From NCBI GenBank assembly GCA_015680685.1, contig MNCI01000721.1:619872-683871 (forward strand): a stretch of DNA of 64,000 nucleotides. The letters are read 5' to 3'. Positions 1-64,000 of the stretch are shown piece after piece. Origin of the DNA: Gnetum montanum (lineage: Eukaryota > Plantae > Gnetophyta). The number at the start of each line of letters is the position of its first letter. Position 1 is the first letter of the stretch. A program made the translations under genes and the position numbers. A model generated the notes under the pieces. That model ran no database searches, was not told where the DNA came from, and saw only the letters and a list, made by a program, of their open reading frames with translations.

Positions 1-561
1 CAAGTATGGTCCATAACATAGCCTAACATCTAAACATGTTGGTTTGGCAATTAAATGTGTGTTGACTATGCATACACATCTTCCTGATGGATGGACTTTT
101 AGAATAACGTCCAAGGCTATGTGATTTTTCTGAAATCTTGACTGTTCTTTCTTTTCCATCTCTTGAAGTTCTAGAATTTCAAAAATCATATTTCTTAAAC
201 TCCATTCAAATCTTTGTACTAATTCAAACTTGCTTTCTTTATAAAAGATCGCAAAACCATCCATATTGTGATTTTTGCAATAAGATAATCTATATGGCTC
301 AAAAGAAGAACTTCCACAAGAACCTTTCCACTTATAAATACCTTTGTATCCCATCTTTTCTAAGTTTGGTTGGAATTGGTAAAGAAACTCCCATGGTAAA
401 ACTTCTTGTAGGCATAAAACATCAACATCCAAATCTTGTAATTCTGCTAAGATGTGTGGGTATCGATATTTGTGCTAATCTAAGGCCCATGATGAACATA
501 ACGGATGTTGTTTCCCACTTGCTAAAGATCTTACAAGCACATTGTATGTTGTAATTTTCAT
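1..561 (-). pseudogene. CCR4/nocturnin-family (EEP) deadenylase-like pseudogene, intronless, runs off the window start
   Basis: Manual - strand translation: MKITTYNVL..CSSWALD*(TAG where W is expected), a frameshift, then YRYPHILAELQDLDVDVLCLQEV..MGYKGIYK..DGFAIFYKESKFELV..HIAL..VCIVNTHLIAKPTCLDVRL. TYNVL, CLQEV, DGxAIFYK and NTHL are CCR4-family motifs. The frame is open from about 460 to base 1, so it is absent from the ORF track. Confidence 0.8.
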
Positions 562-1302
562 TCTTATTCTTGGATTCTCTTCTAAATCATTTCTCTTCAT
601 GAGTATCATACTCTTTGTTGAAATGAGATTTTGAGTCTCCATGTTATTTTGCCATATGTTTTCATAGCAAGACGGATTAATATACCCTTTCTTGATAGTT
701 GAAGATCATTTTGTTTCCTCAACTAATTATCCAACTAATACATCAATTAATCATTAACGAATACATCGACTGATAATCAACTACATCAACTAAATAACTA
801 CATAATCTAATTTTAGTAATATATAATTACATGGACTAATTTTTAGTAATATTTAACTATATTATCTAATTATTAATGACCTTTCTACCCCCCCTTAAGA
901 ACACTAACTCCTGCAGTGTAACTAATGACTGCCATAGTGATCTTAAGGTCCCAAAAAGGTTAAATTCATTAGGCATAATTTTTGATATCAACAAATTATC
1001 GAGTACTTGGATGAAAAATCTAACATCACTATTGAGTTAAAAACGGAAAAAAATGTTGGAGATGAGTATTCATATGTTGAGAATGGATATCCTATGCTCA
1101 AATTATGCTAAATTTATGTTTTTTGAAGGTCTTCAAGTACTATATAGGGCAAGGAGTAAAAAACTAACTTTTGGGATTTCCTAGGATAGATCTGACTTCA
1201 CCAAAATGTCCAAAATATTGAAAGCTATAGGAAACAACTCTTCATTTGTTAAAAAAGGCTTTCAAAATCACAAGTTATGGCTTCTTGAGTCTAGAATGTC
1301 TT

Positions 1303-1384
1303 GGCATGAAAACCAAGAATTCTCGACAGGTCATCCATCCCAGTACTACTCTAGAGTGAGCATGCTTAATTACAAAATTTTTAT
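1303..1384 (-). pseudogene. 5S rRNA-derived fragment (3' two-thirds, including the Pol III A/IE/C box region)
   Basis: The reverse complement TTAAGCATGCTCACTCTAGAGTAGTACTGGGATGGATGACCTGTCGAGAATTC aligns with plant 5S TTAAGCGTGCTTGGGCGAGAGTAGTACTAGGATGGGTGACCTCCCGGGAAGTC. The 5' part is missing or eroded. Confidence 0.75.
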
Positions 1385-1799
1385 TATTTTTATTACTAAG
1401 GCACCAAATTTAAATTTTCAAATTTATTTTTGTGTGTTTCTAATTTAAATTAATAATTCAACAACTGAAATTTGAATTTTCTATCAATTGACAAAAATTT
1501 TAATTTTTCCATCAGTTGACAGATAATTCAAAATTTTTAGCCAGATGATGGAGAATTTTCGATTTCATGCCAATGGTTGTGGTGGCCTAGGTGGCTACTG
1601 GGCAATGTCAACAACCAAGTTAGTCTTATCTAGAGGCGATGGTGGTGTAGTATTTTCAGCTGTAGTTGTGATGGTGCAACATTTTTTTCTAGCCTGTGTG
1701 TGGCATCTAGTTCGCTGCCATGGCCTACAAAGGGAAGGAAAAAAAGAGATACATAACGTGGTCTGCCTAGGGTCGATGTAGTGAGCATGACTTGTGTAG

Positions 1800-1998
1800 G
1801 GCCAACATAGCCTACGCAAGCTGGATTGGCCCTTACATGGCTCCACGTGGCCCTCTTAGGTCTTACACAACCCTTTTTGGGGCTCATGCAACCCTCTTTC
1901 ATGGCATGAACGGTTCCTTTTTGGGGCTCGTTTGGCCTTTCCTGGGGCCTACATAGCCTTCCCTAGGGCTTGCATGGCCCTCCTTGGGGCTCACGTGG
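1800..1998. repeat. Degenerate ~20-21 bp GC-rich minisatellite (TGGCCCTCCTTGGGGCTCACG-like)
   Basis: Recurring units ggccctcttaggtcttaca, ccctttttggggctcatg, ggcctttcctggggcctaca, ggccctccttggggctcacg. Confidence 0.6.
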
Positions 1999-2074
1999 TC
2001 CAATACGAGGCTAGCATGACCCATTAATAGGGCCTACATTGGCGACGAAGGTTTTTCTGGTGTTCGAAGAGCAG

Positions 2075-2245
2075 GCGATGATCAATGGTAGGGGAGGTGA
2101 TAATCAACAATAGGGGAGGTAATGATTGATGGTGGAAGAGGTGATGATTAGTGTCATGGGAGGTAATGATCAGTGGTAGGGGAGACAATGATCTATGACA
2201 TGGGAGGTGATGATCTACAACATGGGAGGAAATCATCGATGGTGC
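2075..2245. repeat. Degenerate ~21 bp minisatellite (GGGAGGTGATGATCAATGGTA-like)
   Basis: About 8 units beginning gggaggtgat/gggaggtaat. It explains the repetitive HH/LP ORF at 2024-2380. Confidence 0.65.
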
Positions 2246-2637
2246 TAAAGGTGGTCGAGGACATGTGCATGCAGGGGGACAATGTGGCAGAGGATGACAT
2301 GTAGGAGGGTAGTGGCAGAGTGGTGTGGCTATAGAACAACAGGACATGTGTGACAGTTGGCACACAATGGCGAGGCGCAACGGCTAGGGTAGATCAGCAT
2401 GGTGCATGGTGGGCAGCAAACGATGATGGTAGAAAGACATGATATGATGGGAGTTGTAGGTGACCTACACATTGCAATGGCCTTATTAGGGCCAATGCGA
2501 CTTGCAAGGTCTATGCAGCCATTGTAGGCCAACACTGGTTGCAAAATTTTTTTTAAATAATAATAATATACATATGTATATTTTTTTTAAATAATAATAA
2601 TATACATATGTATATATTTTTTTAATACAACTAAGAA

Positions 2638-2675
2638 GTGAGGGGCTTGGGTTTGAACTCATGACCTCTTATTCA
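2638..2675 (-). repeat. tRNA/SINE-like B-box fragment next to a 34-bp AT-rich tandem duplication (2547-2614)
   Basis: The reverse complement GAGGTCATGAGTTCAAACCCAAGCCCCTC resembles a T-arm/B box (GTTCRAAYC). No full cloverleaf is visible. Confidence 0.3.
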
Positions 2676-3049
2676 AAAAATTTTCTTTATTTTCTTCTTC
2701 TTTTATTATTATTTTAATCCATCTTGCCTTGATGGCTAACATGGTGGTTCAACCGATGACAGGGTAGAGGTTTGGTGTCGGTAAATGGAAATTCTAGGTT
2801 AATTTCCAAAACTAAAATTTTGGAAATTTTTTAAAATAATAATTTAATATTATCTAAATGGACATATAATGAGAAACTTTAAATATCAATATCTCTCAAA
2901 CCGTAAGTCTAATCAAGGAAAAATTTGTACTGTTGGAATAATCTTGACAAGTACTATGCATTGGACATAGTCTTAGGGTTCAAAAATAAAGTTTATTTTT
3001 CAAGGATTAAAAAGATCAAACTAGCCTATTTTGTTGAACTGACATTTCT

Positions 3050-3163
3050 AGGTTAGCATATGGTACATTGAAATTTTGTAGATTACTTGGATAGTGAATT
3101 TCAACAAAACAAGATCAATTCATCTCATAGTTACTAACTTTCTTAAAAGAAATTTAACAATGA
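3050..3163 (+). repeat. 114-bp direct repeat, left flank of the viral integrant (copy 2 at 8436-8549)
   Basis: aggttagcatatggtacattgaaattttgtag...aatttaacaatga against aggctaacatatggtac...aatttaataatga; 4 mismatches counted, no indels. Confidence 0.95.
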
Positions 3164-3533
3164 GTGAGGTTGAAGCTTCGTAAGTGAAGTAGACCCTTTG
3201 TTGCTCAAGCTACATGGCTTAGTTTGATAGAGTTTTTGAACAACGTGATTTTTTAGCTCCACATCTCTAGATGTGCTACGCGGCACCTCTCATGAGAGAG
3301 TTCGAGTTCTGAATTTCTGCGATCGTGTTGTTATTTCTATTATTTTTATCACCATCACCTATGGCATCTCCTCCTCCACCTCCAAATACACCTGATATCA
3401 CCTCATCATCTCGCTATGCTCCATCACCTACCCATACTTTTCCATCTCCAGAAACCTATCATGCCTACATCAATGGCACCATCTTTGATTATTTGATAAA
3501 TTGTAACCGTGAGAAACCTACCGAGTGGGTTCC
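3161..3533 (+). repeat. 373-bp inverted copy of the viral leader 7622-7994
   Basis: Reverse complement of 7622-7994 without indels, roughly 90% identical and mostly transitions. ORFs 3325..3555(+) and 7549..7830(-) share MASPPPP...EWVP. Confidence 0.95.
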
Positions 3534-4010
3534 TTTTGCTGAATGTTATCCATGATGGATGTTAAGCTGGGATTAACTTCTGTTTTGAATGAATTCACTT
3601 TTCTTATTTGTTCAAACAGTGGCTTACTCAATTCTATAGGAATTTTGGGTACTGTAATCTTCTTTCCTTCAGCTGTGATGACCAAAAATTCTTTACTAAT
3701 GGTGTAAGGAGTGACTGAATCAAGAAAGTTAGCTCCTACGCCAACATCATAGCCACTATCATTAATTTGCACAAAGTTGGTTTCTCCAACCAAACTTGTT
3801 TCTAACATTAGTGGAACATCTAAAGCAAACTTTGACAGATATCTCATTCCATTCATAGTATTAATTTTAAATGGCTTTTATGAATCTACCCAATTTTCTA
3901 ATACATTTTGATGTGCAAAATTTAAGGTAGCACCAGTATCAATAAAAGCATTAAAATTTTTCCAACCTTTCCATCTACTGCAATTCTAATGGGTATGATA
4001 ATAACACATA
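3534..4010 (-). pseudogene. Caulimovirid aspartic protease domain, truncated before RT
   Basis: NFNAFIDTGATLNFAH...KPFKINTMNG...GYDVGVGANFL. It has the DTG catalytic motif and a C-terminal ILGxNF-like motif, with one internal stop. Confidence 0.85.
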
Positions 4011-4173
4011 TCGTTGAAACTGTCTTCTTAATCTAATGAAGAATGGATTTTCAAACTTCTAGCTTGCTATCACATGGAGGCTTGTTTAAATCTAACAATG
4101 GCTTGAAAGTCTTGGACTTCTTGTGATCACAAGGAGTAATTAAGAATTTAGTTGGCACTTTAGACTGAATTGC

Positions 4174-5520
4174 CTATTCTCCTTCTATTTCTTCTTTAGA
4201 AAAGTCTTCTTTAGATAATAATGACAGATTCTCTTTACATTGTTTTGAATCTAATGTGTCTTCATTATTAGCTACTTCGCCACTAGTTTCTCCTTCTAAT
4301 ATTTGAGCAAATGGGTTGATTACGCTTTCGGTTGTTGATGTTGTTGAATAAAGCACTTGACTAGAGTTGCTAAATGGTTTTGAAATCTTGTCTTCATTTT
4401 CAAGTAAGATTTCTATCTCTGTGCTATCCCAATCTTCTTCTTCTTCTAACTTATTTTTCATCATTTTAATTTTAGGAACTATTCCTTCATTGGACTCTGT
4501 TGAATCTTCTAAGTCTTCTGAATCTTTCAAATATTTGATCTTGAAAATCTTTTCACCTGATTCTAAGGCTTGCAATAGATCTTCTTTTGTATCTATTAGC
4601 TCCCATTCATTTCCATATTCAGCATAAAAAGCTTTAACTTTGCCTAGAGTTTTCTTCTTGGGGCATTCATATGCATAATGACCTTTTTCTTTGCAGGTGA
4701 AACAACATACATTACTTTTGTTTTTGGACTTTTTTCTCTTGATAAACCGATGTCTTTGAAATCTTTGAGGTCTGGAATGTGTTGGGAATCTTCTGAACTT
4801 TCTTTTAGTCATTCTTTTCTTCTTTAAGGTCTTTGGCCTATAATCTACTCCATCTATATTGTTATATATGGCAACACTTGGAATGATCTTCTACAAACTA
4901 ATATTGTAGCAAGCTTTTTGCAACTCTTGTCGAACTAGATGAATGACATCTATGAAATATTGAAATGAGATGTTGATGTTTTTAGCTAAAGCATTATGCA
5001 TAACCAACTGACCTAATTTATTTGGCAAAGAACCCAAATAAAGATGATTTGTTAATGGATCTCTATCTAAAGCAAGGTAATAAACTTCTCTAGCATATTC
5101 TGTGCTGTATTCTTTAAAATCTTCTAGTCAGTGAAGCTTTTTCTGGCTCAGCATCATTTTGTCACTCATTGTTAAATAATCTATAATCTCAATAGAGAAT
5201 TCTGTAGCTAATGTTGTGTAAAGACATTCATATCCACTTTTAATTACCTGAGTTTTTGCTTCTTCTGTAGAATTATCCCACCAATATCTTTTCTTTCTTT
5301 CTATTCACTTCATTCCAACTCTAATGGCTATTTCTTCTTCTATTTGTGCTGCACTAGCTACAATCATCAGATGCTCAACCCAATTTTTTAGTGTATGCAC
5401 GATTTCTCTTGGTGGAGTGTAATCAATATTGATAAGTGGTAAGGCACTTGGATTTAATTCTTGATAAGCCATAAATCTTGGAGGTATCCTTTGCAGTTTT
5501 AAAGGATATGCCATCATTAT
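4174..5520 (-). pseudogene. Caulimovirid capsid protein region with basic tract, zinc knuckle and acidic C-terminus
   Basis: KRKKSKNKSNVCCFTCKEKGHYAYECPKKK followed by an E/D-rich tract (ORF 4174..4812). The upstream helical CP-like segment is in the same frame with stops. Confidence 0.85.
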
Positions 5521-6299
5521 TCTTCCCTGGCAACCTTGATCTTCCTTAGAACTCTTATCCGACTTAGGCTATTTTAACTTTTTCTCTTTCTTTAATCTCT
5601 TCAACTTTTCTTTCAGTTCGGGTTTCAATGTTCCCTTATGTTCTTCTTGACTAATGCCTTTTTTTAATTTTTCTTCAAGCACTCTTACTTCTTGTAAAAA
5701 CTGCTTTTTCTTTTCTTTTTGTTGCTTACGTTTTTCTTTTACTATTCTTTCATATTGTCCCATATGATCCCATATATCTTGCAATCTTTCTTCCAATTGA
5801 TTCATATTGAAACTACAATAACTTGTCGAGTGCAATAGATAATTTAACTATCGTATTTCTTCTTTTTGATTTTGACTATTTTCTATAGCATGTTCTAACA
5901 AGTAACTACAATCTGCTCTTGTTTTTGGTACCTTATCTTCAGAAACTATTGTATGATAGGAAGCTTTAGAAGGTCATTTTCCTCCTTGCTGAATTCTGTT
6001 TCCTTTAATTTCTTTTATATTTTGCAACATAACTAATGAACCTTTGCAATCTATATTACTTCCTTTACTGCTGCCTTTACTACTACTCCCTTCATCAAAC
6101 TTGACTAACAACAATACTAGAGGTAGCGAAGCTAATTCAATTACTGTTGATCTACCAAATTGTTGTATGGGATATTTATTAAATCTCTTTTATTTTTTTT
6201 GGATTTTTGACAAACTCTTGATCTTTCAAATACTTTTGAACTCTAGGAAACCCTTGTACATAACCTTCATCTTTGATAGATCTTTCACATTCTAACAAA

Positions 6300-6900
6300 T
6301 GTTTACTTCCTACTGGAAACTTAACTTCCCATTTAAGCTTATGATTCATAAAAACTGTATTAGATAACTAAAAAGTACTTTTAGCTCCTATTGCAGCATG
6401 CACACTTTCTGGTAACAATCTTACTCGATGTATTTCAATACACAAAAGTAAAGTTGATGTAATATGTTCATCATTTAAAGACAATTGGAAATTTGGTTGG
6501 ATTGAACAAATAGCATCACCATTTAAAACACCTTTAAATTGACAAATCTTGGACATATCCCAAACTGTTTCTGGATCATCTTCTAAACCATTTCCAATGA
6601 TTCTACTATCCAACAATGTAACTAAAAATTCTACATTTAAATCATAATTGAATTTGGGAATTACAATTATGTCGATTTTTCTAAGATGCACATAGTTATG
6701 CCCTTTTGATTTCCATTTGACTATTTCTTATTATGTGAAAAATGGCAAAAAGACTGGTTTGATTCCATCACCTTTGATGTCAAGAATGGCTTTTTCTTGT
6801 TTGACTGAAGTTGTCAATCGATGATTGAACACAGAGGTAAAATTATAGATAGCCTTTTTTGTGATTTCTGGAAACTCAATCTTGCCATCTTGTTGTACAA
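6300..6900 (-). pseudogene. 30K-superfamily movement protein
   Basis: GHNYVHLRKIDIIVIPKF..VTLLDSR (D motif)..CSIQPNFQLSLNDEHI..LLLCIEI matches the caulimovirid MP pattern. ORFs 7349..7630, 7106..7297, 6731..7048 and 6368..6691 share one frame. Confidence 0.85.
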
Positions 6901-7601
6901 AATATTTTCTACTCAACAAAGATTCATGAAAAGGAATCACCACCTTTTCATCTTCTGTTAACTCAATTTCTTCAATATTCTGAGTTGTAGATCTCATCAT
7001 GAAAGCATGATGTGTTTCCCAATCTACATCTGCAAACTTGTCATACACTTCATTAGATCTTTCACCATGTTCTCATCTATGCCATGCTTGTAATTCTTCT
7101 TGACTCTACTGATTTGCTAATTCTTCATCATATATTTTTGGAGCTTTTTCTTTATAAACTTCTATCTCACCTTCATCCCATTTTGTGATTACTTCATCAT
7201 CTTCTACTTGATATGGACTTGGATCTTCATATTCCATAGAACTAGGAATCCATTGTCTTGCATCTTTGACTTTTCCATTATTTTCTTTAATAGACATATA
7301 TAATTGGTTTGCTAAAGTAGGTTCACCATCTACTCTTGTTGGAGCACTTCAAGGCCTGACTATCACAAACTCATCTAAAGATGGAGATGAATCAACTTCA
7401 TTCTTTATTGGATCTAATTGATCTAAAACTAGGCTTGAACTATACATTAAACTCATCAGATGATAATATTTGCTTGTAACTTCAATTCTATCATCAACGC
7501 TTTTTGCTGCGATCTTGGGAAGCTCATGGGCAAACTCAAGGTGTGGAGTTAGTGGAGGTGCGGGACGAATATGAGCTTGATGAACAATAGCTTTGGACAA
7601 A

Positions 7602-7613
7602 GCTCTGATACCA
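7602..7613 (-). promoter_or_regulatory. tRNA-iMet primer binding site of the pararetrovirus
   Basis: Exact TGGTATCAGAGC on the - strand. Confidence 0.92.
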
Positions 7614-8082
7614 TTTGGGGTGGAACCCACTCAGCAGGGTTCTCAAGGTTACAATTCATCAAATAATCAAAGATGACACCATTGATGCAAGCATGATAGA
7701 TTTTTGGAGATGGAAAAGTATGGGTAGGTGATGGAGCAGAGCGAGATGATGAGGCGATATCAAGTGTATTCAAAGGTGGAGGAGGAGATGCCATAGGTGA
7801 TGGTGATAACAATAATAGAAATAACAACATGATTGCAGAAATTTAGAACTCAAACTCTCTCATGAGAGGTGTCACGTAGCACATCTAGAGATGTGGAGCT
7901 GAAAACTCACGCTATTCAAAAACTCTATCGAACTAAGCCACGTAGCTTGAGCAACAAAGGGTCTACTTCACTTAAGAAGCTTCAACCTCACTCACTGAGA
8001 TTGAAAAACACATTGTGTACAAAACACACTGCAGATTATATTCCTTCAAACTGTGGTGATTTTTAGAATGGTATTAAGGGAT

Positions 8083-8180
8083 ATTTATAGAGGACACATG
8101 GGAGGAGCCCGACCTTGGATAAGCTCAAGCTGCATTATTGATAGCTTACATCACACGCTAAGCATACATCACACGCTTAC
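8083..8180 (-). promoter_or_regulatory. Putative pregenomic-RNA promoter: TATA box plus paired as-1-like motifs
   Basis: CCTCTATAAAT (TATA at 8083-8089). About 60-85 nt upstream lies AGCGTGTGATGTATGCTTAGCGTGTGATGTAAGC, with two TGATGT that could be deaminated TGACGT. Confidence 0.6.
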
Positions 8181-8435
8181 TTTCACACAATAATACACCA
8201 CACTTATTGACACCTATAGTGACATACATGAAAAAAAAGTCAAAGAGCTTTTAGAATAGCTCGATGGACACCATACATCTTGGTCCTAGACCTTTGACAA
8301 TCAACAAAATTTCTGACAAGGTGTGCCATCTCTTCAAGTAGACTTGGTGGTGAATTTGGATCTTCTTACGCATCTTTGAGAAGTGGATGTCGTTCAACCT
8401 TTACTTCATTGTGATAAACATTGAATTCTCAATAG

Positions 8436-8549
8436 AGGCTAACATATGGTACATTGAAATTTTGTAGATTACTTGGATAGTGAATTTCAACAAAACAAGA
8501 TCAATTCATCTCATAGTTACTAACTTTCTTAAAATAAATTTAATAATGA
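8436..8549 (+). repeat. 114-bp direct repeat, right flank of the viral integrant
   Basis: Matches 3050-3163 at offset 5386. Confidence 0.95.
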
Positions 8550-8892
8550 ACCTAATCAATTAATAATTATAGTATTAAGATGAGTAAGAGTTACCTAGCC
8601 TAGTGTATCATCATCTTACCAACATCTCTTGTAATTGATGAATCTTGATGAGGTGTGATTAGATCTTCATCAGCTAATGATATTCATGAAAGAATTTTAT
8701 TGGTTGTTGGAATCTAGATGCCTGATCCATTGTTCATGAAATCAATGGAAAGGTATCTTCAAACTTATATCACAAACATATGATGCATCTAGTGATGATC
8801 AATGGCTTTCCTTGTATTATGGCTTCAAGGTTCATCATCAAGTTCATGTTGTAGTCAGCCTGTGGTTCTAAATGGCCCTTGGGTTATGGTTT

Positions 8893-9481
8893 GCTCTGAT
8901 ACTAATTATGACATCTCATCCTTGGATGTCATGGAAAATGTGAAATATAAGATATATTAGACATTATGCATACAAAGAAAATATGCCAAATGCAAACTAT
9001 ATGTGATATTTGACATTATGTATAAAGAGAATAATAGAAAAAATGTAGAAAGAGAAAGAACAGAATGCTTTATTAATATGGAATAGCATATCCAGATCAT
9101 GCTCTAAGAGTGTTCCTTCAAATTTGCTTCCTTTGCCATCTATCCATTAGAGGCAATCTAACATGACCACCACCATTAGGCCTATAACCCAACCAAAAGG
9201 GATGGCTAGTTGACTTCTTATCCTACTTCACCTAGCTCTCATGACTTGCCTATATTGGCTCCGCCACTCCATATTGGCATGACCTCTAAGCACAGGTATA
9301 AATGTCTCAGGTAAAACCCCCAAATGTTATCTCAAGAGTGACATCCATTGTTACAATACACTCTTTAGGGTCTCAATTACAACTACCCTTTTGGGTCTTG
9401 TTACAATAACAATAACACTTGTTATGAAGAGACATCATCTTTGTTTATGTAGTAGCATCATTTGGGAATGGGGACATGACA
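8893..9481 (-). mobile_element. LTR (8907-9481) plus tRNA-Met PBS (8893-8904) of a decayed LTR retrotransposon, family X
   Basis: On the - strand TGTCATGTCCCCATTCCC...GATGAGATGTCATA followed by TAGTATCAGAGC. Homologous to 9887-10380 and 48476-48962. Confidence 0.7.
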
Positions 9482-9872
9482 CTAGTAGTCTATTTAGGTG
9501 AATTTTTTAGAAGCTAAACTTACAAGGAGGAAGAGGCATATGCTATGAAAAGAGTACAACCAAATATATCAAACAACTATATGATAGTTTGTTTAGGTGT
9601 AAGATAGTACTTGATAAAAAGGATGCTACTGAGAAAGAATGAGAAGCCTAGTCAAGGACAATTTCATATCTTCTCAGCATCATCTTCAAGCCAAATGGCT
9701 TATCATTGTTCTACTTCCTTTTGTTTCTCTATTCTACTTCTTCTCTATTCTGCTTCTTTTCTATTCCATTTCCTTTTTCACTACATGTATTCCACTTTGA
9801 TGTACTTCTTCTTTATAATAATAATAATAATAAATAGTATTTTCTTCCACTTTAGCTCTTGAATCATGATTT

Positions 9873-10380
9873 GCTCTGATACCAAATGTGACATCCCATT
9901 CCTAGATGTCATTAAAACATGATCGTTCGTTGCTTAATTCATCACAATTGTGAGCATTATAATGGAAATACCATGAAATAACTTGATAAATGAACAACTT
10001 GGTAAATTACCGATGCACTAAATTTAACATGAAAGAAAAATAGAAGAAAACTTTTACTAATGAGAGTGGTACACTGTAATGCCCTTTGGGTTATCTTGCC
10101 ATGCCACTTAACACCCTAGAGGCAACCCAACACTACCATCATGGTCAGGCTATCCAACCAAAGGGGTGATCAGTCCCTTCTTGTCCCACTTCACTTGGCT
10201 TTCATCACTTGCCAATTCAGGCTCCACAACTCCATGTCAGCACAACCCCTAAACCAAACCTTAAATGGCATAGGTCAAGCCCATTCCTGAGGGGTACATG
10301 AATAATTGTAACTCCTCATAATGAGGCACCCCTTCATTTGAAGGTTAATTACATCATTACATGAAATACAATATAATATT
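9873..10380 (-). mobile_element. Second family-X LTR (5'-truncated; right boundary approximate) plus exact tRNA-Met PBS (9873-9884)
   Basis: ...GGAATGGGATGTCACA-TT-TGGTATCAGAGC on the - strand. The internal block TAGAGGCAAC..CCAACCAAA.GGG..CTTCAC is shared with 9147-9290. Confidence 0.7.
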
Positions 10381-12289
10381 GATCCTTTAAAAGAAATAGG
10401 AAAAGTGACTATCAAGCTAGCCAAAACTCCCATCAAAACTAATCATTAACCAAATATCAATTATAGTAAACAACTTAAGATTATCGGTTGTTTTTAGAGA
10501 TTGGTTAGTAAGCTTATATTCAACTATTACTAAATTAAATATTGCATATGAACATTTTCAAATTAACAAGCACATCTATTCTTAATGAGTTTATGATAGT
10601 CCCACACAATTTAAAAAATAGTTCTGCTTATAAGAAAATCCTAATCATTTCAAAAAATAGTTTGTTCAATTAGCAAGGTAAGTAAGAATTTCAATAAATA
10701 GTTCATTCTAATTCAATAAATAGTTTATTCCATTAGCAAAACTAGTAAGCATTTTAGTAAATAGTTCATTAACTATAGTAGACCTTAAGCAATTCATCAA
10801 ATTGTTAACTACTTAAACAATTCAATCATTTAACAAATAGTTTTAAAGAGACAATTTGAAACTCATCCATCAAGTATTTAAAACCTTAGAGCAACAAAAA
10901 TAGCAAGATTAAATTTGAAAAATACCTTAGTGACGGCAAAGGTAGAAGCACAACAATGACAAGGGTAAATGAATGAATGATATTGTGTACAGTGTTGAGA
11001 GGTAGACATTGATGGTATAGAATTTAAGTGCATGGTAAAGGAGGGAACCAATGACAACATGACCTTGACAATGTAGAAAGGCAAACCTTAGTGCTATAGA
11101 AAGAAAGACCTTAACATCAATGGAAAGACAACTTCAATGATGTGAAAAGATAGACCTCAGCAGTGCAAGAGTAGCAGTAGTAGAGAGTATATAACAACAT
11201 AGGAATAAACAAAAAAAAAAACCCCATTAAAAAGTAGCAATAATGGAGATGGAGATATAGTAGGGAAATTATTTTTTGTATGTTTGATTTCAATCAAAAT
11301 ATTTTTTTTGGCAACATTCTCTTCCTTGTATCTCATTTTGTTATTAGAAATTCTAAGATTAGCTTAATAAGAAGAAAGAACCTTTTTATATTATAAATGA
11401 TTATGTTATAGTAAAAACTAATGTTTAGATTATGGAAGAAAATGATTATTCTAAAGTTATTAGGATTAAAATATGATACTTAAAAGAAATTCAACAACAT
11501 TGCTCTTCCAATTTCAAAGGTAAAATAAGCTTTCAATTTGATTAGGGTTTATGTGCCTTAAAATTGCTCAGAAAATAAGTAATTCTAGACTAATTTTTAT
11601 AATCAAATATGTTAAATTAGACATGCTATTTTTATTGAAGAAGATATTAATATTATTTTTCAAGAATATGAAAAGAAAGATAGGAAATATTGGTACATTA
11701 AACGTATAGAAAAATATGAAGATGTCAAACTCTAAAGAAATTAATACTAATATTAAAAATTTCAAAGTATATTGGATCAATAAAAAGAGTGTTTAAAGAA
11801 AAAGCTTAATAGTTTTAGGATGCTTTTTTAGGTTTTTATCCTTACAATCAATCTTGAAAAACCTTCCCTTTAGGGTAGAAAAAGAATGAGGCCTTGCCCT
11901 CTTTTAGTAGCATCATTGTAGACTTTCACTTCTTACAAAAGGGCATCTCGTAAAAAAAAGAAGAAAACTCTTTCTATAGACAAATGAAAACTTCAATCAC
12001 AAAAAAAAAAAAAAAAAGCAACAAAAGCTAAAAGATTCCCATCCATCAGCTTCCAAGATAAAAAGAAGTTAATACTGCAAAAATTAAACTAATTATTTAG
12101 ATTCAATTAGAGAATTTTTTACTTGAAAAGCTATAACTGAAAAAAAAAACATCTTTTAAAATTTGATATTTAGCTCAAAAGTGTTTGCAACCACTTAGGA
12201 CTTCCTTCCTATCACAAACTTCATGGTCCTTAACTTTATGAATAAAATCACTCGGACAAGGAGTTCTTTCAAACTCAAGTTCGGGTGTT

Positions 12290-12960
12290 TGTTGAAAAGC
12301 ACTTAGGCTCAAATACCTGCCAATAAACTTAGTGGTAATAAAGCAAGCTAATGTGTGATTGCTATCGAAAATGTTAAAATGAATCATATAGAGTATTAAT
12401 CTGTAACCGGTTATTATGATAGAAATTCAGCTTTGCCTTAAACTGTGAGATTAAAGGCTCCTATTATGTCAAAGCTACTTAATCTACGCAGTCTTAATTG
12501 TACGTTACCTGAAACAAACTTACTTTCGCCAAAATGCTTAAGCAAGAGTAACACCATCATGGGACGCATGAGTAGTCTCATCAGCAAAAGCCAAGCCTTC
12601 AGAAAATCCCTTAAACAACTTGGCTAATTCATTCTTGCCGAGACCGAAGAAGCTGATGCACTTAAATGCAGCATGTCCGGAAACACGGAGAATGACGGCC
12701 TGGGCAACCTTGCCGGAAAAATCCTCCTCGGCAGCCACCTTTGCTAGACTACCGCCGAGATGTCCATCCAGGAAATCTAGAAACACATTCTTGAAACCTC
12801 GGTTACCGCCGTGGGCAGCCTCGTTAGACCCAGATTCGCCGTGACCGCAGAAGCCATGGCAAGACCCGGAATCCGGTTGCCAAGGATGAATTTACAACGC
12901 AAGGAGGCCACAAAACAGGAAACTGAACCACAAGTCAGGAAGAAGAGGACGATGCAGTTA
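12290..12960 (-). pseudogene. LAP: Leucine aminopeptidase (M17) N-terminal fragment with internal deletions and one retained intron
   Basis: MASAVTANLGLTR (ATG at 12857), then FKNVFLDFLDGHLGGSLAKVAAEEDFSGKVAQAVILRVSGHAAFKCISFFGLG, which resembles the plant LAP N-domain (LDxHLGGLLxxVSSEEDFTGKxGQSTVLR..IGLG). Donor CAG|GTAACG at 12508 and a candidate acceptor at 12317. No catalytic domain is present. Confidence 0.8.
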
Positions 12961-14414
12961 AAGAAATCACAGAGCGAAATCGATGCAAGGTCCGAGGAAA
13001 GCTAATGATTTGGGGTATTGCCTCACACATTGCTTACATGCTGGCGTAGCGTGTGGGCAAGTTTGGGGCAAGCAAATTACTCGTTTTCACTCCACACGCC
13101 AGCGTGTGGGTTCCATACGCTCCCTCACACGTTGGCGCAGCGTGTGTAGCCGGTTGGACCAGCGTATGAGGGTGAGTTTCCTTTTGCTTTTTACACGGTC
13201 GAGTAGGATAAAGATTAGCATTTTTCCACGCAGGCCACCAAAATATGTTGTTTCCATGTTAGTGCAGACCAAGTCAGCGGTGGTGTTTTTGGCTTTTTGG
13301 GGCTCTGTAGAGCGTGCTGGTTCCTTTGACGAGGGTGTTTCTGTTCTTGACCAACCGCACAGGGTAATTTGTTATTTGTGCAGATTTGGGTTTTTTTTTT
13401 TTTTTTAATTATTATTTTTTCTCATGCCACGGCGGCGGAAAACAGAAACGGCTCAGTAAATTGAACACCTTAGATTAATCTATTCCTTGCTGAACATAAA
13501 TTTAGAGAAAATTTAAAATTTGTTCAGTTTCATATTGTGAAAAATAATAAGCTCCAAAGCTCTTCACTCAAAGTATCCAACAAATTGTTATGCAAAATTT
13601 CCATCCTTAACAAAGAACTGCATTTGACACTTATTAGGTGAATAAACCACCAAAATTATAAGCCAAATATCATATGATATTTTCCAACTTTTCTCTATGC
13701 ATGCTTATCGCTTCTTAACGGAGAATAAAGTAAAATAAATAACACGCAAAATACAAATTTGAAACTTCAAAAAATCATTGTACAACGTCCCAAACATTAT
13801 GAATTCCGGAGCACATGTTTGACAATCAAGAAATGCCTAACTTCTTGAATATGCCTTTATCCATGGTATCATCTGTTTTAAAGTGTTCACGAAGCTAATC
13901 TATAATATTGTCCTTGATCTCTCCCTTCAAGTAAAATGCTAATACAATGACTTGATAAGTAAAATTGTTCAAACAATGATGGTTTCAAAGACACTCCTCT
14001 TCCTCCTTCCCTAGTTTGATCAAAGTTATAGATGTTGATGATGGGTTATCACATCCTAAATGTTATGGCTTCTGGTTTATTACTAGTTACTTCATTCATT
14101 AACTTTAAGACTTTGTATAATCAATTTTTGTCACACTATGTAATTATGGCTATGGCTATAGATGTTTAATGGTTTTCATTATGTTCTATACTTTTATATG
14201 TTTTACATGTTTATGCAAACACAAATAGTGAGTGTGATCTATAACTTGAGACACAATGAAAAACTAGGACATAAAGTAAAATGGATGAATAAAATATGAT
14301 GCAATAAAATTGTAAATCATGGTGTAAAAATGCAATTAAAAATGGAAACAATATCATTAAGTAAATTGGCCACAATGCTTAAGGGGCATAAAGAAAAGGT
14401 TATTTCATTCACTA

Positions 14415-14570
14415 GTTTTAGGCCATGGCAAACCATGGCTTCACCAATTTTGGGCCTTGGTGAGCCATGGTCTTGCAAGTTTTAGGTCTTGGTAGGCTAT
14501 GGTGTCTTGCCAGTTTTAAGCCTTGGAAAGCCATCATGTCTTGCTAGTTTTAAGCCTTGGTAGGCAATCA
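14415..14570. repeat. ~27-29 bp minisatellite (TTTTAGGCCTTGGTAGGCCATGGTGTCTTGCCAG-like)
   Basis: Five degenerate units. Confidence 0.65.
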
Positions 14571-14889
14571 TTAGTTTCTCTATCAAACATGAGAAAATCT
14601 TGAAAGAAAATAGAGGAATAGAAAAAATATGAAAACATGGTATAAGGCTACAAAAATAGGCAAGAAATGATTATTGAAGGAAGGGATAAGATGTTGATTG
14701 TAAATCTATTGCTTGATCCTTGATATATCAAGGAACTCCTTTTATATGGTTCTACATTCATCATTCTTCCTACCTAGTATGGCCATAGTTAGGTATTCTT
14801 GTTGGTCATTTAATATTGTAGGATTGGAGATGTTAGCCTTGTTGTTGGTCCCAACTTAAGTTTTGGAGTTTCCTCTTAAAACTTCACTT

Positions 14890-15140
14890 TCGAACTTCAA
14901 TCAATGTTGACGTTGTTGACAGATGGTGAACACGAGTTGTTCCCAAAAATCACAATTTCCCCACCTTCATATGGTAAATAGATCTCTTGGTGTATAGGAG
15001 ATGCTACCGTATGAAGCTTAGCTAACCATGGCCTTCCTAGGATCATGTTGAAATCAAGTGTGTCTTCAACTACAAGGAAGTTGGCAGATATGGCAAATTG
15101 TTTCCCAATTACGAAATCCAAGGCGATAGAACCTCGTACT
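14890..15140 (-). mobile_element. Protease C-terminal half of an old Tat/Ogre-like Ty3/Gypsy element
   Basis: VRGSIALDFVIG..FLVVEDTLDFNMILGRPWLAKLHTVASPIHQ. Confidence 0.75.
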
Positions 15141-16739
15141 TGTTGTCACCTTTATGCCATTCCATGGAGTAGCAATTCAAGAAACTAAAGATAAAATCCC
15201 ATAAGAGACATGGCAATATGCACAAAGGAAGTTAAATGATATTTGTCATTGAAATTATATTTGTGAGATAGGATAAAGTTAAATGTAAGTGGAAAATGCT
15301 TGCATTGTGAATGCTGTGTTTTGGTACTGGCAAAACTAGATGAAGAAAAAGCACAAAGGAAGAAATGGTTGGCACTAGTCTGATAGTAGAAATCTAAGGA
15401 TACTTCTTCTTGATGAAGGAAAATAATTCATATGGTAAAATGTATGGTGATTTCCTAGTGTATTATTTCAAAGATTGACAGTGATGCAATGGCCTGCAAC
15501 ATTTGCATCCTTACGTTCTAAGTAATTGGAAGTTTGAAATGAATCAGGACACACACTAATCTAATATTTGCCTTTATCGATTTCATAATTAAACCAACAC
15601 ATCATAATTTTTTTCTATATTCAATCATTGAAAATATTGTTTCTACTAATGATCAAAATAACATACAATATAGAGGCAAAGATTAATCAAATATGTTTTA
15701 ACATTAAAATCTCTAGAAAGCGCAAAGCAAATGTTTCAGAAATGCCTATTGGTAGTCTCATCAATGTTAAATGAATTGAATCAATAGTTAAATTGTTCCA
15801 CAAATAAAATTTTATCAAAAATTGGGCAACCTTGCTATGCATTTGAAAGAATTCCAATAATATTCTGCAGAGAAAAATGAAGAAAAAAGCAAAATAGAAA
15901 CCCTAATGACATCATTGTGGAGGCCCTACCTCATAGGCACATCATAAGCAAGAAGCAGAGGGACTCAGATTAGATGTGGGATTCTACAACTACAACTCAT
16001 CTCTGCATCATTCAGCACATAACGGTAAGATTCGAACATGTATGTCTTCAGTGAAGAGAACTCATGTGGCAGTAAATGTGACAAACACAATTGCAGCAAC
16101 TACAATAGAACCAAAACCTTCTGAATGTCATGAACCATTATAATAATGGCCATCTCCGACTCCCTAACCACCACACCAACATCGCCATTGCCATCCTTCT
16201 TCTCTCGTAGAGCGCAGGCAACATTAGAGGCAACGGTTTTCATAGAACTAGAGTCCTAGACCATGTTTTCTTGGGCAACACATCTTAGGTGGTTGCAACC
16301 AAAACAACAGTTAGGCCAAATCTGGAGACATTCATCAACAATGACAAGTAGTGAAATTTGCATGCGTAAAGAGTGGATAGCTAATGGCAGCAATGCATTG
16401 GATTGCAGAGTGTAGGAATGATTTTTGCTTGACAAGACAACACAATATTCCAAGTGTACACACAAGCAATCAACACCTACAAGACAAGCCAGTTTTAGAG
16501 GAAAAAACAAAACACACAACAAAAAAAAGGACATTTTTAATAAGATGTAGGGATTACTCATTAGCAATGCAGCATAAACCAAACACTATTATTTTCAAAG
16601 AGGGTTTCCTTTATCATTGGCCAAAACTATAATATTGATAGAGGCATAAGGGTATAATATGAGATTTAACAATGATTTACATCTAGAAAAATATAAAAGA
16701 AAAAGTTATCATTTTTTTAAGGAAAAAGAGAGATTATTA

Positions 16740-17936
16740 GACATGACACTTGTCAACCATGGCATATATTTCTCAAGTTATCATAAATTTTTAGAAGTTA
16801 TAACTTCCTAGGATAGCAATAAATTAATCCTCCTAGATATTTGTATGACCCTTAACTTCTCATGTATATTGTAACTATCTTAAGGTCACTATAAAAGGAC
16901 CTTTAAAGGAAGAAATAGGGGGAGGAGAATAGAAAGGAATTTGGGAAAAGACAATTGAAGATTACTTGTAAGATGGCTTACTAAAGACATCACTTTGGCT
17001 ACTTTGTTTTACTCTTGTGAGTTCATTCCCTCCCATTTTGTTTTAATTACTTAGGTAATGGTTTAGATAGTATCATGCTTGGCATTTAGTTTTGGGGTTT
17101 TTCCTAGGTTCCTTTTATAGCTCTATTTTTGCGCAATATTAGACTCCTATTAAGATTTCCCATAGAAGAGCTTATATTGCTAAAAAGCCTCAAGAACAAT
17201 TTAATAGTAATGTCTTAATGAAATTACTTATTTTGAGCATAGAGAATCTAAAAAAATCTTTGGTATTTTAAGACATGCAAGAGCTTCATTGATTTAAAGT
17301 GTATTGCTTTGGTATTTCAATCCTAAAATTGTCAAATTTTTTAAAAGCTTTGTTGAATGTAATCTTTGACAACTATTAACTAGCCAAAAAAAAGACTCGT
17401 ACTTTGTTGTTCACACAACATTTTTTATAGTATAATAAGATTGTCTTTACGAAATTGCCTGTTGAGCTCAAAGGTTTTGGAAATTTGATATTTCACACAA
17501 ATCTGCTTTCTTTTCTTTCTTTTTCTAAGTCCATTGAATCTCGCTCTATTTCTAGTTTTCTTGTGGAATATTCTCTGTGGGGAAAATTAGGAGTAAATTG
17601 GAAAAATTATGCTCAAATGTTTTTGTAAAATTTTATTTGTTGTATGTAACGTACTCTAGGGACCGTATAGATTAAGTGATTGGACAAAATAAGAATCTCC
17701 AACAACTCATGGTATTTGACAAAGATAGTTGAATCTCTTTTATGATAGCTAATTACAGTTTCATACATAACCCAACCATTTCAACATTCACAATAGCAAA
17801 CACATACTCACGATTAATTCATTTCATAACTACAAAGTTTATTTATAGGTATCTAGGCCTTGGTGTTACCAAAGAATAGTAAGCACCTAAACCCTATTTG
17901 AAGAACACCTTTGATTCCGTGACCCTGAAGGTCACA
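16740..17936 (+). mobile_element. LTR-like repeat A (related to 20400-21290); 5' boundary uncertain
   Basis: TATA CTATAAAAGG at about 16889, a purine-rich tract, and an end of GGTCACA. 17430-17936 aligns with 20715-21290 (for example GGTATCTAGGCCTTGGTGTT and TGCTCAAATGTTTTTG). Confidence 0.6.
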
Positions 17937-18745
17937 AGATTGAAGGCCACCAACATTGGCAATCCCAAATGGTTGCCAATAGTACCGCAACTCATGATCC
18001 ATTGAATGACATTAGTGCAAAGGTAGAAGTTTCTTAGATGTTCTGTTAAGCCTAGTTTGTTAACCATGATCTATGGTATCATGTTGGTTACCACCCCATC
18101 ATCCACATGGACATGATAAACCTTATACCTACCAACACATATGGTAATGAGAAGAGGAGCAAATAGCAAATAGTTTTCTAGGAGGATCATACCATTTGGT
18201 TGTTGTGAATGAGGCTACGTTGTAAGAGTTATTATTGGTGTTTAGTAAGTTGGGCTCATTCAACACCAGGTCTCCATGGTCAATCATTTTCTAGATGTTA
18301 TCTTTTAATGCTAGACAAAAAATTGGTATCATGACCAGCCATTTGATGATAATGATAAAACCTATCTATTCTAAAGTACTTTGTTAGCTTTAGATTGTCT
18401 TTGGTTACTATTGTTGGATCTCTAGCTATGTCACAAAGATAATCGTGCCTATTACAAGTTTTCTTAAACAATTACTTATGTTGCATATGATCATCTTTAA
18501 GAAATTATTTTAAAAGCTCAAAGGGCTTCATTGGTAGCCTAGTGTACTTTAATTTATCTTTTCACTCAAAATCTGATTGTGGTTGGTTGGAATCATAGGA
18601 GATAGATGGTTGAGATGATTTAGAAGATGTGTTACATGGCAAATACTTTCTCCTTTCTTCTAGTTTTCTATCCTTGGATACTGTAGCCACAGTTGTTTGA
18701 TCTTCCTTAATTCTTGTTGGCACATTTGGCCATTTCATGGAATAG
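17937..18745 (-). mobile_element. Decayed gag C-terminal region of the old Tat/Ogre-like element
   Basis: YFRIDRFYHYHQMAGHDTNFCLALKDNI*KMIDHG resembles the Tat/Ogre CxYHxxxGHxTxxCxxLKxxIQxLIxxG motif. Confidence 0.65.
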
Positions 18746-19672
18746 GTTGGACATGGCTCACATACAGCATTGATTGCTGTAGGTAGGTTTGTGCATAATA
18801 TGAACTACAAAAGTTTGGCAGCAGGAGATGGCAAAGGAGGAGCTCCATTTGTGAGACTTGTAGTGTACAAGGCCTATTGGAATATGCAGGGAGGTTGTTG
18901 GGATGCAGATATCCTTGCTGCTTTTGATAGTGTAATCAGGCATGGCGTCGACATTTTGTCTGTGTTAATCATTACTCAACCAGGCTCCACCAACTTTCAG
19001 GATTCCATCTCCATGGGTTCATTTCATGCTATCAGACATGGGATTACAGTTGTTTGTGCAGGTGGAAATGAAGGTTTCAAGGGTAGTGGATCTATGACAA
19101 ATACTGCACCCTGGATCATCACTGTTGCAGCCAACTCCATAGACAGGGATTTTAATAATAATCTTCAGTTTGTCAGAAACCAGACCCATATCCAAAGTCT
19201 AAGTCTGAGTATGGATAGACTCAATCATTTAGCAACAACTATAAGAGCATATGATGCTGCTGCCAAGGGTGCAGATCCTATATGGGTAGACCAATGCTAC
19301 CTGGGGAGTTTGGATGCTGCTAAAGTTGCAGGAAAGGTGGTACTCTGTAACCAAGATGGAAACCCATTCACATGACCAATAGATCAAAGCAAATGTGTTA
19401 AACAGGCTGGCGGTGCAGGAGCCATCATCTTCGATCAGTTGAATCCCATTGTTGAATAGGCTTATGCATTTGAAGTACCCACTGCATACATGGGAAACAT
19501 TGATGAGATGAAAGTTCTCCCTGTTTTCAATTCAACGAAGACACCGAGGGCCTTTATCTCACAAGCAAAAGCAACGTTTACAAGAGAGAGTTCTCTCATT
19601 ATCGCAAGATTTTGCTCCAAGGGTTCAAACACGATGACACCAGATATCATCAAGCCTGATATTGCAGCCCTG
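18746..19672 (+). pseudogene. SBT: Subtilisin-like serine protease (S8) fragment, intronless, from the catalytic His motif through the PA domain to KPDI
   Basis: VGHGSHTALIA..GGAP..YKAYW..DADILAAFD..GVDILSV..ISMGSFHAIRHGITVVCAGGNEG..NTAPWIITVAANSIDRDF..GKVVLC..KQAGGAG..FCSKG..IIKPDIAA, with two in-frame stops. The Asp and Ser catalytic motifs are missing. Confidence 0.92.
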
Positions 19673-20399
19673 GTTCGGGCTGCATCGGAGACGAAAGCCC
19701 AAAAATCATGCAAAATGATGCTCTGCGGTCACCCATTTCTATGAAGGATAGGGTTGATTCATTTGCCGACGCGCGGCCTCGCAAGGATGTGCTTATTGGG
19801 ATTTCTTTGGATTCGGTGGTGGATCTATCCACAGAAGAAAATTTTTCGCTGCGGTGGCAGCAAGCAAGTTACAACAATAATGGAGCCTCATTCTTCGGAG
19901 AATTCCCTGTTTCTTGCTCAAGAAGTTTCCATCAAGGGTTATTAGGATGTCTCAAGTCTTGCTGCAAAAATGATTAAAATCTAGAGCCAACAAGAGATCT
20001 GGCCACCAAAAAGTTTTCCAAGGCAAGATTGTGGCAGCAGAAAAGAAAAAGCAGGAACCTAGACTCACCAATGGCATCTTCATGCTGAACCTGGACTGCG
20101 ATAACCACCACACAAACTACATAATGGCAAGCAATGCTATGTGTTGACACTATAAACTTTATACTATCTACATGATTAAACTATAATTAAATTATATATT
20201 ATCTACATAACATGACACTCGCTTTGTGTTGAAAACGTGAGAGCGCAACTCCATTTATGCATTCAGTTGTTCACACTTACATATATATTCATAGATCAAC
20301 CCACCCATGTACGCATCAACTCCATGGTTACTATCTCTATTACTATGATTTAAAAAAAATATAATAAAATATTTTATGATTTAAAAAGGAAAAGAAAGT

Positions 20400-21290
20400 T
20401 ATGGGATATTTGTGTAACATCCTATATAAAGGGGACATTTAGCTATTATCCCTTTTATTCCAATGGAAGTTGTAACTTCCTATGATAGTTACAACTATGA
20501 TATTTGTAACTAATTTTAATTTTGATTACCATGAAGACACTTGGCAACTAAAAAGGCCACTTGTCAACTATAGCTTTTTTGTCTCCATGGTGACCACTTG
20601 GCAACTGAATAGGCCACTTGTCAATTGAATGGGCCACTTGGCAACTACATGGAACACTTGTCAACTATAGCCTTTTTTATGGTATGTGATAGTTTACGCA
20701 GCAATTTTTAGGTAGCATAATAGGATTGTCTTGAAGAAATTGCTTATTTAAGCCTTGGAAGTTTGAACAATTCATAGTTATTGAATTTGGGATAGCTTTA
20801 TTGTGAAGTGTTTACTCGTATCATTTTACCTTGTTTAAACAGTTGAGGTCTACACAAATCTACTTTCTTTTCTATCTATTTCCATTGAATCTTGCTCTAT
20901 TTCTTGTTTTCTTGTGGAACTATCTCTTTCTCTCGGGAAAATTAGAAGTAGATTCGCAGAGTTGTGCTCAAATGTTTTTGCAAAATTTTATTTTTCACAA
21001 GTAGGTATTATAAGGACCGCATAGACTAGGCAATTGAACAAAATAGGAACTCTCAACAACTCACAGTACTTGGCAAAGTTGGCTGAGTCTCTTTAAGATA
21101 AGTCATTTGTAGTTTACATACAACGCAGTCATTTCATTTTTCACAACCGACTCACAACAGCACACACACATACTCACATTAACTACTAAGTCTATTTGGA
21201 GGTATCTAGGCCTTGGTGTTGCCAGAGATCAGCAAGCACCTAAATCTTGTTTGAGAACACTCGTTGACGATCATGTCCCAAACGGTCGCC
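20400..21290 (+). mobile_element. LTR-like repeat B with an internal ~20-bp tandem repeat (GGCCACTTGTCAACTGAAT, 20535-20670)
   Basis: Homologous to repeat A; ends GGTCGCCA. Confidence 0.6.
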
Positions 21291-22607
21291 AAAAATTCTC
21301 TCACTATCCATCCTCATATGTTGGTTTTTATAGGCTGCATAGGCCAAATCATTACTAGCCTTAGCTACTTACTTGATGTTCTTATTTTGTGAAAAGGCTT
21401 GGTTCAGTGATTGGGACTCTAAGTAGTAGAGCTTTGACTTGATGAAGTCATTTACTGCTCCCTTGAAGATAACCAAACTATGGATTTTAGAGATAGGTTC
21501 TAGAATCTCATTAAGCATTAAATTCCATCTCCAAAATAACCTTTATATTGGTTTAAGTGATCCCTACTTTATCTTTATAAGTTATTTTAATGTGGTATCC
21601 AACTTCAAGTTGTATCTAAAGCAGTTGACAAGTTAATTTATTAAGTTCTTAAGGAAAGAGATGAAACCTCTAGGTAAGGTTTAATGCCAATCCAAAGTCT
21701 TTTCCTTGAGGAACATAAAGAAAATGTGTAATATTGTCTGAGGCCATGCTTTCAATAAGAGGCACTCAAACTAAAAGGTGACTAGATGTGCATTAGGATC
21801 CCCTTCACCATTGTATTTGGTAAAGTTTGGTATACGCACATCCACAAGTAATGTTATTTGAAAAATGATAGGGCTTATAGGATCATCTTGGTAGAAATCC
21901 ATGACCTTCACTATTGGTGTTGTGCTAGCTTTTAGCTTCCATAGCTCTTAGGTAAGGTCTTGGATCATTTGGAAGGCTTGATCCAAGCCTTGGAGCATTC
22001 CTGTAAACTACTGTGTTTGTAGTGAGGGTTGAGAAAGAGGTTGAATAGTTTGGGATCACTCAATGAGCATTAGTATAGATAGGAGAGGTTATGTGAATGT
22101 AGTCACAAAAGAGTAGAAAAAGAAAAAGTATGTTCAAGTTGAGACATGAGGGCTAAAGAAAATAAAGGGAGTATGAGAGGTTTGTGAAACCTAGGCTCTT
22201 GCAAAGAGGCCCACTAAAATGATGAAAGGAGGTGGTGTGGTAGATACCACCAGTGATGGGTGTACTGAACAAGGTTGAGTTGCAAAGGAATTGATGTGAA
22301 TAATATGGTAGAATGAGAAGCTTGTTAAGACTAGTGTATTGTTACAAAAGGTATTGAAGTGATCATGGAGGTATACAAGGAGGTAGGTTGAGAATATTAG
22401 TCTATAGAGGTGACAGGGGGTCCTTAGTTTATAATTAAGATCGGGGGTGTAGAATTGGAGATGGTCACATGTGTAGTTGACCATTGCATAAGGTTTCTTA
22501 GGAATGTATCTAGTTCATACTCAGCCTCAAACACATCTTGATCTCCTTGTCTTTGGTCTGAATTAACTTCCTCACTTGACTCATCTTGGTCTACTAATTA
22601 TGCCAAC
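21291..22607 (-). mobile_element. Decayed gag N-terminal/capsid region of the old Tat/Ogre-like element
   Basis: VRIPNFTKYNGEGDPNAHLVTF..FLKEKTLDWH*TLPRG..IK*G..RW, a Retrotrans_gag pattern with many stops. Confidence 0.7.
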
Positions 22608-22612
22608 ATATG

Positions 22613-23453
22613 TGATGATCGGTGAGGTACCCCTATGCTCAACCATACGAATACGAGCATTTCACACACAATCTGGTCGAATTCCAAAGACTAAGTGCTT
22701 ATGCACCCTTGTGGAACAAGGATGGGTTGGTTTATTGTTGTCTTCCCAAACTTACTTGTATGTCACAATTGTATGGTTAAGTAAGCTTGAGGCATATGAT
22801 TTTTATAGCTTTTATGTTTTGATGTCTTGCTGATAATAAGGTAGGAGAGATAGATAACTAAGTGACTAATTTAACTTAACTACTAATGAACTAGGCCTTA
22901 ACTAATCCTAACACCAGTATCAGTTCTCACTTCATGTACACATCCTAAACCAGTGCAACACTACTGGGATTACCAAACGCTAATTGTTACTGGGTTACCA
23001 AGTGTTACATGCATCCTCGAAGTGATCGTACTGAGTGTACTTACTTAGGACAGTTATAGGGTGAGAGAGAATCATTAATTAACTAAGAAAGCATTTAATA
23101 ACATTAATTAACACTAATTAATCTATTCTGGATGCTACAAGGTTTATCATAAAGTTCATCTTTATTGCCATACATAAGGTGTGCTTAGGTACACAATGCT
23201 CGAATAAAGATCCGTTCACTTGATGACTCCTACTGTGGGCACACAAAAATAATTCTAACTCTAAAGAGGAGAAAAGGCAAGAGTTTGGCTAAGGGGCTAA
23301 CTACCTAACTACAAAACCAAGTGTGCCTGCCTCTTATTGATAGGCAAGGAGGCAGGTCTCAATATCGGGTATCCAACATCGCATGGTAGGCTCCGATATC
23401 GCGTACCCGATATCGTGGATGCAATATCGCGGTCCCAATATCATGGTTCATTG
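22613..23453 (-). repeat. 3' LTR (841 bp)
   Basis: 22845-23453 aligns with 31722-32327. The terminus TGATGA matches the LTRs at 43033-43894 and 62091. Confidence 0.9.
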
Positions 23454-25449
23454 TACCCCCACAATTGAATGAAAGCTTGTCCTCGAGTTCCTTACAAAAT
23501 ATTGGGAAGGTATGGGATTATTGACTAACTAACAATTGACAGTGGAATGGGATGACAGACTCAACATGCCTAGTGAACAGATCAATAAGCATATTACAAC
23601 ATTAGTGTTCATGAACATTGTGGTGAACACTTGTACATAAATAACATCCAAGCCTTTATTTGATAGCTTGAAGAGAAAGAGAGAGAAAGAAGATGAAGAA
23701 TGTTGCCACCAATGCTGAGATTGCACCTTCCATTGTTTATCCATAGCCACACCACCAAACTTGCTCCTTTCGTAAACACTCTAGTTCCAGTCCATCCTAA
23801 GTGCTTTCTCCAAGCCTAGTCCATTATTTGTATGATCACCATATGCACACATAACACAATCACAAATGAGCAAGGATAGATAAACCACAATGTAGTTGAT
23901 ACCTTGCCTCGATATGAAGCGCATTAGCTGAGTTGTGGTTATGGCAGAAACTGGTTCAGAGATTTATCATTGGTGACTACCCAAGGTGTAAGGGTTAGGT
24001 GAATAGTAAAATGGACAAAATTGAAAATTTGTGCTAGGGCCCCTATAACTAAGAGCGAACCTCCGATAGCTATAAGATGGAAAAATATGATGAACAAGAA
24101 AGATGGGAAAAATAACAATGGCAACACCAATAAAATGGATGGCATGGATGGGGATGAAACAAGAAATGATTGATTGCAAGAAATATTTAAGGAAAAGAAC
24201 TGAACAATTGCACCAAAAAGGGATGTCAATGGGTCCTCCCGAAAGTAGACTCATGCCTTTTATGCCTTGACAAACCCACAAACCACAGAGTCCATAGGCT
24301 CTAGGAATGTCATTTGGAAGCAAGAGTTAAAAACTTACCCATAAGAATTCACCAAAGAAAAATAATGCATCAACCTAGAAATGGACTAATGATAAAATCG
24401 ACAATGAGGTGGAAAATGGGAAGAAAGATGGAGAGGAGAGAATGGAATGGAATTCTAAGAACAATGTTGTGTAAAGTCCCTTGTGTACTTTATGGTTAAT
24501 GTGACGGAGTAGAACTCATCCCAAATTTAGACTCAAACAAACCACATCTAGTGACCTTGCATCAACACACTTGTCCAATCTATCCACTTGAAGCAACAAG
24601 AATGCTTCCACAAAGAGTCACCACCATTCCAAGGAGAGTGAGATGGAGAAGCAGAAAGTGAGAAAGGACGTTAGTTAGAGGGAACCTTCAAGCATGGGTA
24701 ACATGTCTTTCTAGTTCCATAACCATTGCTTGTAGCCCATATTGCTTTATTATGTCTAAGGGGTGTGCTTTGAATTCTCACTTTCTTTTTACATGAGAAC
24801 CACAGTATGCAAAGACTTATTTTTATTCACTCAGCTTTCTGATTTTTGAACAATGTCAAAATGGCAAAAAACCCAAGAAAAAGCATCCAAGCACCCAAGA
24901 GAATGACCAGCACAAATGCATCAAATCCCCTTGAAGTCACACCCTTTTCATCCTTTGAGTCTTTCCTTGGTTTGAAAAATACCCAGCCACCGATTGATTA
25001 ATAGGTTTACTTAGAAAAAGGGAATGTACAATTCCAAGCCAAAGGAGACCATAGAGTTGTATGGTTGAGTGGACGATGTGGACTCATTGCCTATTTTACC
25101 AAAAGAACCATACCTTAATATCAACATCATAATTCAAAGGTAAAAACCAAACATTAGCAATCAATATGATATAATTCAATCCACCATCCTAAGCACGTAT
25201 TGGATGACAAATAAAAGCAAATCAAGAAAACAAAGAAATAGTAAAAATATGAATGATGGTATAAAAAAAATAAGAAAAGTTGGGAAAATGTGTAAAACAA
25301 AAATTCAAAAAGAACTGAGGGCCTAGAATGGTCAGCATAGGTAGCCATCTCCCCCACAAATGAGTTGGAAGGAAGAGATCTAAAATAGTGAGTAGGGTTG
25401 TCCATCAATAGAGGTAGCATGTGTACTAGCTATCCTAAGCTCATGGAAA

Positions 25450-28400
25450 GGTTTGGTTTATTGCACATTGACCAACAGTTTCTTGTCCAAGCTCTCAGGT
25501 TTGTATATTGTCATGGCCCCTAAAGGAAAAGTTGCATAAATAATATAAGGTCCTTCCCATAGTGTTTGAAATTTAGTACATTGTGGCACATGTCTGGGAT
25601 TCCAGTAGAGAGCCTTACCTCCTGGTTGATATTTAACTTTTCTAATCCTTAGGTCATGATGTTGTTTATTGAATGTCTTGTGCAATTTGTTAGATGACAG
25701 GGCAGCTAGTCAGTTTTCATCTAGCAAGTTAAGGGTTACTAACCGTTGTTTCTGTGCTAGATCAAGGTCAAGGTTGAGGTCACATGCTGTGGATAGTGTA
25801 CGAAGCTCAGTTTGAATGGGAAGTGTTGGTAATTTACCGTGCACTAACTCATAGGGAGAGTAGCCTGTAGGGAGTTTCCATGTGGAGTGGAATGCCCAAA
25901 GATCATCATTTAGTTTAGTGCTCCAGTCTCACCTAAACTTGCTAATAGTTCTTGTCCATATTTTCGTAATCTCCCTATTAGCGACTTTAGCTTGATCGTT
26001 CACTTGGAGGTGGTATGGTGTTGTCAATTTGTGTTCAATCCCTAAGCGTTGCATTAACTTTTGAAAAGTTACACCTATGAAGTGGGTACCATTGTCTGAA
26101 ATAAGTGCACGAGGCACACCAAATCTATTTATGATTTGTTTTTGAAAAAATTGTACAACTGTAGATGATGTACAATCCTTAACAGTAGCTACTCCTACCC
26201 ATTTCATTAGGTAATCAATAGCAACAATAATATAATCTTTTCCATTGGACATTGGTGTAATTGGCCCCATAAAATCAACTCCCCAAATGTCGAAGGGTTC
26301 TAATGATTGGATCCATTGTTGTGGACCCTCCATTCTAGCAGTCATTCCCCCATCACATTGACAATGCCCACAAGATTGGACAAATTGATGGGTGTCTCGA
26401 AAAAATGTAGGCCAATAATATCCTACAAGCAATATCTTGATGGTCGTTCGTCTCCCAGCGTAATGACCCCCACAAGGACCCTCATGAGCATCTTAGAGAA
26501 CTCGCAGTTGATCTATACTGAAAACACACCATTGAACCATGTCATCAGGACACACTTTGTAAAGTCTCCCATTGATTTCCATAAAGTACTTGGCTAGGTG
26601 AAGAAACTGTTCTTTCTTCTTAAGGTTTAACTCTTGTGGTATTTGTTGGCTGAGGAGATAGGTAAGAATGCTACTGTACCAATTTTTCTCTGTGGGTGAT
26701 TGATTATTCACTACACCAACAAAGAGGAATTCATCTAGGAAATAATCAAAAATTGGATACTCATCCTCTTTGTTATTCCATCGCAACCAAGATAAATGAT
26801 CAACAACTACATTCTCGATGCCTTTACGATCGATCATCGTAAGATCAAACTCTTGTAAGGTCACAAGCCATCGTATGATACAAGAGCTTGCCATTGGCTT
26901 ATTCATGAGGAACCTTATTGCACTATGATCTTTATGTATATATACTTTATATCCTAATACATAGTGTCTAAACTTTTCTAGTGCAAACACTACAGCCATT
27001 ACTTCCTTCTCTGTGGTAGTGTAGTTAAGTTGCACACAAACGATACTTCTACTTGCATAGTGGATGTAGTAAGGATGCTTCTGGTCATCTAACTATGTAA
27101 GTATGGCTCCTAAGGAATAGTTAGATGCATCAATCATAATATGAAATGGTTTGGACCAGTTACCAGCTTGTAGAATGGATGCTTCTACTAGCTTCTATTT
27201 CAAGGTTTGGAAAGCTAGTTTGCATTCCCTGGTCCATTCGAAAGGTACGTCCTTTTTTGTTAATTCTACCAATGGTTTGGAAACCTTTGAAAAGTTCTCA
27301 ATAAATCTCCTATAGTAGCCAGTGTGTCCAAGGAATGATCGAATATCTTTGATAGTTTCTAGTTGATGGGTAATTCCTTGGATAACTTTGATTTTCTCAG
27401 GGTCTACCTCCATCCCTGTGTGTGAGATTTTGTGCCCTAGTACTATGTCCTTTTGGACCATCAAATGGCTTTTCTAGCAGTTAAGCATCAAATTGGTTTC
27501 TACACATATTTGTAACACTTGATCTAACTGATCCAAGGCTTGATCAAAGTTTTCTCCATAAGTGAAGAAGTCATTCATAAAGACCTCCACATTGTTTCCT
27601 ATCTGCTGTTGGAATATGCTTAGAACTAGTCATTGAAATGTTGCAGGGGCATTGCACAAGCCAAACAACATCTATTTGTATGCAAACATTCCCCAAGAAC
27701 TAGTGAACGTAGTCTTGGCTTGGTCTTCTGGGGCTATTGTTATTGAGTTATATTCACTATATCCATCCAGAAAACTGTAATAGCGATACCCTACAATGGT
27801 ATCTAAGACTTGGTCAACAAATGGCAATGGAAAGTGATCTTTGAATGTTGCCATATTCAATAGCCTAAAATCTATGCACACCCTCCATTTGCCTCCATTT
27901 TTAGGCATAATAACTAAGGGGCTAGTCCATTTGCTATCAAAAATGGGGTATATGAACCCAGCCTTGAGAAGTCGTTTGATTTCTTCCTTGACTACTTACT
28001 TCAGCTTTGGGTTCAAATGCCTCTGCGATTATCTTCGAGGTTTCATGGAGGGGTCGATGTAAATCCTATGTTGGCATATCCTAGGATCTATTCCAGCTAA
28101 TTCAGGATATAACCAAGTGAAGGCTTTCAACCATCTATTTATCACTTTCAACAGTCTCTCTTTTTGTTGCAGATCAAGCTTAGCGTTAATAATTACTGGC
28201 TTTCCATTTTTAAGGAACGTGTATTCCATATCGGTGGGCAATGGTTTCAGCTCGAAGGGCTCCTGCTTAAATTTCTTAGGGATTTCCAACTTCCCCTAGT
28301 TGATATTTTTGAGGTTAAGGTTTGGAAGTTGGTAGTGGACTTGCTCTAATGCATCTATGCTATCGATGTAAGTGCAAGTCAATCCCTCAGTTGGTTCCAT

Positions 28401-29000
28401 GCATGTGATTGAACTGCTTTCTTGATTAGGTATCAGCCACTGGGTGCCTTCCTATCATGTGGCTGCTACATATAGGTATCTTTTTATGTTGATCACTTGT
28501 GCACACTGATTTCATGCAAGCAATGTCAAACTTTACACAACCCATGACCTCTGTACACAATTACACCCTGTGTCACTATATGCGATGCATGGAACTTTCT
28601 TCTTCCTGATATTTTCGAATGTGTTTTCCTTTGATATTTCTAGGGAAATATTGTGGATTCCTAGGCACGCATCAACTGTGCTTAGCCATGCTCTTTCCAT
28701 TATGATTAGGAAGTCCCCCTTGCCATTGTTCACCTGAATCACTAGGAAATCAAGTGGGTACAACCATCCACAAACAATGGTAAAAATGTCCTGAACTAGT
28801 TCTAAAAGGATAGTGATGGATTGGTCAACAAACTCTAGATGAATATTGCTCTTTTTAAATGGAGGAAGGTTCGAGGCCTTGTACATTTCTTGAGAAATCA
28901 AGTTACCACTAGAATCTAAATCTAAAAGAGCCTTGCACAGTACATTTCTAGTGATTTGTAAGTATATTAGAGGACTTCTAGGATCAGAGAATTTCCTAGG
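25450..29000 (-). pseudogene. pol: pol: protease (ALLDLDSSGN), RT, RNase H (YTTTEKEVMAVVFALEKFRHY), integrase (WGVDFMGP, ISDNGTHF, WEGPY)
   Basis: ORF fragments 28533..29186, 28029..28289, 27672..27908, 27195..27464, 26493..27035, 25929..26432 and 25458..25685, interrupted by stops. Confidence 0.93.
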
Positions 29001-31595
29001 AAGATGGCCAGCTTTGATCCAATTGGTGATGGCATTTGTTAGCATCACCATATGTGTTGAGTGCAGTGGTTGAGTTGAATGAGGCTTCAAAGTTTTAATT
29101 GATATCGAGGTGTCTAAGGAATTAGCCGCTTGTGATTGCAAGGGCTTGGTTGGACTATTGGTTCTAAATAAAGGTCTTTTCTTCATGTGGTTGTTGGAAC
29201 CAACAATAGGTTGAGAGTTAATAGCCCTTGTAGCGTTACGTTGCTACGATTGGGTAGGGATTTCACCCTACATAGATGGAGTAGGTGGTAATGGGGCTAT
29301 TGGTGGAAGAGATGTAGCTGGATGAGAAGGATGGTACATTTGTGAAACATCGCCCCTAGGAGAAGGAGTGCTATAATACTCATGAGCTTGGTAGTGAGGT
29401 TGAGGGGTAACGTGACTAGTAGAGTCATGTAGAGAGACTGGCTACTGCATGTTATATCCATATAGGTCAGTTTGCCAGTAAGGATACTATTGCCTTGGTG
29501 GTGGCATTTCCCATGATTGTGGGTATTGCCACTATTGATATTACTTAATCAGTTGTCATGGAGTTCCACTGGGATAATATGTTAAGGGTTGGTGGAACTG
29601 TCTTGGGTTAACTTAAGGATAAGGTAACCTTCAGGGTGTTTGCCGTTTGTTCAATCGTGGGCTGAGTGCATACATCCCAGACTCCTACAAATGTGAGATT
29701 ACAGGGCAACATCCCTTAGGATGGTCATATTGACATATCTCGCATCCACTATCATTATCTGTTTCTGACTCCACAACCTCTTCAATGATGGTAACTTTGC
29801 CCTTACCCTTGCTATGTGCATGTTTAGCTTCTCTTTTTTTTTTTTTTTTGCAATCACTACCTTGCTCTCTAGACTCCTCTACTATTTTAAGAACAGAATG
29901 AAATCTATTGTCTAGGGAATCCCACATTTGATCTACCTTTGTCGATACTTCTGATGTCAACTTTTGGATAGGCAAAGTTTTCCTATTCACCATCTCTTCG
30001 AGTGGTGACTCTTCTTCATCCTCACAAAATCTTACTCCTCTCTTCCAGAGGGAAGGATCTTGGTTATACTCTTCTACACTTTCTCTCTTTCGTAGCCCAC
30101 CTTCTTCCTTAGCAACTTGCTCCAATAGTCTTTAGATTTGATAGGACCTAAGCTCAAATAGTCTTCCTTGGGCATAAGTCCCAAGGGTTCTTCTAGTTTC
30201 ATGCCTAACCCCATCTACGAGATGGCATAGTTGATTCCTTTGTGAATAAACATGGCTAGGGCAACGATGTAACAGTGCATAGTATCATCCCATGACAGCA
30301 TCTAAGGATTCATGTCCTTCTTGTTTCCATCCTTGGATTTTCTTTCATAAGTTAGACACTCGAGAGTACATTTGGTACTTGTCATTCAACAGTTATAACA
30401 TGGTACTCCACCTACAAATAGATTTTGGTTCTAAGGACTAGTACCAGCTTTTCACTTCTTTAACTAGTGTTCATGGGAACAACTTAAGTTTTTTCCATTC
30501 ATTCTCTATGTTTTGTACAACACATGCATCATGGAATGCTTGTAATTGATTCTAAGGATCAGTGTTGTATCCCCCTTCAAATCATGGGATATTGTTCATA
30601 TCTAATCTCTTGATTCTACTATCTTTATGGTGCCTTATTGGAATTCTAACAGCCTCAGTTATGTCTAACATACTTCGAGTAATGAGTAAGTGTTCATCGT
30701 GATCATCTCGTCCATGGTGTCTATGATGCCTACGTTGTTCCCTACTCTCCCTTCTTCTATGTTGTGATTCTCCAGAGTGCCCTCATCTCCTTTCCTGGTT
30801 GTTTCGTCTATGACCTCCACTTTGTCTACCTCCATCCCCATGGTCTTTTTCTTTATGACTACGTCCAGATACTGAAGGAGAGGATGAAGGAGAGGGTGAA
30901 GGAGATGATGAAGGTGAAGAAGAAAGGGAACCATCACCATGATAGTATCTACTACCTTCTCTTTGGCGATCACAGCCTCGATCATGATTGCGATCAGAAT
31001 GTCCACCTTTATCATGTGTCTGTGTCCCTTTTTTGGACCCTTTGTGCCCATGGGTATCGAAACCTAGGTTATGAATAGTGGAATGAACATTCTAATACAC
31101 AACCCCTTGGCCAAAGTCAAGGGGAGAAACATCATTGTGTGGGCGACTACCTAAGGTAGGTTCACCACCCTCATTTTTGCTTAAGACATGTGGGACATCC
31201 TATGACCACTTACCCTTCAAAGACTTATGATGTCTCTCTTGTTGCAAGTCCCTTTGATGTTATGCCTCTGTCAGATGGTATTCTCTCAAGTCATGGTCTT
31301 GCACAACATATTCTGCGTGTAAGTGTGACATGCCAATTCGTGTGAGAGCATGAAGAAGCATGCTTAGGACTGAACGATCGGGAGGTAACACTATGTTACC
31401 TTCTAAGTCTCGCCAATGCAATTATTCATCTTGATAGAGGATAAAGGTGAAGTCTAGTATATACTCATCAGGATGAATATATACCACTCGAACTTGTTGA
31501 GGGGCTGGTGGATCAACGTCATGTGCATTACACCATCGATTATTTCATGTTTCAGACCTATGTGGTGAGGCGCTTTCGTACAAAGAAGGAGACAT
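29000..31595 (-). pseudogene. gag: gag with a long N-terminal extension
   Basis: ATG at 31595, MSPSLYES..VYIHPDEYILDFTFILYQDE*LHWRDLEGNIVLPPDRS. Capsid-like segment at about 30150-30650 and CEICQYDHPKGCCP. Homologous to ORF 63052-64000. Confidence 0.8.
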
Positions 31596-31721
31596 ACTTG
31601 TCTGTTCAGTGTGCAATGTATTCTTGTTTATTATTTTCTCAATCAATCCTAANNNNNNNNNNNNNNNNNNNNNNNNNNNNNNNNNNNNNNNNNNNNNNNN
31701 NNNNNNNNNNNNNNNNNNNNN

Positions 31722-32327
31722 GGAGGAGAGAGAGAGATAACTAAGTGACTAATTTAACTTAACTACTAATTAACTAGGCTTTAACTAATCCTAACACTAG
31801 TATCCATTCTCACTTACCGTACACATCCTAAACCAGTGCAACACTACTGGGATTACCAAACGCTAATCGTTACTGGGTTACCAAGTGTTACACGCATGCT
31901 TGAAATGATTGTACTAAGTGTACTTACTTAGTAGAGTTGTAGGGTGACAAAGAATCATTAATTAATTAAGAAATAACTTAATAACATTAATTAACACTAA
32001 TTAATCTATTCTAGATGCTACAAGGTTTATCATAAAGTTCATCTTTATTTCCGTACACAAGGTGTGCTTAGGTACACAATGCTCGAACAAAGATCCGTTC
32101 ACTTGATGACTCCTACTGCGGGCACACAGAATTAATTCTAACTCTGGAGGGGAGAAAAGGAAAGAGTTTGGCTAAGGGACTAACTATCTAACTACAAAAC
32201 CAAGTGTGCCTACCTCTTATTTATAGGCAAGGAGGCAGGTCCCGATATCGAGTATCCGACATCGCATGCTAGGCTCCGATATCACATTGCGAATGTGATA
32301 TCGCAGCCCTGATATCATGGTTCATTA
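31722..32327 (-). repeat. 5' LTR, visible part
   Basis: Aligns to the 3' LTR. TATA CCTATAAATAAG at about 32216-32227 on the - strand, downstream of GATATC repeats. Confidence 0.9.
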
Positions 32328-32699
32328 ATATGGATATGGAACTTATTTAGTTCAATTTGGTCATAAGGAAAAGGAATATAATCCTTCCCATTTTTGTGAA
32401 TTATCTCAAACTAACATTTTAATTCCAACTCTCTATGAGGGATAAGCAATCTAGCTTGAATTTTAGCGTAGATGAAGTTGTAATATTCCTCATTTATGTT
32501 CATGTACGCTAGTTCTAGAATCATACACCTAAGGAACTTTCTACATTCAACTGTAGCCAAATCCCTAGGATTGTAAATGCATATAGCTTCCTAGTTGGAG
32601 GCCATGTGTGCTATGTTGTGCAGTAGAACATTTGATGTAAAAGGCATAAAATGTATATAAAGATTTTAATCCTTTAATGTTTTATACATACTACATCTT

Positions 32700-33075
32700 G
32701 TGGCATATAAACTTGCAGTGTATAAAGCTTTCAACCTATGAGCTTGTGGCATGTAAAGCTTATAGCATGTGAGGCTTCAAGATGTAAAGTTCATAGCATA
32801 CGAAGCTGTAACGTTTGAAACATCACAACATATGAAAGAAACTTGTGGAAGCCTCACAATGTGTAGAAGTTTCAGCATATGAAACTTCACAAGGTGTGAA
32901 AGCCTCACAACATGTGGAAGTTTTAGCATATGAAACTTCATAGTGCATGGAAGCTTTAGAGTATGAAACTTCATAATGTGTGGAAGCTCCACAACGTGTG
33001 GAAGTTGTAGCTTATGAGACTACATAACTTGTGGAAGTTTCATAGCATGTGGAAGTTGCAGCTTATGAAATTGCA
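32700..33075. repeat. 18/21-bp alternating minisatellite (TGTGGAAGCTTCACAACG / TGTGGAAGTTTCAGCATA-like)
   Basis: More than 15 degenerate units. Confidence 0.75.
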
Positions 33076-34344
33076 CATGTAATGGCAAAATATGGAAATT
33101 TTTTAGAAGAATTTCTAGCATACCTAGCAAAGTTTAGAAAAAGTGCAAGCAAGCTATAGTGTATGTAAAGTTAGAGACAAATTTATTGATGCAAACATCA
33201 AAAACAAGAAAATAAATCTAACTACAACTACCAATAAAAAAAGTTTAAATTAATAGAATATGAGAAACAAATTTAGCATTAATCACTACAATCATCAAAA
33301 CTAAAAAATTTAATTTTTTCATATCTCAAAGTGTAATGAATTGGTGCAGCGCAACAAAGTGTATCGTGAAAATAATAAGGAAATTTTTGTTCTGAGGAAA
33401 ATTGGCTTTGAATCTCACACATTAGAGTTTTGGAAAAACCAAAAATAAATTTTATTATGCTAAATATGCTAATGAGCAAAGGTAAAAATAGGTGGAATAT
33501 CTACAAGTGTGTTTTGATGAAGGATTTAGGTGGAGGTCCTACTTCTAGCTTTGAAAACTGTAGCATCTAAAAACTTCGATGCTGGAGATTCAAAATTTTT
33601 AGCATAGAACAATGTAACCCTAGATCCAATGGGCAAAAATAATTCAAAGTGCCTCAAATGGTCTAACAAATCGCTTGATAACTTAGGGGGATTTGTTACC
33701 GATGCAAATAAAACATGTGACAGAATGCATGAATAGTACGCTGAAATATAGTTGTAGAGAATAATAAGAAAATATGTGAAACACTACAAAATTTGTATTA
33801 ACTTTCAATTAGTAAAGGATTTAGAGAATACAAAATGTGGAATTGCAATTTTTTCATGGCCTTTTTGCAATGTGATGCAACAAATCAAGCTTACGGGTGA
33901 GTAGTGTGTGTCCTGAGTTATCCCAAATGTGTTGGCATATGCTACAACAACATCTTAGTGCTTCAAAATATACTCTTAAAAATAGCTCTAGACTCTTCGA
34001 TCTCTTTCAAGTTTCACAAAATTGCAGAAAAGCCAAAAGTCCTTCAAATGCTAGTGATTTTTACTTAACTAGGTCATGCACGTTGATTCTCTGCCAATTT
34101 AATTCTAACTAATTTCTACCAAATTGCTACACATTCTTTGCACTATTTTTCGATGATTCTCTACAGTGTGTGAGCAATTTTAGCTAGTTTCTTGGCCCCA
34201 TATGCTGCTCCACACATTAGCACAACATGTTAAGCTTTTATTGCAAAATCTACAGTGCATTGGCCACCAACATATGAGACTCTTGCCACCCAAATATACA
34301 ATGTATGGGCAAATTCTAGTTCTACACACTAACTCCACATACTT

Positions 34345-34500
34345 GTGCAACATGTGGAACAAAACCCCAACTTTTGCAGTGTGTGGAACAAAAGCCCAGT
34401 TTTTGTAGCATATGAAGCAAAAACCTAGTTTTGCAGCGTGTGAAGTAAAAACCCAGTTTTTTGCAACATGTAGAGCATAAACCCAATTTTTTGCAACATT
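34345..34500. repeat. ~29-30 bp minisatellite (TGCAACATGTGGAACAAAACCCAGTTTT-like)
   Basis: Five to six units. Confidence 0.75.
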
Positions 34501-36109
34501 TTCAATCCTTTTGGCATCCACATGCTAGCATAAACAAATTTCATTTTTACAAAATTAAAATTATCCAAAATTTTGCTAGAACAAGATCATGAGCTAGGAT
34601 TTTTTATAGAAAAAACAAGGCAATTATTTCTTCCATTGAATTTCTACCAAATTACAATGATAAATCTAACTTTAATGATTTTTTATATTGGTCACATCAA
34701 TTTTTGAGGTGTTTTAAAAGTGTTCAACCATTGTCCCAACATGGCTAAAGGCTAGGGACTCCATGTTTGAAAAATTAAGTCTCTTTAATTTGTTTATGCA
34801 TGATGTTTATTTTAAAAGAATTTATCTCATATATTTATGTTTTTTATGGGTGCTCATCAAATTTCAAACTTCATCTAATTTTCATTTTTTTTCTTGATAT
34901 AATTTTTACCATTTTACACATATCATGAGAATTAGAATAACATGAAATCTACATCATCCTAATTTGTGATAATTATTTTTTTGATGTATATTTTATGAAG
35001 CCTTAATGGTCTTTTCTGGCCTTGATTATTCCTTGTACTTTATGTTGTATTGGTTAGGCCTTCATTTTTTTCCTAATATTTGAAGTCTTCTTTAATGGAT
35101 GATGTCTTCATTGCTTTGATTAGCTCTTCCTTTATTATGTCTTGTACTCTTCATTGTTATTAATACATTATTCTTCCTTTTATTTCTCTTCTTCTTCTTC
35201 TTCTTTCATTTTTTCTCTTTTAAGTTTTTATTATCTTTTAAGGTTGGTACTTGGAGGATCCAATGTATTGATTTCTTGATGTTTTCATTCTTTAGATGAT
35301 TTTTCTCTTCTTCTTCCTTTTTTTTATAATATTATTGGTGGTGGTGTTATTTTCTCCTCTTGGCCTTGATGTGATTTTTGAAATTTTCATGTCCCTAATT
35401 CTAAAGCACTTTTATGCCTTTCGAGACCTTCATTATGGACCACGATATATTTTCTTAGTCTTACATGAAACTTTCAAGCCTCATTTAATTTCTTGGGTCA
35501 TTTTACATTTTGGAGCCTCTTGGATATCCATTGGACTAGCAATGGTTATTAGCCTATTTTGGCCTCTTGGGTCATCTTACCTCTTGGGCATTTTCAAGCC
35601 TCTTAGGTCTCCATTAGGGCTATGGATGATTCTCAATCTCTTCTAATCTCTTGTGTCTTTTTCCTCTTAGGCATTATAATATTTTTATTATATTAGTATA
35701 GATGCCTCTATGGACATTTAAAATGCCTAGGTTTATAACATGAGAAGATTTAACACTTGACCTATGAAAATGAATGAGATGAAGGACATGATGGTAAGCT
35801 CCATGAATCTTTAACATCCAACCTTTGATGCATGGGTCCTCCTTCAAATCTTTGATTTATAAACCAAACTCTTTAATATTATTTGGCAAATTTGGTCACC
35901 AAAAACTAATTTTTAATTTTTATTTTTTAACTTTTACAATAGATAATCATTCAAAAAATTGACTCTCAGTATCAAAACATTTGCTTTGATATCAAATGTC
36001 ATATTTTTGTAGTGGAAGAAGGAACAATTCATCTTCTTGAATTATCCAACCTCATCAAAAAATTCATATCAAAAGTTGATCAAAAGTAGTATGTTAGTCC
36101 TAATTTAGT

Positions 36110-36700
36110 AGATCATAAGTTGTGATGAACTTATGGTTGATTGTTAATGCTTAATCATAGGTTGTGATTGTTCATGATTGTAAAGAGTTTAATCATAAGT
36201 CATGACTACTTCATAGTATCTTGATGATGGATTGTGATGAAGTTGTACTTCCTTGATCACAAGTCATGGTCAAGTCATGGTTACTTCTAAAGCTACTACA
36301 ATGTTATCCTTAACCTTTGGATGTGGTCCACTTTTGGTTGTCTCATCATGGGTCATCATTAGAACGTGATTTCCTAACCATGGATTGTGATTAGGTCATG
36401 GTACCTTTTATTAATGTAGACTTACTTCACTCTACCTCTACCTCTAATTTTTGGAGATCATAGGTAGTAGTGAGCTTGTGGTGACCTACCCATAGGTTAT
36501 GGTTAGGCCATGATCACCTATGAAGGTACTATTCTACTATATCTAGCCTCTGAACTATGATGATATGGACCACAAGTTGTGATGACCTTGTTCCATTATA
36601 CTATAAGTCATGGTAAGGTTGTGGTCACTAAAAAAATAGAGGCTTATTAATTTTGAGTATATCATGAGTTAACCATGGATCATGGTTAGGTTATGATTTC
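36110..36700. repeat. Degenerate low-complexity repeat rich in (T)CATGG/ATCATA..GTTGTGAT motifs
   Basis: Recurring gatcataagttgtgatga, ccatggattgtgatta, ccataggttatggtta. Confidence 0.45.
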
Positions 36701-39481
36701 ATCAAAAACTAATTTTTGAATCATAACTTGGGATTTTAGAAGATTTTATTGAAGACAATGAAAGAGTTGGCTTAGGGATGAAATTTAGACCTTTGGTAGT
36801 CTAAATAACAAAGGTCCATAATCATGAAGAGGAGAAATCAACTCACCTCGAGGGGGTGAAACCATCTCCACCTTTGCAAATACTAAAATCACTAGATGAA
36901 ATTGAGGCAAAGATCAAAAAAATGATAGAGTGGGTGCATGAAAAATGTAAAGAATATGTAGACATTATTAGAGGGAGAACCACGCAAGATAACTCTAATG
37001 ACTAGATCAAACAAAGGATCCCAAACCTAGAAACAAGACAAAACACCATTTGACAATCAGGAAGAAGGGCTAAAGAAAATAAGGATAGGGGCTCAACTGC
37101 AAATCATAAGTATCAATGCGATGTTTTCCTATACGATCACCCCAAAATCCAATGCCCAATCTTGTTACATCTACATGAGCATTGGGAAAGAATGCTACAT
37201 CTAGATTTCATACGGAAGTACTATGCTCAATTGTAGTGGCAAAACCCCTAGTCGTGGGGAAGACCATTGCGAAACTGGCCTCACCCTTCGTATCACCCAA
37301 AACCAAGTGCTTATTACGTTCAACACCATGTTTCTCCAACTAGATCAACATCCTCTACTTCACCTCATCATTATCCCTCTCCTGAGTATCATCAACCCAT
37401 GTCCTCTCCTATGGGATCACCACCTCATGTTCCTTACACTCCTCCTTACTCTCAATATTCTTCTCCTTCACCTCCTTCTACATCGCCACCAGTTGTACCG
37501 AAAGGTTTTACACCACAGCACCAACCAACAAACATTACTTGTGTTGCTACTGTTAATAGCAAGTGGAGTCCACAATGCCAGAAGTGTCTTTTCTTTATGC
37601 ATGGTCGTAAAAAGAGATAGCATGGTTCTGAGACCACTGCATCCTCCAACTCAGCACAAACCCAACACTATGATGCACCTTCCTCTTTAAACTCAATGCC
37701 TCCTATTGCCTTATCTAGGCCACCAATTAATACTCTAATAACCATGTATCCTAATGAATCTAATAATGTGAGGAGACATAGCGATCCTTGCATACCATCT
37801 TATGGTCATGGGTGCCATAGTGGGTTAGCTTCTTATCACATGACCACATATTATAATCTGCCCCACTATGCCTACTTTAATCAAGTGTGTGAACCTTAAT
37901 TCGGGTACATTCCTACCACTACACCAAAAGACACCTAGTGGTTTGGATATGACTAAACCCCAATATTTCCAACATGCATGGATACTAATTCTCCATTTAT
38001 TAATTCTCACCATGATCAAAGGTTTAATCATGGGGGATACCCCCCATTCTAATTAGCAGAATTAGTAAATTTTTTTCCTTTTCTTTGGTTTTACAATTTT
38101 TTGTTTTTCAATTTTTCATTTTTTAATTTTTAATTTTCTAATTTCTCATTTTTCAATTTGTTGTTTTATCTTTTTATGGGTAATCTCATCTATGAATAAC
38201 ATACTCATGTAACCCATTGTTTGAGGTGTTGTTCTATGTTATCAAGTCACAAGTGACTAATTATTTGGACAGTGAGCCCACAACATCCACTCACCCATTC
38301 TATTAATAAGAGGTTCTTGCTCTGGGTATGATGATATTCTTATTATCATCAAAACTTAAAGTAACTTTATACTCATTATGCCCAAAGTAAAAAGTGACAA
38401 ACTAAGAGGGAATGGCAAGGGTGTGACATCAAGGGGACTTGTGGATTCTCCTTGGTAACATTTGTATGTGCTATCATGTAGCTTGGTTGTACTAAGATCC
38501 TTGTAGATCTAACAAACAATGGGAGTAAGAGTTGTAATTAAGGCACTCAATAAAGGAACTCAATGCTATTCTAAGGGGTCCCACTAGAAAGACATGCATC
38601 CATGCCTAAAGGTTGGTGGCTTTGCCGAATCACCTTTGGAAAGGACAAAGTGCAAAAGTGGCTAGAAGAAGAAAAAGAAAAGAAAGAAGAGAAGCAAAAA
38701 AGAAAAACTTAGGAAAAATATGTCGCAAACAAATTCAAATCACTCCTCCCTTGTGTAAAATGTCAAGTGATTATACGCCTTGCTATCATGATGCTCTTAT
38801 GGTTGTCTATCATTGGGATGAAACAATGCAATGTCATTGATTAGAGGTATGGACTGGTTTTGATCCTGGAGAAAAAGGCTGATGGTACTTTAATCATGCA
38901 CAACACTTAGGATTCATTGTGCCTAGGGTAAGTTACCTCATGTCCCAATCTCTGTAATCCCTTCTCCAATTCGTCTCATCTCATGATCCAAGTACTTCTA
39001 ACTTGTGTCTTATGTGGCATCGAATTTGCACCTCATAGTAGTGGTACTTAACATGTGTGTGTTTTGTTACATAGGTGTAGGTTGCATTTAACCCTTCTAG
39101 TGCCTACGGACATTTTAAGTTGTGGTTAAGCAAGGGCATTATAGGTTAAAAACTACTTTGGGGAGGATCCACTTGTATGACTTTTGTAATTTGTACATGT
39201 TACACACTGCCACATCATTTTATACCCTCTGAGTACTCCATTGTCAAATCTATTCTTTCCTTTGTCATCACTTTAATCGAATGTTCCTTAGAACCATTAC
39301 ATGTCCTTTTTCCTCATCCTTTTCAAAGAAATTCATTGTATGACTACACTTCATTACACTTTTAGTACCTCAATTTCCACTTGCCCTTACCCTAAACCTT
39401 TTGAATCTACCTCAAATTCTTCAATTTTGGCCCTAAAACTAGAAAAATCATCAATTTTACTAAGTACCCTATCTTGATAGG

Positions 39482-39575
39482 GACACAATATCGGGTACTC
39501 AATATTGAATCCGATGCGATACCGGGTACGCGCTATCGCATACGCGATATTGTGTCTATAAAAACTATATATATG
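39482..39575 (+). promoter_or_regulatory. Putative internal promoter: CGATATCG-like array plus TATA
   Basis: caatatcg..caatattg..cgataccg..cgctatcg..cgatattg followed by TATAAAAA (39557) and TATATATAT (39566). The LTR U3 regions have the same architecture. Confidence 0.55.
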
Positions 39576-40076
39576 GAACCCCCACATACTACAGAAGTCA
39601 TTTTCAATAGTTGATGTAAGGGAGTTATTCAAATTTTCTTCCATGATTTTCAGTGATTTGCAACACTAAATTCAACCTTTCATATTTCACTCTCTGATGC
39701 TCAAATTTCTTTTCCGATTGAACCTAATTAAACCTGAAGTGTTTAACTTAGTCATAGGGGAGTGGTACTATAGAACTTGTACATCATTTTTTCAAAATTT
39801 TCTATCGCCCGAAGGATACCATAGGGGTAAGTACTATTAAAAATTCATGCCAAACTAATTTTCTTCCTTCACCCAAGTCATCTAAATTATTATATGAGTC
39901 ACCTAAATAGATCAGGTCTGACGTTAAACTTTTAGGACAACTTCCTTGAAAAATTTCTAAATCTGGAATCATACTAATCAAAGAATTAAACATTTGTTAA
40001 AGGCAATGAGTAACGTATAAGATAATAAAATTTCTTTAAATAACCTTACTAACAATTGGTCTTTGTATGATTACAT

Positions 40077-42861
40077 ATGGCCCCTAAAAGAGGACCAGCA
40101 ACAAGGACCTTCTCAAGGTGCAACTAAATGTCTAAGAGGAGGCAGAGGCCAGGAACCTCTAGTAGAACATGCAAAGAAGGAGGCCCACTCACTCAACATT
40201 GACTAAGACACCACTACGACAATGCAATCTAGCCATGCATAAGATGCCAAAGTTAGAGCTCCAAAACCAAGGCAATGTATTATGTTGTCCCCTGAATGTC
40301 TCCAAGCCATTCAGGAGAAGCCCACCTTTGTAGCTATGATAGTGGAGCTCAATTTTGGGCCTTTCACTGAGTTCCCCCCTAAAGCAGTGAAGACTTAATT
40401 GAAGGCATCTTCACTATGGCCCATTCTATTAAAGAGTGATGATTGGTATTGGAGTGAAACTTATCAATTCTAGCATGGCAAGGAGGAAGGTACCATTGCC
40501 AATTTAGTTGGTGTCTCCGTTGATTTTTTTGTAAAGGCCATTGCAAAGGTCCTACATCTTCCAAACGAGGGACCAAAATTTGCTCATTTGTCCACTCACG
40601 CAGACTAGACACAAGGAAATTATGGTTGAAACGAACCTACGACAAGAAAAATACAGTTTACGGAGAATTGACCCTAGAAGAAAGAATCTAATTTAAGATC
40701 GAAACTTATTACCTTTTCCCCACCAAAGGTTTAAATAGATTATTTACTTATGTGGCATAAGGTAGTGTGATTTTGATGGGAAAATTTAATGCAAATCTAC
40801 CTCATCTATATTTGATGGAGATATTAAGGCTATTTGAAGAAAGGAAGACACAAAAGCTTGCTTTACCTTTCCCTTGTCTTATCAAGAAGTTGTGCAAAAG
40901 TGTGGGATCTTGGGCTACACAAATGATGTTCATAGAAAAGCCCAAAACGCTTCATATGTTGAACTACTCAAACTTTCAACACCTAGAAAAGCCTCTGATG
41001 AGCAGTTAGAACAAGAAGAAGACCAAATAATTAGGCCCACTATGCCTCAAATAGTATGACCCAGCCAACAATAGGAAGCAGGGCCCAACACATAGCCCAT
41101 AAGCTAGCAAGTCCAACAATCGCCACTACCATAACAAGACTATCAACTATCTATCAATCATCTCTAAACAATCACCAAGACGATCAGTTGGAAAATATGT
41201 GATTCCAAAAACTTATTTTGGGTCATTTATGACATCGTACGACCTACTATTTTGACTAATCCTATAAGTGAACATATTTCATTGATTTCAAGAGGAAAGT
41301 CCCAATGGTCTCAACAAATCTCTAGGAATGTCACATCTTTCCAAGTCAGCTTGGAAACTGGTGAAGGAGCCACGGTGGTGGTCATGCAGCATGAGAATGA
41401 GGCAAGTGCAGTAGAGGTGGTCACAAACCACATCAAAGAGTCATTTAATGTTTTTGTTATGCCACTGGTAGATTTCACAAGAGCATGTGATGCTCAAGCT
41501 TTGGCCAGTCCCTCAATGACTCCTGTGAAACATGAGGATGCTTTGGATCGCTTGCAGCAAATAGGACAAGTTATCACATCCTTATTTGACATCCCCCAAG
41601 ATGTCACTCCAGCACAATCAGACCTCATCACTGCCAAAGGAAAATTGGTCATGGCTAAGGTTAGGGCCGAGCACATAGAAGGAGAGTTGCAAAGATTGCT
41701 AGAAAAGCTCATTGTCTTACAAGCTGAATGACAGGATCCTTTTCAATTTATCACAACTAACTAATTAGACATTTTCAAAACCAAGAAATTGAATAAATTA
41801 TTGGAAGAAAATAAAAGGATGACAATGGAAAAAGAGAAGGATGATTAAGATGCTTCAAAAGCACAAGCTCAGACATATGCACATGTTAAAATTCTCAAGG
41901 CCTTATAAGAGGAAAATAAATTACTTATTGTTGAAAATCTTTTGTTGACCACAATTAAGAAATAGAAGAACATTCTTGAAGAAAGTTTCCAACAAATGTG
42001 AGAACAACTAGTTCAGATCAACCAAGACATGAATCGCTTGGCCAGGGAGAATAGAACCCTCTTCATGGAGGAAGTCCATGCCATCCGACAAAAGATGGCC
42101 ATAGAAATAAGTACGTGGAAAAATAAGGCCAAGAAGCATGAGAAGTTAAAAGAACACTTCTATGGCCGAGTGGGAATGTATAAGGAAATCATCAAAAAGG
42201 AGATCTATATGGCTAAGGCCCACATTAATTCTTTCAGTGCTCAACACACTGACTAGTGAGCCATACTAGATACTTATGCCTTCATCCACCAAGCAAAATT
42301 GAAAAGCTAGGAACTGCAGATCCAAGATCACAAAATACATGGAGTTGGCAAATCTGCGATACACCAACTTGGCCATGTTGACAACAGGATGCCTGACAAC
42401 TAAGCTTGAGAAGCAAGTAGCTACCACCTATCCTAAATATGAAACAGAGTTTGCAGAACATAAGAAGACATTGCAAAAATTAGAAGTAGCAAACTCTGAA
42501 TTAGAGGTGGTAAAGGCTAGCTACCAAGGTCAAAAAGACATAGCAACGAATTTGGCTCGATAACTTATGGATTATTAGGAACTTAAAGATAAAGCTAGAG
42601 CCTATGAGAAGGAATGATGGATGTTTGCGGGATGGTATGTCAAAGCCAATCAAATGTTCCCATAACTGCCATGTCTGTGGAAAGTGCCAACTCCACCAAA
42701 CATTGGAACATCAACATGGATGGCACATGATCCTCGAACAAAGGAGGAAAAACTTCAAGAACTTCTTCAAAGGCATCCATTTTAGAAGCTTGGAGCAGAA
42801 GACAAAGGAAAGGTTCCCATGGAGGAGCCACCACTACCAGGAACCACATGAGTTCCACTAG
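40077..42861 (+). pseudogene. Athila env-like / extra 3' ORF: N-terminal LPFPxLI domain plus long coiled coil, decayed
   Basis: Starts ATGGCCCCTAAAAGA; KAIAKVLHLPNEG; LMGKFNANLPHLYLMEI..LALPFPCLIKKLCKSVG. Coiled-coil fragments at 41252..41731, 42029..42256 and 42339..42563. Confidence 0.7.
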
Positions 42862-43032
42862 TTTTGTATTTTGTGTTGGCATCCAAATTTGGTTTTATCT
42901 AGTCCCACACTGTGGCATGAAACAATCCATGGTCATTCAATAATCCCATACCTATCCACTACTTGTAATCAAGTGAACTTGTGCCTCATTTTGTTTGACT
43001 TGATGATAATTTTTTATTTAGTCATGGGGGTA

Positions 43033-43894
43033 TGATGAATTATGGTTTGCTAGGCCCTAATATCATGTACACAATATCGCAGCCTAGATACGATATCGTG
43101 TACACGATATTGTGATTCCTATGTTAACCTATAAATATTGCACTCAGGCGCACAATGATGGAGGTAATTAGTTAGTCTTTAGTTCATATTTTTAGTCAAA
43201 TTTTGGTCTTTAGCTCTTATAGTCAGTTTCAGTGTTCTTTCCAAGTGCATGCCTATAGTGTGATGCTTGTAATTGTACAAAACCTTTGTTCAAGTGTGAC
43301 GTGCTTGGACACACACACAATCAACAATAAATATTGAGATTACTCCATCATTGCAGCATTCACTTGGCTTTAAATTTGTTTTAATTATTTATTATTGTTG
43401 TTTTCTTAGCTAATATTTCCTTTATCATCATTTACTATTCTTGTTGTTAACGCGGAATGAGTACGCCTTAACCATGAACATTTAAGTGTAACTACATGGT
43501 AACCTAGTGGTCTTTTGAGTAGTGCTTTCAGTGATGTGTGCTTGGTAATCCCAGAAGTAGTACACAAAGTCCAAGATGTGTACAAATGATTAGGGATGGA
43601 TGCTCATCACACTTAGGCTAGCTTAGATCTTATTTTCTATTACCCATTAGCTTAATTAAGTTATTTCTTATTCTCCTTAGGAGAAGCATAGTAGTAGGGA
43701 CCACATCATACACCTCACTTTGAACTAAACCATACATGACAAAGCAATTACTAGTCCAAGTGGGAAGATAGTGAACTGTGATCAACATATAACTATCTAG
43801 GTGCCACAACTAGTCTATTCGCGAAGTTCAACCAGATTGCACATACACACTCGTATTCATATGGTTGAACGTAGGGGTACCTCACTGCTCATCA
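43033..43894 (+). repeat. 3' LTR (862 bp), TGATGA...TCATCA
   Basis: The last ~45 bp match the reverse complement of 22613-22656. GATATC array at 43058-43113 and TATAAAT at 43130. Confidence 0.88.
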
Positions 43895-44879
43895 GTCATT
43901 AATGTATATGCAAATTACATCTTGATGAGTAGATTAAGTGGAAGTTAGGTAATTTTGCATTTCCCATGTGGTTCTGATGGTTCTCCATAAGACACTTAAC
44001 CTTGAAGTAGTACCAACATATGTAAGAAGGATACTTGTACTTTTGGATGTTCTTGAGTGCTTTCAAGTAAGAGATGGATGTTATGTGGTAATGGGAATGC
44101 ATTTGAACTTGTCTTCTTTTTCCTTTATTCATGTTCTCTCTTTTTTATATTTTCTCCTATGTATTTTTTAATTTTCTTCCCTTATAGAAGGATCATTCCT
44201 TCATATTTTAATTTTTAGGGAGTCTTTTATGGTTTCTCTTTCTTGATATAATTTTCATAATTTTGAATACATCATAAGAATTAGGATAACATTAAATCTA
44301 CATCATCCTAATTTGTGACAAATATTCTATAACAAGTACTATTTCTAGTTCTACTTTGGGCTTATTATTACTCTAGGTTATATTATCCAAAATTCATATG
44401 AACTTTTTGTGTTTCAATGGTGTTGCTTCATTACTCTAGAAATGCTACAACATTTATATTATTTTAGTATTTTCTTGTATCATGACCTCATGGCATACTT
44501 ATGATGCTCATGAGAAATATTATCCTTAGTCTTCCATGGGATAAGTAACTCTAAACTTCTTTAGTAATCTACCACTAAGACAATTCAACTATCTTACCAT
44601 AGCTAACAAACTATTACCTCAGCATAGCCTTTCCTTTTCACATTCATAGTCTTTGTATCTACCTCTCTTATGACATCTTCATTCAGATATCTGTGCTGAA
44701 TTTCTTAAATCCATGATGCACTAGTCTAAATTTTGATGTTAGGAATATCTAGAACTTTAGCTTCTTACTTCACTTCTTTTCTTAAGTACAATTTGGTAAT
44801 GCTAAGAACTTCTTTCTTTTATTATACGTTATCTTTTACAAATCATCATCATCATGTCCTTTTAGCTTAAAAATGCTTC

Positions 44880-45450
44880 TTTAAGTATTATTCCATTACC
44901 ATCTCTCTTCTTATTAATTCAATGCTTATTTATTTTTCTTAGTCATACTTACAAGGTATGAATATGGGGTTTTATATTTTGTAAGTAGTTTTGTCTCTTG
45001 ACAAATCATCATAACCTTTCATGACTATTGATAGCTTAAGTTAAGAAACTAATATTTTTAACTTAAGTTGAAGGGTATATTCTTATAACATTGATACAAA
45101 CTTCGATAGGTTATCAAATGTTATTAGAAAAAATGATATATTCTATTTACCTAAGCTAGTGGATATGTATCATACAATGAACTCTAAAAATAACTATATT
45201 TATAATCCATATTTTTTTTAAACATGTTTTCAACTTTAAGAACTACTTACAAGAATACATGTCAAATCCAATAAAATTATAGTATAAATCCAATATTATA
45301 TTCTACATGATTGATAATACGTAGATTATGTTTTGGAAAAGAAACATCAAAGAGAAAATTTGGTCAAAACCAGTAGACTTGTAAACACAAAAGGATGGTC
45401 AACCATATATACCATTAGGTAATTTTCTAATTTCTCCTTTAGTAACTCTA
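44880..45450 (+). mobile_element. Highly decayed DUF7869-type putative transposase relic
   Basis: Fragments in order: PLPSLFLLIQ, YLFFLVILT, YSYNIDTNFDRLSNVIRKNDIFYLPKL, FNFKNYLQEY, IMFWK..IWSKPVDL*TQKDGQPYIPLG. These recall PLPxxLxLQLDN, HTHEDIDxxF and FDFK. Pattern recognition only. Confidence 0.4.
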
Positions 45451-48400
45451 CTTGATAATGAATTGGACAATATTAGAGAATGTATATATTCTTACATAAA
45501 ATTCTAAGATGAGAAAAACAAAAAGCATATTAATAGTTAAGATAGAGTTATCTAGAATAAATGAATAGAACACTAGAAGTGATCAATAATTTGGATGAAT
45601 TAATAAATCAAGAATAGTTCTATCTACAATCACAACAAGTTTTCTAGCTAGTAACACACTAAATAAATACCATCAAGGAAGCAAGTAATCATATGTTAAT
45701 AAGATAATAGATGAAGAGGAAACATATTTTGATAAAAGGGAAGATAGACCAAAAAGATCATTCTTTTCATATACAGATATAAAGTTTGGAGTGATGATGC
45801 TAGTATGTCTAAGAAATTCAAAGGATCTTATATGGATTAGCCAAGGTATTGACAATTTATTTGGTGACAATGAAAAAATTAAAGAGGTGTCTATTGAGTG
45901 GCATAAGGAATAGAAGAATTCTAAAAAATCATTATTAAATAGAAAATGACATATGAATTTGTTGAACCTAGTGAAGAAGAACTTACACTTAGATTCAATA
46001 ATTTATGACTAGGAGTCCACAACAAAAGACTAAAAAAAGTAAAGATAAACAAAAAAAGGTAAATTAGTTGTGAAAGATCTACTACAAGAATTATTTGGTT
46101 ATTAAATTGATTGATTTCTCTTAATGACAAAACATAATTAAGATAACTCATCTATAGAAAATGTTCTCAACCATTATATGTATTAAACTACAAGGTTTAT
46201 TTTTCCAAAAAAAACTGTAATCCTATTATATGAGAAATACTATTTGTAGTAAAATTATTTAAATACTTTAGTTAACTAGATTACTAATACAAATATTTTT
46301 TATATTGCTAATTGAATTGCATTTATTTTAAAATTTTTTAAGTATTTGATGATAATAGAAAGCTATATTTTCCAAAATTAATGATATTTTCTATTTCTAA
46401 TGAAAGTAGTGCTATATGAAAAATAATTTACAATAACTCCCTAAGAGGTTTTGGAATAGATATTATAAAGATGGACAATCATTCATGGGGATTCTTACAT
46501 CTCACAAAGGTTTGTATCTAGAAAATAATCATATAACCAGCAACATAAAATAAGTACCACTAATAGAAAGGTGTTTGCTACTACTTTACATAACTAAAAA
46601 ATACATATTAATATGGCCGCACCTAGTTTACACCATCAAAAAATCAAGATTAAGATGGTTACTACCACTTTACACCACTAAATCCACCACCATCCAAACC
46701 CTAATTTATATTAGTAGAGGCTAGCATTCATACTTAGTTTCAACATGTATTAATTTGCATAATTACTCAATGTGCACATTAATATTCATTATTAATAACA
46801 AAAATTAAAAAATGTTCCTACAAGATTTAATTTATGTTTTTAATATCACTACCAAGGATAATTACTACTACTTTTCACTTGCTTGAACTTCTAAAATTCA
46901 CTAGGCAATTGCTATTGCTTTTCACTTCCCTTCTTTAGATGAGATGGGTCCAATGCATGAAGAGGCTTACCTACTGTAGATAGAAAATAGTTTTCAAATT
47001 TCAAAGTTTCTTTAAAATTAAATGACCACTTCCTTTGTGCTAGGTTTATTTAACAATAGACCATTAAATTTGTAACAATAAACATTAGTAATAATTGATT
47101 TAATTAAATGATGATCCATGGGTGGCAAAGAAACATATACAATACCATAACTCATGTATCAAATACTACAAAAGATTTATGTAACTTACATCCTTATTCA
47201 TGCATTATTACAAGTTTGCTTAAACAATTTCCTATAGATTCTAATATTTTTAGGTTAGTTTTGGATTTGATTTTCTTGTCTTCTACTTTCTTCTTTTCTT
47301 TCTAATTCACCATAATCCACTATATTTTTCATTCTTAGATTCTGCATGTGCCTTCTAGATGGTGATGATGGCTAATTTCATGTATGTCCTTACATTGTGA
47401 ATTAGCAACATTTTTCATGAGCAAGTAGTGTTTATAGTGATTCTAGTAAAAATTGTGATGAATCAATGTATAGCACAAGTTGATGATTTAGATTATGAGG
47501 AAGACTGAAAACTCATGACTAAAATCCATGCCACAATAGCTATAATTAAGATCTACAATGTGCAAATCCAAGAGAAAAAGAAATAGGCCAAAAAAATAAG
47601 ATTTCAAGTTAAAATATTATTCCTATGGATAACATACCAAAAATTAAAAATAATTTCTTACTAAATACCATAACAATATGAATTTTATTATAGCATCATA
47701 AATAAAGTGTAGAAACGTAAATTAATCATTAGATCCAATGAAAGGCATTGTTAAATAACTAATTCATCATGTTACATCTAAATGCAATTATATGTGAAAA
47801 ATCATGAAAAAAAACTAAATCCAAAGAAACAAGGATTGTAACAAATTTTCTTACCTAAGAATCATTGTATTCCACATTCCTTTGTTACTAAGATCTTTTT
47901 AATACGACTCATATCCTATGCACAAAACAAAATTATCACCAAAAGGATCCAAGATTACAAAGAAATGAAATCTTGAAAAAAATCCATCTATATATACATA
48001 GATCTAGGAAAGTTGCACCAGCTTAGGCTATGGTATCTTTTCCTAATTCTCTCTCCCAAATTTTGGCAAGGAAAATGGATGGTTTTCAATAGAAGGATTA
48101 TCAAGTATTTGTAATGGAAAAACTATGTAAAGGTCTGATTAATAGTTAAATCTAATAGGTGATAAATATCTAAAATCACATGTTGTCCATATATAAAATT
48201 AAAACATATATTCTAATTCCAAAAAAAATCTATTTTTTAAGTTGAAACTTCTATTTCTTTTCTAGTAACTATTGAAAAAGATAAATGGATTATAAGCTTC
48301 ATGAAGTCTTGAGCTCAAATCATAACTAATTTGCCCCTAAGGCATAATTCTATTTCTACTACCCAAATAAAGAATAACATATTAATTTAATTATACATTA

Positions 48401-48475
48401 ATGAAAATAATCAAGCATAACATATAAATAACCATACATATCACTTGCTTGATGTAGAACCCCACATGTCATAAT

Positions 48476-48962
48476 TGTAATGTTCCATTCCTAATTATGG
48501 AGTGAAGTCATATTATGATATATAAATTATGAAATTAACCTTTGTATGAAGAAATATCTTATTATGAGAAGTTGTAATCATTCATGGTATCCTTTGGGGC
48601 TTTGATGTATGCATTTAAGATTGGAAACTTAGAGGTCATACTAGCATGAAGTTGGAGAGTTAACAATGATAAGTGATAAAAGCCAAGTAAAGCAGGATAA
48701 GAAGGGACTAATCATCCCTTTTTTCTTAATGCCTAACTATGGTAGTAGTGCTAGATTACCTCTAAGGATTCTTGATGGCATAAGAAGACAACTCCAAGGC
48801 CCCTACTTCAATATTTTGTACCTACCACATTCATCATAAATATAGAATACTTTTTCTTCTTCTATTACATTAGAGTAATTTTTATTCCATTTTAAGCATA
48901 TTATTCCAATTATGACTGTATAATCATCACTAATCCTTAACATCTAGGAATGGGATGTCACA
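48476..48962 (+). mobile_element. Solo LTR of family X with TSD ATAAT
   Basis: TGTAATGTTCCATTCC...CTAGGAATGGGATGTCACA, with ATAAT at 48471-48475 and 48963-48967. Confidence 0.85.
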
Positions 48963-51203
48963 ATAATCCATCTGGTACCTTATACCTATCTACTCAAAAC
49001 TCCAATAAGATTAGTGTACATGTGTTTTATAAAACATAATATAACATAATTCAAAATTAGAGAACAATAATAGAAACAAAGAAAATAATAAAATTAATAA
49101 ATATGATAGAAAAAAATAACATAAGGAAAGCACACCAAAAGGTTCAAGGTAATAATATAATAGGCTAAGGACAACATAGCAAGGATTGAAGTATATCTAC
49201 ATACTAATAAATGAAAGGAGTTATAAAGGTAGTGTGTTATATTGTTCTTTTCAGAAGGTACCAAGGAAGATTAATATAAAACTATGAAATAATAATTATA
49301 AAAAATAAATAATAATAAAATAACATAAAAATTAAGGCTTGACACTTTAGAAAGTCTTACTTCCTTTATGATATATTAAATAAAGTCTAAATGTAATACA
49401 ACAACAAGATTGAGACTTATTAATAAAAAAACATTAATTGAAAAGTCTTCAATGAAGGGAAAAATATATTGACAAAACATAGGTCTCAAGTTTTATCTCA
49501 CCTAATAAAATGCCAACTATAAAAATAGTCTTAAACTTGTCTAATTACTAAGGTAAGAAAAAATTAGTGGTGTAATAGTATGAAAACTTGAGGTAAATTG
49601 AAGCTTTCTTTATCTTTGTGATCTCTTTGAGTATTTTTATATTGAAGGTCCTTTAACTTTTAGCCATTTTTCTCATTTCGTCCATTCTATCAAGCATGAT
49701 TATCTTGTGAGTTAAACCTCTCATGGTTCTTTCAAGTAATTTTCATAATCAATTCTCTTAAGTTATTTCTCTCAAAATATCATATAATCATCTTACAATT
49801 CTCTCATGAATTTTCCAAAGAATTGAAGAATCTCTCTCATTTGGATCTCTCAATTTAAGTCTTTCATTTTCTTAAAGAGAAAGGAGGCTTCAAGCATAAG
49901 GAGAGCAAAGAGATTTGAGTACCTAATTTATTAGAAGGACCAAAATGTTTATGATGTTGTGTGAGATCATGAAATTCAATTAGCTAACTGGGGTATTACC
50001 ATGACTGACAAACTTTTGTTCACTTTTTAAAGGATCTAAGAATTGGTATAGAAAAGCAACCATTCCAATTTGTATTGTCCTTATAAATCATAGGAAGTCA
50101 ATGGCTCATGTTTGAAGTCATTTTGGACTATTTTATAAATTTTTGCTATATTAGGTATGCAATTCTAGCTAAGTATGACTTGTAGCTAGTTGTAGTGAGG
50201 GGCTGCAAGTTGAGTGCAACCTAAAACATTTTGCATGAAACTTAAAACTAATTTTTTATAATTTTCTATGCTAGATTTGGAATTATAAGGATCATGCAAC
50301 TCATAAAAAGTTATAGTAATAGAAAAGATGTGTCTCATAGTTACTAATATTAAGAATGGATGGCTCTCAAGAAATTTGAGCTTTAGACTGAACTATAAGT
50401 TATGAATGATAAGAGTTTTCTATTCTTAATCATAAAAATCATACAAGCATTATGTGCAACCTAATCATAATCCATGAATGGGTTAATGCAATTTCTAGAG
50501 ACTTAAGGCATGATTGTTGATCATTGTCTTCTCACTTAAGTTAGTTATGGTCAACACGTATGATGTAACTTAGAGCAAGGTAAATGATATGATATTATTT
50601 AACATAAAGAAAGTAAAAGTAAAAATTGTAAATTAAATATTTAACCTTACAAAAAAATGGAATTAAATATTAAACTATCCTATTGATGATAAGTATCCAA
50701 TCCTAGCTTGCCATACATGTCTTGGACTAATATAACTACTAGTAGGATTATCAAACAACTTGCTACTAGGTAAACTAAACAATATTACTACTGGATTATA
50801 ATATGATTTTATGTTACACTCAAAACCAGTCATGCCTATTCTGTTGAGTTACTAATAAATGATGGAAATGTAAATGAGATTTAGAATATAAATGACATTA
50901 GTCATGTTATTGACAATGTAAAGTAAATTACAACTAAAATATAAATTCTAAACAAAGTGAAATGCTGCAATAATAAAAAATGATATTGATTTTTATTTCT
51001 AACCATGAAATGTATCTATATTTATCTTAGTTAAATAAATATTTTCTAAAATTACTTCAAACTGCAATACAAGCACTCATGCACTAAATCTAAATTCATG
51101 AAATAAAAATATAAGATTCTAGATAATATGTGAACCAAAAGGTACATTAAGTGCAATGGCTAGTTGATATCATAGGTTCAATTTCATACTCAACTTATTT
51201 AAT

Positions 51204-53400
51204 GGTCATCATACCCCCATGACTAACTAAAAGATCATAATCAAGTTAAAAAAACTAGGATGAAATTTTTTATAAAATTGTGAAGGTAATTCAATTAATT
51301 AACTTACAATCTAACTAACTAACTAACTAATTGAATTAACTTGAGTGTCATATTACATCATTTATGCAAGTTGACTACAAAGTGACAAAATCATAAAAAC
51401 ACCTAGATATTCATCAAAAAAATCTCAAAAATTCTATAAATCTTGGGGTGTATCTATGTTTCACTTATTTCTAGTTCCAACGACCTACCCCTCCTAGCCT
51501 CCACCCCCCAAATCATAAAAATTTGAAAGATTTTTAGAAATTGATAATACAGGCCTTTAAGCCATTCCTAGAGATGGTGGATCTTCTTACATTACTTGCT
51601 ACTATTGTTGCTTGCCTATAGCTACTAGCCTCTTCATGTGAGAGTAGCTTAACATGGCTCTTAGTTTTTCTTCGTTAGTTCTGTGATCATTTATAATCCA
51701 TGCCAAATTAATATGATTTTAGTTTGTTAGTACTTTCAAAAGATAGAGTAATTATGAAAATAACATGTTTGCTTCAACATAACAAGCTACAAATTTATTT
51801 CATTCAACGTTAAATGCTTTGATTTACACTTACAAATCTTCATAATTTATAATTTATTTTTTTAAATTATTTTCCATGTTTCTCTAATTAGCATATTTTC
51901 CTTTTAAAACTTCTAGTTTTGCATTTATAATGTGCAATTTTTACTACATCTCATAGTGATGTTTCTGCTCATTCTTATACAATAAATACATGGTGGCTAG
52001 CTATTTATCAATCTCATTTCTTGATCTACCTACTATCAACATTGTCATGTTTGCATATCTAAGAATGACTAGTTTAAGATATTGAGTCATGTCCTTAATC
52101 TATAACTTTTTTATTATAATTTTGACTTAATTGATTATCACAATTTTGTCAAGGAAAGACTATCATACTAGTCTTTGCTAATTTTATTTCCTTTTCTTTA
52201 ATCTACTTCTAAATGCCAACTTGTTCACTAAAATGTTCTTTCTATTTTCATGTTTTTTTATCCTGTTTTTCATGTGCTAATCTCAACTATAGATTTTTGT
52301 TAGATTATGTAGGCTTCTTCCATTACAAGTTTCTATTTTTTAATTAATTTATTAATGTTCAAGATGACACTTACGAATTACTCTCAGAGATAATGAGGCT
52401 TTCCTATAATTGGTCATTCTCTCTTTTAACTTTTGTCAATCTTTAGTTTTCTACAATAATATTTTTATTTTGTTCTTTTAATGCAGCAATGAATTTTTAG
52501 TGTGCATATGAATTGGCATCCAGAATGATGTTAAGGTACTCATTTCTAAAATTGAAAATCTAGGTTTGAACTTATGTTTAACCACTTAAAGAGATTAGAC
52601 TTTTGCTCATCTATCAACCCTCCCAATATCTCACTTACGATGATGAGCAGTGTGACTCCAAGTAATGATCCTTTTTTTTATATCCTTTGGAATCTGCTTC
52701 TAATTTACTTCATATTACCTGTTCTCTCTCTATTTCCAATTGATATTTTTTAGCCATAATATGACTAACTTGTTCTATTCTGAATTGTTCAAATAGCTAT
52801 GGTACAATGTGCCTTGCGAGGTCCTGAAGTTGGATTTTGAGTTGAGTTAATTCATCTTGCATTCTTTGAATTTCTAACTTAACATGTTATAATCTAGATC
52901 TAAATTTACTAGCTTTAGTTTTATGGAGATAATTGTAGATTAGATGGTTATGATATCTTCAATTATGTCAAAAACATCCTTGATAGTTAGCCTTATCTCC
53001 ACTAGTCTCTCTAAAACATATGCATGTTAATTAATGCTCATTTTTTATTTTTCTTTTTCACTAGTACCAACTATTAATTGAATCTAGCATAGCCATGCGA
53101 AGTCCATTAATGGTGCTATTCATACATTAAGAGCTTTACTAATGTGATCAATATTAACTATAGATTCTTGTTCTTCTTCATGTTTCATGATCAAAATTAT
53201 CATCTTAGAAAGAGGACTTTCTCTAAAAGCAACTCAAGCTTGCCAGAATCCTAGGTTCTACTTTTGGCTTTAAGACTCATGCGATCTTACTAGTCTAGCC
53301 ATCTAAACATTGGATCACTGTGCACATACCATCAAACACTATCTTTTTTTATTTTTTAACATAAGTCCAAACTAAGTAAAGTACTTCTTCCAAACAAGGT
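51204..53400 (-). mobile_element. Second, older remnant of the Athila env-like ORF plus PPT and LTR start
   Basis: LRYANMTML..LATMY..KLHIINAKLEVLK against LRYTNLAML..VATTY..KLEVANSELEVVK; HISKALNV*IAPLMDF against HIKESFNVFVMPLVDF. TAGTCATGGGGGTA-TGATGA at 51206-51225 is identical to 43019-43038. Confidence 0.75.
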
Positions 53401-53599
53401 TCAAAGGTAGATCTTTTTATTTTGACCTTTTCATCCATGGATGAACTAGCACCATTGTCCACATTTCAATAATAGGACAATATACCCTATTTTCGTTGCA
53501 ATGGAAAAGATCTAAAATTTTCTTGGAAAATATTTTCAAGATGTTATCAAGACATCCCAATACTTTTTATTATTTAGAACCATCGAGTATGTCTAGAAT

Positions 53600-56500
53600 C
53601 AAGTTTCCTAGCCCAAATCCCTAAAAAAGTGGAGGATGGCTTGGGAAACTAGCTTTAAGATAGTCCTTTATCCACATCTTTCAATACAATCATTGTATCC
53701 CATCTATAGGAAGAATTAGCTACAATTGCCTTTTATAGACTTTCCTTCCTACCTCGAGAGATGGGACAAGTACCATTCTTTGGAAGCTTGTATTAGGGAA
53801 GCATGTCGAATGCCTTCAAAGATAAACATTGGCATGAGTCCTTGGGAAACATCTAAGTTCCCATAATCTTCATTTCCTACCATGCTAGGAACATATGTAT
53901 ACCAAATCAACTCATCTTAATTGCATTTATATCAAATTGAAGAGATCCTCATCATGAGGTTCATTCTCCAAAATGGATACACCAATAAACCTACATTGTA
54001 CATGTCAAGAAAGGTTACCAAGCAACTCAACCACATTATTTAATCACCACCTATTGTGGAAAGACATGCATTCATAGTTCTTAACCACATTTTATCCAAC
54101 ATCAAAGATCATTTCAAATACCAAAGAGCACACCATCAAAACTATCATAAGGGAGACTTACATTTCATCATAGTAACTTTGCTTTATCCTTTTATGATAC
54201 CCAACTCCTACAAATATGACATTTATGGTGGACAACGCTAAATCACTACCAATATAGTCCTTGTCTATGAATTAACAATTTTTAAAGTCATCATAAAAAA
54301 TTTACTCATAGGAGGACTATGTCCTCAAACATTTTTTAATTACATCAAACTAGCATAAACATCATCAAAATACAACCTACTATCCATCCCTAGAAGGTTT
54401 ACAATAGGGTAGGTTCACCAAAGAACCAAAGGAATGAGTTCCTTTGAAATAGCAAAATTGATAGAGAGTTCATTGGATCACACCTTGCTTAAATATGCAA
54501 GGGTATCAAGCCTACATCATCCACAAGACCTACAAAGGAAATCTAAGCATTCAAGCATGGTAATCCTACCCTATCTTGGAAATGAGTCCCAAGATTTTTG
54601 TCACTTGAAACCAATGTTTGGAATAGGTTCCAAATATAATCTGCATTTAGAACATACAAAGGAACAACTATCTAAACTTAACCAACACTATTTTGATAAC
54701 AACTGAAGAAACTATTGACAAAATGGAAAATAGGCCATACCATTATGCCAAAGAGTCAATTGTAATAAAGGGATATTTTCATCACCATCCCACATATAGA
54801 GATTGGCATACTTAAACAACCTACATTACGCCAAAGAGAAAAGGTGATACACAATAACCTAGAAATAAGCCAAAAGCTCCAAGTCGTGAGGGCCTAGGCT
54901 TAAGCATTTATCATACATGTAGAGGCTACCAAGTAAGGCCTCTCAAAGAAGCTAATGATTTGATAAACTATAACACCTTTTATGTAATGATGGACCATTA
55001 TTCCATGGCCTACAAGACTACCCCAAAAGATCATATCTAACTAAAGGAGAAGAAGCCTAGGAACCAATACCCAAGACTCACTACTACATCACAACTAGTT
55101 ATGATACCAATATCCAAGAATGAATCATTCAATCTATCATTGCAATACCCTAACCACAAGGAATCACCTACTATCATGGTCAAGCTCATTGTACAAATTA
55201 TTTGAAATTTTACTATCATTCATCATCATCATTCATGAACAAAAATTTTTGAAAATCATGGGATACTAAAGGAAGAGTCCAATAACTGATCATGCCCCCA
55301 AAATAGCCATAGTCAATACATAATTCTTTAAGGACATAACATCAAGACATGCTAAAATCACTACAAGATACAAAGCATTGATTCGAGAACACCACAGTCA
55401 AGAACATGTCATAGCCTCCATAATACAACACCATTTGAAAGGTAGCATTTTTCATAGAGCTTTGGGAAGCCTCATATTCGGAAATAAAGATCGGTTAGAA
55501 TGCATAGAAAAAGTGCTAACAAGAGAAACTAGCTATACAAGGAACATGGTACATTAAACTTGGCCTTGTCACAAGGTGTGGTACATGCCTACAATAAGGG
55601 AATAACATGATCCATAAGGACACCAAACATTTAGAACTCCATGGTGCATGAACTATTAATAAAAAAAATAGATTACAATATTGCATACATGGAAGTATGG
55701 ATACATTTGGTAAGCATAACACATAACATATGAGAATGCTACCTTGACCTATTTAACTAGAGGACAAACTACCCGAGCCCATCTTGAGGTGAATATTTTT
55801 GACCACTAGAAGTAATACCAAAGCTCATTCTGATTTAAAAACCTATCTCTATAGGCATACAGCCAACTGAAGCACTACATTCATAGGAAGTATACCATTA
55901 GAACTAACAGAATGGAACATAAACACAATAATCAAACAATGTAAAAATGCCATCTAAAGACCCATCACCTACCATAGTGGGACCTCAAGGCATTGGCCAC
56001 TATTGGGACATCAGTATTTGGCATGACCAAAAATACTTTTCCATGCCTTTTACTTACCTAAATATATGAAGGGATCTAGAACAAACCACCATCCTTTGGT
56101 AGTGCCCATCCTAAGCACTAAGAGGTAAACAAATCATGATGTACCAACTATTTCATCATAGCAATGGTACTAATAAATCCACAACCCAATGTTAGGATTT
56201 TAATACCACGTAATCAATTCTTTCAGATCTCAAGAGCACTTATCTACCCCAAAGATACGGTGCTCATAGAATTAACTAAGGTCCCCATTATTTTCATCTT
56301 TGTACCTATGCTGCCTACAAGGTAGAGATAGTAGCTTAGATGAAACAAGTTAGCAGGAATCATATACAACACACCAACCATCAAATGCAATCATTAAGCA
56401 TGATAAAAACAATAGAGATACAACAATCCCAAAATGCCACAAAAAGCATAATGTCAACTACATTGATAGAGATCATCATGCAAAACTACATGAGTAAATT

Positions 56501-58500
56501 AGATATACTCACATAAAATAAACAAACATGAGGCATACCAAAGAGGATGAACTAGAACACTTTCAAATTTTTAGAGTTTCACAAACACAAACTATACTCA
56601 GTCACTGACACCAACCTCCAACCAAGACCAAGGCATTAACAAATCAACAAGAGGGCATAGGCACCAAAATTCATAGCCTCATCCAAAAAGATATAGAGGA
56701 AGACCAAGTTTTACCTAACAATAGGTCTAATCAACAAGAGATTTGAATTCATACTACCAAAAGAAACATCAAAGAGGATGCATCCACTAAAGAAGGAACC
56801 AAAATTCATAGCCTCATCCAAAAACATATAGAGGAAAACCAAGTTTTAACTAACAACAGGTCTTAACAACAAGAGATTTGAATTCACACTTCCAAAAGCA
56901 ACATCAAAGAGGATGCATCCTCTAAAGAAGACACTCAACAAGAGAGGTGAGGTCTTAACATGAATCAAAATTAGGAATGACCTACCATAAGAGGTCTTCA
57001 AATCAAAACCTTAAGATATGTCAATAATTGAAGAAGTGATGCCACAAAGCCTAAGAAAAATACAACCAAGCTAAAATATGGAATGTAACACCCAAAATAT
57101 TTATAACAAGGACAACTGAGCCTGAAGCATAAGAGGGCACTAAAATAAGGACCACAACAAAATTGTTCTTATACAGATATAGAAGTCATCATGATGCACC
57201 CTCATCTAAACCTAGCAACAAGACATATTCAAGCATAGAGAAAAAATCCTTGCAATAATAAGCGATAGATAAACGAAGAGGGATGTGTACAAGGTACTCA
57301 AAATGCAACCAAAGGAAGACATGCCAACAAAACTAGACAAACATACAATCACAAACATGAGCATACATAGTCTACCAATGATGATCCTTATCTATCTAAA
57401 ACAAGCCTCACCAAGAGCACATGTTAGAAAGCCCTCCATCCCAAGGTACCTAGGTAAAATCATGGCCTAGTCTGTAATTCCCACACTTACTATATATAAG
57501 ATAAGTGGAGATGCAAAGATACCACATCCTACACATTCTAATCAATGTCATGTTGAAACATGTCATCTAGATGGAGACCAAAGTGGACACTAGGTCCAAT
57601 TCATCCTAGATAAACTACTAAAGACCAAAAATGAAAGCTCCCTAAGCAAACATTTATGAGTTTCCAATAGAACTTTCATTAACCAACAAAATCTTAGCTT
57701 GTTCAACCACTAAGAAAGTTTAGTAGAGGAAAGCACAATAATGCATCTATTCTCAATCATGTTAAAACCACAAATGTTGCTACCATTATAGTAATAGCTC
57801 TACCATGAAAATCTTATAGGGATCTTATCATAAGGACAACCCTTTAGTAGATACATGAGAATATGATCTTATATCACAATAATATATAACTCGAAGGATC
57901 ATAGATAAGGAACCTCAAGGGCATAGCATCCCAAAAGAATGTCACACTTGCCACAACATGTCTAAGGATAGCTCTAATACCATTTGTAACAATGTTGCCC
58001 CAATGCTGTCTAGCATCCTTAGGAATTTGCTTATATCCAATGGACTTGGGGTAGAAGACTAGCAGACTATGCCTCCAAGAAACCATCACTAACACTTCAA
58101 TAACTTAGAAAGAACTATGCAACAAATCAAAGTTGTATAGAGTAAGAGTATGCCTCTATGAAAACCTCTAAACTCCAAACAAGAACTAACAAATAAGTAC
58201 ACAAACAACCTTGTAAAGATCATCGATAGGAGACCAATGATGTATCTACAAGAGATGCCTCATCCTCAGACCGCTCATAAGTAGTTCTATACTAGGACTA
58301 TCTAATCCAAGCTACTTACATATCTATGACCACTATAGAATTAGGTCCCATGTATTCTATAATATGAGGGTAAGATAAGGAGAACTAAGAGGAAGTACTA
58401 CAAGATGAAGTCTTATTACTTTCCTAGTACCACCAAGATAGAATGGATATTCTAAGACTTAAGTACCATGCATGAACACCTCAAACTATTTCATATTCCT
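53600..58500 (-). mobile_element. Very old Ty3/Gypsy relic with tRNA-Met PBS (57971-57982) and 5' LTR from 57985 rightwards
   Basis: GTTACA-AA-TGGTATTAGAGC on the - strand. Faint protease-, RT-, RNase H- and integrase-like traces lie in gypsy order. Boundaries are uncertain. Confidence 0.45.
56663..56930. repeat. 135-bp tandem duplication
   Basis: ACCAAAATTCATAGCCTCATCCAAAAA...GCATCC(A/T)CTAAAGAAG at 56663 and 56798. Confidence 0.9.
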
Positions 58501-61500
58501 GAATCATTAGGAGAAACCAATGAAATCTTTACCTTGAGACCTCTATCATAATATTATTGACTTGTTGTTAAGCTTGAAGGATGGTGTTAAATATTTGATG
58601 TGTTCTAGTAAGCTTAACATGCTAATTTATGTTTATATGTACTTATACCATGAATTTAAGTATACACCATCATGATGTACAACTTCGTCTATGATGTTTT
58701 GTAGTATGCATCAAGTTAATTATGTTTGATCAAGTGTGTTATCTAATAATAATTATCATTATGTCTATTCATTCTTTGGACATGATGATTCTATTATAAC
58801 TATATAAGTTAATATTTTGGTTTAATAACTATACACAATAAAACACAACAATAATGTGTAATACAAATTACAACACAATATTCATATTATAATAGAGATG
58901 GTTATTTTATTCTTCTCTATTACTTGTTAGTTATGTTCTTATGTTCAACATGTATGACACTATGAACTTACTTTATGTTCACAGTGCATGTTTATTTCAA
59001 TCACAATAGTCATCAAGTTATTTCTATTATATTCTTATCCTAGTGATCAAGTTCATAAAAATTTAACATTTTTTTGGTCACTTTAATCTATTAGTTGACC
59101 ATTGGATCATTTTTGTGGATACATGCTATGTAATTTTAGAAAATAAATTATTAATTATTTATTTTGAGAATTTGTTCAAACTCTACCTCTTATGCCTATA
59201 AATACTTGGCAATGTTGGTTCTCTTGGCATGAATTATGCATCTCTCTCTTTCTTGCTTGTGCTTATGGTTATGGTTGATAGATCTCTTGGAGTTTTCTAG
59301 ATCTAAACCTATTCTTGATTGACCAAGCTTAGACCTCAGGTAATCTCTTGAGATAGAGGACATATTCTTAATTCCATTAATTTTGATGAGCAACTTATCC
59401 TTTGGTACCTACTTTCCCTTGTAATGGCTTTCATTGATGAACCAATCATATTATATGTGTGGTCGATCTAACCCTAGCTCTTGATGATCAATCTATAATT
59501 TGTTATTTTCAGTAACTTTCACACTATGCATCCTACTCATCTTTCTCCTACAACACCTTCTTCTACCACTAGTGCTAGCAATGACATCTCCATGCATCGC
59601 AACTTTTGTCGCAATGTAACTAAGGATCATGTTGAAACTTCTTCATGTTTTTTGAAATAGTGTAGCAATAGCAACATATAACAAAAATGACATCTTCATT
59701 CAACAATGACTATTGGAGATTTTGGAGATGTATGGACATGTTTGACATGTTGGAATCTAAGGACACTACATTTAGGCTATTGATATTATTTGGTCAATCA
59801 TATAGAATGACTTTGGATTTGGACCATTAATCTAGGAACATTGCATACAATATTAATAGGGATTATCATTGATGAATAGACTATTGATATTGGTTAATCA
59901 ACCATTTAGATTAAGTTGGTCTTCAACCTAGGAGCATTAAAGTATTAATAGGGTTTATTAACAACATGATTTACAACTAGGCAACTAGTACAAATATGAT
60001 TGGTTGATCATGCAAGTTGACTTTCAAGTTGGATCATTAACCTAGTGGTATTGTACCGAGTAATAGATCTTATATAGGATGGCAGTAAGAAGCTAGAACC
60101 TAAGATAACTATAGGGTTAATGCTAGTTATACTGTAACTCAATAGTTTGTTTGGACATGCATAAGGGTTCTATCTAATAGGTGTTCTTATCTTGCATAAC
60201 TAGGTGATGTAATACACTAAATCGTCCTTGATGGCTAGTTAAGTTAGTATCAACCTTACAATAACTCCAAACATCTAATGCTAGAAACCTCATGGGAATA
60301 CCATGGAAACCTAGGAAAAATCATGGGTTATTGATAGGCATCAATGGTAATGTTAATGGTATTAATTAATAGTTATGTTAATTAGTAATTGTTGTTAGTT
60401 CTGAGAGTGTGCTTTGGGGAATGAACCCAATCTTCCATCTTATCCTAGGTGGTACCAAGATGATTTCCTCTACTACGAAGATGTTCTAACCCTTCATGCA
60501 TGTGTTGCATGTAGATCTTAGTTAATAAGCCAAGATGAAGGTTGTTGGTAATGTTGTTGATGCTAGATTATAGTATGCTATGGGAGTGTTGGCTTATAAA
60601 GAAGCTTGGTAGACAATGATTCAAGTAGTGTTGTACTTTTAGAGCCATGTTATTGATTTGTAAAATGGTCATTATGGTTACTTATGTATCTCTTGTATTC
60701 TATACATTAAGGATTTGTATTTAAAATGTTGAAATAAGATTACATGTAATTTGGTTAAGTGATCTATCCTTTATGGGTTGTTCAAGTATGATTATTGGCT
60801 TATAATTTTAATACTTGGTGATTTAAGGTTACCCAATAATTAAATTTTAAGTTTTGCATATGAAATATATGAATTTATAAAAAATTTAATCCTTTTCCTT
60901 TAATAATTTTATAATTTATTTATGGTTAAATTCAAGGTGTAATAATTCTACTCTCAAATATCTATATGTATAAACAATCTCAAGTTTTTTATTATTTAGC
61001 TAGAAAGTATAATATCTCTTATTAGTTCCACAAATTAGTACTTCTGTTTTGTTAATGTTTAGCTTCATTTTTTTCTATTCATATAATTTTTTTAGTTAAT
61101 GTAACATTTCTTTTTCTATTTTTGAATTTGCAATTAGTGCTCATCATCTATAAAGATTATAAGTAGTTTCTATGACTGATCCACTTTAATGGCATAATTT
61201 GTAAGTACCTCTTTAATCTAATCTTCTACTTCATGAATAAAAATGTCAAACTTGGTAAAAGAAGATAGCCTTACTTTACTCCTATAGTACTTTAAAATTA
61301 ACAAGATTGTGTAGTTTCTCGAATTTTTAATTCAAAATTTTTCTTTGTATAGATTTTGAATGGCATTAAGTAAACTAGAATCAACTTTATGTTTTAAAAG
61401 CCTACTCCATAATTCTTCTCTCATATTAAAGTCAAATGATGATTATAAACAATACTATATAGACCTGAATACTCTTTAACAATGATATGAATGATAATAA

Positions 61501-62090
61501 AAATAAAGCTCTTGCATTGTAATATCTTTAAAATATAACACCAATTTTTAAAAAGATAGTAAGAAAGGTATACAAAGTAATAAACTTTAACGAGATCCTT
61601 ACTCTAATAGCTAGTTGTAAAAGATGCGTACAAAGGAAAAACTCTCTCAAAGAGCAAAAGCATTAAGCATCCAGTAAACACAAGATGGTGCATAAATATG
61701 TACTTCAATCTTAGATTCAAAATGTTTTTATAACCCAAAAGTTATCTTAAATATATCCACAAGTAGTTATGCTTGACTTAACATTTAGGAATGTGATGTC
61801 ATAATGCTTATATCTTAAGAGAAGTAATTACCATAAGCATTATATAAATTTAACCAAAGTACATGCTAAAACTGAAATACATATCAAAGTACTTAAAGCT
61901 AAAATTTCATAATCATAAATCAAGCTCATAATTAAATCTCATAACATGACCAATCCATAATCTCAAAAAGAGTTGATAATATCCATCAATACATAAGTTC
62001 AAATATATCATACTCATCATAATATAAATCTCAAAGGAAACTAAATCTTGAAATAAGAAAGAAATTCCATCACTCATGTTCCATCATAGT

Positions 62091-64000
62091 TGATGAGACG
62101 CGATATGCACTGAGCCGCGATATCGCGTCGTCCTCTGCGATATCGCGTATGCGATATCGTGGTCCGCTGCCATATCTATAAATAAGAGGCGGCACTCCCT
62201 TCATTTCCAAATCCTGGCTAGAAGTAGCAAAGCTCTGGCAGTTTGAACACTCCAGAGTTAGATTAATTCCCATGTGCCCGCAGTAGGAGTCCTAGAGTGA
62301 ACGGCTCTTTATTCGAGCAACTTTGTAACCTGAACACAAGTTGTGTACGGCAATAAAGATGAACTTGATTGGATAAACCTTGCAGTACATGGTTTTATTT
62401 TATTGTTATTTATTGCTTTCCTAGTGCGNNNNNNNNNNNNNNNNNNNNNNNNNNNNNNNNNNNNNNNNNAGGTAACCCAGTAGCGTATTCCAGGATCTGC
62501 GCTTGGTAATCCCAGNNNNNNNNNNNNNNNNNNNNNNNNNNNNNNNNNNNNNNNNNNNNNNNNNNNNNNNNNNNNNNNNNNNNNNNNNNNNNNNNNNNNN
62601 NNNNNNNNNNNNNNNNNNNNNNNNNNNNNNNNNNNNNNNNNNNNNNNNNNNNNNNNNNNNNNNNNNNNNNNNNNNNNNNNNNNNNNNNNNNNNNNNNNNN
62701 NNNNNNNNNNNNNNNNNNNNNNNNNNNNNNNNNNNNNNNNNNNNNNNNNNNNNNNNNNNNNNNNNNNNNNNNNNNNNNNNNNNNNNNNNNNNNNNNNNNN
62801 NNNNNNNNNNNNNNNNNNNNNNNNNNNNNNNNNNNNNNNNNNNNNNNNNNNNNNNNNNNNNNNNNNNNNNNNNNNNNNNNNNNNNNNNNNNNNNNNNNNN
62901 NNNNNNNNNNNNNNNNNNNNNNNNNNNNNNNNNNNNNNNNNNNNNNNNNNNNNNNNNNNNNNNNNNNNNNNNNNNNNNNNNNNNNNNNNNNNNNNNNNNN
63001 NNNNNNNNNNNNNNNNNNNNNNNNNNNNNNNNNNNNNAGCACACCATTAGGATGGCTTCTTCTCATGAAATCAACTCACCTAAGGACAACACAAGAGACG
63101 GTCAGCATCATACGCATAACTCAAATCAGCCATGTCCTAAACAATCTAAGGTCACATATACTCATCCTGATGAGTATGTCTCAGACTTTACTTTTATTCT
63201 CCATCAGGATGAACAACTGCGATGGAGGGATCTGCAAGGTAACATTGTGTTACCCCCAGATAGATCTACCCCTAACATGCTTTTCTGTGCCTTAGCACAG
63301 ATTGGCATGCAAGAACTGTTTGCGGAATACGTTCTGGATGATTATGACATGAGGGATTATCATCCCACAAATGCCCAACGTATTCGGGATGCAAGGCAGG
63401 AGAGCCAACATTCATTATTGAAGAGCAAGGTCCCCCATGTCATTAGTGAAATAGGAGACGAGGAACCCCTCACGATGGGTTTCTTAGAAAATGATGTTCC
63501 TCCTCCTCACTCTGGTGAAGAGGTAAAGCATCAGGGCCTTCGATCAACTGTACATGCTATAGGCTCTGATCACCGTGAGCACCAGCTGTTCACGGTAGGA
63601 ACAACTACTCAGACTAAGGATGGACACTTAGATCGTTACAACGATCGGGGCCGAAGCAGCCGAAGAGAAGGTAAGCAACATCGCCACGATGATGAATCTC
63701 CTTCTTCTTCTCCTTCATCTCACCATTCACACTCTCCTTCCACATCTAGGCGCAACCATCGTGGGCATAATAGAGAGAGTAAAAGTAAAAGGGAAGATGA
63801 AAAACCTCGACAAGAAGGTCGAGAGGAGTTACGACAAGAAGGTCGAGAGTTGTTAGGACAAGGGCAAGGATGTAGGGAAAGTAGGAAACCGCCACGAAGA
63901 CATCACAGACGTCATGAAAGAGATGATCATGACGAGCCCCTACTCGCAACCCGAGGCATGTTAGACATTAGAGAGGCAGTTAGGATCCCCACAAGGCACT
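62091..64000 (+). mobile_element. Young Athila-lineage element: 5' LTR (partly in N gaps) and gag start
   Basis: Starts TGATGAGACGCGATATG with an intact CGCGATATCGCG array and TATAAATA at about 62178. 62255-62385 aligns with the reverse complement of 23130-23265. Confidence 0.85.
63052..64000 (+). CDS. gag: Gag N-terminus, 316 uninterrupted codons, open at the window end
   Basis: MASSHEINSP..TYTHPDEYVSDFTFILHQDEQLRWRDLQGNIVLPPDRSTPNML..(R/H/S/E-rich)..GMLDIREAVRIPTRH. There is no stop, so it is absent from the ORF track. Confidence 0.85.
   Translation, partial: MASSHEINSPKDNTRDGQHHTHNSNQPCPKQSKVTYTHPDEYVSDFTFILHQDEQLRWRDLQGNIVLPPDRSTPNMLFCALAQIGMQELFAEYVLDDYDMRDYHPTNAQRIRDARQESQHSLLKSKVPHVISEIGDEEPLTMGFLENDVPPPHSGEEVKHQGLRSTVHAIGSDHREHQLFTVGTTTQTKDGHLDRYNDRGRSSRREGKQHRHDDESPSSSPSSHHSHSPSTSRRNHRGHNRESKSKREDEKPRQEGREELRQEGRELLGQGQGCRESRKPPRRHHRRHERDDHDEPLLATRGMLDIREAVRIPTRH

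What the first reader, a model, noticed from the sequence alone, without database searches (positions are those of the whole stretch)
3534..8435. Endogenous caulimovirid with a single MP-CP-AP polyprotein and a long unrecognised N-terminal region: possibly an undescribed lineage
Seen: one decayed reading frame from about 7630 to 6200, a frameshift in an A-run near 6195, then coiled coil, CP and zinc knuckle, then protease. About 300 codons of Pro/Ser- then acidic-rich sequence precede the MP core. Upstream of the intergenic region lies the tail of another ORF (..EMAHLVRNFVDCQRSRTKMYGVHRAILKAL*, about 8245-8430) that is not RNase H-like. Known: single-polyprotein layouts occur in petuviruses, vacciniviruses and florendoviruses, and florendoviruses also have a downstream ORF2. 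Inference: I cannot match the N-terminal extension or the terminal ORF to a described genus.
Basis: partly seen in the sequence, partly recalled or inferred. Interest (0 to 1): 0.8.

Follow-up and report, generated by a model that had tools for sequence, protein, structure and literature searches.

The report
Fossil plant virus with extended polyprotein
This is a broken 5-kb piece of a plant pararetrovirus stuck in a host repeat, likely from the known seed-plant branch of Welwitschia virus 2, whose single long gene carries about 260 or more extra codons in front of the movement protein and runs through the site that likely primes its replication, a layout I found described nowhere.

Summary
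Window 3534-8435 (minus strand) is a decayed caulimovirid fragment: movement protein (MP), coiled coil, capsid with zinc knuckle, protease; no RT. It has two sure frame breaks and a likely third, not one. Relatives read through the MP-capsid junction, so it is one polyprotein. The N-terminal extension is real coding sequence: an unbroken public protein matches it far above shuffles and is fused to MP. The tRNA-Met primer site lies inside that frame. The 'terminal ORF' is not distinguishable from chance. The element is no orphan: MP, a pre-capsid coiled-coil block, capsid and protease all point to Welwitschia mirabilis virus 2 and Nymphaea elements, i.e. published subclade B.1 (likely OTU 1 or a sister group). 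WMV2's annotated protein starts at MP and leaves 1.3 kb non-coding where this element is coding. The fragment sits in a high-copy repeat between 114-bp direct repeats, with an inverted leader copy ending near the primer site. Diverged sister copies, not this copy, appear in RNA at low level. New genome map for a known branch; genus rank untestable without RT. The scan's notes showed no earlier caulimovirid finding.

The parts
3050..3163 (.). Left copy of a 114-bp host direct repeat flanking the insert
   Evidence: 4 mismatches in 114 to 8436-8549; part of a very high-copy repeat
3158..3533 (+). Inverted second copy of viral leader and upstream frame (7622-7997), ending 9 nt from the primer site
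   Evidence: 33 mismatches in 376, 27 transitions, no gaps; junction also in a contig of run X7 and spanned by near-identical contigs in X1, X2, X6
3534..3961 (-). Aspartic protease (active-site DTG at 3940), cut off before RT
   Evidence: PF02160 E 9e-11; 33% to WMV2, E 4e-15
3962..4644 (-). Acidic spacer between zinc knuckle and protease, about 120 codons longer than in WMV2; frame break near its end
   Evidence: knuckle-to-DTG 255 codons against 136 in WMV2
4645..5517 (-). Capsid protein with basic region and zinc knuckle (4704-4663)
   Evidence: score 311 to WMV2 against 102 and 115 to two outgroup-type proteins, shuffles about 42; PF00098, PF24925 weak
5680..5967 (-). Pre-capsid coiled-coil block shared with WMV2 and Nymphaea elements; possibly the virion-associated protein (inferred)
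   Evidence: scores 153-155, 0 of 300 shuffles, for 4 of 7 proteins tested; 34-38 (chance) for the other 3
6182..6913 (-). 30K movement protein; frame break in the A-run near 6187
   Evidence: PF01107 E 3e-8; 42% to WMV2 over 238, 73% to P0005 over 146
6914..7630 (-). N-terminal extension in frame with MP, helical/Pro-Ser then acidic, with a conserved DWETH..M motif at its border with MP (about 7020-7000)
   Evidence: score 235 against P0008, shuffles 41.6 +/- 7.0, 0 of 500; 3 stops, 0 of 2000 simulations
7602..7613 (-). tRNA-Met primer-binding site, read in frame inside the extension
   Evidence: sequence; the aligned residues of P0008 fit the same motif; 0.004 expected by chance
7614..7794 (-). 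Open frame from an ATG at 7794, likely the true start, separated from the main frame by a break near 7616
   Evidence: open in both copies and weakly like the start of P0008 (17-18 of 2000 shuffles); not significant alone (449 of 2000); sister contigs differ in length at 7616
7795..8239 (-). Short intergenic region and leader; TATA-like box at 8090-8082; three short upstream ORFs; no unusually stable fold
   Evidence: folding z -0.71 and 0.09
8240..8435 (-). Viral end of the insert; possible tail of the preceding coding region, coding status not shown
   Evidence: low-copy depth like the rest of the insert and on the same contigs as the leader; no better than chance as an ORF
8436..8549 (.). 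Right copy of the 114-bp host direct repeat
   Evidence: uninterrupted form 3162-8550 in contigs of 3 of 4 runs

Best explanation
This is a dead, partial copy of a caulimovirid, likely of subclade B.1 (the branch of Welwitschia mirabilis virus 2 and OTU 1), in which one reading frame runs from an N-terminal extension through the tRNA primer site into MP, capsid and protease, and which was likely captured as filler DNA during repair of a break in a host repeat. Shown: domain order, one frame in relatives, the extension's coding nature, the primer site within it, the flanking 114-bp duplication and the inverted leader copy. Inferred: the pregenomic RNA starts about 30 nt after the TATA-like box at 8090; ribosomes cross a short, weakly folded leader and start near 7794; the viral protease would release the extension (about 230-290 residues) from MP at the conserved DWETH..M border, so that it acts as a separate accessory protein in the place where other genera have small upstream ORFs; it likely arose when an upstream ORF and leader fused to the polyprotein frame. 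The inverted piece likely reflects a second strand break at the primer-site gap of the viral DNA. After integration the copy decayed, mostly by transitions at methylated sites (inferred from CpG loss).
For: Pfam domains. Best named hit of 23 in 1.84 billion representatives is WMV2 polyprotein DBA06665.1, followed by Nymphaea thermarum proteins. WMV2 aligns colinearly over MP, capsid and protease. Pre-capsid block shared only with WMV2 and three Nymphaea proteins, 4 of 7 tested. MP tree: 100/100 branch separates the window, WMV2, Nymphaea and five unnamed or Taxus rows from the Aquilegia, Ginkgo and P0020 rows; grouping with the Aquilegia protein rejected, p-AU 0.00013. PMC13308828 places WMV1/2 and OTU 1 in B.1, and OTU 1 is the only clade B group among 135 N. 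thermarum RTs. P0008 and P0007 are unbroken from extension into MP; P0005 and P0009 continue across the 6187 break. Sister contigs differ in length from the window at 6187 and 7616, and 3 of 18 stop codons fall on the 67 difference places shown. Breakpoints near the primer site are the common pattern in florendovirus inserts (77%, PMC13658181 passages). CpG observed/expected 0.24.
Against: No RT in the fragment, and B.1 and its OTUs are defined by RT-RH. Within the 13-row MP group the tree is unresolved, and that group also holds P0013, which lacks the pre-capsid block. No Pinus nigra virus, WMV1, petuvirus, gymnendovirus or Wollendovirus sequence was in hand. The assignment of the Nymphaea proteins to OTU 1 is by elimination. 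The extension has only one full-length and one partial independent relative, both from unnamed assemblies, which may be from the same host group. Its function is untested: single-sequence fold pLDDT 39, atlas hits at most 0.83. Cleavage at the border motif is my inference from motif position and rests on no call. The start at 7794 is weakly supported. The host was not identified.
Confidence: 0.7

Rival explanations
1. It is a genus-level group of its own inside B.1, not OTU 1: a lineage marked by the fused extension and the in-frame primer site.
For: Window, P0005 and P0007 form their own MP group (88/89). MP identity to Nymphaea elements (38-41%) is no higher than to WMV2 (42-45%), and Nymphaea-WMV2, which are different OTUs, share 38-45% over MP. 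The extension does not match the Nymphaea pre-MP regions (181 and 89 of 500 shuffles).
Against: OTU 1 is a broad cluster spanning Cycas, Gnetum, Araucariaceae and Nymphaea, with OTU 30 nested in it, and all 47,135 RTs of that survey were assigned to existing OTUs; if the host is one of the surveyed gymnosperms the RT of this family is probably already counted.
Confidence: 0.3
2. The extension is a common but unannotated feature of B.1: WMV2 has it too, hidden in its 1.3-kb 'intergenic' region.
For: Distance from the last upstream stop to the MP core is 1570 nt in WMV2 (from its published length and ORF) and 1548 nt here. Two Nymphaea gene models carry 250-270 residues before MP.
Against: WMV1 and WMV2 were both annotated with MP near the protein start (bioRxiv 10.1101/2022.02.23.481439); in the Pinus taeda Gymnendovirus 2 sequence the primer site is followed by stops in all three frames within about 20 codons (read by eye). 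The window's upstream stop belongs to an unproven ORF. Nymphaea models may be spliced.
Confidence: 0.2
3. The extension is a separate upstream ORF, or MP and capsid are separate ORFs, and the joins are accidents of decay.
For: Three stops lie in the extension and a frame change follows MP in this copy.
Against: P0008 and P0007 run unbroken into MP; P0005, P0009 and WMV2 run across the MP-capsid junction; sister contigs differ in length at the junction.
Confidence: 0.05
4. The 8243-8435 tail is the end of a florendovirus- or Wollendovirus-type ORF2.
For: It lies where the last ORF would end; WolV1 and florendoviruses have an ORF2 of unknown function; RNA reads of a sister show a net length difference of 6 letters there.
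Against: Not better than chance as an ORF; no homolog; WMV2 has one ORF with about 550 residues after RNase H, which would also give a tail unlike RNase H.
Confidence: 0.2

Closest known systems
Welwitschia mirabilis virus 2 (DBA06665.1, BK061148; subclade B.1)
   Same: One MP-coiled coil-CP-AP frame; 42% MP, 26% capsid region, 33% protease; shared pre-capsid block.
   Different: Annotated protein starts 14 residues before the MP match, no extension; knuckle-to-protease spacer 136 against 255 codons; about 1.3 kb non-coding against 445 nt here if the 7794 start is right.
OTU 1 of Vassilieff et al. 2026 (PMC13308828), represented here by Nymphaea thermarum proteins (assignment inferred)
   Same: MP 38-41%, shared pre-capsid block, continuous MP-coiled coil frame.
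   Different: Pre-MP regions do not match. The parts of the paper I read define OTU 1 by RT only and give no genome map.
Wollendovirus 1 (clade C, PMC13308828)
   Same: Gymnosperm element, one large polyprotein, 12 shared primer-site letters; primer site called 'unique in its genomic position'.
   Different: Has a 568-residue ORF2; sequence and figure not available to me, so not compared.
Soymoviruses (SbCMV, PCSV, WCSV-1; PMC6482551 passages)
   Same: Primer site inside a reading frame.
   Different: There it lies in small separate accessory ORFs of a many-ORF genome, not in a polyprotein N-terminus.
Florendovirus
   Same: MP-CP-AP-RT-RH polyprotein in ORF1.
   Different: Angiosperm hosts, ORF2; the Aquilegia protein used as stand-in (identity as florendovirus inferred) lacks the pre-capsid block and is rejected as sister.

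Membership tests
Caulimoviridae | 30K movement protein | tested here: met
   PF01107 E 3e-8, 33.9 bits over cut-off 23
Caulimoviridae | Capsid protein with CX2CX4HX4C zinc knuckle | tested here: met
   Motif at 4704-4663; capsid region matches WMV2, E 7e-50; PF00098 just under its cut-off
Caulimoviridae | A3 aspartic protease | tested here: met
   PF02160 E 9e-11
Caulimoviridae | RT and RNase H after the protease | tested here: inconclusive
   Fragment ends at 3534; the only RT match in the window (26790-28223, 25%) sits beside an integrase and belongs to a retrotransposon
Caulimoviridae | tRNA-Met primer site; no integrase | tested here: met
   Primer site 7613-7602; no integrase family in the four frames scanned, fragment only
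Caulimoviridae | Circular gapped dsDNA episome | not testable with these tools
   Only an integrated copy and short reads were seen
Subclade B.1 | Placement on the RT-RH tree | not testable with these tools
   No RT; proxies (MP, pre-capsid block, capsid, protease) all point to WMV2 and Nymphaea
OTU 1 / WMV2 OTU | RT identity of 62-65% or more to OTU members | not testable with these tools
   No RT of this family could be fetched
WMV2-type genome map | Polyprotein begins at MP, long intergenic region | tested here: not met
   289 residues or more precede a landmark that is residue 62 in WMV2
Florendovirus | Clade with florendovirus proteins | tested here: not met
   AU test p 0.00013 against grouping with the Aquilegia stand-in; pre-capsid block absent there; one stand-in only, identity inferred
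Florendovirus | Separate ORF2 after the polyprotein | tested here: inconclusive
   Tail not shown to be coding
Petuvirus / Vaccinivirus | RT placement and close protein identity to PVCV or BFDaV | not tested
   No such sequence among the named hits (20 of 23 looked up); no direct comparison made
Wollendovirus (clade C) | RT in OTU 19; two ORFs | not testable with these tools
   Sequence not held; text only

The most novel reading that the evidence does not exclude
An unnamed genus-level caulimovirid lineage of gymnosperms whose replication primer site is embedded in the polyprotein frame, which has turned its leader into a 300-residue accessory protein and dropped the ribosome-shunt hairpin, and of which a transcribed, possibly still replicating member exists in the host today.
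Probability: 0.2. Interest if true: 0.65.

Novelty: new variant of a known kind. Interest (0 to 1): 0.4.

Why it matters
Subclade B.1 is argued to go back to the ancestor of seed plants but, in the texts I read, is known mostly from RT sequences and two single-ORF genomes. This locus gives part of a genome map that differs from them: a conserved coding extension across the primer site. It shows a route by which accessory proteins could enter pararetrovirus polyproteins, predicts a checkable gap in the WMV2 annotation, and the low-level RNA from a diverged sister points to where a living gymnosperm caulimovirid might be sought. It does not change the family tree unless RT says so.

Tried and rejected
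No whole genome is held for the window, so sister copies could not be collected. Word-based homolog searches found nothing for the MP frame among longer proteins (0 of 4108 candidates) or for the capsid region (0 of 1445); they also missed WMV2, so the blanks are weak. Locus scans were blank in viral contigs and metagenomes; two alignments were too loose to scan with. Atlas look-alikes of the relative's extension scored at most 0.83, leads only. Its single-sequence fold was unusable (pLDDT 39.3), so no fold search was run. A PDB sequence search with WMV2 showed only RT-type entries among the best 60 of 217. Circular permutation (extension homologous to WMV2's C-terminal tail) rejected: 459 of 500 shuffles score as well. 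A shunt-type hairpin in the leader was not found (z -0.71, 0.09), though the copy is decayed. Host identification by a neighbouring subtilase fragment failed: best identities 50-54%, long branch. The codon-position split of shown sister differences was uninformative (25 third, 24 first, 15 second). No RNA holder was listed. Gong and Han 2018 was not held. The divergence of the inverted copy (33 of 376) and of the flank repeats (4 of 114) did not differ significantly (p 0.07), so one integration event is not rejected.
Full report
Anatomy. The insert spans 3164-8435 between two copies of a 114-bp host repeat (3050-3163 and 8436-8549, 4 mismatches). Summed contig depth is 2,785-62,147 in the flank bins and 1.5-909 in the bins inside the insert in four DNA runs, and contigs joining 3162 to 8550 occur in 3 of 4 runs: the virus interrupts a very high-copy repeat. 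Because the repeat is so common, the joint shows the uninterrupted form, not an empty allele. On the minus strand the viral part reads: 196 nt of possible coding tail, a TATA-like box at 8090, a leader, the tRNA-Met primer site at 7613-7602, then one long decayed coding region to 3534. A 376-bp inverted copy of 7622-7997 follows (33 mismatches, 27 transitions).

Domains. Read frame by frame with X at stops, the region gives MP (PF01107, E 3e-8), a zinc knuckle (PF00098, E 0.001, under cut-off) and Peptidase_A3 (E 9e-11). There are 18 stops in the four frames read and two clear frame changes, near 6187 and near 3960-3990. No caulimovirid RT is in the window: the only RT match lies at 26790-28223 at 25% identity, next to an integrase.

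One polyprotein. A HMMER search of 1.84 billion representatives with the MP frame gave 23 hits. P0005 (73% over 146 residues) continues from MP into the next frame of the window, and so do a Nymphaea protein and the WMV2 polyprotein. Contigs of sister copies differ in length from the window at 6187 in run X7 (2 contigs), while a contig of the same locus in X1 carries no gap there (5752-6305). The break is therefore specific to this copy.

The extension. From the primer site to the MP core there are 307 codons. The frame has 3 stops over 7630-6852, fewer than any of 2000 simulated sequences. P0008, an unbroken 370-residue protein from an unnamed assembly, aligns with it colinearly (score 235; shuffles 41.6 +/- 7.0; 0 of 500) and runs on into MP; P0007 covers the border at 60%. 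P0008's residues at the matching place fit the primer-site motif and about 30 residues precede them, so the primer site is likely coding there too; its DNA was not seen. In the window an open frame from an ATG at 7794 reaches the primer site in another frame. It is open in both copies, weakly like the start of P0008 (18 and 17 of 2000 shuffles, on a chosen 36-residue piece), not significant alone (449 of 2000), and sister contigs differ in length at 7616 in X2, X6 and X7. I take this as a likely third break. Nothing names the extension's function. A DWETH motif followed by methionines marks its border with MP in 3 of 3 sequences; Met-Met motifs also stand before the capsid here and in WMV2. 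That these are protease sites is my inference and comes from no call.

Relatives. Of the 23 hits, 20 were looked up: the best named is Welwitschia mirabilis virus 2 (DBA06665.1), then six Nymphaea thermarum proteins, one each from Taxus, Ginkgo and Aquilegia; 10 have no name. WMV2 matches MP (42%), the coiled coil and capsid (26%, E 7e-50) and protease (33%) in order. A pre-capsid block scores 153-155 against WMV2 and three Nymphaea proteins and at chance against P0013, Ginkgo and Aquilegia. An MP tree of 16 rows (8 short or redundant hits left out) has a 100/100 branch between Aquilegia, Ginkgo and P0020 and the other 13; inside, the window groups with P0005 and P0007 (88/89) and deeper order is open. 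Vassilieff et al. 2026 (PMC13308828; text parts 1-4 of 10, passages, tables S2, S5, S9 read; figures not seen) place WMV1, WMV2 and OTU 1 in subclade B.1; OTU 1 holds RTs from Cycas (285), two Gnetum species (213, 465), Wollemia (204), Araucaria (79), Amborella (1) and Nymphaea (39, 23), and is the only clade B group in N. thermarum. So the element most likely belongs to B.1. Against a simple OTU 1 filing: its MP is no closer to Nymphaea (38-41%) than to WMV2, and the pre-MP regions do not match.

Difference from WMV2. Debat and Bejerman (bioRxiv 10.1101/2022.02.23.481439, parts 1-2 of 3 read) give WMV2 as 7,648 nt with one 2,111-residue ORF, MP at the start and RNase H ending at 1,559. That leaves 1,312 nt non-coding. 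The distance from the last stop to the MP core is 1,570 nt there and 1,548 nt here: the same span is coding in the window's lineage. Either the extension arose from leader sequence in this lineage, or it is unannotated in WMV2. In the Pinus taeda Gymnendovirus 2 sequence of Diop et al. (PMC5766536; passages and supplement passages) the primer site is followed by stops in all three frames (by eye). A primer site inside an ORF is known in soymoviruses, in small separate ORFs (PMC6482551 passages). Six literature searches showed no description of a primer site inside a polyprotein N-terminus or of an OTU 1 genome map; Gong and Han 2018 was not held, the WolV1 figure and any sequence files of PMC13308828 were not seen, and these could bear on the claim. 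Pooggin and Ryabova (PMC5902531, passages) describe the shunt hairpin as general; this leader folds no better than shuffles, but it is decayed and has three short upstream ORFs.

The tail. If coding, the simplest reading is the end of a WMV2-like post-RNase H tail of the same polyprotein; an ORF2 cannot be excluded.

Integration and age. The inverted piece ends 9 nt from the primer site, where caulimovirid DNA has a strand gap; 77% of complete almond florendovirus inserts break near that site (PMC13658181, passages), and filler-DNA repair is the usual model (PMC10377300, passages). The inversion junction is spanned by near-identical contigs in runs labelled organisms A and B and seen in one contig of organism C, so the insertion likely predates their split if the labels are distinct species. 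CpG observed/expected is 0.24.

Expression. Three RNA runs of organism B laid 160, 78 and 90 reads from about 12.6-12.9 million records each; 154, 73 and 83 were under 90% alike and only 1, 4 and 1 were 95% or more; 28, 12 and 24 of 30 bins had depth. This copy appears silent; a diverged sister is present at low level. DNA carry-over and read-through from other loci are not excluded, and no RNA start or end was found.

Host. An earlier unchecked note calls the genome a gymnosperm. My own test was inconclusive. The virus's relatives fit a gymnosperm.

Verdict. A real endogenous caulimovirid fragment, likely subclade B.1, with a genome layout not found in my searches. New variant of a known kind; interest 0.4.

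Noticed in passing
window 8875-8937 and 9855-9917: Two LTR-end-like motifs followed by tRNA-Met primer sites, 980 nt apart (78% over 63 nt), with related sequence at 48525-48799: likely a tandem of short non-autonomous LTR elements that hosts the viral insert.
   Followed up: partly
window 1-705, minus strand: Intron-free fragment with an Exo_endo_phos match (E 8e-6), CCR4-like by recall; likely a pseudogene.
   Followed up: partly
window 18746-19375, plus strand: Subtilase fragment (PF00082), at most 54% identical to 120 listed relatives and on a long branch.
   Followed up: partly
window 25929-30131, minus strand: Decayed Ty3-type retrotransposon with RT, RNase H and integrase.
   Followed up: partly
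window about 6471-6508, run X11: About 25 RNA reads of a sister copy carry a T-run loose end inside the MP gene: sense-strand premature polyadenylation or internal priming.
   Followed up: no
P0013 (unnamed assembly, contig 6010 nt): An unbroken 1,768-residue caulimovirid polyprotein with no name, ending right after RNase H and lacking the pre-capsid block.
   Followed up: partly
P0009 and P0176 (Nymphaea thermarum): Two gene models share a 250-270 residue region before MP that matches neither this extension nor WMV2's tail; a second, different pre-MP extension is possible.
   Followed up: partly
window 41168-41731, plus strand: 187-codon open frame with no Pfam match.
   Followed up: no
window about 62450-63050: Assembly gaps (632 N in the window).
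   Followed up: no
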